Of a DNA stretch of 64,000 bases, positions 1 to 64,000 are shown one piece after another (positions within the stretch are counted from its first letter, which is position 1; the number at the start of each line of letters is the position of its first letter). Origin of the DNA: Geosiphon pyriformis uo1 (lineage: Eukaryota; Fungi; Glomeromycota); NCBI GenBank assembly GCA_016748015.1, contig JAAOMT010000381.1:40713-104712 (forward strand). The letters run 5' to 3'. Both the position numbers and the translations under genes were made by a program. A model generated the notes under the pieces. It saw only the letters and a program-made list of their open reading frames with translations. It had not been told where the DNA came from and did no database searches.

Positions 1-299
1 ATTATTATATTAAAATTTCTGACTATATATAATTTTAAATATAATTTTTTGTATATTTATTTACAATATATAAATTTTTTAAAATTACCAAAATTTGAAG
101 TTTTATGTTTTTTGTAATTTAATTTAACTATATTTGTTTTAAGACTACAACTTTTTATTTTGTATTTTATTAATAGATTATTATTTAATATTGTTGGTAT
201 TATAATAATTAATAATTAATTAAATGATTGGTAATTTTTAATTTGTGTTTAATAAACAAATTAAATATAAAAAATTGTTTTATTTTAAATTTTACAAAA

Positions 300-1588
300 T
301 ATATAAGCTGTTATTTAATATTTTAATAACTTTTATTTTTATAAAAACAATATATAAAAACTAAACTATTAACAATTAAAAAATAGTTTGACTGTTTTTT
401 TAATTATTTCAAGTTTTTATTAATAATAAATTAATTGTTAAATAGAAAAACATTATATTGTGAACTCAATTAAAAGTAAGGAGCTAAGTATGTCTTGGAA
501 TAAGGTCAAAAAACATTCAGATATAATAGGCAATAAGCATATTAATAAACTGGTCAATTTGGCTTCATGTTCAAATTTGTTTCTTTTTGTTTATGTTAAT
601 AAGAAAAGTGTTAGTGCTAATAGAATATTGGTGTTTGATAATATTTGTTATTTTGTCCAGAATGTTTTTAAAATTGTTTATTATGCACATTGGAAGGTTA
701 GACCTAGGTTTAATAATGTTGATGCAAATATGAAAAAAGATATGGATTAGTTTTGAACTACCTCAGTTTGACACTCTGATTCGTATATGGCAGCTGGTTA
801 CACGAGTAAATTCACTACTAGTTTTCATTTGTATTTTATAAAAGCTCTGTATTGTTGTCTATTAGTTGTTATTTATAAGCATTTGTATAATAGAAAATAT
901 CTTAGTGTGTTATGTCTTCATTGCAAAAAGGTAAAAACTTTTGACTATTCTTTTATATGTCTATTTGATTCTGGTACTTGTGAGGGCCTGCTTGGTGTGA
1001 GTTTGGTTGAATAAAAAACTGTGTTAAATTTGAGTTTACTATTATTTTGTGTTTTACAGATGCTCTTTTTGTGTGCTTTTGACAATGCTGTATATATTAC
1101 TTTGTATAAAGGCTTTGTGTTTAAAGATTAGTGTTTAGAGACTGTGTCTATTTTTGATAATGTTAAAGTTGCTAATGTTAAGGTGGTTAATTTTATGTGA
1201 AGTTTGGAAATGATCCACTAAAATAAAATATGGATAATTAAAGCTAAGTACAAATCAGTAATAAAAAAAAAAAACCTAATTGTACATAATAGTTTAGTAT
1301 CTTCTGTGATTTGTGGTCTTTTGATCTTGTTCTTTAATGGTGTTGTTAAGTTGCTTAGAATTGTGAAAATACACAGTGTCAGTTTTGGTTTTCAAAAGCT
1401 TTGCTGTTTTTTTTTTGGTACTAATAATGCTGTGATTGTTATCATAGATTTATAGTATTGTTCTAATTGGCCTAAAGAGCTGATTATGTGTAGAAAATAC
1501 ATGATTTACATCTAGTTTAGATTATATAGTTTGGTGTATTGGATTAGGTAGCTTTTGGGTCTTACTCATAAAATATTAAAAAAAAAAA
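300..1588 (+). mobile_element. 3' end of a decayed LINE (non-LTR) ORF2: RNase H C-terminus, zf-RVT-like Cys/His region, 3' tail
   Basis: 460-750 reads SWNKVKKHSDIIGNKHINKLV, a decayed RNase HI W-KVKGHSG-GNE-AD-LA motif. 787-1014 has YLSVLCLHCKKVKTFDYSFIC (CxxC..H..C zinc finger). Stop near 1455 and an A11 run at 1578-1588. Left boundary approximate. Confidence 0.75.
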
Positions 1589-2139
1589 TTTAAAAATAAT
1601 ATTAGGTTTTTATTGCAAATGTTTTTTATTTTGTAAATAATTCATAATATGTAATAATTTTTATTAAAAATTATTATTAAAAGTAAATAATATCAATTAT
1701 TAATAATTCAACAAAACTTATATTGTTATTTTTTAATAATCTGTTTTTTGTATATTTAATTATAAATTTATTTAAAAAATTTAAATATGTTTTTCATATT
1801 TAATTATAAATTTATATGTCAATTTTGTTGTTTTTGTATAAAAAATTTTACAATTTAATTAATAATAAAATACAAACTTTATACAAAAAAGCTTAATATT
1901 ATTTTTAAAAATTAATAAATCTATATAAAAAATAAGAAAGTATTTTATTTTTTATTTTATTGGCTGAATTTTTAAAATTAAATAATTTAATATGTTGAAT
2001 AATTAAAATTATATATACTCTTTCTTTTGTTGATTTTCTGGTTATAATAAAGGCATAAAATTGCTAAAAAAATAGCTTTTTTTATTTTTTTTTTCTCTTT
2101 TTTTTTTAATTATTTCTTTTAATACATCTTTTTTTGTTG

Positions 2140-4590
2140 TAATAAAACTGGTAAGCTTGTTTGCTGGTTATTTTGGTTCTAATTCTGGTTTAATTAGTTT
2201 GAAAACTTCTTCAAGTACCAAAAAAAAACGTTTGAAAATTATTTACTTTTGTGATGCATTTTATAAAAAACTGAAAAAGCCTGAAATTAGTAATAATATA
2301 GTTGATTTATTTGCTGGTTTTTTAAATTTGAAGAATATTATAGGCTTTAGTATTAAATCTGTAATGTCTTGTGAGAACAAAATTGGTAATGTAACAAGTA
2401 ATATTAATAGTTTTTTGAATGTAAAAAATATAAAAACACAATTACAAAAGAAACCAGTTACATGAATTCAAATATTTTTGTAAGTAATAAGAATATAGAT
2501 AAAACTATACTAAAGAAAACTTATATTTAGATATATATATTAAGACATTTATTAAAAGCACTTTTGTTTAATAATTTAAATAATAATAATAATATTTTAA
2601 TGTTTCTATTTTCTAAGTTTGTTGGCTCTAAACAATTGCCATTAATTAGATCATATGTTTTAAAAAAATGAAATTTTAATATTGTAAAATTTTTTGTGTT
2701 AAATATTAAACTTTCTGCTATGTCTGAAAAAACTTTTGGTAATAAGTTAATAGCTGTAAAAAAAATTTTTTATCATATAGATGATTTTGAGAAGACATCT
2801 ACTCTCTTAAAATTTCTAGAAATTATTAAATCATTTTTTATATCTGAATTAAGCTTAAAAAAAGCTAAAAAAATAGTAATCTGTAAAAAAATTCTGGTTA
2901 ATAATGATGTTAAAAAGATAAATAGCCATACAAATTAGAAAGTAATTGTCAAGAAAATTTTAGTAAATCTTTTTAAATTAGCTGTAAAGTCAGTTTTTTC
3001 TAAGTTTAATAAAATTATGTTAATTAAGATACAGCTTATTGGTTTTTGACAAAAAACTCTAATTGAATTTGAATTATTTGAAATTGTTGATTTGATTACA
3101 TCTAAATAGTTAGTGTTTATAAATAAAAATTTTGTGTATATAGCATTAACTATCAATAATAAATAAACATAAGTAATTAAAAATTGTTATTGAATTCTGC
3201 TCTATATTTTATTAATTAGAACAATTGCTCATAATTTTTCTAATTTATTGGTGTTTTATGGTAAGAAAACTTGTTTTATTGGTTATAATTCAAGTTTTTA
3301 TATATATAACAGAGATATTATTATTTGTTTTGCTAATAAAGCATAAAAAAAAACTGCTTTTAATTCTGTTTTAATTTTTAAAAGTGTGAATTTGTATTAA
3401 ATTAATCTTTTTTTGGTTTATTGTACTCAATACAAACATTTAAATCATGTTTTTAGTATATGTTTTATGAATAAAAATATAATTAGTCATAGTAAAAAGT
3501 GGTCAATTTTTAGAATTAAGTTTATTTAGCAAATATATATAAGAAAAAACAGGTATTAATTGCTTATTTAGTCTTATTTAATGAAAAAACTTGGATTTAA
3601 ATTGTTGATAATTCTATTTTTTATATGATGTTTTTGGCTTTTTCTGATACTAATTCATTTTCAAATATTAAATCTTCTTTGTTGGCTTTTTGAAAATAAA
3701 TAATAGATTTGTCATTTTTAAACACAGTTTCACTAATCTGTAAAGCAAGTTAATAACTTGGCTAAAAAATTGAATATACTTGAACCAATAATTTTTTAAT
3801 TTAGTTCTGAATATTAGTTATTAATAACTTTTTTATTACAAAATTAAGGAGTAAATACGATAATAAGTAAAAATTTAAGTGCAGTTACTAATAGTGAAAC
3901 TGTTACAAAAATGGAGTATTTAGACTAGTCAATTGTTATAAGATTTAAAGCAAAAATAAAATTTGTTAGTTATGATTATAAGTTTGATAATTAATGTAAA
4001 TAATAAGAGTTTAGGTTTGAACATTTTTTTTCAGCAATAACCAATTTTATTTGGAAAATTGTTATATATAATATTAAAGGTATAAATAATTCTGCTAAAC
4101 AAGCAAATATTATTTGTTAGTATAAAAATATAAATAATTTAATTTTTGTAATTACTGAAATAAAATTAAAGAAAAAAATCTATTCATAAATTATTAACAA
4201 ATTTAATAGTATTTATGTATTTATTTTTAATTTAAACTCTAATTACTTAAATTTTGGTATTATAATTGTTATACTATTGTACTAGTATGATTTATATACA
4301 GAGTTTTTAAGCTTGCTAACCAGTTTTTGTCTATCAGACTGCTGTTCAAAAATAAACTTTTTGTTTTAATTCTGGAACTATATGTTAATGTTTTACTAGC
4401 AATATGCTTAACTTAAGCTAAAGAAGTTAATTTATTGATTGCAAAAGCTATAAATAAATTATCTTTTATGATTTTGAACAGTAATTTTAATAAAGATAGC
4501 TTTTATCAATATGTTAGTTTTAAGAAATATCTTAATTTAGAATTGGTTAACTTTTTAATAAAAAGCTTAATTACAATTCTTGTATTTAAA
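2140..4590 (+). mobile_element. 5' part of a second decayed LINE: ORF1 (RRM-like plus CCHC knuckle) and the APE endonuclease start of ORF2
   Basis: CTQYKHLNHVFSIC knuckle at ~3422-3463. ~4050 reads IWKIVIYNIKGINNSAKQ...ITEIKL (APE N-terminus: WK.AT.NVRG..ETK). ~4440-4500 reads MILNSNFN (decayed GGDFN). Truncated at ~4590. Confidence 0.7.
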
Positions 4591-7500
4591 TAAAATACAT
4601 AATAGATATTTTTTTAGTTTTGGTTTTAAATATAAAATGTTCTAACTACTAGTTTTCTTAAAAAATTTTTGTTTTGTTTCTTTAGTTTAATTAGATATTA
4701 ATTTAAAAACCATGTAAGTCTTGGTAATTGGTTTATTTTTTTTCAAATTTGAATACTGGGGCTTTTTTAAACTATTTATTAAAAGTACTATAAATAGCAA
4801 ATACTTTTATGTATTGTTTTTGGTATAAGATTTTAAGTTCTTGAATTTTTTAATCTAGATTTATATTGGCTTTGAGAAGTTAATTGTTTTTAATCAAAAC
4901 TTAATATTAAAATATATTTATAATAAGAACTTTAACTAGAATAGTAATTTTATTAATTGTAAAAAAAAATTGTCAATTTCTTTAACTGAAATTTTTTTTA
5001 TATTATCAGCTATAAAATAATTGTTTAAATTGTTTAAATTGATTTATTGATATTTTGTTTTAGCTGTTATATTAATTAATAGGTTTTAGTAAATTTATTA
5101 TCTAAGATTAATTAAATTGTTTTTATTTTACTTCAGTTTTAGTATATATAACTGTAATTGCTTTTTGTTTAATAATTGCTGCATTATCAAGCAAAAATAG
5201 TAAATTATTTGTTTTAAATTCAAATAAAAAAATATTAGAAAAAATTAATATTTTTGGCAATCTTGGCTAATAAAATAGTATGGTATTTATTAAAAAAGTT
5301 TTGTTTTAGTACTGCAGTTTTATCTTCAAAAAATACAGTTTGGTAAAAATCTTGTTTTTCAAATATTGTTAAATAACTAGATTATGTGTAGTAATAATTA
5401 AGTCTTTGTTATATTAAATTTTAGGAAATTAATTAGTTGTTTAGATTAATTTTGTTGTTGCTTGGAAATCAATTTTGTAGTATAAATTGGTTTTATTAAA
5501 CTAATCTTTAAACAAATACTTAATATTGTTGAGTAAATGATAATTAATATTGTTAAACCTATAGTAGTTATTAATATTACTATTGTATTGATTATAAAAC
5601 AAATTGATAATAATTGTTTTAATATTAAAATTTTGAAAAGTAAAAAGTTTGTGTAAGAGACTAATAGTAAGATTGCTATGGTAAAAAGTAATATTGATTA
5701 CTCCTGTTTTGTTAATTTCATTGTAATTTTCTGCGGTTTTATTTTTAATATTATAATAATAACAGCTTTGGTATTGACTGCTTAATAATAATAAATAATT
5801 GTTTTGAGATCATCATTAAAGAGGCTAATACTTTTGTTGCTATTATTAATTGGTAAAATAGTTTTCAACTTTTTTTATGAGTTGGTCAATTTTTTTTTTG
5901 GCTGTTAAACTGGTTTTGTTAATTGTAAAATTGATAAGTTTTGTGTGGTTGGCTTTTTCTATTGCTATGTTATAAGTTTTAGTATATTAAATAACAATGG
6001 CTAAATCTTTTGAGACATGTAAATAAACTTTTTTGATGAATTTATCTTTTAGTTCAGCAATAAATTGATCTAAAATTTAAGCATTAAAATAATAGTCATT
6101 AGTTTCTAACTGATAAATTCGTTTAAGAAGTTTGTTAAACTTTCTAAGATATATTATAATAAATTCAAAGAATTCTTGTTTGATGTTTTAGAACTAATTT
6201 TGGAGCATAATAGAAGTATTATTGTTAATAAACTGTTTTAAGCAAACATATTTGAATGCTTGTCAGTTTTTAAAAAATGTATCAAGTTTTTAAATTATTT
6301 GTCTACTGTTCTTTAAAAAAATAAGAAATTGCTTTCAGCATATATATTGCATTTTATCTATTAACATCTTCTGTTTTTGAAATTTTGGTTAACTATTTTT
6401 GAAAACTAGTATTAGTATTTTTATTAGTAAATTTGGTAATTTTTGCAATATATATAATTGCTATGTTTTTTGTGTCTTCATTTTTAGTAGTTTTGTTTTC
6501 AGTAAATTCAAAAACATTTTAATTGTTATTAAAATTATTACTCTGATTTTTTGCTAAAAAATTGAGAAAATTTATGTTTTTAAAAATTTGTTCAAACTGT
6601 TGTGTTGAGCTTTTTAATAATGTAAAGTTTTCTGGTCTTAAAAAATAGTTAAATAATAAATTTGATATCTTAACTTGTGTAAAAAAAGCTGAAAAAAGTA
6701 TAATTAAAAGTAATAGTTTAAAATTGTTTTTTTGTTTAGATGTTTACAGATATTAAAAAGTTGTTTTTGGTGTATTAAATGTTGTATAAATTAATTGGAT
6801 ATTTTTTTTTGTTTTTTTTGCTTGTTTTAAATTCAGACTTAAATTCAAAAATAAATTGTGAATTAGTAAAGTATTTTTTTTCACAAAACTTAATAATATT
6901 ATAATCAAATTCTTCAAAATAAATAGTATAACTATTAGCATTAATGTTTTTTGGATCTCTATTTGAGTAATAAATAAGATTTTTAAGAAGATTTTGCTTG
7001 ATTTCTGTAATGTTGTTTTTTTCAAAAAGATATTTATTGATTCAGTTTTCAATATATTAAAAAAATGTTTTATTAAAGACTGTAATTTTGTCTTAAATTC
7101 CAAATTGTTGTTTACAATAAATGTAAATTAACTGATAGCACTTTAAAGTTGTTATGTCTTATGTAATCACTACTTTAAAATTGTTGTTGTTGTATTATTT
7201 CTGTAAAAGAGCACCAAATATTACTGGAGGTTTTTGATCTTTTTTTTTACTATTGTTAATATTGGTTTGCTGTTAATTCACAATTATTAGAAACTAGTAA
7301 ATTTTCTATAATTTAAACTACTGGGTTTATAAGTAAAATAGCCAATTTTATGTTAGTTACTTTATATTGTTATTTTGTTGTAAAAGTCAACTCTTTTTTA
7401 AAAATTGTTTGTTTAAAAGCTTACTAAAAATATGTAATTATTTTGCTATAAAATTCAATTTTTTTACAAATATTTTGTCTTTAAACTACTTTAATAATTA

Positions 7501-8144
7501 TAATATAAAAAAATATAAAAATATAAAAAATATAAAAAAATAAAATTTTATTAAGAAAATTGTTCTTTTTTCAAGTCTGGAATTAATAACAGATTACTAT
7601 AATTGGTAGCTAATTAATTTTAAAATATTAGTTAAGTTTTGGAGAATTTCAAGTATAATTAATTGAAAAAATTTATTTTTGAAGTATTTTTTTTTATATA
7701 AAATTGTTATTTAAAGATAAAATTATTATTAATGAGATTATTTTGGGTAAAATATATTTTTTTTAAAAAAAAAGCTTTTTTTTATACAATTTGTTATAGT
7801 ACTAATTTTGAACTTGTATTTTTTTTTGTTATTATTTCAATAAATTAATAATATATTTTAACAAAATACTAATTATTTTTACAAATTATAAATAATTTCA
7901 GTAAACTATTAAAATATTTTGCAAATTTTTACAAATTTTTAAATATTATATAGTTAAATAAATTGTGTAATTTAATCATTTTAATTTCTATTATACAAAT
8001 TAGATTATTAATTAAATAGTCATATTTGATAGTTTTAATTAAATAATAAGTAATAATTGAAACAATACTAATATATATTAATTAATAATAAAAATTATAA
8101 AAGTAATTTTATGCTAATTAATAACTAAAATTTTATTAGTAACA
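4590..8144 (-). mobile_element. 5'-half fragment of a Ty3/Gypsy element (lineage D, same as 15714-25477): LTR 7219-8144, PBS 7201-7218, gag, protease
   Basis: Reverse complement starts TGTTACTAATAAAATTTTAG, matching the LTR at 15714. PBS TTTGGTGCTCTTTTACAG. Gag and protease are colinear with 16700-19250. Truncated against the LINE at ~4590. Confidence 0.85.
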
Positions 8145-8419
8145 TTTTTCAAAAACAACAAAAAATCTAATACAATAACAAACTTCCAGAACAACTCATT
8201 GTTTACAAAATAAAAAACAAAGTTTTATTATATTAACAAAAGCAAAAAAACAATAAAGTAAGAAATTTAACAACAAATAGGATAAACTTTTTTATATTTA
8301 CAATGTCTTAAGTAATAGAGCATATAAATAATGTTTAGGTAATAAAATTCTAAAAAAAGTTGTATATAATAACCAATTAAAAATTTACTATTAACAACAA
8401 TTATCTAATCTGTTAATGC

Positions 8420-9370
8420 TATTACAGATAATTATTTAGGGTGTTAAAACAAATAACAAACTCGTAATTTGGTGCTTAATAACTTGGTAATATTGGTAAT
8501 TTCTAAAAATTTTGGAGTCTGAAGATTTTGATGAAGTTTTTTGTATAATAGACAGAGATTTAATTAATATTTTAATATCTATTTTGAAAGTACTTTTTGT
8601 AAAAATTTTTTTAGCATAGTGGCCAGTTTTTTTTAACAGTCTTGTTTTTTTAATAAACTATTCTTAATTTTATGAGTATCTTATTCTTGTTTTATGGGTT
8701 TTTTACCAGACTATTTTTAACATCAATAATTCAATACTTAATTTTTTTAACCAATTAGTAAACAACAAAATAAAACAAAAGAAAATAAGAAAAAAAAACA
8801 AGAAATTAGTATTCTATTAATAATTATAATCAAAAGCTATTAGTTCAATATGATTAAGTATTAAATTTTATTAACATAGAGTGTTGATAGAATAAAAGTA
8901 ATTAATATTTCTTTAATCAAGTAATGATAACATAAATTTAGGTAATAATTGATATTTTATTAATATGTAATTTAATTCCATTTCTAGTTATAGAAAACTA
9001 CCTTTTGAAAAAAAAAATATTGGGTAATTAATAGATTTAAATTAATAGTTGGTATTAATTCTGTCTTCTTTGTTTCTAACACTCTCATTATATATACATA
9101 ATTTTTGTTATACAAAATCTCATATTTTTTTAAGCAATGTGTCTTATTTTCTTTGATAATGTTTTTATTACTAAACAATGTGCCATGATTTTCTAATAAT
9201 GTGTATATTGTTAAGCAGTATACCATAATTTATTAACAATGTGCATATTGCTGAACAATATATCATAATTTTTTAGTATTGTGTTTACTTGCTAAGTACT
9301 ATTTTTTTATTAGTCTATTTTCTTATCTATTTTTCTTACTTTCTTTTTTTGTACTTTTTTATAAGTAACA
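8420..9370 (-). repeat. Solo LTR (lineage C), minus strand, 4-bp TSD ATGC/ATAT
   Basis: Reverse complement begins TGTTACTTAT and aligns with the LTR at 43141-43985. No PBS or PPT. Flanks are ATGC (8416-8419) and ATAT (9371-9374), differing only by transitions. Confidence 0.85.
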
Positions 9371-9378
9371 ATATCCAA

Positions 9379-10170
9379 TATTACTCATAGAAATTAAAAA
9401 TTATAATATATAAATAAAATAACCAATTAAAAATAAGTATAATAAAAAGAGAAATTCTAGGATTTTTTTTGGAAAATTGTAGAATTGGAGAATTTTTTTT
9501 AAAAAAATTAAAGGATTTAATAAATTTTATATAACATAAATAATATATATATAGCGAAAATATTAGAAGCAGAAAAAAACAATTTATTTCAGAATAATAA
9601 TATTTCTCTCTTTAAAAAATAATTTTTTATAACTTAAAATGGAATTATACTTATATTAATAAAATATTTATTATCACTTAAATCTATATTATTATTACTT
9701 AATTAAAGAAATTTTTATTTATTTTACATTATTAACACTCTATATTAATAGAATTTAATATTTAATTATATTAGACCAATAGTTTTTGATTATAACTATT
9801 AATAAGATACTAATTTTTAATTTTTTTTTTATTTTTTTATTTTTATTTTTATTTTTTTTGTTCACTAATTGATTAAAAAAATTAAGTATTAAGTAATTAA
9901 CATCAAGGATAGCTTGGTAAAAAACCTAAAAATAAGAATAAAAATTTAAGAATAGTTTATCAGAAGAACATAATTGCTAGAATAAACTGACCATTATGTT
10001 AAAAAAATTCACAAAAAAAACCATCAATTGAATCTCTGTCTATTATATAAAAAACTCAACCAAAATTTTTAGACTCCAAAACCTTTAAATATTATCATTA
10101 TTAATAGCTATTGAAAACTAAGTTACAGATTTGTTACTTGTTTTAATATCCCAAATAATCATCTATAACA
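9379..10170 (+). repeat. Solo LTR (lineage C-related), plus strand, 4-bp TSD CCAA/CTAA
   Basis: Runs TATTACTCATAG...CTATAACA. The 3' two-thirds align with 43410-43985. Flanked by CCAA (9375-9378) and CTAA (10171-10174), with no PBS following. Confidence 0.8.
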
Positions 10171-13100
10171 CTAAATTAAAAACATATATACTAATTGTGT
10201 TTTCTAATCAAATCTCATAAAACTTAAAACCAATAATAATTATTAAACATTATTTAAAAGGCATCTAATTTGGTCAATTATATTTGGATTATTACCATTA
10301 ATATTTAAAAAGAAATTAAAACAATCCCAAAAATAGTTAAAAAATCAAAAACATTAAATTATTAAAAAAAAATTTAATTTTTATATATAAAAATAATTTA
10401 TTTTAGTAATTATTTATTATTTATTTTATTTAAATATATCTAAAAATATTATAAATATTTTTTAATTTTAGCTATTACAAAAATATAATTTCTCATTAAA
10501 AATTACTTTTAATAATTCTGAAATATTATATAAAAAAAAATCCAGCTACACAAAAAAATAAGCCAAACACAAATTATTTTAATTCTTATTATAAGAAATA
10601 AAAAAATAATAACATATTAATTAGTAAAATTATAGAAAAATTCCAGTCTCTAAAAAGTACAACACCCAAAAAAAAAAATTTAATTGTCTTCTCTTATTAT
10701 ACACATTTCATAATAGCCACATTATTAGATTTTCAAACAATTTATATTAAAAAAAATAACAAAAAAATTAATAAAACAAAACTTTAGAAGTTCAAAAAAC
10801 TGACTAAAAAAACAACTCTAAATATTGTTTTAGAACAGCATATTAATTCTATATGCTGTTTTAATACTGCTCAAAAGTATTGTTGATAAACAAAATAAAT
10901 ATACTTATTCTTAATAGAATTAGAAGACTTATTAACAATAAATTTTAGAACTTACAAGAACCAAATAGTTTAAACAAGTATACAGATTTTTATATTAAAC
11001 ATCAACATTAAAAAAATGCTTATTGATTTTAATAAAGCTCAATCTTAAGAACAGAATAATATTATCCAATAGAAATTAACAAAAATCAAAAATAATAATA
11101 ATATAATATATTAATTAATTATTAAATAACAGTATAAATAGCACAAATTAACAAATAAAATCAGAAAAAATGATGCGTACACAATAGGATACAAAATATA
11201 CACAAACACATTCAATTTAATATAATTATAAACAAGTAAGCCAAAAAATACTTATAGTCAAATAAAAGATTTAATAGCTTAGTAATTATTTACTAATCAG
11301 TTAAAATATACATAATTATATATAACTCGAAATATGTATATATACAATAGTTTTTTAACTAGAAAAAAGACAGACAAGAAAAAAATAAAAAACCAGAAGT
11401 TAATTAAATAAAATAAAACAAAAAAAAGATGGAAAAACTAGATTATAATTCCAATAAAAGTTAAAAAATATGCTTTTTAAGTTTTGTATTATAATATTTA
11501 CTAATACTAAAATCAATTAAATTAAAGATCTTTTTTTTTATAATTTAGTTTTTTTATAAACAACTAAAAAGACCACTATTTTTTTTTACTATCATCTTTT
11601 TATTAATAAAAACAACAGTAGAAATATCTAATATATTAGCAAAAACATAAACAAAATTTAAGCTTAACAAAATTAAAAACATATTAAAAGGATATTAACT
11701 ACATGAAATTATCTAAAAACAACTTATAATAATATTTTGGCCAAAATTAACAATCAATTTAAAAATCTGAAACAAGCTTTTCATATTTTTGAAAAATAAT
11801 TTTTAATTAAGATTATTTTATGAATACTAATTTTGTTAAATTCTATTTTTTTATGTTAATTTTTTTTGAATTTATTAGAAATAAAGTACTGTTTTACTAT
11901 AAATAAGGAAATACAGATATCTGGTATTAGTGTAAAAAAAAAAGTATCTTTATAAAAGCTTTAAAAAAAACACAATCAGAAGTATAAAAATACAACAGAA
12001 ATTTTTCTTAAAAAAATAGTATAATAGAAGCTATTAACAGCAATTTTGGCAAAACTATTATACTATATACCAAATTTAATAATAAAAACATTCATTAAAA
12101 AAAATTATCCAATATCTATTAAGAAGTTAAGAAAAACTTATTGAACTAACTTTTAAATTTTTAAATAAAAATAATAATAGTAATATATTAAACAAAAATT
12201 CAGCATAAATTAAAAACAATACTAATTAAGACTAATATACTTATCTCTATGTTAAAATTAGATAATTTTTTATATTATTGCTTGATCTAAAAAGCCATAA
12301 AAATTAATTATAGTACAACTACCAAAAAAAAACTCATAATATTATAAAACAATTACTATTTATTTTAACCAATTTTATTAAATTTTTATTAAATTCAAGT
12401 TATAAAATAAGACTATTATACATTAACCAAATTTTAAATCAGTTTAATAAAAGATTAAAAAACAGCATTCTTTAGTTTATTAAATTTTATTATTTCAAAA
12501 ATTTAAAAAATACAATTATACTTACTTATAATTTTGAAATTAATAAAACAAAAACCAAATTATACTTAAGCTGTTAATTTGGCCATAACTAGAATCTTCA
12601 ATATTATTGTAAAATTTATTTAATTAAATAAAAAGTTTTTTGCAAAAAATTGAAGAACATATTAGTCTTTACAGTATTGAAAACTTAACAATAATACAAA
12701 GTACTCAACAATAACAACAATATTAACAGCAACAATAATCTTAAAATCAAAATTCCAAAACTGTTATTATTGTTAGAAATTTGGTCATATTGCAAAAAAT
12801 TATTACAAGAAAATAACAGACCAAAACTGTAAAAACTAATATTAACAACAATTAAAATATTTACAATTATTAAAATATTTACAATTATTAAAATATTATT
12901 ATTTTATTTCTTAGTACTATTACAGGTTGGAGTAACAAATTAATGAATAACAAGAGAAAACATGATTATAGAATGATAAAAAAAATCAAAAAGAATTTAA
13001 CTTCAAAGAGCAAATTAAATAAATATGAATTTAATATGTAAGATCAGTTTTATAAAATATCTTAGTCACTATACTTTTCAAAAAATAACTGGAAAATTTG

Positions 13101-13610
13101 AAGGTAAAGAAATAGTCTGTACTGTTAACAAATGATTAGTATAATTCTATGCTTTATGTTAACACTCTTAAAATTCAATATCAAGTATCAAATGTATTTT
13201 TTAGTCATGTTTTATTTAATAATTTTCCAATACTACAATTATATGTTTCAAGAAAAAAATAAGAAATAACCAACAAATAATTCTTTATCTTAAAATGTTC
13301 AGATACTTAAAAGTAGAAAAAGAGAAATTAGTGATAAAAGAAAGATTAAGATAAAAGTTGTTATTTTATTTTCTTGATTTCTAACATTTTTTTCTATAGC
13401 TAAAAAATTCATTGCTTATATAGCTATTAAAAATAGTCAATAATCAGGTCAATAACTAGATCAATGATCAAGTTAATGATCAAGTCAATAATCAGATCAA
13501 TAATTAGATCAATAATCAGATCAATGGTTAAATTATTGATCAAGTCAATAATCACTATCTAAAAATAAGATGGCTAATTATATGACATTAATAGCTTATA
13601 TATATAATAA

Positions 13611-14267
13611 CTAATAAAAAGTATGAGTTTTAACTATAATATTATCTTTTTCAAAAAGATTAAGCTTTGGCAAAATTAAGCTATTTATAAAATAATCTAT
13701 TTAAAGGGTTTTGTCTAATTCAAAGCTAACTAGTTTATTGAAATTTTTGGTAAATAAAGTATATAATATTTGAAGCAAAATGAGTTTTATATTCAAAAGA
13801 CCAAATCTTTGTATTAGAGTTTAGGTTCTTATAACAATAGTTAAAACTCTTGAAACATCTAATTATATAATGCCCAAAATTTCTGTCTGTATCTTTGAAG
13901 TTGTTTTTTTTATTAGTTTTATGTCCTTTATGATTTCACCAAGGTGATCATAGAGTTTTAATTGTTTTTTATATGACAAGTTTTTGTTTATAAGCAAAAT
14001 TTCTTGGAATGTATTTTCAATTGTGTTAAAAAGTAGGAATATAGCTGCTATTATACTTTTCAACAAATATTTATCTATTTTGTTACCAATTTTTTTTCTT
14101 CTGGTAGTGGTTTTTTTGAGTCTAATAACAGTATATGTTTTATTGTTATTAGTTATAGTGATCTGTTTTCTAATAATCAGAGTAGTATTTGAATAGTTTT
14201 TGATCTAATATTTATGGAGAGTATAGAAGACATTTTAAATGTTTTAATCCAGAAAATAATTATTCAT
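13611..14267 (-). pseudogene. ORF3 (accessory ORF downstream of integrase) of the lineage B element
   Basis: ATG at 14267. Includes ORF 13863-14066 (KQLKLYDHLGEIIKDIK). Homologous to 56599-57255. Confidence 0.7.
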
Positions 14268-17200
14268 GTCAATTAAAAATACTTCTGTTTTAAGAATAGT
14301 GTATTTATTTATACTTGATTTTTGCTAATTATTTGAGTCAGTATTACCACAACAGACAACCAATTAGATCGTTTATAATATTTCTTGAGTTATGTATCAT
14401 AAACAGAACAATTATTGAAAATTGTTCTGGATTGATTTTAAAGAATATAAAAACCATTGTTCAAAACTTTGTTGACTAAAAAAGGTCTTTTTTACTGGCT
14501 AGAGAATTTATTACAATAAAAATTGTCTTTGTTTGAACAGTATTCCAATACTAAATTACCAATACTTAAGAAAAGTGTTTTATAAGTTTTTTTTTTCTTA
14601 AGCTTTTCTTGGAACTGTTTTATCTTTTCAAAAGCAATTATTTGTGCTTTTACTAAGGAATCAAGAATGATACCAAGTCTTTTTTACAAAATGTTTTTAT
14701 AATTTTCTATTGTGATTTCTTTAAAAATATTGTTTTAATATCAGTTTTTATTGGTAGTGTTGCCATGTGTTTATAGAGCAGATAAAAAAATTTATAACTT
14801 GTTATGTTATGATTCACAGTTCTATAAGCAAACAAAACTGAAAACAGTACTTTGTCTCATAAGTTTGTTTTTTTATTGGTTTTGGCTAAGGTTTTACATA
14901 AAATTTTATTGAAATATTCTATTAGACTATTTGTTTGAAAGTGGTAAAGAAAAAAAAGTTTATAACATATTTCCATTTTTTTACAAAGTTCTTCAACTAG
15001 TATACTGAGAAAAGCTTTTTTTCTATCAGATAAAAGTTTTTTGGGGCAGCCATAATGGCAGATAATATCTTAATAAATGAAGTTAGTTATTGAGACTGCT
15101 GTTTGGTCTGAAATGATTCTTGCTTCTACTTACTTTGTAAGATAATTGGTAGCTGCAATAATGTATCTATTGCCATCAAAAGTTATTGTTAAGAGTCTAA
15201 CAACATCTATACAAATTCTGTCAAATGATTGGCCAACAAAGATTGGATAAATATTTTTCTTCTGGTTGGGTTTTTCTCTTCTTTGACAAGTGTTACAGAT
15301 TTTAATGTACTTAGCAATGTTTTTTTCTAAGATAGACCAATAATAGTAAGCTAAAGTTTTCTGAATTGTTTTTGTTTTTCCAAAGTGTTCAGCTAATGAA
15401 TCAGTGTGCATGTTGTAGATCACAATTTTTTTTTCTTTAAATTTAATGACTTTTTGGAAGTGATTAGATTCTTTTCTATTTCTTTTGTAAAATTGGTTCT
15501 AGTGAATTAAATAGAAATTTGATTGTTTGCACAAATGTTCTTTTTGCTGTTAAGTGTATTCTGGTGAATATTGTTTTTTACCCAAAAATTTCATTAAGGC
15601 AGAATAATTGTTCAAATCTATTATTGTGTTTGTTTATAAGAGTATTACTAATAATTAAGTTGGTTTGGTTGAGAAGTTGTATTATTACTGAATAGTAAGT
15701 CTAAAGAAAGCATTGTTACTAGTAGAATTTTAGTCATTAATTAGCATGAATTTATCTTCATAATTTTTATTATTAATTAGCATATACTATTATCATTTCA
15801 ATTATTACTTATTATTTAACTAAATTATCAAATATCATCATTTAATTAATAACCCAATTTGTACTATAGAAATTAAGATAATCAATATTCTGAACCATTT
15901 AATATAATCAAAATTCATAAAAATTGGCCGAAATAATTAATAATTTGTAGAAATAACTTGTAATTTGCCAAAATATATCTTTAGTTTGCCAAAATTAAAG
16001 CAAAGAGAAAAGTGCAAGTTCAAAGACTAGTACTATAACAAATTATATAAAAAAAAAGCTTCTCTTTTCAAAAAAATGTATCTTCTTATAGTATTTTATC
16101 ATAGTATCTTACTTTAAATATCTTAATTAGAACAAATCACTTTTTATACATCTTAAATAAAAATTAAATATTCGAAAACCAAATTCTTTGATTATTGCAT
16201 TTGAAATTTCCTTAACACAACTAATATTTTGAAATTGATTAGCTACTAACTTTAGTAATCTGTTAATAATTTCAGACCTGAATAGAAAATGTTTCCTTTA
16301 ACACAATTCTATTTCTTTTACATTTTTTTTATTTTCTTTTACTTTTTATTATAATCATTAGAGTAGTCTACAGACAAAATTTTTATAGAAAAGTTGATTT
16401 TTACAGCAAAGTAACTACACATTTTAGTGAGCTTCTAGATAAGCAATTTTTGAGAAAGAGTTGACATTTACTACAATATAACTACACAAAACAACTGGCA
16501 TAAAATTGACCATTTTATTTATAAAACCAGCAGTTCAAATTATAGAAGATAATTTGAAGATAAATTCAGTTATTAGAGGTTTAACAGCTTTCAAAAAATG
16601 TGAAATTAGCAACAAACAGACATTAAAAACACTCAAGAAAAGATACCAAAAATCTTTGGTAATATTTGGTGCTCTTCTACAGAAATAATATAGCAATAAC
16701 AACTTTAAAATAGCGACCACACTAGACACAACAACTCTAGAATATTATTAGTTAATTTACACTCACTGTAAACAAAGATTCAATATCCAAAACGGAATTG
16801 AAATTTTCAAGAAATCATTATACCAACATATTAAAAACTGTATTAACAATTATCTTTTTGGAAATTACAATATTTCAAAAGTTAGAAACAACCTCTATAA
16901 TAATTTATTACATTATTCACAAATGAAAACTGAAGCTCTTAACAGTGAAACACTTGCCATCTACTTCTAAGAACTTAATTTTAATATTATTTAGTATTGC
17001 GAAAAAAAATATTCAGTACAATTTAAATACTCTGTTGACTTTAAATCAGAACCAGAAAACAGCAACAACAGAAAACAAAAAAAGAAACTTTGAATTATCT
17101 ATACAACTTACAACATACCAAAAACAACTGCTAAATACTTACAAATACTTAAACAAGGAACCAGTATTAAATTACCACTTTCTATTATACTATTTCCAAT

Positions 17201-20034
17201 TTTGCTTGCTTAATCACAAACACCAAATTTACTACTTATCTGTTTCTTAAGACCAGAAGATTTTCAGTTACCTAAAAGTTCTATTCAACAGCAAAAACTA
17301 ATATTAACTAGCATTAATCTTCTTAATTACTTACAGGAAAACAAAAATAATTATTCAGAGAACTTAGAAAGTAAAAAAACTGAATCAAAATAAGAAGAAA
17401 CTACAGAAAACAAAGAAGAAATAACAACTGCTTATATTGCAAAAATTCCAAAATTTATTAGTGAAAATAATAATACTAGCCCTCAAGAATGGCTTAATAA
17501 AGTCCAGAAAGCAGGAGATGTAAATGAATGAAATATAGCAAGAATGCTCAAAGCAATCTTATACTTTCTTTAAGGAACTGCAGAAAAATGGTTTGAAAAC
17601 TTAAAAAAACTATTTGAAAACTGGCAAGCATTCAAAAATGTTTTTTTACAACAATTTATTAACAACTCTTCGAAATTGCTTTCACAATATTAAGCAAAAA
17701 ACATCTGAAACTGTTATGACCTATTTTAGAAGATTCAATAAACTTCTTAGACAAATTTGACAATTGGAAACCAATGATTACTATTTTAATGCCCAGATTT
17801 TAGATCAGTTTATAGCAGGATTAAAAAACAAATTGATTAAGAAAGTTTGTTCACATGTCCCAACAGACTTAGCAACAGCTATTAAATATGCAAAAAACTA
17901 TGAAATAGCAATAAAAAAAGCAAACTATACCAAACTTATGAATCTTGCTATTGAAAAAACCAGCTTAGCAGCTGAAGAGAAAATTAACCAACTCACAAAA
18001 AAAGTTGAAAACTATTTTACCAATTAACAACAACAGCAACAACTATAAAGATATTAGCCACTTCAATGACACAATCAAAACAATTACTCTTTATTATCTA
18101 ACAATTAACTACAAAGCTATTATTATTGTGAAATTTTAGGACTTTAGAAATAAGATTGTAGAAAGATGCAAAGAGACCAACAAAACAAGAATAATTAATC
18201 TTATCTTTAACCTCAACAAGCTTATTATCAATCTCTATTACTACCACCTGCTTATTATTTTTTAAGACCCCAACAGTAAAACAATTACTATTAGTCTGCT
18301 TCATAGCAATAATACCAACAACTTCTGCCAACACCACAGTACTAGCAATTACTCTTCCAGTCTAATAATATTAAATATTTGCAAAAAAAGTAGAACAACA
18401 AAACCAAGTTATATCTCAAAACCGTTTTTTAACAAACAACAACAGATTCAATTCAAACAACTAATTAGTTTCTCAAAATTTGATTCAAAGATTCAATCAC
18501 TATTATATCCAGCCAAGTTACTTAACCATGCCTGAAAAACAGGATTTTTAACAAACTGTACTTTCTAAAGATAAAGCTACAGCACCAAGATCAAACTCTT
18601 CCAACAATACTATTTTACCAGCCCAAATTGCTCAAAATGCCAATCTCTCATATATATTTCCATTTAAATTTGAAGCCAATAAAACACTATTTTTGTTTAG
18701 CAATACAGCAGTCAATAAACAAAAAGCAATCATTGCTATATATACTAAAGCTAAAGTAAAAGAAAAACAAATCCACTTAATTCTAAACAGTAGATCTGTT
18801 AAAAGTATTATCACTTATCAATTAATGCAACAGCTTAGAAAAAATGTTGACAGACCAGCTTAAACTGTAATTGTTACAACTGATAGAATGAAAAAAACTC
18901 TAGTAAAAGAAATTGACAACTTTTCATTTATTATTAATGGAATTACCATTCTAGTTAAAATTTTAGTCATAAATACACTTTAATATTAAGTTCTTATCAG
19001 AAATAATTGGCTTCTTAAGGCCAATGTAAATTTAAATTAAAAAACTCAGAAATTAAAGATTTTATATCAAAGACAATACATTAGAGTACCTGTTACCTAT
19101 GGTATTTTTTATAAAAAATCTAAAAAAGCCTTAGTATTCAAATTTGAAAAAGAAAAAAAACTACCAATTACTGAAACCTTTATGGCTCTTAGATTACTAT
19201 CTAATTGGACTGAGAAAACAGAACAAAAAATTTTTGAAGAAATCAGAAGATAGAATGTAATTAGATATTCTATATTAGAACCAAGGAAACAACCATTTTA
19301 TATTCCACTCAAATACAAAGATTACAACAAGAGACTTTTATCAATGAGAGCATATATTTTCCCAGAAGAGAAATATAAAATTCATATTTGTTATTACTAT
19401 AAAGCATGTCATAGAGAACAATTTGAATATTTCAAATAAAATAAAAAATAAGACAACATTTCTTGTTTCACATGTAAAGACATGCAACCAAAAAATTGCA
19501 ACTGAATTGATGTTGCAATAAAAAGAGGAGTATGTAATTAAATTTGCCAATATGTCTTATCAATTTCGAGAAAAGTTAGAAGAGGAACACCATTTGATGC
19601 AGCATACAACAGTGCTCTCAACAAACTCTATCACTACTCTTATAATGCTAAAATAATCTTTAATTTAACAATGACTTTAATCAATAGAGCTATACAGAAA
19701 GATGTTTGTCAAATAAAAGAAGCTGAATACATTGAATACATAATAGAATTAGCTAGATTCAACTATGAAAATAAAGTAGAAACATACCACCAAATTACAA
19801 GCCACACTTATCTAATCCAAAAAGCTCAAATTTAATAATTAAAACAAATAAACATTCAATTATATGAAGAATGTATCATGTTTTGTGATAATAAATAGTG
19901 TTCAGAATGTTATGCCCTTAGCATTCTCTTATCCAACAAAAATAACCAGAAGAAAATTAAGTTTGGAAAACTTGAGCCAAAAGAAAAAATTGCAACAACT
20001 TTAATCTATCTTATTGAAAATTAACCAGCCTTAT

Positions 20035-20460
20035 AACTCAAATATTTTAACAACAATGGTCAAGAAATTAAGCCAGAAAAAGCTCATGATATGGATGTTA
20101 GATATAATCTATAATACCCAGGAAAAGATACTTTGGTTTTTCAACCAAAATCTTTAACAAAAATCAATCTAAAAATTGCTCTCAAAATTTTACCAGGAGC
20201 AATAGTTTAAATTGCTTCTTGATCATCCTTAGCCAGCAAAAGAATCAACATCAGAGAAGAAGTTATAAATGCAGAATACACTGGAAACATGACCATTATG
20301 CTACAAAATGAAACTAAAAACCATTCAGAATAGAACATGCTGAAAAAATTGTCCAAGCAATTTATTTACTCTTAATTAACATTTCAGAGTTACAATCAGT
20401 TAATAACAGAAAACAATTAGGCAAAAGTGAAAGAAGAATACAAGATTTTGGTTCAACTGA
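20035..20460 (+). pseudogene. dut: Trimeric dUTPase domain inside pol, between protease and RT
   Basis: All five dUTPase motifs are recognisable: DVRYNL (AGYDL), IAS*SSLA (RSSLA), EVINAEYTGN (GVIDAGYTG), EKIVQ (KIAQ), RRIQDFGST (RG.GFGSTG). Confidence 0.9.
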
Positions 20461-23400
20461 ACGATTTACAGTTCCAGTAAATATAGCTCTTAATACACAG
20501 AATGAATTTTACCAGATTCTTTAACTTCTCCAACCAATTACCATTTTTTCTTTTGGAGAACATTACGAAATTTACACTTGCTCAAAATTCACTACTACTC
20601 AACAAATCTTTGAATTCAATAAACAAATTTGTTTAAAGCATAAAATCTCAATCTTAAATGTTTATATTCTCAAAAAAATGAAAAAATTTTGAGTTAAATT
20701 TTACAACCCCAACAATTATCTTATTGTTTTATTAAATAAATTAGAAATTGGAATCATATATAGCAACATCTTCCAAGATAAAAACTTTCAAATTGTTTCT
20801 AATTTTATTGAAATTATAAGATATATCTTACTTCCCAACCCAAACATTATTTCTACTACTGAAAACTACCACCTTGTGAAAGAAAAACTCTTTCAAATCA
20901 ACATGGGTCTCTTAGAACTTTAATAACAAAGACAATTGAAACAGCTAATAGCTGAATTTGCTAATATATTTGCAAAAGACAACAATGTTTTGAAAAAAAC
21001 TGATATTGTTTAACATCAAATTCACACAGAAGATGTTCTACTAAAATAATAACAAGTCTATTAAGTTTTATTTGCTAGTTACCAATTTATTAGAGAAGAA
21101 GTTTAAAGAATGCTCAATAATAGATTGATCCAATTATCAAAAAGTCTATGGGCTTTATTAGTAGTTCTTGTTAAAAAGAAAAATAGAAAAATCAAATTTT
21201 GTGTTGATTATTGACAATTGAATAGTGTCACAATTAGAGATGCTTATCCTTTTTTAAGAATTAATAACATATTAGATGTTCTAAAAAAAGCCAAGTTTTT
21301 TTCAACTCTAGACTTGGAAAGTAGATACTAGTAAATTGAAATAAACCCAAAAGATTGTTTCTAAACAGCATTTATTATTCAAGAAAGAAACTATGAATTC
21401 AATGTTATGTTTTTTGGACTCTGTAATACACCAGCAACATTCCAGCAACTTATAGATGTTGTATATAAAAAACTTTTATGGCAATTAGTAATTGTCTATC
21501 TTGATAACACTAATGTGTACTTACCAAGCTTTAAAGCTCATCTCATTTACCTGCAAAAAGTTTTTTAATGATTATGGAAAACAGAATTAAAATTAAACAT
21601 TGAAAAGCATTACTTTAGAAAAACAAGCTTAATTTTTCTGGACACTTTGTTAGCAAAGATAAAGTCAAACCAAATCTTGAAACAATCAGTGCTATTAAAA
21701 ATTTTCAAACTTCCAAAAATATCACAAAGCTATGAAAATTTGTAGAATTAACTTTCTATTATTGGAAATTCATAAAAAAATTCTTAGAGATTGCCAAACC
21801 ACTCAACTATCTTACCAACAAAAACATGCCATATTAGTGGACTAAAAAACAGCAAAAAGCTTTTAAAATTCTTAAAACAAAATTGACAACAGCTCCAGTT
21901 CTTGCTTACTCAAACTTTAACAACTGATTCCAGTTAGCCACTGATGCTTTACACACAGCTTTTGGTGCCATTTTATTACAATTAGATGATAATAACAATA
22001 AATAAGTAATTGTTTATGCTAGTAGAATACTTAAACCAACAAAACTCAAATATAACTCAACTGAATTAGAAGTCACCACAGTTATTTGGGCTCTCAAACA
22101 TTTTCAACAATACTTGAAAAATGGAAAAGAATTTGATATCATAACTGACAATATTGGTCTTAAATGACTTAGTAAAAAAAAACAGAACAAAGTACCAAAC
22201 AGTTTTGATGAAATGATTTTCTAGCAGACTACAAATATATTATATATTACAAACCAGAAAAACTACACACCAAAATTGATAGTCTTTCAAGAATAAGACA
22301 AGATTAATATTAACAACAAAACCACCACAACTTACTAAATCTATCAACAAAAATAACCAAACAATAATGGATTCCAGAAACTACAACAACATCAAAAAAT
22401 ATTTGAAAACTCTTACTATGCAAGAAAATTGGTCTCCAAGTGAAAAACATTAATTATAATACCAATCAAATAATATTTTATATATTACAACAAAATTTAT
22501 TATAAAAATTACAGAAATTCAAACTAACCACTTAGATTAATACAAAAAAATAAAAAAGAAACAATTTTATATGTATACAGATCCTTTTTTAGCATACTTA
22601 AGAAGAGATAAAACAATTCAAAAAATTTTTGAACAATATTTTTGGCTCCACATACAAAAAAACATTTGACAATATGTAAAATTTTGTAATAATTGTCAAA
22701 AAAGAGAAAGAATTTACTCCACAGAACCTTTAAATCTAATTAAAGTTAAACAACTTTTTGACAAAGTTGAAATTAATTTAGTTAGACCATTACCTATCAC
22801 AACCCAAAAAAATTTTTATATTGCAGTTGCAATAGATTATTTTACCAAATAGCCTAAAGCTAAAGCCATCTAAAGAGCAAATACAAAATCAGTAGCAAAT
22901 TTTATCTATAAAGACATTATTTGTAGACATAAATGCCCAATTAAACTTTTATCTGATCAAAAAACACATTTTGTAAACAACTTAATACAAAAAATTTGTG
23001 AATAATTTAATGTCAAAAGATCTCTATTATTATCTTATTATCTCCAAACAAATAGACTTATAAAACATTTTAACAGAACATTGTATGAATCTTTAGCCAA
23101 AGTCTTAACTAATTTTAAACAAGAATAGAATATATTTATTCCATTAATGTTACTGTCTACAAAACACTAAAACAAGATACTATGAAGCACATACTATTTG
23201 ATTTTACTTATAAAAGGACAGCAATATTACCAATTAATTTCATAATAGAAACATATCCAGTACAACCAATCAATGAAGAAAATTTTCAAGAAATACTTTA
23301 AAGAAGAGTCTACACTCTTTTTAGTACACTGGAAGAAAAAGAACAAATAGTAGCCACTTATATTAAACACTTTCAAGCTCAACAAAAAGAAAGACATAAT

Positions 23401-23909
23401 AACAAATTGCCATCAGTTATCAATAAATTTAAAGTTGGAAATAAAGTTTTCTTACATAGAACTAAGGCTGAAAAACAATAAAATAGGAAATTTGAACATA
23501 AATAGAATGGATCATTTTATATTCATAAAATTCTAGGCAATAGATTATATAAATTAAAACTAAAGGACAAAGTATTAGCAAAAGTTGCACATAAAGATTG
23601 ATTAAAACACTATTATTCCAGAAACAATCTTGAACTATTAATTTCACAAATTGGTACACATTTCCTTTTAATTAATCCTGAAGATATTCTTCGAAATTTA
23701 GAACCAATAGTTATAATAAAACAACAACCAAACTTGAATAATTAATTTAAAATTTTATAATTATCCCTTTAAAATACACAAAAATATAAAACAAAAATAG
23801 TAAATAATTACAAAAAACACTCAAAACCAAAAAAATAAAATAAAATAAAATAAAAAATAAATCTTATACCCAAAAATAAATTTTCTTATTCTTTTTCAAA
23901 ATTTTATTA

Positions 23910-24525
23910 GTAATTATTTTTATCATAATTATTTCTCAAAATATTTAACAAATATTCCAAAAATTAATGTTAGTCTTGAAAACATTTTCTGACTTATCAA
24001 TAATGATTAATAGAAGTCAAATTAATTATATCCAAAAAAAACCACAACACTAGTAGTAAATAATTCTCAAAATTATTATTCTTATAGAAGAAAAACAAGA
24101 AGACACTCTGGAAATTAATTATTAAAACTTTTAAAGCAAGCATTAAAAGAAAATTTTTTATTGGAAAAACACTTTATGAATGAAAACTAAAATTTACAAC
24201 AACAAATCTCACTTCTAAAACTATACAAAAACAAATTCACAATGAATTCAAAACAGCAGCTAGACCAACAAACATTTGCTACAAACTTAGAGCAGCATTT
24301 AGACTCTATAATTTATTCAATACTTGTGAAAACGTCTTACAAAATCTAATACTTCATCCAATAAAGATTCAATACATTGGAAAGTTCACAGAACTGAAAT
24401 TTCAACAATTTTCAGACCAGATTACTTCAATTATCTTAGACCACTATTTTAATATTACAGATAGTGCTTGGACTTTGAAAAAGCTCAGTCTTGAGAAGAA
24501 AATTATGTTATCAGTAAAATTTTAG
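23910..24525 (+). pseudogene. ORF3 (accessory ORF downstream of integrase) of the lineage D element
   Basis: The frame starting at 24121 reads IKRKFFIGKTLYE*KLKF...QIHNEFK...YKLRAAFRLYNLFNTCENVL...IQYIGKFTELKFQQF and is open from 24184 to 24525, running into the LTR. Start approximate. Confidence 0.7.
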
Positions 24526-27500
24526 CCATTAATTAACATGAAATTACTCTTATAATTTCTATTATTAATTAGTATATAGTATTATTATTTCAATTATTAC
24601 TTATTATTTAACCAAATTATCAAATATTATTATTCAATTAATAACTCGATTTATACCATAGAAATTAAGATGATCAAATTACACAATACTCTGAACCATT
24701 TAATATAATCAAAATTGGCCGAAATTGATGAAAATTGGCCGAAATAATCAATAGTTTGTAGAAATAACTTGTAGTTTGCCAAAATGTATCTTTAGTTTGC
24801 CAAAATTAGAGCAAAGAGAAAAGTGCAAGTTCAAAAACTAATATTACAACAAGTTGTATAAAAGAAAAACTTCTCTCTTTAAGAAAATATATTTTCTCAT
24901 AGTATCTTACCATAATATCTTACTTTAAATATCTTAATTAAAACAAATCACCATTTACACATCTCAAATAAAAATTAAATATTCGAAAAACCAAATCTTT
25001 TAAATTATTACATTTGAAATTCTCTTAATACAACTAACATTTTGAAATTGATTAGCTATCAATTTTAGTAATCTGTTAATAACTTCAGGCCTAAATAGAA
25101 AATGTTTTCTTTGACATAATTCTATTTTTTTTATATTTTTTATATTTTTTTTTGCTTTTTATTATAATTATTAAAATAGTTTACAGACAAAATTCCTCTA
25201 GAAAAGTTGACTTTTATAGCAAAGTAACTACACATTTTAGTGAGCTTTCAGACAAGCAATTTTTGGAAAAAAGATAATGTTTACTACAACATAACTACAC
25301 AAAACAACTGGCACAGAATTGGCCATTCCAATTATAAGCCCAGTAGTTCAAATTATAGGAAATAATTTGAAAATAAATTCAGTTATTGAAGGTTCAACTG
25401 CTTTCAAAAAACATAAAATTAGCAACAGACAGATATTAACAACACTCAAGAAAAAAGACCAAAAACTTCCAATAACAGTATTAGTGTTTTGATAATTTGC
25501 TCTTTTGTAGTATTAAATATCATAATCAAATTCATCCAGATGAAGTATTCAGCAAGTTATTTGTTTGTGTTCTAGCTTTTTTTTATTGTACAGTCAAACC
25601 AAGACTTAATAATCTATTATTACTAAGAATTTTACACCAAGAAGATATTGGTTCTAGTAACTAATAGTTCAAACTACTGTTAAGTATTCTTTTTCAGTAA
25701 TTGAATAGTTTTTTTCTGTTGGTGTAAGAGTTTTATTAGCATATACTATAATATGTTCTCTGTTATTTTCATTTTTTTGTAAGAGAACACCATCAAGTTT
25801 ATAACCAAATGCATCAGTATGCAAAATAAAAGGTTGGTCCAAATCAAGTTGTTTAAGAATTAGTTCAATAACAAGTTTTTTCTTTAGAGTTTCAAAAGCT
25901 TTTTGTTAATAAGTGCTCCAGTGATAATTAACATTTTTTCTGAATAGTTAATTAAAAAGAAAGATAATTTTGAAGAAATCTTAATAAATTTACAATAGTA
26001 AGAAGTTAAATCAAGAAAAGAGCATAGTTCAGAAACATTTATTGATTGTTTAATGTTCTAAACTTTTTTAATTTTAGCTGGGTCAGAAAAGATTTCATTT
26101 TTTGTAATAAAATAACCAAGAAACTGGATAAATTGTTATTCATAGGAAAATTTGATTGAGTTTATCTTAAGACCAGTATTTCTAAGGAGATTAAAAACTT
26201 TTTACAAGTGTTCAAGGTATTTATTCCAGATTTTGAGTATACTATTATATCGTTTAAATAGACTAGAACAAAGTTTTTTTTTACTGATTCAAACATTTTG
26301 TTTATTAGGTGTTGAAAAATAGAAAGAGTATTAGTAAAACCAAAAAACATAAATGTGAATTTATAAGTGCCATATTTGGTAATAAAAGCAGTTTTTTTTC
26401 TACTTTCTGGATCTATTTCTACTTGCCAGAATTTAGCAGTTAAGTTAATGGTTGAAAAGAAAACAGCACCATTGAATTTGTTTAGCATTGCATTAATTTT
26501 TGGAAGAGAATACATATTTCTTATAATAATGGTATTTAATTGGTAATAGTCAACACAAAAGCATAGAGTTCTATCTTTTTTGGATATTATTACAACTGAA
26601 AAAGCTCATTTATTTTTGGTTTTTTGTATGAATCTAAGATTTTTCATTTGAGTTATTTCTTTTTTGATAAACTTATTATTGTGCTAATTAAATTAATAAA
26701 ACTTTAAATAGATAGAACAAGTTTTTTTGGTAGTAATAGTGTGTTGTATTACATGAGTTTGTCTAAGAATATCACCTTCTTTTGAAATAACTGAGCTATT
26801 TCTAATTAACAAATTGTTAATGTCTATTTTTCTTTTTTCTGGGGAGAGTTTTCTTTGTTCTATTACAAGTGATTAAATCTCAAGTGGTTCACTTTCAAAG
26901 AATTTTTGTACTTTTCTTAATTTTTCTCTTGGTATTAGACTAATTGGCTCCCAATTTTTGTAATAGATCAGACAAGATTTGTATTCATTACTAAAAAAAT
27001 ACAAAGATTTATTGCACCAATACTTGGCACAAAAACCATGTTACCAATAACTGTATTTGGCTTTCTTGCCAGATTTTCTATTAAAGATTTTTTTGAGAAT
27101 ATTATAGTAAGACCAGCAGATCAGCTTGCCATTTACCATAATTCTTTTTTTGTCAGCTTTAACATTGTTCAGTGGCTTGCTATTGCTGGTGAAAATAATA
27201 TAAGCGAGTTTAGCAGTTTTTTCTTGTTTTTTTTTAATTTTTTTTATTATCATTTTCATCATTATTTGATTTATCTGATTGTTTTTCTTCTTGATTTTGC
27301 TTGGATATTGGGAGAGTTGTCCAATAATGGCACTTAACCACAATAGACTTCTTATTACATCTGATAATTAGTTCACAAAGTTCATAGTCAAGTAGTGCTT
27401 TGGCTTTCTTAGGCCACTTATTACTAACAATAATGGTGTATTCTTTTGCTTTAGATACTTCTATATCAGTTTTAATGCTGATGTTATTAATGCAAACAGG

Positions 27501-30500
27501 AACAGCTTTGACTATGTTCAGGTCTTTCTTTTTGTTATCATGTACATTAGTCATAGGCCGAATAGAAAGTTCATTAATTTTTTTTTTAATGACTTCCAAA
27601 AAGTGTTTGGCAATTACACTAACAAATGATCTACTGTTTAGGATCAAATCAATAAAGTAGCCAGCCACTTGGGCTTTGCAAATTAGAGAAGTGACATTGC
27701 TATTGTCAGCAAGTCTAGTTTAGTAAGAATGCTTGTTGGTTTTTGGTGTTTTCTTCTTTGGAATCAAGGATTTGTGAAGATCTTTTCTGAATTGTGAATG
27801 AGTCATTAACTGGCCAAAAGTAATGTAAACTGGAATTTCCATAAAATTTTTGACAACAAAATAGGGACCAGATTTTTGGGGATTCTAACTTTAGAAGATT
27901 CTTAAAAATTTTTGTTTTTGGTGATTTATTGTTATTAGCAGTTAATGTAGATGCTTTTTTTGGGTCTAAAACAAAATTAACTTTGGCTTTTTTTTTCTTT
28001 CTTGTTAATTTAGAAGTGTTGATTGCTAGTTTATCTATGTTATGATCATTATTAATTAAATTAAAAATATAAAAAAGGTTTTTTTCTGATTGGCTTGTAC
28101 TCTTACCCTTTAGAAATATGCTTACTAGTTTAAAGACTGATAAACAGTGACTTCAACTAAGAAATTTTTTTCAAAGAAATTGATGTTGGCATAATTGAGT
28201 TTTTGATTGAAAATACTATTGTTATTGATTCTGTTGTTCTAATTATTATTATTTTTAGGAGCTAAAGGAGACAAAGAAAGATTGTTGCAATCTCTGAAAA
28301 AATGTCCAGTTAATTCACAGCAATAACACACAGGTGAGCCATGATTTTGTTATCTTTGATAAGAAGATTTTTGGGGCTGATTAAAATGGAATTCAAATTT
28401 GGGTCTTTGAATTTGTTAATTTTTTTTGACTGCTTGGACTAAGAGCTTTAATAATCAGACAAGATTGGCTATGAGTCTATTTATTAATTGTTTATTGGGA
28501 TCTGAAGTTTAAACAGTGAAAAAAGTAGCAGTCATTTGAGGAGCAGAAGCCATAACAGAAGCAGAAGCAAAAACTAGAAATGTGAATTCCAAGTGCATTT
28601 TTTGATTGTTTTCAATTCATTGGGCAAATTCAATAGTTATATCTATTATGGGATTGTCTTTTAGGGCCAGAAAAAGTCAAAGAGCATATGAGAAATTAGT
28701 TCTCAATTCTTTTGTAAAGAAGTAAGTTTTCTGTTCTTCTGTTTAGTTTTTTTCAAAGTCTATTTGCTTGATTAACTTTTTGATTGCTTTGGCATATTTA
28801 GTTACAATTTTACCAGAATCTTAGGTTTTTTTTTTAATTTTATGCACCATTTGAATATCAAGATAGGAGTTCTAAATTTTATTTCAAACTGGGTAGTAAA
28901 AGAGATATTGTCTTCTTTAGCATTTGTTGGTATCCATCTAATAATTTTTTGTTGAGCATTGGCATTGGTTTTTTGTAAAAACCAAGTAGCAAAGAGCCTT
29001 AAAGATAGCCACCAACAATTTGGAACTTGTATTTATTATCATATTGGTTGGCTGTGACAGTTTTTTTAAAGTTATTCAACTATTCAATTAGATCTTGTGC
29101 ATTACCTCTAAATAATAATAATGAAGTATTGTTTTTTCATTTTAAAGCAGTTTGTATGTCTTAGAATGTGATCAAAATGTTTTGTTGCATAGAATCATTA
29201 GCCATTGGTTTAAGAATAGCTGTTTGTGTAGAGTGTTCTGATTCACTTAAGAAGAGATTAAAAACAAAAACAGTTTAATAACTTTTTTCTTTTGTTTCAA
29301 AAAGTGTTTTAGTTAGTTGATGAGCAGCAATTCAAATATGAATTTGGTGATTTAGATATTCAAAATCAGAAGACTGTTGTTCAAAAGTTGTGGAATATAA
29401 AAGCTAATTAATACTGTTGTTATTTTCTTCAAATTTGTCTTTAAAATAAGCTTGGTTAAAGTAATAAGTTGTATAAGCTGTGTAAGTTTCAGTTAAATGC
29501 TTATTCAAAAACCAGTTCTAAAAGTTTTGAAATTGTTTACTAGATTGTTTTTCAATGGAGAAGCAAATTAAGCAAAAAGGCAAAAGATTGAGTTCAATAA
29601 AATCTAAATTGTTTTTGTTGTGTGCTTTAAAATGTTCTTCTGATTGTTGTGGCAGATATAAATAATTAATTATATAATAGAAAACAAAGTGAATTTTGAC
29701 AACCTTACAGAAAACACCACTTTTATGTTATAGGTTAAAGTAACAAACTAATGGATAGTAAAGAAAAATAGAATTGTAAGGTAATAAAAAGAATCAAAAA
29801 GAATTTAACTTCAAAAAACAAATTGAGTAAGTATAAATTCAATATGTAAAATTAGTCTTATAAAATATTTTAATCACTATATTTTTTAAAAGATAATCAG
29901 AGAATCTAAAGGTAAAGAGATAGTTCATACTGTCAACAAATAATCACACACTGGTATAATTCTATATTTTATGTTAGTGCTCTTAGAATTCAATATTAGA
30001 TATTAAATGTATTCTTCAATCACATTTTATTTAATAATTTTTAAATATTACAATTACACATTTTAGAAAAAAAGGTAGAAAATAACCAACAAATAATCTT
30101 TTATTCCAAGATATTTAGATACTTAAAGATAGAAAAAGTGAAATTAGTAATAAAAAAAAAATTGAAATAAAAGTTGTTATTTTATTTATTTGATTTCCTT
30201 AATTTCTAACATACTTTTCTACAGCTAAAAGATTTATTGCTATTATAGTTATCAAGAATAGTCAATGATTAGGTTAATAATTAAGTCAATAATCAGATCA
30301 ATGATTAAGTTAACAGTTAGGTCATTGATCAATGATTACTATCTAAAAATAAGGTGGCTAATTATATGATATCAGTAGTTAATATATGTAATAACTTATA
30401 AAAAGTATGAGTTTCAACTATAACAGTACTAATAATCTCAATATATATTGTAGCTACTATCAAACTATTACCAATTTTTTCAAGCAATAGTGTTATTTTA

Positions 30501-33039
30501 ATTTCAGTATTAGATTTCTTAAAACACTAATTTAAAATCTAAAGCTATTAATTATAGTCAAAAATAAAAAAATAATTTTGGAAACCAATTCTAAAATCTA
30601 ACAATACTAATTTAAAACATAAACTATAATAATTTACTATTATAAATACCACCAACTAATTATCTAAATCAAGCATTATATTTTAGTCTTACTAAAATTT
30701 AGAATTTTAATAATACTGTATTTTTAAAAAAAAAACCTACAATTAAAATTACCAATCTTTTTTTTATTAACAACAATCAGATTATTTTTAATATGATTTT
30801 TCTAATCACAATTATTGAAAATAAAATGCTTGCAGTCATATTTTTATTTAATATTAACAGTTTAAATACTTTTAATTTCTTTAATAAACTGCTATTAATT
30901 AAAACAAGCCAATTATAGCAATATATACTGATATTACAGTAAAACAAATAACCATTAAACTAATACTTAATAATAAATTAACTAATAGCATAATTACAAA
31001 ACAGTTTATAGATTAATTAAATTGCCAAATTAATCAAATAATTACAGCTAAAATTATTATGACTAATAAAAATACTAAAACTCTAATAAAAAAAATTAAC
31101 AATTTTTTTTGAAATAAACAAAATCATAATTTCAACTAAAGTTTTTGTAATAAAAGCAACTTAATATCAAGTTTTAGTTGATAATAATCAATTGATTAAA
31201 ATATGCAAAAGCTTTAAATTTTGTTCAATAATCAATATACTTAAGTTTCTGTTACTTATGAATACTTTAAAACAGTTATTATTAACTATCTAATTAAAAA
31301 CCAATATTACAATTACAATATTAGATTTTTTTCTCAATTTAAACTTAAAACCCAAAATTCAAAACCATTTTATTAAATTAAAAATTAGTAATAATAATAC
31401 ATTAACTTATTCTTAATATTATTAATTTACAAGTTAAAAATTAGATTCAAAATTCAAAAAACACACAATTATTTTTTCTAAATTTTTAGAACTATTTAAG
31501 TTTCTTTGTTTTTATTAAAACTATTATATTTAACAATAACATTCAAATTATAATATAATCTTATCTATAGTCATTATTAAAAATAATATATTCATTACTA
31601 TCTTTTTATTTAAATTAAAAAAAAACCACTATTAAATAAAACAGTTTTAAACTTAATTCAATCTATTATTATTATGTATACAAATACCAAAGTTAATGAT
31701 CAATCTATTAAACTTATTTTTAATAGTAATTAACAAACAGAATTATTACTTAACAACTTAAGAATTAATTAAGTTATCAAGTTAATTAAGCTGTTAATAC
31801 ATAAATTATTACAACTGATGAAATTATAAAAACTCTAATTGGTAAAATTAACAACTTTTTATTTAAAATTAATGATATTATAACATTAATTAAAATTTTT
31901 GTTATGAAAGCTATACAATATTAAACTTTTATTAATAATAACTGGCTGTTTAAAACTAATATTATGCTTAACTAAAACACCCAAAAATTTCAATTAAATT
32001 ATTAAAAATACTATATAAAAGCACTAGCTATATATGAATATTTTAAGACAATCAACAAAACACTACTAATTAAATTAAAAAAAATTAATTTTGAAAATAT
32101 ACCAAGTTTTATAAATTAATAATTTAAGTAAAAATTATTTTAAATATTAATTTAAAAAAAAAAAAAAGCCATATATATATATTATCATACCAAAAAAAAC
32201 AATACAATAATTATACAACATCTATAAAAATTTATATTATTGATGACCAAAGCTAATTTGTATTAACTATAAAAAAAACTTTTATTAATAAGTACTTATT
32301 ATAATAATAATAAAAAATATTTACTATAACTAAATATTACTGTTATCTATATATTTTTAAATAATTTTGTTATTCAAAAAGACAAAAAAATATGACAATA
32401 AATCTTGTTTAGTATATAAAAAAACTTTTTTTAATAAAAAAATGTAAAATAATATTCTAAAAAGAGAAAAACATATAATGAATTATGTCAATACATAATT
32501 TTTATCTATAATTAAATAAAAAAAAACTGTTACAAGTTATTTATAACTATGTTCTTACTTAATTAGATAGTTATTTATATAATAAAGACAAAATCTGGAA
32601 AATAATAACTGTTAAATATAATAATATTACCAAAAAAATTTATATAATTAAAAATATACAGAAAAAAAATTTATTTCAAAACTTATTTTTTGTAATACTT
32701 AATAACTCAGTAAAATTTAATAAGTACTACTAATTATTAGTATTTATTTAAAAAAAACAAAAACAAAAATTTGTCAATCTTAATATCTAACTATATAAAT
32801 ACTGTTTTATTTCATGCTAATTCAAATATTATAATAAATATAATTTTGTTTACAATCTACTATTATGTATTATTTATTCAATTTTAGAGCTTGATAAGTT
32901 AATTAGCAAAGTTAATAAATCAAAATTAGAACTTAATTATAATTTAAACACTATTTTTGAATTTAACACAAATTTAATTATTGTTTTTAAGACTAAACAA
33001 TATATTATGCTTTCTAATTTATCAAAAAAGCAGAAACTA

Positions 33040-33450
33040 AAATAATTCAATAAAAATAACAAAAATATTATATTTAAAAAAGCATATAAAACAGATATTA
33101 GATTTATTTTTAAATATTTAAAACAATTTTTTATAATTTTAAAATCTTATTTGCTTATTAATATAAATTTAAAATTAACATTAAAAGTTTTAGCAATCAC
33201 TATAATTTCATTAACATTTAGATTTAGTCTAACTAAAAAAAAGATTATAATAAAAAAAAAAATAATTAATACTAAATATGTAAAAAATATTATCATTATA
33301 CTACAAAATAATTTAGACAAAATTTACAAAATAAAACCAAAAAAAAGATAATACAGACTATATTTTTGCTTTTGGTTAGAATAATTAAACTAATATTAAT
33401 AAAAACAAGAAAAAAATTAAAAATAACTGCTAAAAAATTAAGAAATTTGA
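33040..33450 (+). pseudogene. dut: Decayed dUTPase domain
   Basis: ORF 33151-33351 LTFRFSLTKKKIIIKKKIINTKYVKNIIIILQN is a G>A/C>T-decayed LASRSSLAKKGI.I.GGIIDAGY.GNI...LQN. Colinear with 20035-20460. Confidence 0.75.
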
Positions 33451-36400
33451 ATTAATAAAAAGAGTTAATATATTTATTATATAGCAAAAAAAATTATAGA
33501 CCAAAAAAAAAATTATTTTTATAAGTCATAATGTTTTTATTCTATTATATTACAAATATTTGCTAAAAATATCATGAAAAATTAAGAATCAATTACAAAT
33601 TTTTGAAATAGAATCCAAAAAATACCAAAATAAAACTATTACTATTATTAGCTTATATTTATTAGCCAAAAATTACAAAAATATAAGATTTTAATTTTTA
33701 ATATTTTAAAAATTATGTAAAAATACTAGTAAATACTATTATTAAAATATTTAAATCCAGAAATTAAGGACCAATTAACAACTAATGTGCCAAATTTCAA
33801 TTAATTATGTAAATATATTAAATTTATCTTACAAATTTGGGTTCAAAAAATAAATATTATGTGTTTTAGCCAAAACAATTAAAATAAATAAACTTAAAAA
33901 ATCTAAATTAAATATAAAAAATATAATTTTAAGTATTTCTTAAACAATATATTAATGTTTTTACAAGTGAAAATGAATTTGAAAAAATAAATATAATTAA
34001 GCATAAAATAAATATAAAAGATACAATACTAATTAAACAAAGAACATACAAAATACCACTAGTCAGTCATAATATTATTAAAAAAAAATTAATTGGATAT
34101 TAAATAGTAGATTAATTTATTATTTATAAGTTTATAATTATTACCAATAGTATTAATACAAAAAAAAATGGCAAAATCCAGTTTTGTATAGACTATCAGA
34201 AGTTTAATAATATTATTTATAGTGATAACTATCTAACTTTATAAATTCAAAATTTTTTTGATTTATTCAAAGAAAAAAAATAGTATTTTATATTAGATTT
34301 AAATAATAGTATTATAAATAATTATTTAGAATATTGAAACAAATAACAAACCTGTAACTTAGCACTCAATAATTAATAATATTGTAAATAGTTTTTGAAA
34401 ATTTTTGAATCTAAAGATTTTAATTAAGTTGTTTATATAATAAACAGAAATTTTTTTGGTAGTTGTTTTCTCAATTTTTTTTTTAGCATAAAGACTAGTT
34501 TGATCTGACAGTTATAAGTTTTTATTTTTGTTTTACAGATTTTTTACCAGATTATTTTTAATATTAATATTTAGTACTTGATTTTTTAATTAATTAGTAT
34601 ACAACACAAAAAAATAAAATAAAATAAAAATAAAAATAAAAAAATAAGAAAAGAAATAAAAAGTTAGTATCTTATTAATAACTATAATCATAAGTTATTG
34701 GTTTAATATAATTAAGTAGTCAATATTAATAACATGAATTGCTAATAAAATTGAAAAATAACAATTTTAACCCAATAAAAAAAATAACATAAATTGAATA
34801 ATAATATAATAATTTTATTTGATATTTAAATGATTTTACTTTAAAATATAAAAAACTATCTTTAAAAAGAGATATATATTATGAATATTTATTGTTAATT
34901 AACTAAAAACTTGTCTAAGTCTGAATGTAAATATTTTGAATCTGAATATATAGAATTAAGTGAAAAAATAGAATACTTTTTTTATTTTTAATATTACTGC
35001 TATATATATATAATTCTTATTATATAAAATTTTATATATTTCTACTTTTTTTTAAACTACTTTTTAGAACTGTGTTTATTTCTAAGCAATATGTTATGAT
35101 TTTCTAAAAATATGTATATTTCTAAAAATATGTTTATATATTAAGTTCTATTTTTCTATTAATCTATTTTTCTGATCTGTTTTTTTTATTTTTTTGTACT
35201 CTTTTTTTATGCATAATATTATTTTCTCTTTTAATATTAAGCATTATTAAAATTCTTATTTTGAATTAACTTTATTTTTTTTTTCTAATATTGTGTATTT
35301 AATTCTAATTCTTAGATTTTTTAATTAAGAATTGGTTATTTTTTCTTATTGATTAACTATTATTGTTTTCATTTTTGAATATAGTAGTATTTCTAGATAA
35401 TTTTAAAATATGGCATATAATTAAAAAATTGTTTTAATATATAGTATTAAACTTGTTTTTTTTCTAATTAAGTTTTCAATTTGTTGTACTATTTGTTAAT
35501 TAAATGTTTTTTTAAATTTATTTATGTACAACTCCTAAATATTTAATTTTTATCTTAGTCAATAATAATAATATGCTCTTAAAAGTTGTTTTATCTATAA
35601 TTTTTAATTTTTTTAGTCAATTTTTCTGTTAAAATAATACTTGGTATTTTTTTAAAAGTGTTCTTTACTTTTTTTATAATCTTATCTAATTAGTAATTTG
35701 GTTGTTTCTGTAGTTATTAATATAAATTGTTCCTTGTTTTTTTTTTTGCTTGTGTTTTTATAACAAATTATTTGGTAATTAATAGTTATTTTTATGTTTA
35801 AATGTTGTTAATTTGTTATTTAAAATAATTATTGTGCTAATGTATAAATATGATCTGAAATTTCTATCTTTTTTGATTGCTTTTATTACATGTACTAATT
35901 TTTTATATACTAATTTTATAGCTTAAATTAACATGTTTGCTTTAATAACTATGATTAGTTTCAAATTTCATGAAATTTTATTTGGTTTAATTAGTATTTA
36001 TTATACTTTCAGTTGTAGAAATTATTGATAAAAAATAATACTATATTGTGATATAATTTCAATTAATTATTATGTACTGCTTTGACTAAAATTTTGTTGT
36101 TCTATTTTAACTTCTATGTTTTATTTTCCAGAATTTTTTTAATATGAAATAGACTGTTCTATTTGAAATTAAATTTTCTATTTTATTGTTTTTCTGCTTT
36201 GGTATAATATAAAAGTACTTTGTTTCTAATATTAAATTCAATTAGTTTGTTTAATAATTTGTTGTTATTGTTGTTTTTGTTTTTTTTGTAATTTTTAGAT
36301 ATTATTAGCTGCTTTTTTTGATTTTTTAGTATTTTTATTAAGTAATAAGTTTTTTATAACAGTATCTTTTAAACATTAACTTTTATTATTGGTTCTGTTA

Positions 36401-38874
36401 AATATATATAAATATTTATTTCTATTAATAATATTGCTGTTCTATTATATATTAACTCAAATAATGTTATTTGTATTATATCTTGTTTTATTGTTTAATA
36501 AACAAATAATATTAATAATATAAACAAATTTTATTTGTTCTGGTTTTTTTGGCTAATTTTGACTATTGCTTTACACAATATTTTATTGAATTTTTCGATT
36601 AAGTTATTGGTTTGTAAATAATATAAAAATGATAATAATCTTTTAATTCTAAATTTCTGACTTAATTCTATTAATATTCTGTTTACAAAGTGAGTTTTTT
36701 GATCTAATAACAATTTTTTTGAATATTAATATTAACAAATCAAATCTTGGTATATAAATTCAGCTATAGATTTTTTATCTGTTTTTTGAATAACTTTAGC
36801 TTCTAAATATTTTATAAAATAGTTTATGACAACTGTTATATATTAATTGTTTTTGCTAATTATTGTCAATAGTCTAATTAAGTCAATTTCAATTTAATTA
36901 AATAGTTGTTTTACTTTGATTAATTTTAGTAGTTTATGGAAATTTTTTTCATTTTTATTAATAAATATTATAATTTTGAATATATTAAATAATATTTAAA
37001 TATATTAATAACCAATAATATTTTTTTTGGTTTTTTCTATAATAGGTTTTTTATAAAAACATCTTACTGTTAAATTTAAGTGCATATTAAACAATATTGT
37101 TTCTTTTTCTGGTTCTGTGATAACTTTGAGTGGCTGGTTTGATTTTTTTCTGTTTTTTTAATATAATATATTTTAGTAAATAATAAAATATTTTAACTGT
37201 TGTTTTATGTTGTTTTGTTTTTTTTAAAAATTTTTTTTTAAACTATTAGATATTGATATAATATTAGAGTTGTTGATATTTTTGTGTTTTTATTTTTTGA
37301 TTTATTTTTTTGGTTGGAAATGTTTTAGATATATCTTATATATAACAAACTATTAATATTTCTATTTTTTTTCTTTTTTATAGTGTATTATATATTAAAA
37401 TAATAATAATTTTATTTTCTATTTTGCGTGTTAATTGTCTCTAAATTTTTGTTTTTGAATTGATATTAATCTTTTGTGGTTGATATATACATCAAATTTT
37501 TAACTTAAGTATTTTCTTTATTTAATAATAGTTTAATAAATAGCTAAATGTTTTAATGCTAAAATTTTATAGTTTTTTTAGTTAGACTTAAACTTTGATT
37601 GATATATACTACTAAATGCTTTTGTTTATCTGATTTTTTTTATAATAACACAGCTTTTAATGCTTAAGCAGATACATTTATAGTAATAATAAATAGTTTG
37701 CTATAGTTTAAATAAATTAATATTAAAGCTTGAATGAGTTTTCTTTATAATATATTAAAAGTTTCTTGTTGTTTTTCTATTTATTTATATTTGGTGTTTT
37801 TAACTTGGAGCTAGTAAAATAATTAAGCTAACTTAGAAAAATTGTGAATAAAACATCAATAGTATTTAGTAAATTTTAGAAATAATTGAAGTTCAATAAA
37901 ATTAGTAAGTACTAAAAAGTTTTTAACTATTTTAATCTTATCTAAATTTGTTTTAATGCTATTTTTGCTAATAATATGTTCCAAAAATTCGAGTTTTGTT
38001 TTTTCAAAAAAGCATTTTATAGCATTTAATTTAAATTTTGCTTGTTTAAATTTTTTAAACACTTGTTAGAAATAATAGAAATAATTATCAAATGTTTTAA
38101 AAAATACATTAGTATTATCTAAATAGACTGCTACTGATTTTTATAGTAATTTAATTTAAACAATTTTTATTAGCCATTAAAAAATGGCTAAAATATTAGT
38201 TAAACCAAAAAAACATAATATTAAATTCAAAATTTTTTTCTCTGATAGTAAATGTTATTTTCTTCTTATTTGTTAAATTATGGTTATTTGTTAATAATTA
38301 TAGACTTATTAATAATTGAATTAATCTGTTTTTTAACATAAGATTAAATTTTTAACATATAATTTTATGATTAGCAAATAGTACCTGATATGCTTTTTGC
38401 TTAATTGGTATTGTATTTTCAGTCTAGATTTTTAAGTTTATTTGCTTTAACTGTTTTGGTTGTAACAAATAACATTCTTCTTGTTTTCAAATTATTTGTG
38501 ATGTGAAATTCACATATTTACACAATTATAGAAAGTTTGAAACAATAATGATTAATAGATCTTTAACTTTAGTATTTAAATATCTAATGATAATTTTAAT
38601 TAGTATTTCTATTGAGTTTTTGGTTGTATTGTAAATTAAAATTTAAATATATTTGTAATTTTTGGCTGGTAAATATAAATTAATAATAGCAATCTCTTCT
38701 GATTTACAAATAATAGATTCTGTTTCAAAAATTTGGAGTTGATCTTTCATTTTCTTTTTTATAGTTAATATATATTGATTATATAACAGAATAGAAATTG
38801 ATTGATTAATAGAGATAATTTTTCTTTAATCAATTATTTTTTTTTGCCATATTAACTAATATTTTTGTTTTTTT

Positions 38875-39300
38875 TGTTGATCCAAATTTATTAATTTTTT
38901 TTGCTGTTATTTTTAACTTTTTTCTTGTTTTTATTAATACTAATTGAGTTATTTTTACCAAAAAAAAATATATTGTTTGTGTTATTTTTTTATTTAGTTT
39001 AATTATATATATATTTTTTAATTTATTTTTTAGTATTGTAATAATATTTCTTACATATTTTGCATTAATTATTTTTTTTCTAATATTAATTTTCTTTTTT
39101 GCTAAACTAAATTTAGAAGTTAATTAAATTATTATTATTACCAAAATTTTCAGTATTATTTTTAAATCTATATTAAACATAAATAAAGTTCTAATATAAT
39201 GACAACTTTTCTGAAATATCTAAAATCAAACTCTGTATTAGTATTATATATGCATTTAGGCATAATATCTTTATTATTATTACTGAATCATCTAAGTTTC
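38875..39300 (-). pseudogene. dut: Decayed dUTPase domain
   Basis: Reverse complement reads NTEFDFRY...LTSKFSLAKREINIRKKIINAKYVRNI...KKITQTI...KKINKFGST. Confidence 0.78.
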
Positions 39301-39737
39301 TGCTTTATAAAAAGATTTGAAAATGCAATATATTGTTTAGAATTTAAATTTAAAGTTCAAATTGTTATTATTGTCTTTGTTAATAATGTTAAAACTGTTG
39401 TTATTATTATTATCAAAATCTAAATTGTGATTAAATTTTGATTCTAATTCTAAAATGTATTTATTATTATTTATAAAAAAAGTACAAAAAAAAAAGTAAA
39501 AAACAGATAAAAAAAATAGACCAATAGAAAAATAGTATTTAGCAAGTAAGCATAATATCAAAAATTATAACATATTGTTCAACAATATGTATATTATCAG
39601 TGAATTATAGCATACTGCTTAGCAATATGCATATTATTAGTAAATTATAACATATTGCTTAACAATGAGAATATTGTCAAAGAAAATAGAACATATTGCT
39701 TAAAAAATATAATATCTTATATAACAAGAATTATGTA

Positions 39738-41091
39738 CAAGGGAATATAAAAAGTATTAGACACTTTTATAATATGTTATATAAAAAAACTAATTTATGA
39801 ATCATTAATTTTTTATTATTATATTAAAATACATGTTAATATTTTGTTTGACTCCCATTTGCTTTAAGAATAGCTTGAACTTGACATAGGATAGACTTGA
39901 TTAAATTACAATAGTAATTTACAGATATTGCATTCCATTTTTTCTTAACCCACTGTTCTAATTATACAATATTTGAGAGTTGTAAATTACATTGACAAAT
40001 TTTAACTTCAATATATGACCAAAAATTTTCTATTAGAGTAATATCAAGACTTTGTACTGACCAAGGAAGTAATTCAACATTTAAAAAAATAAGAAAAGAA
40101 TATACAACTTTTGATATGTGGATTAGTAGATTGTTTTCCTGAAAAAAAAACTTTTTTTTAGTTTTTTTTGCATGAAATTTTACTGTAGGAATTGTATAAT
40201 TAGCCAAGATTTTGCAGTATATAACTCCAGTAATATAACCAATCAAAAGAATTAAAAAACCCAAACTAACCCATAAAAAATATCTTTAAAACATACGACC
40301 AAAGCTTTTTCTAACTGTGGCTGCAATACAATCCTTATGAAACTCTTTGGAAGGTTTATGCCATATACATCAAAATTCTGTAGTCCTAAATTGTGTATAT
40401 GTAGATTCATCTAACCAAACAATTTATTTAAAATCTTCTACTGTCCAATTTTCATAAGTACGAACCTATTGTAAATGTTTTTTTTATTTGATTTGAAAAT
40501 TAATGACTTAAGATGAAGAATGCATGAGTGAAGTCCTTTTTGAGCTAATCCATTTTGAATAGTTTGTATAGAAATAGATTTGTTGGTATCTTTAATAAAA
40601 TTTAATCGTATTTGAGAAAGAGTTTGGCAGCAGGTTTTTTTATTCTTCATTATTGAATATTTGAGTTGTTTACATGCATATTTGTTAAGAATTTGTAGTC
40701 AGTTTATTTGTTTTTTAGGAAGTTTTTTTAGCTCGTATGATTTCTATACATGTATTACAAAAGAATGTGAACATTCAATAGTTGTGAAAATCTCACTTTT
40801 TATATGTCCTAACTTTATTGCTAAAATAATCCTTCTTTTTTGGTATTCAGAAAGTTTTTTTCCAAGACATATTTAATATGGTAAATTTTTTTATGACAAA
40901 AATGTTTGATATTTTATATATACATGTATAATCTATTATTATGTTTTACAAAAACGCAATTTATGTTGATTTGTAGATTATAACTATAAATAATTATAAA
41001 AAAAATTATGGCTTAAATTGGTAATAGTATTACAATATATAGCCTTTTTTATATATTATATTAAGTATCCAATACTTTTTATACCCTCCTG
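39738..41091 (-). mobile_element. Tc1/mariner DNA transposon (DD34E), 1354 bp, ~29-bp TIRs, TA TSD
   Basis: Left end CAAGGGAATATAAAAAGTATTAGACACTT. Right end reverse complement CAGGAGGGTATAAAAAGTATTGGATACTT. TA at 39736-39737 and 41092-41093. Excision restores the LTR motif ATTATGTATATATAG. Confidence 0.95.
39836..40870 (-). pseudogene. Tc1-family transposase pseudogene
   Basis: ATG at 40870, TAA at 39836. Motifs IVWLDES, FQENN..H (FQQDN), WSVQSLDITLIENFW (WPSQSPDLNPIE), KANGSQTKY. 34 residues lie between the second D position and E. Contains stops and frameshifts. Confidence 0.92.
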
Positions 41092-43237
41092 TATATATAG
41101 TAAGAGTATTAAAAGTAGAAAAAACAGAATTAATACCAATAATCAGCTAGAATCTATTAATTATCCAATACTTTTCTCTTTAAAAAGTTGTTTTTTACAA
41201 CTTAAAGTAAAATCAAATCACATATCAATAAAATATCAATTATCATCTGAATTCATATTATTATTACTTGATTAAAAAATATTAATCATTTCTATTTTAT
41301 CAATATTTCATATTAATAAAATTTAATACTTAATCACACTAAACCAATAACTCTTAATTATGGCTATTAATAAGATATTAATTTCTTAATTTTCTTTTAT
41401 ATATTTTTTGTTTTTGTTATTTATTATTTAATTAAAAAGATTAAGCATTAAGTATTTAACATCAAAAATAGTTTAGTAAAAGGCCCAGAAATAAAGATAA
41501 AAATTTAAGGATAGCTTACCAGAAGGACACAACTGCCAAATTAAATCAGCTACCATGCTGAAAAAAAAATTCACAAAAAAAACCATCAATTAAATCACTA
41601 TTTATTATACAAAGAACTTAACCAAAATCTTCAAACTTCAAAATTTTCAAATATTATTAATATTATCAAGCTATTAAATACCAAGTTACAAGTTTGTTAT
41701 TTGTAATAATACCCCAAATAATTATCTGTAATATTTAGTGCTTCCTGTAAAATATAATTCAACAGAGAATTAGCACTAACATTAATTATTTAAAAAAGTG
41801 GCAGACCAAAAAATTATAGAAAAAAATCATTTAAAATTTGCAAAATTCTTATTTTAATACTATTAAAGTTATCTTAGATTGACAAATAACAATTGGTTAG
41901 CAAAATCCATTTTCAATTTTTACATCAACAAAAAATTAAATCTTACTTAGAAAACCAAAAAAATTCAGAAGCTGTTTTTAACATTTTTTATAATAAATTA
42001 TCCCAAAGCATTACCCTTCTAACAAACTATTTGTTTGCCTTAATAATTATGGAAATAAACAAAAAAATTAAAAATTACACTTAACAGAAATTTCTTATTA
42101 TTTTTGCAGATAAAAAAAATTTACAAACTTTAGCAAAAACACCAAAAAAAATACAATCATCTAATTGGAAAAAACCAAGAATTATTCTACCTATTCACTT
42201 ATTATACTATTATATATCAGAAAATACCATTCACATACTATTAAGATCCATAATACTATTAATTGTAAAAACATCATTACTTAGAGTATCATTCCAAAAT
42301 AATTAAAAAAAGCCAAATTATTAAAAACATATGACAATTTCTTTAAAAAATTCAAATTGTAATTAACAATATTATTAAAACTTTGATCACTACCACTTTA
42401 ACCAAATTTCGAATCTACCAGTCATTAGAAAAATACTAATTCAGAAAAAGAAAAAAACAGCAATTAGGAAAATAATAACTAAAATCTGATCCCAAATAAC
42501 TTAAAAATACAAACTCTAATTATTCAAATTCCACAAAACCCAAACAATCCAAACTCTGTTTTTATTATTTAACAAGACTTATTTTTAATAATTATAATTA
42601 ATCCACCAGTTGCACTAATTGCCCCACTATAACAACAACAAATAGTATATATACTTATTACTAAATTCAAGAAATTCACTGGCAAAAAAGACAATATCCA
42701 AGCATAGTTGAATAATATTACCAAAGCAATTACAGCCAACAACTGAAATAATGCCAGAGCTTTTCAAGCTATTCCTTATTTTTTATAGAATACTACTAAT
42801 TTATAGTATCAAAACTTAATCAACAAGCCACAAACTTTTAATGTGTTTAAAACCATATTTTTGCAATATTTTAGTGATCACTACAGCATTAATTGTTTGT
42901 TAACAAGCTTTATTATTATTAAACAAAACAATATAGAAGCAATCACTACTTACTTAGAACACTTCCACAGAAATTTGTGTTAAATACAGACAATACAAAC
43001 TGACTACTTTATGAAAAATTAACAATTCTTAATATGAAAAAATAAAAAACAAAATTGAACAAACAATATTAAAAAAAAAAGTAATGAACTTAATCCAAAA
43101 TGAAGATTTTGATAGAACTTAATATTAAAAGAGGAGATAATGTTACTTATAGAAAAAGTACAAAAAAAAAGTACAAAAAACAGATAAAAAAAATAAACCA
43201 ATAAGAAAATAATACTTAGTAAATAAGCACAATATCA

Positions 43238-43357
43238 AAAATTATAACACATTGTTTAACAATATGTATATTGTTAATAAATTATAGCATACTGCTTAAC
43301 AATAAACATATTGTTAGTGAATTATGATATACTGTTCAACAATGAAAGCATTGTTAG
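43238..43357 (+). repeat. 40-bp tandem repeat with internal palindrome (AACAAT-N-ATTGTT) in lineage C LTRs
   Basis: Three units with exact 40-bp period here and at 39561-39680. Reverse copy at ~9150-9290. Confidence 0.8.
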
Positions 43358-46300
43358 AAAAAATAGGACACATTGCTTAAAAAAATATAAAATCTTATAT
43401 AACAAGAATTATGTATATATAGTGAGAGTATTAGAAGCAAAAAAGACAGAATTGATACTAATATTCAGCTAGAATCTATTAATTATCTAATATTTTTCTT
43501 TTTAAAAAGTAGTTTTTTACAACTTAAAGTAGAATTAAATTACATATTAATAAAATATCAATTATCACTTAAATTTATATTATTAATCACTTTTATTCTA
43601 TTAACACTTCATGTTAATAAAATCCAACATTTAACTATACTGAACCAATAGTTTTTAATTATAGCTATTAATAAGATACTAATTTTTTATTTTCTTTTTT
43701 GTTTTTTATTGTTTACTAATTAATTAAAGAAATTAAGCATTGAGTATTTGACATTAAGAATAGCCTAATAAAAAACCTGGATAGCTTACCAAAAGAATAT
43801 AACTGCCAGATTAAACTGGTCATTACATTAAAAAAAAATTCATGGAAAAACTATTAATTAAATCTCTGTTTATTATACAAAAAACTTAACCAAAATTTTT
43901 AGATATTATTAACATCACCAAGCTATTAAGTATCAAGTTACAGGTTTGTTATTTGTACTAATATCTCAAATAATTATCTGTAACATTGCTAATAGTTTTT
44001 TTTTCAGAAATTAAATAAATTATATGTGATAATAGATTGTAAATAAAGTTACAATTATAACAGTTCTCAAAGTCACTGGAAATTAAACAATATTTACAGA
44101 GTCTAGTTTTTAATTGCTCTAAATACTGTTCTTGTTTTTCTTAAGTAAGTGTCAATTCTTGGTAATATTTATAGAATTGTTCTGAATTATTTAGAATATT
44201 AACAAAGATATTTAAATTTGAAATAAAAACAGTTTCAATAAATTCTAGTAGATTATTTTTATTTTCTAGATTTTACTTGGTAATATGTTTTTGACTTTAG
44301 TAATTGCTATTCTTTAGATCTTGTTTTTATTATATGAATAACTAATTAAGCATAAAAAAATTTGTACTATACAGCATTTATAAATGTTTTTTTGTTTATC
44401 TAATCATTAATGAAAATTATATATTAACATAATTTGTTATATATATTTTTTTATCTAAAAATATTGTTTTATATTCTTTTATTTGAAAAAATTCTGTTAA
44501 AAATTAAGCAAAATTTATTGTCTTACTTTTTTTGTTATTTTGGTTATTCAAAACATTTTTAGTAACAAATTTTACAATAGTAACAAATATACATTTTGTA
44601 TTTTTCTTTTAGTAAAATATAAGCTTTTATGAATAAAAGCTTTTTATTGTAATTTTTGTATTTAAATAGAATATAGAGTGGTTGTTTTCTTGGTTTTAGT
44701 GTCAAGTATAGAACATATTAATTGTTGACTGGTTTGTTTATAGAAATAGTGACTTGAAATTTATTTTTTCTTTTATTTTTTTCTTTTTTTTTAATGTAAA
44801 TACTGGTAACAACTTATTATATTTTTTTTTAGCCCATAATATTGAATAAATTTTTCAAGTAGGTTTTTTTTTTTTTTCTCTAATTTAATCATGATTGCTC
44901 TTTTAAACTAGTCTTAAAATGATTATAAATAACTGAAACTTAAATGTTCTGATTTTTTTAACTAAATTATATCTTTTAAATATTCTAATTAAAAATAGCA
45001 TTGGTTTTGAATAGCCAGTTATTGTTAACAACAACTTAGTATTACGGCTTTTATTATCAAAACTTGAATTGGCATAATAATATTATTGATTTTAAACAGA
45101 AAGTCATCAATTTTATCAATAAAAATTTTGGTTATTTTATTAGCAGTAATAATTTTGATATTGGCAGCTTTATCAACTTAGTAATTTAATTAGTTCATAA
45201 GTTGTTATGTATTAATGTTGTTTGTTAAACCACTATTAAGAATTAGCTTGATAAAATAACTATTAATCTTAGCATCAGTATACATAACAGTAATTAGCTT
45301 AGTATTAAGTACAACTTTACTAAATAATAAAGTTTTTATTGAGTTTTTAAGTTTAAAAAAAAATTAATGACTAATAATTTGTTTTCTATTATTATAACTG
45401 GTAAAATATTGTAAATAAGTGGTTTTTGGATTTTTAAGTTATTAGTAAGGTGTTTTTTGGGATTGCCAAGAAACTTAAATAGCTTTGGAAATTCAGGTTT
45501 TGAGTATATCTATTTTTCAAATTTTACTAATATAATCCTAAGTATTGGTTTAATATATTGAAAATTGCTTAATACATAATTATTATTTATCTTTAGTTTT
45601 GTCGTATGTACATAATTCATAGTTTTTGGCTTCTAGCTGAAATTTGAGCTAAATTTTGTGATAGTATTTAAATTAGTTGGAAGTTGATACATTATTTATG
45701 GTTATAGTAATTAATAAATAGAAGATATATATATTAGCTGTATTATTTAAAAATAATAGAACTAATATTAATAATGATTTAAAAATAAATTGTTAATATA
45801 ATTTAAGATTTGAAATCTACAATTAAGGTTTTTATATTAATTTTTAAATTGTAAATTATTTAATTTAATTTAGCAATCTATTTTTAAATATCTTTGTTTA
45901 CTACAATAATAACAATTACACATTTTTTGTTGTCATAATTAATTTGTTAATAATAATATTAAACATAACTAATTTTAACACCAATTTGATTTTTTTTAAT
46001 TATTGTAACATTAAAAAAATTGATAAATTACTAAGTTGTTAGTTAAATATTATTTAATTTTTTGATTAATTGTTTTACCAAATTGCTTTAATTTGATATT
46101 TAATTTATATAATTTATTTATTATTAAGTTTATAGCTTAAGCATAATTAGTTTCAAGCTTGGCTGATTTAAAATTTTTGGCATAGATAACTGTATCTTGA
46201 AGAATATTTGAATGTAATAAATGTACTTATTGCAACAAACTGCTGTACAATCTGTAAATAAATTAATTCGAAATTTATGATATTGTAAAATAATTGGCAT

Positions 46301-49300
46301 CAATAACTTGTATTTGGCACAGATTTTAATAGAAGCATTTTAAATATATGGTAACTGCTTTAGTATTACTTTGCTTAATAATAGTAAACTTTATTAATAA
46401 ATAGTTAATACTATTATAATTGCTGAAATATTGCAAAAAGTTTTGTTTAAATGTGTTAAAAGTTTGAGACTTATTAACTAAACTTTAATATCATAAATTA
46501 GCAGTATTTTAAAGAAAGTATAGAATAGTTTAAAGTGCTCTGGTGTTATTCTAGTCATTGGTTGTAATGGCTTTTATAATATTATTTAATCAAACTTAAA
46601 TATTGTCTTCTTTGTCAGTAAATTTTTTTAATTTAATAATTAATACATATACTATTAATACAAATAGTTGTAGTTATAATTGTAGTTATTGAGAAATAAC
46701 TATTGGTACAATTGGAAAATTAATTCAAATAACTGGAGGTAAGTTGTTATTAATAATAAAAGCAGAATTTAGATTGTTTAGATTTGTCTGAATTTGGATT
46801 TTTAGTTTATTTGAAATTGGGTTTTGTCTATTATTTTTCTGATTACTATTTTTTTTTGTTCAAAATTAGTGTCTGCCTAATTGCTAATGAATCTGAAATT
46901 AAGTTAAGATAACAGTAATCAAAATCTTGATAGTATTGTTGGTTGTGATTTAAATTTTTTAAAATAATTGTTATAGGTTTTTAACAGTTTAAATTTCTTT
47001 TAATTGTTTTAAAATAAAACTTTTATAACAGTTAGTTTTGCTGTTAATAATAATACAAATTTTAATAGTATGTTAATAATACTTTTTAGTATATAATAAT
47101 ATAATAGATATAATAAAAAAACAACTTTGGGTTTCTTTTAGTTAGATGTTTATATTAATTTAAGTGTATTTACTGATATTTGTATTCTGTTTTTGCCTTT
47201 GTTTGCAAATATAATTGGAAACTTTTGCTAAATATACCTTTTAATTTCACAATTTATTTTAATAATAATTAGAACAAAATTGTAATTCTATAGTAAACTG
47301 GTGTGTTGAAATAATTTATTGTAAAAATTTCTTTTTGTTAATTTAAAATTTGTTTGTTTTCTTAAAAAATATATAATTTTTTTATTAATATAAAAATTAA
47401 AAACTGATTTTGTTAAAAAATAATTACTGGTTAATTCTAACTGTTGTTGATATTATTGAAATAAAAATTTTGCAAATTTCAAGTAATTTGTTTCATTAAC
47501 TTTTAAGTTTACTACTTTTCTAAATAATTAATAATAATGCTTTATTTTTTACTAGATTATATCTTATAGAAAACACCAAATATTACAAATAATTATTTAG
47601 AGTATTAAAACAAATAACAAACTTATAATTTGGTGCTCAATGGTTAATAATATTGTAAATAAGTACTAAAAATTTTCGAATCTGAAAATTTTGGTTAAGT
47701 TTTTTGTATAATATACAGAAATTTTTTTTTTAGCATAAAAACTAGTTTAATTTAACAGTTGTGCTCTTTTAATAAACTATTCTTAAGTTTTTATCTTTGT
47801 TTTACAGATTTTTTACCAGACTATTTTTGATGTCAATATTTTAATACTTAATTTCATTAATCAATTAGTACATAACACAAAACAAAACAAAATATAAAAA
47901 ATATAAAAAAATATTTAAAAAAATAAAAAGTTTGTATTTTATCAATAACTATAATTAAGAATTATTAATTCAATATAGTTAAATGGTAGATGTTATTAGT
48001 ATAAATTGTTAATGAAATTGAGAAATAACAATTTTAATCTAATAAAAAAAATAAATTAAATTAAATAATAAAATAATAATTTTATTTGATATTTAAATGA
48101 TTTCACTTTAAGATATAGAAAATTATCTTTTAAAAAAAAAGTATATTATAAATATTTATTGTTAACTAACTAAAAATTTGTTTAAGTCTAAATATAAATG
48201 TTTTGAATCTAAATATATAAAATTGAATAGAAAAATAGAATACTTTTTTACTTCTGATATTATTGTTATATATATATAATTTCTGTTATATAAGATCTTA
48301 TATATTCTTATTTTTTTCTATATTAATTTCTAAACTGTGTTTATTTCTAAGCAATATGCCATAATTTTTTAAAAATATGCATATTCTTAAAAATGTGCTT
48401 ATATATTAAGTTCTATTTTTCTATTGGTTTATTCTTCTAATTTATTTTTCCTATTTTTTTGTCCTCTTTTTCTATGTATAATAATAACTATTAATAAATA
48501 AACATGAATTCAAATAATAAGAAAAAAATAGCATTCATAATAAGAGAAAATAACTTTGAATTTGAAATAATACTATTTGATTTAACTAATATATTTGCTA
48601 TATTTTAATAGTTAATAAAAATTATTTATCCTAATATATTATAAAAATTAATAATTGTTTATTTGAATGATATTAATGTATTTTTAAAAACATTTAATAA
48701 ATATTTACACTATTTATAACAAGTGTTTAAAAAATTAAATTACACTGAATTAAAATTAAATACCAATAAATGTTTTTTTTAAAAAATAAAATTCAAGTTT
48801 TTAGGATATGTAGTTAAAAAAAAGCATTAAAACAAATTCAGATAAAATTAAAAAAGTAAAAAACTTTCTAAAACCAAGAAATTTAACTGAACTTTAAAAC
48901 TTTTTGGAATTAGCTGAATATTATTAATAATTTATACAAAATTTTTTAGCAATTACACAATTACTCTATTAATTTCAGGCCAAGAATACTTAATATAAAT
49001 AAATAAATATATAGCAGTAAGCTTTTAAGATATTAAAATAAAAACTTATATAAGCTCTAATTTTAATATATTTAAATCATAATAAAAAATTTATGTTTGT
49101 ATTAATGTTTTTGAATTAACATTAAAAATAGTATTATTACAAAGAAAATTCAATGAAAAAAACATCTAATAGCATATACTAATAAAAATTTAAGTTCAAT
49201 AAAAAAAAACTATAAAATTTTAATATTAGAATATCTAATAATATATTGAACTGTAATTAAATAAAAAAAATATCTACACTAAAAGTTTAATATTTATATC

Positions 49301-52300
49301 AATCATAAAAAATTAATATTACTAACCAAAAAAAAATTAGTTAATAATAGAATTATTAAATAGAAAACTGTACTTTTATTTTTTAAATATAAAATACATT
49401 ATAAAAAAAAAATAGAAATATTAATAGCTTGTTATGAATAAAACAACTATAAGCAAAAAAACCAACAAAATTTAAACAATCTTAAGAATAATAAAAAAAC
49501 AAGAAAGAAAAACAATATTATTTAATATATATTTAGACTCAATAGCAGAATATTTTAATTAAGAATTAATACTAAAAAAAGCTAAGCAGTTATACTATTA
49601 ATTAATATATTTAAACATAAAAAATATAAACAAAGTTATAATATTTGTCAAAGAAAAAAAATAATAAAATCAAGCAAACTATTAAGACCAATTAAAATTA
49701 AACAACTATTTAATAAGATTAAAATCAACTTAATAAAATATTATCAATAACAATTAAAAACAACTAAAATATTGTTGTTATTATAAATTATTTTATCAAA
49801 TAATTAGAAACTAGAATTATATAAAAAGCTAATGCAGAATTAATAGTTAAATTTGTTTATTAAAACTTAAAATATTAATATAAATGTCCAAAAAAACTAT
49901 TATTAAATCAAGAAACTTATTTTGTAAACAGAATATTGACAGAATTAAGCCAAAGATTTAGAGTTAAAAAACTATTGCTATTATTATATTATTTACAGAC
50001 AAATGACTTAATTAAAAAACTTAATAAAAAACTATATAAAACACTAACCAAAATTAGTTAAAAAAACCAAGAAAAATAAAACATATTTATATTATCAATA
50101 CTATTTGTTTATTAGATAATAAAGCAAAATACTGTTTAAATAATACTATTTGAACTAATATATAACAGAAAAAAATATTGCCAATAGAAAAAAAAATTGT
50201 AATATATCTAACAAAACCAATAACAAAAAACATATTTTGGACAATATTGTTAAAACAAACATATAACTTAATAAAAATCTTAAAAAACAAAAGAAAAATA
50301 GCAGCTTACTGTATTAAAAAGTTACAAAAAAAACAAAAAAAAAGACATAATAATTAATTGTTAAACAAATTAGCTAAATTCAAAATTAAGAACAAAATAC
50401 TTTTATATTGTTATGGTTAAAACTTATACTTCTTATTAATTATCACATGTATTAGCCACTAATGTCATATAAATTAGCCATTCTATTTTTAGATAGTAAT
50501 CATTGACTTAGTTATTGACTTGATTATTGACCACTTTTGACACCTATATAAGCAATAAATTTCTTAACTGTAGAAAAGCATGTTCAAAATAATCAAAAAT
50601 AAATAAAATAACAACTTTCATTTCAATTATTCTTTTATTGTTAATTTCCCTTTTCCTACCTTCAAATATTCAAACATCTTGGGATAAAAAATTACTTGTT
50701 GGTTAATTCTTACCCTTTTCCTGAAACGTATAAGTATAGCATTTGAAGATTATTAAATAAAACATGACTAAAGAGCACATTTGATACTTAATATTGAATT
50801 CTAAGAGCACCAACATGAAGCATAGAATTATACTAAGTGTAATCATTTATTAATAGTACAAACTATCTTTCTATCTTCAGATTCCCCAGTTATCTTTGAA
50901 AAGAATAGTAACTGAGATATTTTATAAAACTAATCTCACACATTGAATTTATACTTATTTAATTTGCTCTTTGAAGTTGAATTTTCTTTGATTATTTCCA
51001 TTACTCTACAATCCTGTTTTCCCTTGCTATTTGTTAACTTGTTACTTCAACCCATAACATAAAAGTAGTGTTTCTTGTAAGGTTGTCAAAATTCACCTTG
51101 TTTCTTATTGTATGGGTGATTATTTATACCTGCTACAATCAAAAGAATACTTTAAAGCACACAACAAAAACAATCTAGACTTTATTGAACTCAATCCTTT
51201 GCCCTCTTGCTTGATTTGCTTCTCTATTGAAGATCAATCTAGTAAACAATTCCAAGATTTTTGGAACTGGTTCCTGAATGAGCATTCAGCTAAAACTTAC
51301 ACAGCCTATACAACTTATTACTTTGATCAAGCTTATTTTGAAGACAATTTTAAAAAAAAAAACAACAGCATCAATCAACTTTTATACTCTACAACTTTTG
51401 AACAACAGCTTCCTGATTCCGAATATCTAAATCATCAAATCCACATTTGGATTGCTGCCCATTAAGCAATTGAAACTCTTTTTAAAACAGAAAAAAAAAG
51501 CTACCAAACTGCCTCTGTTTTTGACCTTTTATCAAGTAAATTAGACTCATTTACACAAACAGTTATCCCTGAACCAATGGCTAATGACCCCATGCAAGCA
51601 AACATTTTGGCCACCCTCCAAGGTATACAAACTGCTCTAGAAAGAAGAAACAATACTTTACTACTACTATTTAGAGGTGATACACAAGATCCAATTGAAT
51701 GGTTGGATGATTTTGAGAGAGCTACTACAGCCAACTAATATGATGAAAAATACAAGTTCCAAATTGTTGGTGGCTATTTCCAAGACTTTTCTGCTATCTG
51801 GTTCTCACAAAAAACAGATGCCAATGCTTAACACCAAATAATTAGATGAACACCAACCAATGCTAGAGAAGAAAATACCTCTTTTACTACTTGGTTTAAG
51901 ACCAAGTTAAGAATTCCAATATTAATATCCAAATGGCATATGGAATTGGAAAAAAGAACCCAAGGTCCTGAAAAAGTAGTGACTGAATATGCCAAAGCTA
52001 TCAGAAAGCTAATCAAATATATAGACTCTGGGAGAAACTGGACAGAAAAGCAAAAGATTTATTCCTTCATAAAAGGATTAAGAACTGATCATATGCTTTT
52101 TGGCCTCTCTTGGCTTTAAAAGACAACTTAACAATAGACATAGCTATTGAACTGGCACAAAGAATTGAAGATAACCAAAGAATGTATTTGGGATTCACAC
52201 TTCCAGTTTTTGCTTCTGCTCTTGCCATGGCTCTAGCTCCATAAATGGCTGCTGTCTCTTTTGCTGCCCAAACTCAAAACCCAAATGAATAGTTAATAGA

Positions 52301-52645
52301 TAGACTCATAGCTAATCTTGTCCAGTTACTAGAACCCTTAGCCCAAGCTGTCAGAGAAAATCAACAACCCTAAAAACCCAAATTTGAACCCTGTTTTAAT
52401 CAACTCCAGCAACTTCTATATCAAAGACAACAAAATTGTGGCCCATCTGTGTGTTACCACTGTGGATTAACTGAATATTTCTCCAGAGATTGTAACAATC
52501 TTCTCTTGCCTCCTCTAGCTCCTAAAAACAATAACAATCAAAACAACAAAACCATCAACAACAATGTCCCCAATCAAAAACCCAATCATGCTAACATCAA
52601 TTTTTTTGGAGAGAATCCCTTAGTTGAAGCCACTGTTTATCAATC

Positions 52646-52690
52646 TTTAAACTGATAAGCTCCAAAGGGTGAAAGTGCAAGCCAACCAGA
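52646..52690 (+). promoter_or_regulatory. Putative -1 programmed ribosomal frameshift signal at the gag/pol junction (T TTA AAC then stop, plus downstream stem-loop)
   Basis: In-phase TTTAAAC immediately precedes the gag stop in both lineage B copies (52646-52652; minus copy 28128-28134). In the minus copy the -1 frame reads through into pol. Confidence 0.7.
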
Positions 52691-55600
52691 AGAAAACTTC
52701 TTTTACATTTTTAACCTAACAGATAATGACCATGATATAGATAAACTGACAATTAACACCTCTGACTTAACAAGAAAGAAAAAGAAAGCCAAGGTTGATT
52801 TCATTCTAAATTCCAACAAAGTCTCAACTTCTACTGCTGACAACAATAAGCTACCAAAGACTAAAGTTTTTAAAAATCCTCCAAAGTTGGAATCTCCAGA
52901 AATAGTACAAAAATCTGGCCTCTATTCTGTTGTCAAAGATCTCATGGAAATCCCAGCACACATTACATTTGGCCAACTAATAACCCATCTACAGTTCAGA
53001 AAAAATCTTTACAAGTTCTTAATACCAAAGAAAAAAACACCAAAAACCAACAAGCACTCTTGTTAAGCTGGACTTGCTAACAACAGCAATGTCACCTCTC
53101 TGATTTGTAAAGTCCAAGTGGCTGGCTACTTCATTGATTTGATCTTAGACGATAAATTATCTGTCAGTGTAATTGCCAAACACTTTCTGGAAGTCATTGG
53201 AAGAAAAATTAATGAACCTTTTACCCAGTCTATGACCAATGTACATAGTAACAAAAAGAAAGATCTAGGTATAGCCAAAGCTGTTTCTGTTTGCATCAAT
53301 AGTATTAGCATTAAAACAGATATGGAAGTATCTAAAGCAAAAAAATATACCATCATTGTTGGTAATGAATGGCTTAAGAAAGCCAAAGCACTACTTAACT
53401 ATGAACTGTATAAACTGATGTGGTAAAAAACCCATTGTGGTTAAATGCTGTCATTAGACAACTCCTCTAGCAACCAAACAGAACTAAGAAGAAGAACAAT
53501 CAAATGAATCAGATAATGATGAGAGTGATGATAAAGATCAAAAAGAACCAAAAGAAACTGCTGAACTTGCCTATACTATCTTCACCAGCAATAACAAGCC
53601 ACTGGACAATGTTAAAGTTAACAAAAAAAAATCATGGTAAATGGCAAGCTAATCTGCTGGCCCTATTATGATATCCTTAGAAGAACTTTTAATAAAAAAC
53701 CTAGCAAGAAAGCCAAATACAGTTATTAGTGACATGGCCTTTGTGCATGATACTGGTATAATAAATCTTTGTATTTACCAAGTAATGAATGCAAATTCTG
53801 CCTGATCTATTACAAAGATTGGGAATCAATTAGCTTGATACCTCAAGAAGAACTTAAAGAAGTACAAAAGTCTTTTGAGAATAAACTACCTAAAATTCAA
53901 TTACTAGTTATAGAACAAAGAGAACCTTCTCTTAAAGAAAAAAAGTGGATATTGAAAATCTGTTAGCCAGAAATAGTTCAGTTATCTTAAAAAAAAGTGA
54001 TACCCCTAGACAAACCCATGTGATACAACACACCATTACTACAAAAAAATTCATCCCATCCATTTGAAGCCTTATCAATCCAATCAATGTAATGATAAGT
54101 TTATCAAGAAAGAAATAAACCAGATGAAAGATCTTGGATTCATACAAAAAACCAAGAGTAAATGGGCTTTTCCAGTTGTAGTGGTATTTAAGAAAGATAG
54201 AACTCTACACTTCTGTGTTGACTACTGCCAATTAAATGCCATCACTGTAAGAGACATGTACTCATTTCCCAAAATTGATGCAATGCTAGATAAATTCAAT
54301 AGTGCTGCTTTCTTTTCAATTATTGATTTAACTGCTGGATTTTGGCAAGTAGAAATAGATCCAGAAAGCAAAAAGAAAACTGCTTTCATCACCAAGTATG
54401 GCACCTATAAATTCACAGTTATGTCTTTTGGTCTCACCAATACTCCTCTCATCTTTTAATGCCTAATGGATAAAGTGTTTGAATTAGTAAAAAAAAACTT
54501 TGTTCTGGTTTACTTGGATGACATAATGGTATATTCAAAAACCTGGGATGAACACCTTGAACATTTACAAAAGATTTTTGACCTGCTCAAAAATGCTGGC
54601 CTCAAGATCAACTTAATTAAATCTTTTTTTGGATGCCAATTCACCCAATTTCTTGGTCATCTTATTACAAAAAATAGAATCTTCCCTAATCCAACTAAAA
54701 TTGAAAAAGTTCAGAACATTAAACAACCAATAAATGTTCTTGAACTATGCTTTTTTCTTGGTTTGGCCTTTTACTATCACAAATTTATCAAGGATTTCTC
54801 CAAAATTGCTTTTTCTCTCAATCAGCTACTCAGAAAAAATGTCAATTATTACTGGGGCACTCATCAACAAAAAGCTTTTGAAATTCTAAAAAAAAAACTT
54901 GTTACTGAACTAATCTTCAAACAACCTGATTTGGACCAATTTTTTATCCTCCACACTAATGTATCTGGCTATGGACTTGGTGCTGTCCTTTCACAAAAAG
55001 ATGAAAATAGCAGAAAACATGCCATAGCATATGTCAGTAGATCTCTTACACCAGCAGAAAAAAACTATTCAGTTACTAAACAAAAATGTTTAGCAGTAGT
55101 TTAGATTATTAACTACTGGGATTAATATCTTCTTGGTGCAAAATTCTTGATAACAGATCATCAAGCCTTGGTTTGGCTGTGCAATAAAAAGAAGCTGGAA
55201 CATAAATGAATAACTTGCTAGATACTCCTTCATAAAACATAATAATAGACTTGGACAACTACTCTGCCTTAATGGAATTTTTGGGTAAAGGACAATACTC
55301 ACTAGAATACACTCAACAGTAAAGAGAACATTTGTGCAAACAATCAAATTTCTATTTGATCTGCCAAAACCAATTATATAAAAGAAACAGAAAAGATTTT
55401 AACCACTCCCAAAAAGTCATCAGATTTAAAGAAAGAGAAATTGTAATATATAACATGCACACTGACCCATTAGCTGAACACTTTGAAAAAACAAAAACAA
55501 TTCAGAAAACTTTAGCTTGCTACTATTGGTCTACCTTGGAAAAAGACATTGCTAAATACATTAAAATCTGTGACATCTGTCAGAGAAGAAGCAAACTCAA

Positions 55601-56598
55601 TTGCAAAAAAAATATCCATTCAATCTCTATTGATCAACCATTTAACAAAATTAGTATAGATGTTGTTAAACTTTTAACAATAACTCCTAATGGTAACAGA
55701 TATATTATCACAGCTACCGACTATCTTACAAAGTGAGTAGAAGCAAGAGCCACTCCAGACCAAATAGCAGTCTCAATAGCCAACTTCATTTATGAAGATA
55801 TTATTTGCCATTATGGCTGCCCCAAAGAACTTTTATCTGATAAAAAAAAAGCTTTTCTTAGTACACTGGTTGAAAAACTTTGCAGAAAAATGGGAATACA
55901 TTACAAACTTTCTTCTTTTTATCATCCCCAAACAAATGGTCTAGTAAAACGTTTTAATAGAACATTATGTAAAACTTTAGCCAAAACCAGTGAAGAAACA
56001 AACTTATAGGACAAAGTACTGCCTTTAGCTTTATTTGCTTATAGAACTGTGAATCATGACATAACAAGTTATGAACCTTTTTATCTGCTCTATGGGTGCA
56101 TGACAACACTATCAATAGAAACTAACATTGAAACAATATTCTTTGAAGAGATCACAATAGGAAATTACAAAGACATTTTGCAAAGAAGACTTAATACCAT
56201 TTTTAACTCCTTGATAGAAGCATGAATAATTGCTTTTGAAAAGATAAAATAGTTTCAAGAAAAGCTTAAGAAAAAGAAAACCTATAAAACATTTTCTTTA
56301 AGTGTTGGTAACTTGGTATTAAAATATTGTTAGACAGAAACAATGTCTATGGTAATAAATTCTCTAGCTGGTAGAAAAGACTTTTTATAGTCAACAAAGT
56401 TTTGAACAATGGTTCTTATATTCTTCAAAATCAATCTGGAACAATCTTCAATGATTGTTCTGTTTATGATACACAACTCAAGAAATATCATAAATGATCT
56501 GATTGGTTGTCTGTTGTGGTAATACCAACTCAATTGATTAGCAAAAATCAAGTATAAATAAATACACCATTCCCAAAACAGAGGTATCTTCAATCAAC

Positions 56599-57255
56599 AT
56601 AAACAATTATTTTTTGGATCAAAACATTCAAAATGCCTTCTATATTCTTTATAAGTATAGGATCAAAAACTATCTAAATGCTATTTTGACCATTGGAAAA
56701 CAGATTACTATAATTAATAGCAGTAGAATACATACTGTTATCAGACCAAAAAAAACTATTACCAGAAAAAAAAAAATTGGTAGCAAAATGGATAAATATC
56801 TATTGGAAAATATAATAGCAGTTATATTCTTATCTTCCAGCATAATTGAAAAAACACTCCAAAAAATCTTATCTATAGACAAAAACTTGTCATATAAAAG
56901 ACAATTAGAACTCTATGGTTGTCTTGGTAAAATCATAGAAGATATGAAACTCATGAAGAAAACAACTTTAGAGATACAGGCAGAAATTTTGGGCATTATA
57001 TAGTTAGATGTTCCAAGAGTTTTAACTATTGCTAAAAGAGCCAAAACTTTAATACAAAGATTTGGTTTCTTGAATACAAAATTCATTTTGTCTCAAGTAT
57101 TATATACCTTATCCACAAAAGACTTCAACAAACTAGTTAGCTTTGAGTTAGATAAAACTTTTCAAATACATTATCCCATGAATAGCTTGATTTTGCTGGA
57201 GCTCAATCTCTTTGGAAAGAATAATGTTATGATTGAAACTTATACTTCTTATTAA
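56599..57255 (+). pseudogene. ORF3 (~218 codons, accessory protein of unknown function) of the lineage B element
   Basis: ORFs 56614-57003 and 57070-57255 are in the same frame, separated by one stop codon. The start ATA at 56599 is ATG in the sister copy (14267). Confidence 0.75.
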
Positions 57256-57314
57256 TTATCACATGTATTAGTCATTGATGTCATATAAATTAGCCACTCT
57301 ATTTTTAAATAGTA

Positions 57315-57395
57315 ATCATTGACCTGATCAATAACCTGATCATTGACCTGACCATTAATCTGATCATTAACCTAGTTATTGACCTGATCATTCAC
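57315..57395 (+). repeat. 12-bp tandem repeat (ATTGACCTGATC) in lineage B LTRs
   Basis: About 6-7 units here. Also at ~50498-50532 (~3 units), ~13436-13555 (~10 units, reverse) and ~30261-30335 (~6 units, reverse). Confidence 0.85.
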
Positions 57396-59639
57396 CACTT
57401 TTAACAGCTATATAAGTGATGAATCTCTTAGCTGTAAAAAAGCATGTTCAAAATAATCAAGAATAAATAAAATAACAACTTTCATCTCAATCATTCTCTT
57501 ATCACTAATTTTCCTTTTTCTATCTTCAAGTATCTAAACATCTTGGGATAAAAAATTACTTGTTGGTTAATTCTTACCCTTTTCTTAAAATGTATAAGTG
57601 TAGTATTTGAAGATTATTGAATAAAACGTGACTAAAAAGCACATTCGATACTTGATATTAAATTCTAAGAGTGCCAACATGAGGCATAGAATTATACTAA
57701 GTGTGATCATTTGTTAACAGTATAAACTATCTTTTTATCTTCAAATTCCCTAGTTACTTTTTGAAAAGAATAGCAATTGAGATATTTTATAAAACTAATC
57801 TTACACATTGAATCCATACTTATTCAATTTGTTCTTTAAAGTTGAATTCTCTTTGATTATTTCCATTACTCTACAATCCTGTTCTTCCTTGCTATCTGTT
57901 AGCTTATTACTTCAACCCATAACAATATTATACAAAAACAGAAAAAAAATAGAATAAAAAATTTGATCCAAAATAGGATAAGTTATTTTATATTAAAAAA
58001 ATATTTAAAAAATATATTATATAAACTGCAACTAAAAAACAAAATTTTAACCAAAGTAGTACATAGAAATTAACTAAAGTTATATTATAGTAAAACATTA
58101 ATAAACTTTAATATATTACAGTTAAAAGCACAAAAGATACTAATTAAACCAAATAAAATTTTACAAAATTTAAAACCAGTTGTTATTATTAAAGCCAACA
58201 TATTACAAAACTGAAAATTGTTATAAATATAATTAAAACACACAAAAAAAAAGCAATAAATAAAAATAATAAATAAAATACATACAACAGCGCAATAGTT
58301 ATTTTAAATATTAAAAACAAAAAATTTAAACATAAAAATAACAGTTAACAAACAAAAAATTTGTTATAAAAACATTTAAAAAACAAAACAATTAAAAAAA
58401 CTTTATATAGTAAAATACAAAAACAAAAAAATAATTATATTAAAAAACTTATTAAAAAAGTAAAAAAAACTTTTAAAAATTTAATAATAAATGTTCAATA
58501 AAAAGTATTAATAAAAAAAAACTAAAAAACTTGGAAAAAACAATTTTTAATAGTATATTGCTATTATTACTTAAAACAATAGCTAAATATTTAGATATTA
58601 TATATTAATAACTTTAAACAAATGTTTAATAAACAAATAATACAACAAATAGAATATTTTATTAGAAAAACAACTTAATAACCTATGTAAAAACAATTTA
58701 TAAATACAAAAAAATATTATTATACTTAGTTATAAAAAATATAATAGTAAATTAAATGAAAAAAATAATTAATTTACAATTTAAAAAACTAAAAACAAAA
58801 GTTTTCAAAACTATAATAGAAAAAAACTTAGAAAATTTTAACAGAATTTAATATTAAAAAAAAATATTATTATTTATAGAAAATAATAATAATAATATAA
58901 ATAATTAATAATAAAGTAAAAGATTATTAGAATACATAATACTAGGAATTTTAGGAATATCAAAAAAAATTTTAAAAATTTTAGAAATACAAAAAATTTT
59001 AGCAAAAACTCAAAGAAATAGTAAAAATTTCAGAAATTTTGTATTATAAATATTTATATATATATATTAATTAATAAGTCAAGAAAAAAAAGAAACAAAA
59101 CTTTAAAATTAGTTTAGTTATTTTTAATTTTATTAATAAGTTTTTATTATATTTATTACTTAAATAATTCCAAGATTATTAAAGTTAAAACTAATATTAT
59201 AATTATATTGATATTATTTAAATCAATTATAATTACTTAAACAAAACTAAAACAATAATTTTTAATTATTGCTATTAACAAAATACTAATTAATTACTAT
59301 ATTATTTTGTAATTATATTTATCAAAGTTATTAATTAATTGTAAAAAATACTAAAATTATAATATTAAGAATTATTTAATAAAAAATACCAGAAAAAAAT
59401 ATAATTGTAATTAAAAAACTAAGATTATTTACCAAAAAAGTGTAAATACCAGAATAAATTAGTTACTAAACTAAAAAAATTATCAAAGTTATTATTAATT
59501 ACTATTAAGTAAATTTCTGTTTATTTTATAAAAAACTTTAATATATAATCTTCATAATACTTTTAAAATACACTTCAATTAATCTGAACACCAAATTATG
59601 AAAATTACTAATATTTACTCAAAAAATCTACTCATAATA

Positions 59640-60330
59640 TTATAAATATTTATATAATAAATAATATTATAATGTTTTATATTTACTTTATAATAATATT
59701 AAGTTTTCTGATTATTTGTTTTTATGTTTAATGAATTTTACTGCTTGTAATGTTTTGTTAGTTTTTTAGATTACTATATAAAAGTTTTTTTCTGGTTTAT
59801 ATATGTTTTTATCTTATGTGTTTTAATTGTTGTTATTATATTTGTTAAATGTTACAATATATATTATTTTGTATAAAAATTTTGTTTTTAGAGCTTAATA
59901 TTTGGAATTTTTTTCTGTTTTTGAAAATTCTAAAATAGCTGTTAATAAGATTATAAGATTTAATATACAAAAATAATATTTGGTTTTTTTATTTTAAATA
60001 TTAAGTAATTATAGAAAAAAAGAGTTTAATTTTACTAAATATCTTAGTATTTTTTTTGTTTGTGGTTTTTTAAGTGTATTATTTAAAAATATAATTAAAT
60101 TAATATTACTAAGACTTTAAGTATTAGTTTTAGTATATGTTTTTTTTTTTAGTATTAACAGTAGTATTTTTGTTTATATAAAAGCTTAATATTATTTTAA
60201 CTAACTTAAATAATTAGTTATGTATAGTAATTATATAATTTATATTTAATTTAAATTACTTAGTTTAATATATTATATTAAGTAATATTTAGATCTTATT
60301 TATAAAAAATAAAATAAAATAAAATAAAAC
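59640..60330 (+). mobile_element. 3' end of a heavily decayed LINE ORF2 (zf-RVT-like region)
   Basis: 59641-59730 aligns with 874-960 (YKYLYIK*YYNVLYLLYNNIKFSDYLFLC vs YKHLYNRKYLSVLCLHCKKVKTFDYSFIC). Possible (AAAAT)n tail at ~60305-60329. Confidence 0.55.
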
Positions 60331-61527
60331 TATTTTATAATTTGTTTTTTTGCTATTATTATATTTTTTTAATACAATTGTTATTAATGTTTAAATAAAT
60401 CAATTATTTTATAATAATATTATATATTTTAAAAACTGGTTTTTTTAATTTTTTAATTTATTAATTAACTTTATATGCAATAATAATTTAATTGGTTATA
60501 TTTATAATATTATTGCCAAAAATATGTAATTATAATTTTTAAATTAAAAATGTTTTTAATACTATAGTTTTTATAATTAATATTTTAAAATAATTAATTA
60601 ATTATATATTATATATTTAAGTTATTAATTAATTTGTTATATTATTATTAATTATTTTTGTGAAATTTAATAAAAAACAAAAAAACTTGTTTTATTAAAC
60701 ACATATTTGTAAAGTTTAGTTTTAATAATATTTATATTACCAAAAACTATTATTTATTTTGTTAAAAAACCAAATTACTTTAATTTAATATTTTTTAAAA
60801 AGATTAGATAATAATTTACTTATAAACTATATTAAAATATTAGAAATACAATTACAAATTTTTAATTTTAACATTAAATATTTTTAAATAATAATAATTT
60901 AATACAATAAGATAAAAAATACTTATGTTAAATTTTTAAAAGATTTATTATTTTTAAAACAAAAATAAAAAACAAAGAACAATGTTTTATTGTATAATAT
61001 TTTTGATTGGTTTAAATAATTAGTTATATGTAAAAAAAATAGATAATTTCCATTTATTTAGACATGTACATTTATTATTTTGGTAAATTTAAAAGAACTA
61101 TACTTAATCAAACATATTTTTTGAAAAATTTTTATTGTAATTTTGGCATAAATAGTGACAATTGTAACTTTAATATTTAAGCTTTTTAAACAATTGTAAC
61201 ATAATTTTCACATGTTCCAGTTAAAAACAAATTTAATAGCTGCAACTGATGATTTTTAACCAAACAAGTGTTATTTTATGTCAATTTAAAAAATATATAC
61301 CTTGTATTAATTCTTAATTTCATAGTTTAATTTATAAAAAAAGGTGCTACAATAAATTACTTCTAAAATCCTTTGAAAATCATTTTGGTAATAAAATTCA
61401 TTAATCGTGGAAATGGTCAAGATTTTTATTAAATACGTTTGTAATTGTAAAAATGTCAACTTTGTCATGTTAGAACTCTGGTCGCATGATAGAATCTTCA
61501 ATTAAGTTGCTCAAAATCGCGAAATTA

Positions 61528-62650
61528 TTATTTAATGAAAGGGATCCAAACACCAACCCGTTGCCGATACCGCACATAATCATCACCAAAAAATTTGATC
61601 AGTAATGGTTCCTCATTTCTGATTCGATCTCTGAAGAATCGATGCAAGGCCACCAAATAACCAAAGAAGCAAATGGGATTAAAAAGTAACAACTGTGTTC
61701 CTAATGCCCAATAATAAAACCCAAAATAAGAAGGATGTCTTGAGATACTATATATTCCAGTTGTCACCAGTTCGTGATCTTGATGTTTTTGATACACAAT
61801 TTGATGTGAGAAATTTGATTTTGCATGCCACATTGCCAGACTTCTGGTTGTCTGGCCAAGTATTATTAAGACTAAACCTAGATATTGAAATTAGACCGGA
61901 GAAATGATTTCATAAAGTCATCAATTAAATTATGCTAAAAACCTTACCTAGAAAAGCTATCCATCCAACCTTTTTTAATTCAGGAAACAAGTAAAGCTCA
62001 ATTACAAACTCAATCAATCCAGCCAAATGCGCAACGTGATAGGAAAGACCATTATGTATAAGAAATGCTGGAAATTATTTGTTACATGATCAAATTCGGA
62101 AGAAAGCATAAATCAATAGAGAATACCAAGATTGATGAGATTTTAAGGGCCAGTTCGTGCCCCAGTTTACCCAAAAGTTCAAATAACACTCAAGAGCTGT
62201 GTCACAATTTCACTTTTCCTAATCAGACGAACTTTACTCACCATCCATTGAAAGCTTCTCCGAATTAACTATGGCTGTTAATAGATACTCCAAGATGTGG
62301 AAGACCGCCAAAGTCGCAAAGAAAACTCCTAGTTGAGGTATTTGGGAATATAGTGCGAAACTAATACCGGCGCCGAAAATTACGCCAATCAAGAATGAGT
62401 AAATGGCAATGTTTTTTGGCGTATGATGTCTGTCTAGTAATGGGATATCACGATATAAACGCGAGTATTGACGTGTAGTATAAAATTCTTCAGAAGGGGA
62501 ATGAGTTGTGGCTGGGCTTGGAGATCTTAGACGGAAAGATGTAGAGTTAGATGGTTGTTCTTCTGGAGTTGATCCGCTGTATGTGGTTGTAAAGTTGGTT
62601 AGAATGTGTTCTGTGCCTGGTAAGGAGTCTGCAATGAACGTTGAAGACAT
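61528..62650 (-). CDS. STE14: Protein-S-isoprenylcysteine O-methyltransferase, 3 exons (62650-62242, 62067-61948, 61877-61528), 292 aa
   Basis: ICMT motifs FHILEYL.TA, NFSH.I....HELVTTGIYSISRHPSYFGFYYWALGTQLLLFNP and RI..EE..LIKFFGDDY..YR.RV...IPFI. GT-AG introns of 174 and 70 bp give an open 879-nt frame. Confidence 0.95.
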
Positions 62651-63205
62651 TTTGTTTTATTCAAGCTTTGAAAAGAAAAGCTATGTGAGGTAGCTGTATA
62701 AATAGCGATGAGTTAAATTTCATTAAAAAAGAGAACTGTTTAAATGAACAAAGGAAAAGAAAACAATAACTTTCAAGACTTTTTAATATTGTATTTGGTT
62801 AAATTTATTTTGACTATTGTTCCTTTTTTAGACTTAAGATCTACATAGAATATTAGGTTATACCAAGTCTATCTGATTCAAATTAAAGAACACAACCATT
62901 GTTAATCATTATGTCAAATCGCGTTTAGTGATAGTCTTTCTTTTAATTTTCGAAGCCGCGGGCCATTCTACTTGAGTTACCAACTTACACTCTTTACAAG
63001 TTTACAACCTACCCGAGTTAACAAGTCTGAGTTAGAAATTCTTAAAAATAAACCCCTCGCATCAGGCTATCGAACTCAACATTTACTTGATTATTACATC
63101 TTTGACATTTGTGATCAAGAATTTTTTCCCAAAATATTAGATAAGGTACTTCATTTATTACTTATTTTGTAAGAATCCTTTAGTGTCCCGGGAAGATTAT
63201 ATCAA
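62651..63205. promoter_or_regulatory. Divergent intergenic/promoter region between STE14 and the BTB gene
   Basis: 555 bp between two head-to-head ATGs. CpG is retained. TATAAA at ~62697. Function is inferred from position only. Confidence 0.45.
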
Positions 63206-64000
63206 ATGGGAGCTTTGAGGAGTGCTAAACCCGCGCTAGCTGAAAGAATTGTTTTGAATGTTGGTGGGATCAAGGTAATATTAAGGCCTCTATGTGTAGT
63301 TTAAAAAAGACAAGGCTTCATTTTCGAAGAGAAATTATCATGGTATTATTGATTTATTTGTTGATACAACTTGAAAATCAAGTATGACACATATCGTTCG
63401 ACCCTGACCGCATATCCTGATACACTACTGGGTGCAATGTTTGCCGATCGAAACAAAGCAACCCTCCACCCAACAAACGGCAACGAATATTTCATAGATA
63501 GAAACGGTCGTGCATTTCATTATATCTTAGAATTCTATCGTACCGGTAAAAATCTCTGGCTAGATAATAAAGTCACCACCATTCCAAACGCATCAAAACA
63601 ACCAAATGATTGGACTTTACCAATCTCACGTAAAGAGCTTGAGGAAGAATTCAATTATTTTCTCATTCCTGGACAAACGGTTGGAGCTTCATTGACACAC
63701 AGAGTGGCTGCTGTAAAATTAGACGAATTCATCGTAGCCTTAAAAGAAGTAATTACCACAGTTGTCTCTTGTTATGGTTACGAAGTTACAATTAAACTCA
63801 CTATGGAAGATGATGAGATGGAGGTAACAACTGATACTGATAAGACACCCCACGCATTATATAATATTTCTGGAAGAATTCGACATTTTTCAAAACCGAG
63901 TATCGACGGAATTTTGATGAGCATTATGAAACCATTCCAGTTGAGTGGTTATCATATTATTTCAATGTTTGGTGAAGATGTTAAAAGGCATATCAAGAGT
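63206..64000 (+). CDS. KCTD/K-channel tetramerisation-type BTB/POZ protein, exon 1 63206-63274, exon 2 63383 to beyond the window end
   Basis: MGALRSAKPALAERIVLNVGGIK|YDTYRSTLTAYPDTLLGAMF...NEYFIDRNGRAFHYILEFYRTGK (BTB_2/T1 signature). GT-AG intron of 108 bp. The frame stays open to the end of the window. Confidence 0.9.

What the first reader, a model, noticed from the sequence alone, without database searches (positions are those of the whole stretch)
56599..57255. Conserved non-Env third ORF between integrase and 3' LTR, shared by several divergent Gypsy lineages
Seen: every element with an intact 3' end carries a separate ORF of about 200 codons after the pol stop, ending at the PPT/LTR (56599-57255, 14267-13611, ~23910-24525, ~35850-35230, ~10450-11050, ~58270-58860). 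Lineages with dissimilar LTRs share a motif: D 'KFFIGKTL...YKLRAAFRLYNLFNTCENVL...IQYIGKFTELKF'; C 'AYYYY*LR*KL...IKTIF*LYAIF*NYLEIL...VNQ'; 10.8 kb 'KYCFRTAY*FYMLF*YCSKVLL...LNRIRRLINNKF'; B (more distant) 'LELYGCLGKII...LTIAKRAKTLIQRF...VLYTLSTKDF'. The product looks basic and helical, with no signal peptide or TM segment. Established: this position holds env in errantiviruses and retroviruses, and canonical fungal Ty3/Gypsy elements have only gag-pol. The integrases here end in GPY/F with no recognisable chromodomain. Inference: a lineage-wide accessory nucleic-acid-binding protein, for example an anti-silencing factor (analogous to plant VANC proteins), a transactivator binding LTR tandem repeats, or an integration tether driving nesting into heterochromatin.
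Basis: partly seen in the sequence, partly recalled or inferred. Interest (0 to 1): 0.85.

Follow-up and report, generated by a model that had tools for sequence, protein, structure and literature searches.

The report
Extra gene in fungal Gypsy retrotransposons
Several distantly related jumping-gene families in what is likely the fungus Geosiphon carry a separate third gene after the integrase, encoding a soluble helical protein with no clear match in the databases searched, which likely helps the element switch itself on in a genome that silences it.

Summary
The third ORF is real. At 56599-57255 it has 1 stop in 218 codons against about 19 expected. That stop sits on a codon that is Arg, Gln, Trp, Cys or His in annotated Geosiphon pyriformis copies, which fits CpG decay; 20 of 120 hits are full length. 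Lineages D, C and E share one protein family by profile, and F joins by DNA identity to C. An unnamed metagenome contig has the same layout with an intact 230-aa gene, 316 nt after the integrase stop and running through the PPT into the LTR, so it is not an integrase tail. The B-family protein at the given coordinates is only marginally linked to that family. The family is not Env and not generally basic (pI 5.4-9.7). It has no Pfam match at cut-off. A confident model (pLDDT 81) has no structural neighbour above Z 4.1, with a weak ParB-type helix-turn-helix resemblance. Best guess (0.4): a separately expressed LTR-binding activator or anti-silencing protein; function untested. Extra ORFs at this position are a known class; this family was not found in print. 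An earlier scan note on another genome read a similar ORF as an integrase tail.

The parts
56599..57255 (+). ORF3 of element B1, 218 codons; start decayed to ATA, one stop; last codons run through the PPT into the 3' LTR
57001..57003 (+). TAG at a hypermutable codon (R/Q/W/C/H in annotated copies)
50409..51059 (+). B1 5' LTR (TGT...ACA), preceded by ATAT
51060..55200 (+). B1 decayed gag, protease, RT, RNase H
55260..56557 (+). B1 integrase (H2C2, core, C-terminal part), ending in TAA 41 nt before ORF3 and in a different frame
57214..57224 (+). polypurine tract inside ORF3, preceded by the GAGCTCA(A/G)TCT motif also seen in D and L001
57225..57924 (+). B1 3' LTR, followed by ATAT (4-bp target duplication)
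57315..57396 (+). 12-bp tandem array (about 7 copies) just upstream of a TATA-like box at about 57409; candidate binding site (inferred)
13611..14267 (-). ORF3 of element B2, ATG kept, 6 stops
23931..24525 (+). ORF3 of element D, two frameshifts and one stop in the core; intact 221-239 aa copies annotated elsewhere
35214..35867 (-). ORF3 remnant of element C, full-length profile match in one frame
10433..11050 (+). ORF3 remnant of element E (profile match to 10963; PPT-like junction near 11045)
58270..58860 (+). ORF3 remnant of element F, assigned by 73% DNA identity to C

Best explanation
These Ty3/Gypsy elements carry a separate third gene between integrase and the 3' LTR that encodes a soluble protein of about 220 aa, predicted to be mostly helical, which is likely made from its own short transcript and likely binds the element's LTR to activate it or shield it from methylation silencing. 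Shown: the gene, its position, its independence from integrase and its conservation across D, C, E, F and an outside contig. Predicted: a small helix plus beta-hairpin N-terminal part, a basic Pro-Tyr linker and a helical core. Inferred: expression from an internal promoter or a spliced RNA, nuclear entry through the basic linker, DNA binding through helices ~129-163, and co-evolution with lineage-specific LTR repeats. The B protein is probably a fast-diverged member (about 0.65), not proven.
For: Frame openness far beyond chance. Intact full-length annotated copies: 20 of 120 B hits and 52 of 120 D hits. Independent contig L001 has the same order with an intact ORF3. ORF3 diverges faster than integrase: 11-37% identity between lineages against 36-48%. 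Model pLDDT 81.5. Three ParB-family DNA-binding domains are among the top 26 of 48,161 chains: Spo0J Z 3.9/rmsd 5.5/96 aligned, ParB Z 3.7/2.9/59, KorB Z 3.4/4.6/92. A weak DUF1016_N hit covers the same core in 4 of 33 D members, best E 0.005. In L001, TTGCCCT occurs twice in the spacer before ORF3 and three times in the LTR, never in 2.8 kb of coding DNA; spacer and LTR share 21 GC-rich 6-mers against 6.6 expected (1 of 500 controls). LTRs carry lineage-specific short repeats. B1 is stripped of CpG (o/e 0.04; host-gene region 0.83), and TEs of the related R. irregularis are CG-methylated (10.1101/2021.03.30.436303, passages). Precedents: foamy virus Tas acts on LTR and internal promoter (PMC8670036, PMC4929722, abstract starts), VANC binds tandem repeats (PMC5735166, abstract), Tor elements use an internal promoter for their third ORF (PMC4402516, passages).
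Against: No structural match reaches Z 5; the ParB rows are tied with unrelated helical proteins (top row CHD1 C-terminal domain, Z 4.1) and lie below the tool's noise level. Foldseek found nothing at E<=0.001 in PDB or BFVD. The DUF1016_N link failed a profile-profile test: probability <=1%, within shuffled and reversed controls, 73 sequences. The proteins are not uniformly basic. The spacer-LTR motif sharing was noticed post hoc and holds in 1 of 5 elements tested; B1 has only a 41-nt gap and shows none (p 0.95). LTR repeats are common and can bind host factors (own knowledge). B homology is unproven.
Confidence: 0.4

Rival explanations
1. ORF3 acts after transcription: an RNA- or ribosome-binding factor that promotes reinitiation on a polycistronic genomic RNA (so that the stand-alone integrase is made), exports the RNA or suppresses RNAi, like caulimovirus P6/TAV.
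For: In L001 the RNase H frame stops and integrase starts at its own ATG, so reinitiation or a second RNA is needed; two earlier scan notes report this in the window's genome. CaMV TAV activates reinitiation and suppresses silencing (PMC5734791, abstract start). The Atlas feature search lists a translation-repressor cluster (PF01818) and a closterovirus coat-protein cluster for both B and D at 0.89-0.91.
Against: No Cauli_VI or RNA-binding Pfam family was listed for any protein scanned. The Atlas rows share only 117-139 of 256 features, the range of chance or distant hits.
Confidence: 0.22
2. ORF3 is an integrase cofactor or chromatin tether that replaces a chromodomain and steers insertion into methylated repeats.
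For: It is adjacent to an integrase with no chromodomain hit in the stretch scanned. The elements are nested.
Against: Known targeting domains are fused to integrase (own knowledge), whereas this gene is separated by stops and by up to 316 nt. No chromatin-reader family or fold stood out.
Confidence: 0.15
3. The position is a cargo slot filled twice: the B protein is unrelated to the D/C/E/F family, so 'one lineage-wide ORF3' is two genes. This is independent of the function question.
For: No significant profile-profile match, local or global; identity 11-22%; no B protein recognised among the 35 hits of the D profile over 1.84 billion representatives.
Against: Same position, strand and length. 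Collinear N-terminal alignment (profile 4-119 to B 7-119). Score above shuffles with one of two profiles. Same order of the first eight predicted elements, helix-strand-strand then five helices, although the B model is poor (pLDDT 42). Same frame across the PPT motif. B and D queries list shared Atlas clusters.
Confidence: 0.35
4. It is a C-terminal extension of integrase reached by frameshift, readthrough or splicing, not a separate gene.
For: 43 of 289 automatic gene models join an integrase C-terminal motif to ORF3 (my motif count). In B the open frame begins just before the integrase stop.
Against: In L001 a 316-nt spacer separates the integrase stop from the ORF3 ATG, with no open frame of 60 codons bridging it. 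Many annotated copies begin at a fixed Met. The fused models vary in junction and look like annotation introns across decayed DNA (inference).
Confidence: 0.08
5. It is an Env-like or cell-to-cell movement protein.
For: It sits at the env position in sense orientation (PMC7264820, parts 1-2).
Against: No hydrophobic segment (max hydropathy 1.37), 0-3 Cys, no Env family in Pfam, soluble helical model.
Confidence: 0.02

Closest known systems
[quoted passage not shown]
   Same: Position, presence in most copies of a family, unknown function; Grande's product is nuclear and has its own promoter.
   Different: Sense orientation yet no TM segment; overlaps the PPT and LTR start; no Pfam family in common found; mycorrhizal-type fungal host.
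Foamy virus Tas (PMC8670036, PMC4929722; search listing and abstract starts only)
   Same: Works-like model: a 3' accessory gene whose product would bind both the LTR and an internal promoter; L001 shares a motif between spacer and LTR.
   Different: No sequence or structure link found; no env gene here; transactivation untested.
VANC anti-silencing proteins of Arabidopsis VANDAL transposons (PMC5735166, abstract)
   Same: Fast-diverging element-encoded protein, element-specific tandem repeats, methylating host.
   Different: VANDALs are DNA transposons; no shared domain detected; demethylation untested.
ParB/Spo0J/KorB helix-turn-helix DNA-binding domains and DUF1016 N-terminal domain
   Same: Weak resemblance over the helical core (Z 3.4-3.9; Pfam E 0.005).
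   Different: Scores within noise; the profile-profile test with DUF1016_N was negative; no ParB catalytic domain hit.
Caulimovirus P6/TAV (PMC5734791, abstract start)
   Same: Separate gene downstream of the RT gene (position recalled) in a reverse-transcribing element whose RNA appears polycistronic.
   Different: No Cauli_VI domain; ORF3 is less than half the size (size recalled).

Membership tests
Ty3/Gypsy LTR retrotransposon (host element) | LTRs with TG...CA, PPT, order protease-RT-RNase H-integrase | tested here: met
Conserved sense additional ORF between pol and 3' LTR | separate ORF, same strand, present across copies and lineages | tested here: met
Env / Env-like ORF | transmembrane segment and hydrophobic signal peptide | tested here: not met
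   max 19-residue hydropathy 0.44-1.37 in 8 representatives; no dedicated signal-peptide predictor was run
Env / Env-like ORF | spliced or subgenomic mRNA | not testable with these tools
   no RNA run was listed
Chromodomain | Pfam chromodomain match | tested here: not met
   none listed
ParB/Spo0J/KorB HTH domain | structural match clearly above unrelated helical proteins | tested here: inconclusive
   Z 3.9, 3.7, 3.4, tied with unrelated rows
DUF1016 N-terminal domain (PF17761) | score at Pfam cut-off or significant profile-profile match | tested here: not met
   15.8 bits against cut-off 32.8; hhalign <=1%, within controls
VANC-type anti-silencing factor | sequence-specific binding to element repeats with loss of methylation | not testable with these tools
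   needs ChIP, EMSA and methylome
Foamy-virus-type transactivator | internal promoter sharing response elements with the LTR | tested here: inconclusive
   motif sharing in 1 of 5 elements, post hoc
Caulimovirus P6/TAV | Cauli_VI / RNase H1-like RNA-binding domain | tested here: not met
   not listed
D/C/E/F ORF3 family (membership of B) | significant profile similarity | tested here: inconclusive

The most novel reading that the evidence does not exclude
Mycorrhizal-type fungi host 'complex' retrotransposons: one ancient accessory gene with an undescribed fold, driven by an internal promoter, whose product binds its own lineage's LTR repeats and lifts CpG silencing. This would be a fungal counterpart of foamy virus Tas and plant VANC, and could explain how LTR elements came to fill about 41% of the Geosiphon genome.
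Probability: 0.25. Interest if true: 0.85.

Novelty: new variant of a known kind. Interest (0 to 1): 0.58.

Why it matters
Accessory genes of LTR retrotransposons are a recognised open question, and almost all examples are from plants and animals. Here a real, old, fast-evolving one with a confident model and no database neighbour sits in the elements that likely dominate the G. pyriformis genome (41.2% LTR; PMC11952901, passage). Intact natural copies exist, so its function can be tested directly. A sequence-specific anti-silencing or activating protein would be a new actor in fungal host-transposon conflict and a possible epigenome tool. Practically, hundreds of annotated 'hypothetical proteins' of G. 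pyriformis are retrotransposon ORF3 copies rather than host orphan genes.

Tried and rejected
No whole genome is held, so there are no genome-wide copy counts or DNA-level dN/dS between lineages. No RNA holder was listed; that is no evidence on expression. pN/pS between B1 and B2 is uninformative: differences by codon position are 43/35/41, 111 of 119 are transitions, and integrase behaves alike. The AlphaFold model of B from 20 near-identical copies was poor (pLDDT 42) and its Foldseek search is meaningless. Foldseek on the good model gave no E<=0.001 in PDB or BFVD; the VIA second look gave a best Z of 4.1. No capsid, Env or chromodomain fold was listed, which does not exclude them; the N-terminal 75 residues were barely tested and not folded alone. 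PDB sequence searches gave 0 hits for B and one designed protein at E 0.08. PHROGs best E 0.0012, unknown function; NCBIfam best FtsQ E 0.0004, taken as chance. The tblastn hit in Klebsiella phage Pone (E 0.4) lies antisense to its genes and was dropped. Plasmids and viral contigs gave nothing. The metagenome scan with P0266 found no relative among 412 pattern matches, so P0266's link to an integrase rests only on its PPT-type C-terminus. The DUF1016_N link failed the profile test (73 of 80 loci used, 5 dropped as partial and 2 as too short). An antisense gene was rejected: antisense frames hold 12-26 stops in B1, B2 and L001. The homodimer prediction was never run because the queue was full, so oligomeric state is open. 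Literature searches listed no paper describing this ORF. The G. pyriformis genome paper (recalled) was not in the listings, Repbase was not searchable, and only 1 supplementary file of PMC2864245 was held (no hits), so a prior description there cannot be excluded.

Full report
Setting. The window is an AT-rich stack of nested, decayed LTR elements. Element B1 spans 50409-57924, with TG...CA LTRs, an ATAT target duplication and the order protease-RT-RNase H-integrase, so it is Ty3/Gypsy. All 240 listed homologues of the B and D third ORFs are named Geosiphon pyriformis hypothetical proteins at about 50-84% identity. The host is therefore likely G. pyriformis or a close relative; no genome was held. 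CpG observed/expected is 0.04 in B1 against 0.83 in the host-gene region at 61-64 kb.

The ORF is real. 56599-57255 holds 1 stop in 218 codons (null mean 18.6; 0 of 1000 resamples as low; other frames 12-22), as open as B1's integrase and RT frames; B2 holds 6. The search with B found 125 hits among 596 candidates; of the 120 listed, 20 are 218-aa proteins with the same start and end. The shared stop at 57001/13865 falls on a residue that is R, Q, W, C, H or Y in annotated copies, as expected for a CG-containing Arg codon under methylation-driven decay (inference). The D query found 158 hits among 167 candidates; 52 of the 120 listed are full-length 221-239 aa proteins. Intact annotated copies show that the active ancestor had the gene, not that it is used today. 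pN/pS between the two dead B copies (0.76) equals that of integrase (0.78) and says nothing about selection.

It is shared between lineages, with one gap. A D profile run over 1.84 billion representatives gave 35 hits. I looked up the six most distant: four G. pyriformis proteins of two further lineages and two unnamed metagenome proteins. Profiles that include them find window elements C (iE 2e-11, 3e-17) and E (1e-9, 1e-7) at the expected places, and nothing else better than 0.14. F is 73% identical to C over 497 nt. B is the exception. hhalign gives 0.2-0.5% and global mode is no better than shuffles. The HMM score beats shuffles with profile A3 (mean 8.8 bits; 1.7% of 600 and 1.3% of 597 controls reach it) but not with A4 (28-32%). 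For homology speak the collinear N-terminal alignment, the same predicted element order (B model poor), the same frame over the PPT motif and shared Atlas clusters. I put B's membership at about 0.65. The Atlas also lists two unnamed Mucoromycota clusters at 0.94 and 0.93 for the D core, a lead that the family is wider than sequence search shows.

It is a separate gene. Contig L001 reads RT-RNase H, stop, integrase with its own ATG (one internal TGA), stop, a 316-nt AT-rich spacer, an intact 230-aa ORF3, then PPT and LTR, with the ORF running into the LTR start. Its integrase is 37-47% identical to the window's, and it has far fewer stops than the window copies; I take it to come from another host (inference). 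In B1 the gap is 41 nt and the frame differs. 43 of 289 automatic gene models fuse the integrase end to ORF3; I read these as annotation artefacts. The conserved C-terminal peptide overlaps the PPT motif and one lineage reads it in another frame, so that part is probably DNA-level constraint.

What the protein looks like. Lineages are 11-37% identical, their integrases 36-48%. pI runs from 5.4 to 9.7, there is no hydrophobic segment and there are 0-3 Cys, so it is not Env and not uniformly basic. AlphaFold2 on P0266 with 29 sequences gave pLDDT 81.5 and pTM 0.65: helix, beta-hairpin, linker, then a helical core. No Pfam family reaches its cut-off on ORF3 itself. Against 48,161 chains no match reaches Z 5. 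Spo0J, ParB and KorB DNA-binding domains appear at ranks 2, 9 and 26 (Z 3.9, 3.7, 3.4), tied with unrelated helical proteins; Foldseek is blank at E<=0.001. A weak DUF1016_N hit gives an ungapped 66-72 column alignment but fails against controls. These are hints of a helix-turn-helix-like core, not a family assignment.

How it likely works. I favour (0.4) a separately expressed nuclear protein that binds the element's own LTR and activates it or counters CpG silencing. The grounds are the weak DNA-binding-fold hints, fast divergence alongside lineage-specific LTR repeats, a methylating host group (10.1101/2021.03.30.436303, passages), and a motif shared by the L001 spacer and LTR (TTGCCCT twice and three times, none in coding DNA; 1 of 500 controls; but 1 of 5 elements and post hoc). 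Every functional step is inferred. Rivals: a TAV-like post-transcriptional helper for the stand-alone integrase (0.22), an integration tether (0.15), an integrase extension (0.08), Env-like (0.02); the remainder is something not guessed.

Known context. Extra ORFs between pol and the 3' LTR are described in plants and in fungal Boty, with unknown function (PMC7264820, parts 1-2 of 3), in bdelloid rotifers (PMC5408684, listing only), and as 'add. ORF' in a figure legend of a fungal Gypsy survey (PMC2864245, passages; I could not see which element). A survey of fungal LTR elements describes two ORFs as usual (PMC3248453, passages). Tor elements drive their third ORF from an internal promoter (PMC4402516, passages). 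VANC was read as an abstract; Tas and TAV as listings with abstract starts. G. pyriformis is 41.2% LTR (PMC11952901, passages). Seven searches listed no description of this family; unseen supplements and Repbase may hold one.

Verdict. The lineage-wide claim is shown for D, C, E, F and an outside contig but not for B, and the function is untested. New variant of a known kind; interest 0.58.

Noticed in passing
L001:772-804: RNase H frame ends in a stop and integrase starts at its own ATG; this matches earlier notes on a stand-alone integrase in the window's genome.
   Followed up: partly
window 51058-51800 (+): A 135-codon open stretch directly after the B1 5' LTR continues in frame, past one stop, into what looks like the capsid region: either a long Gag N-terminal extension or an upstream ORF; no Pfam hit.
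   Followed up: no
window 55150-55260 (+): B1 RNase H seems to lack the C-terminal residues seen in L001 just before the integrase start; deletion in this copy or a family trait is not resolved.
   Followed up: no
protein P0199: A gene model joins a dUTPase domain (PF00692) to a D-family ORF3, suggesting that some of these elements carry dUTPase.
   Followed up: no
window 50405-50408 and 57925-57928: 4-bp ATAT target duplication, compatible with a decayed CpG-centred site.
   Followed up: partly
window 61528-62656 (-): Host isoprenylcysteine carboxyl methyltransferase gene (PF04140, E 3e-28) with near-normal CpG content next to the repeat stack.
   Followed up: no
L001:2140-2455: Spacer shares several short motifs with the start and middle of the LTR, and has a TATA-like stretch about 120 nt before the ORF3 ATG; may be an internal promoter or an LTR-derived remnant.
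   Followed up: partly
G. pyriformis gene models: At least 280 annotated 'hypothetical protein' clusters are retrotransposon ORF3 copies or chimeras of neighbouring elements (for example P0126, P0294).
   Followed up: partly
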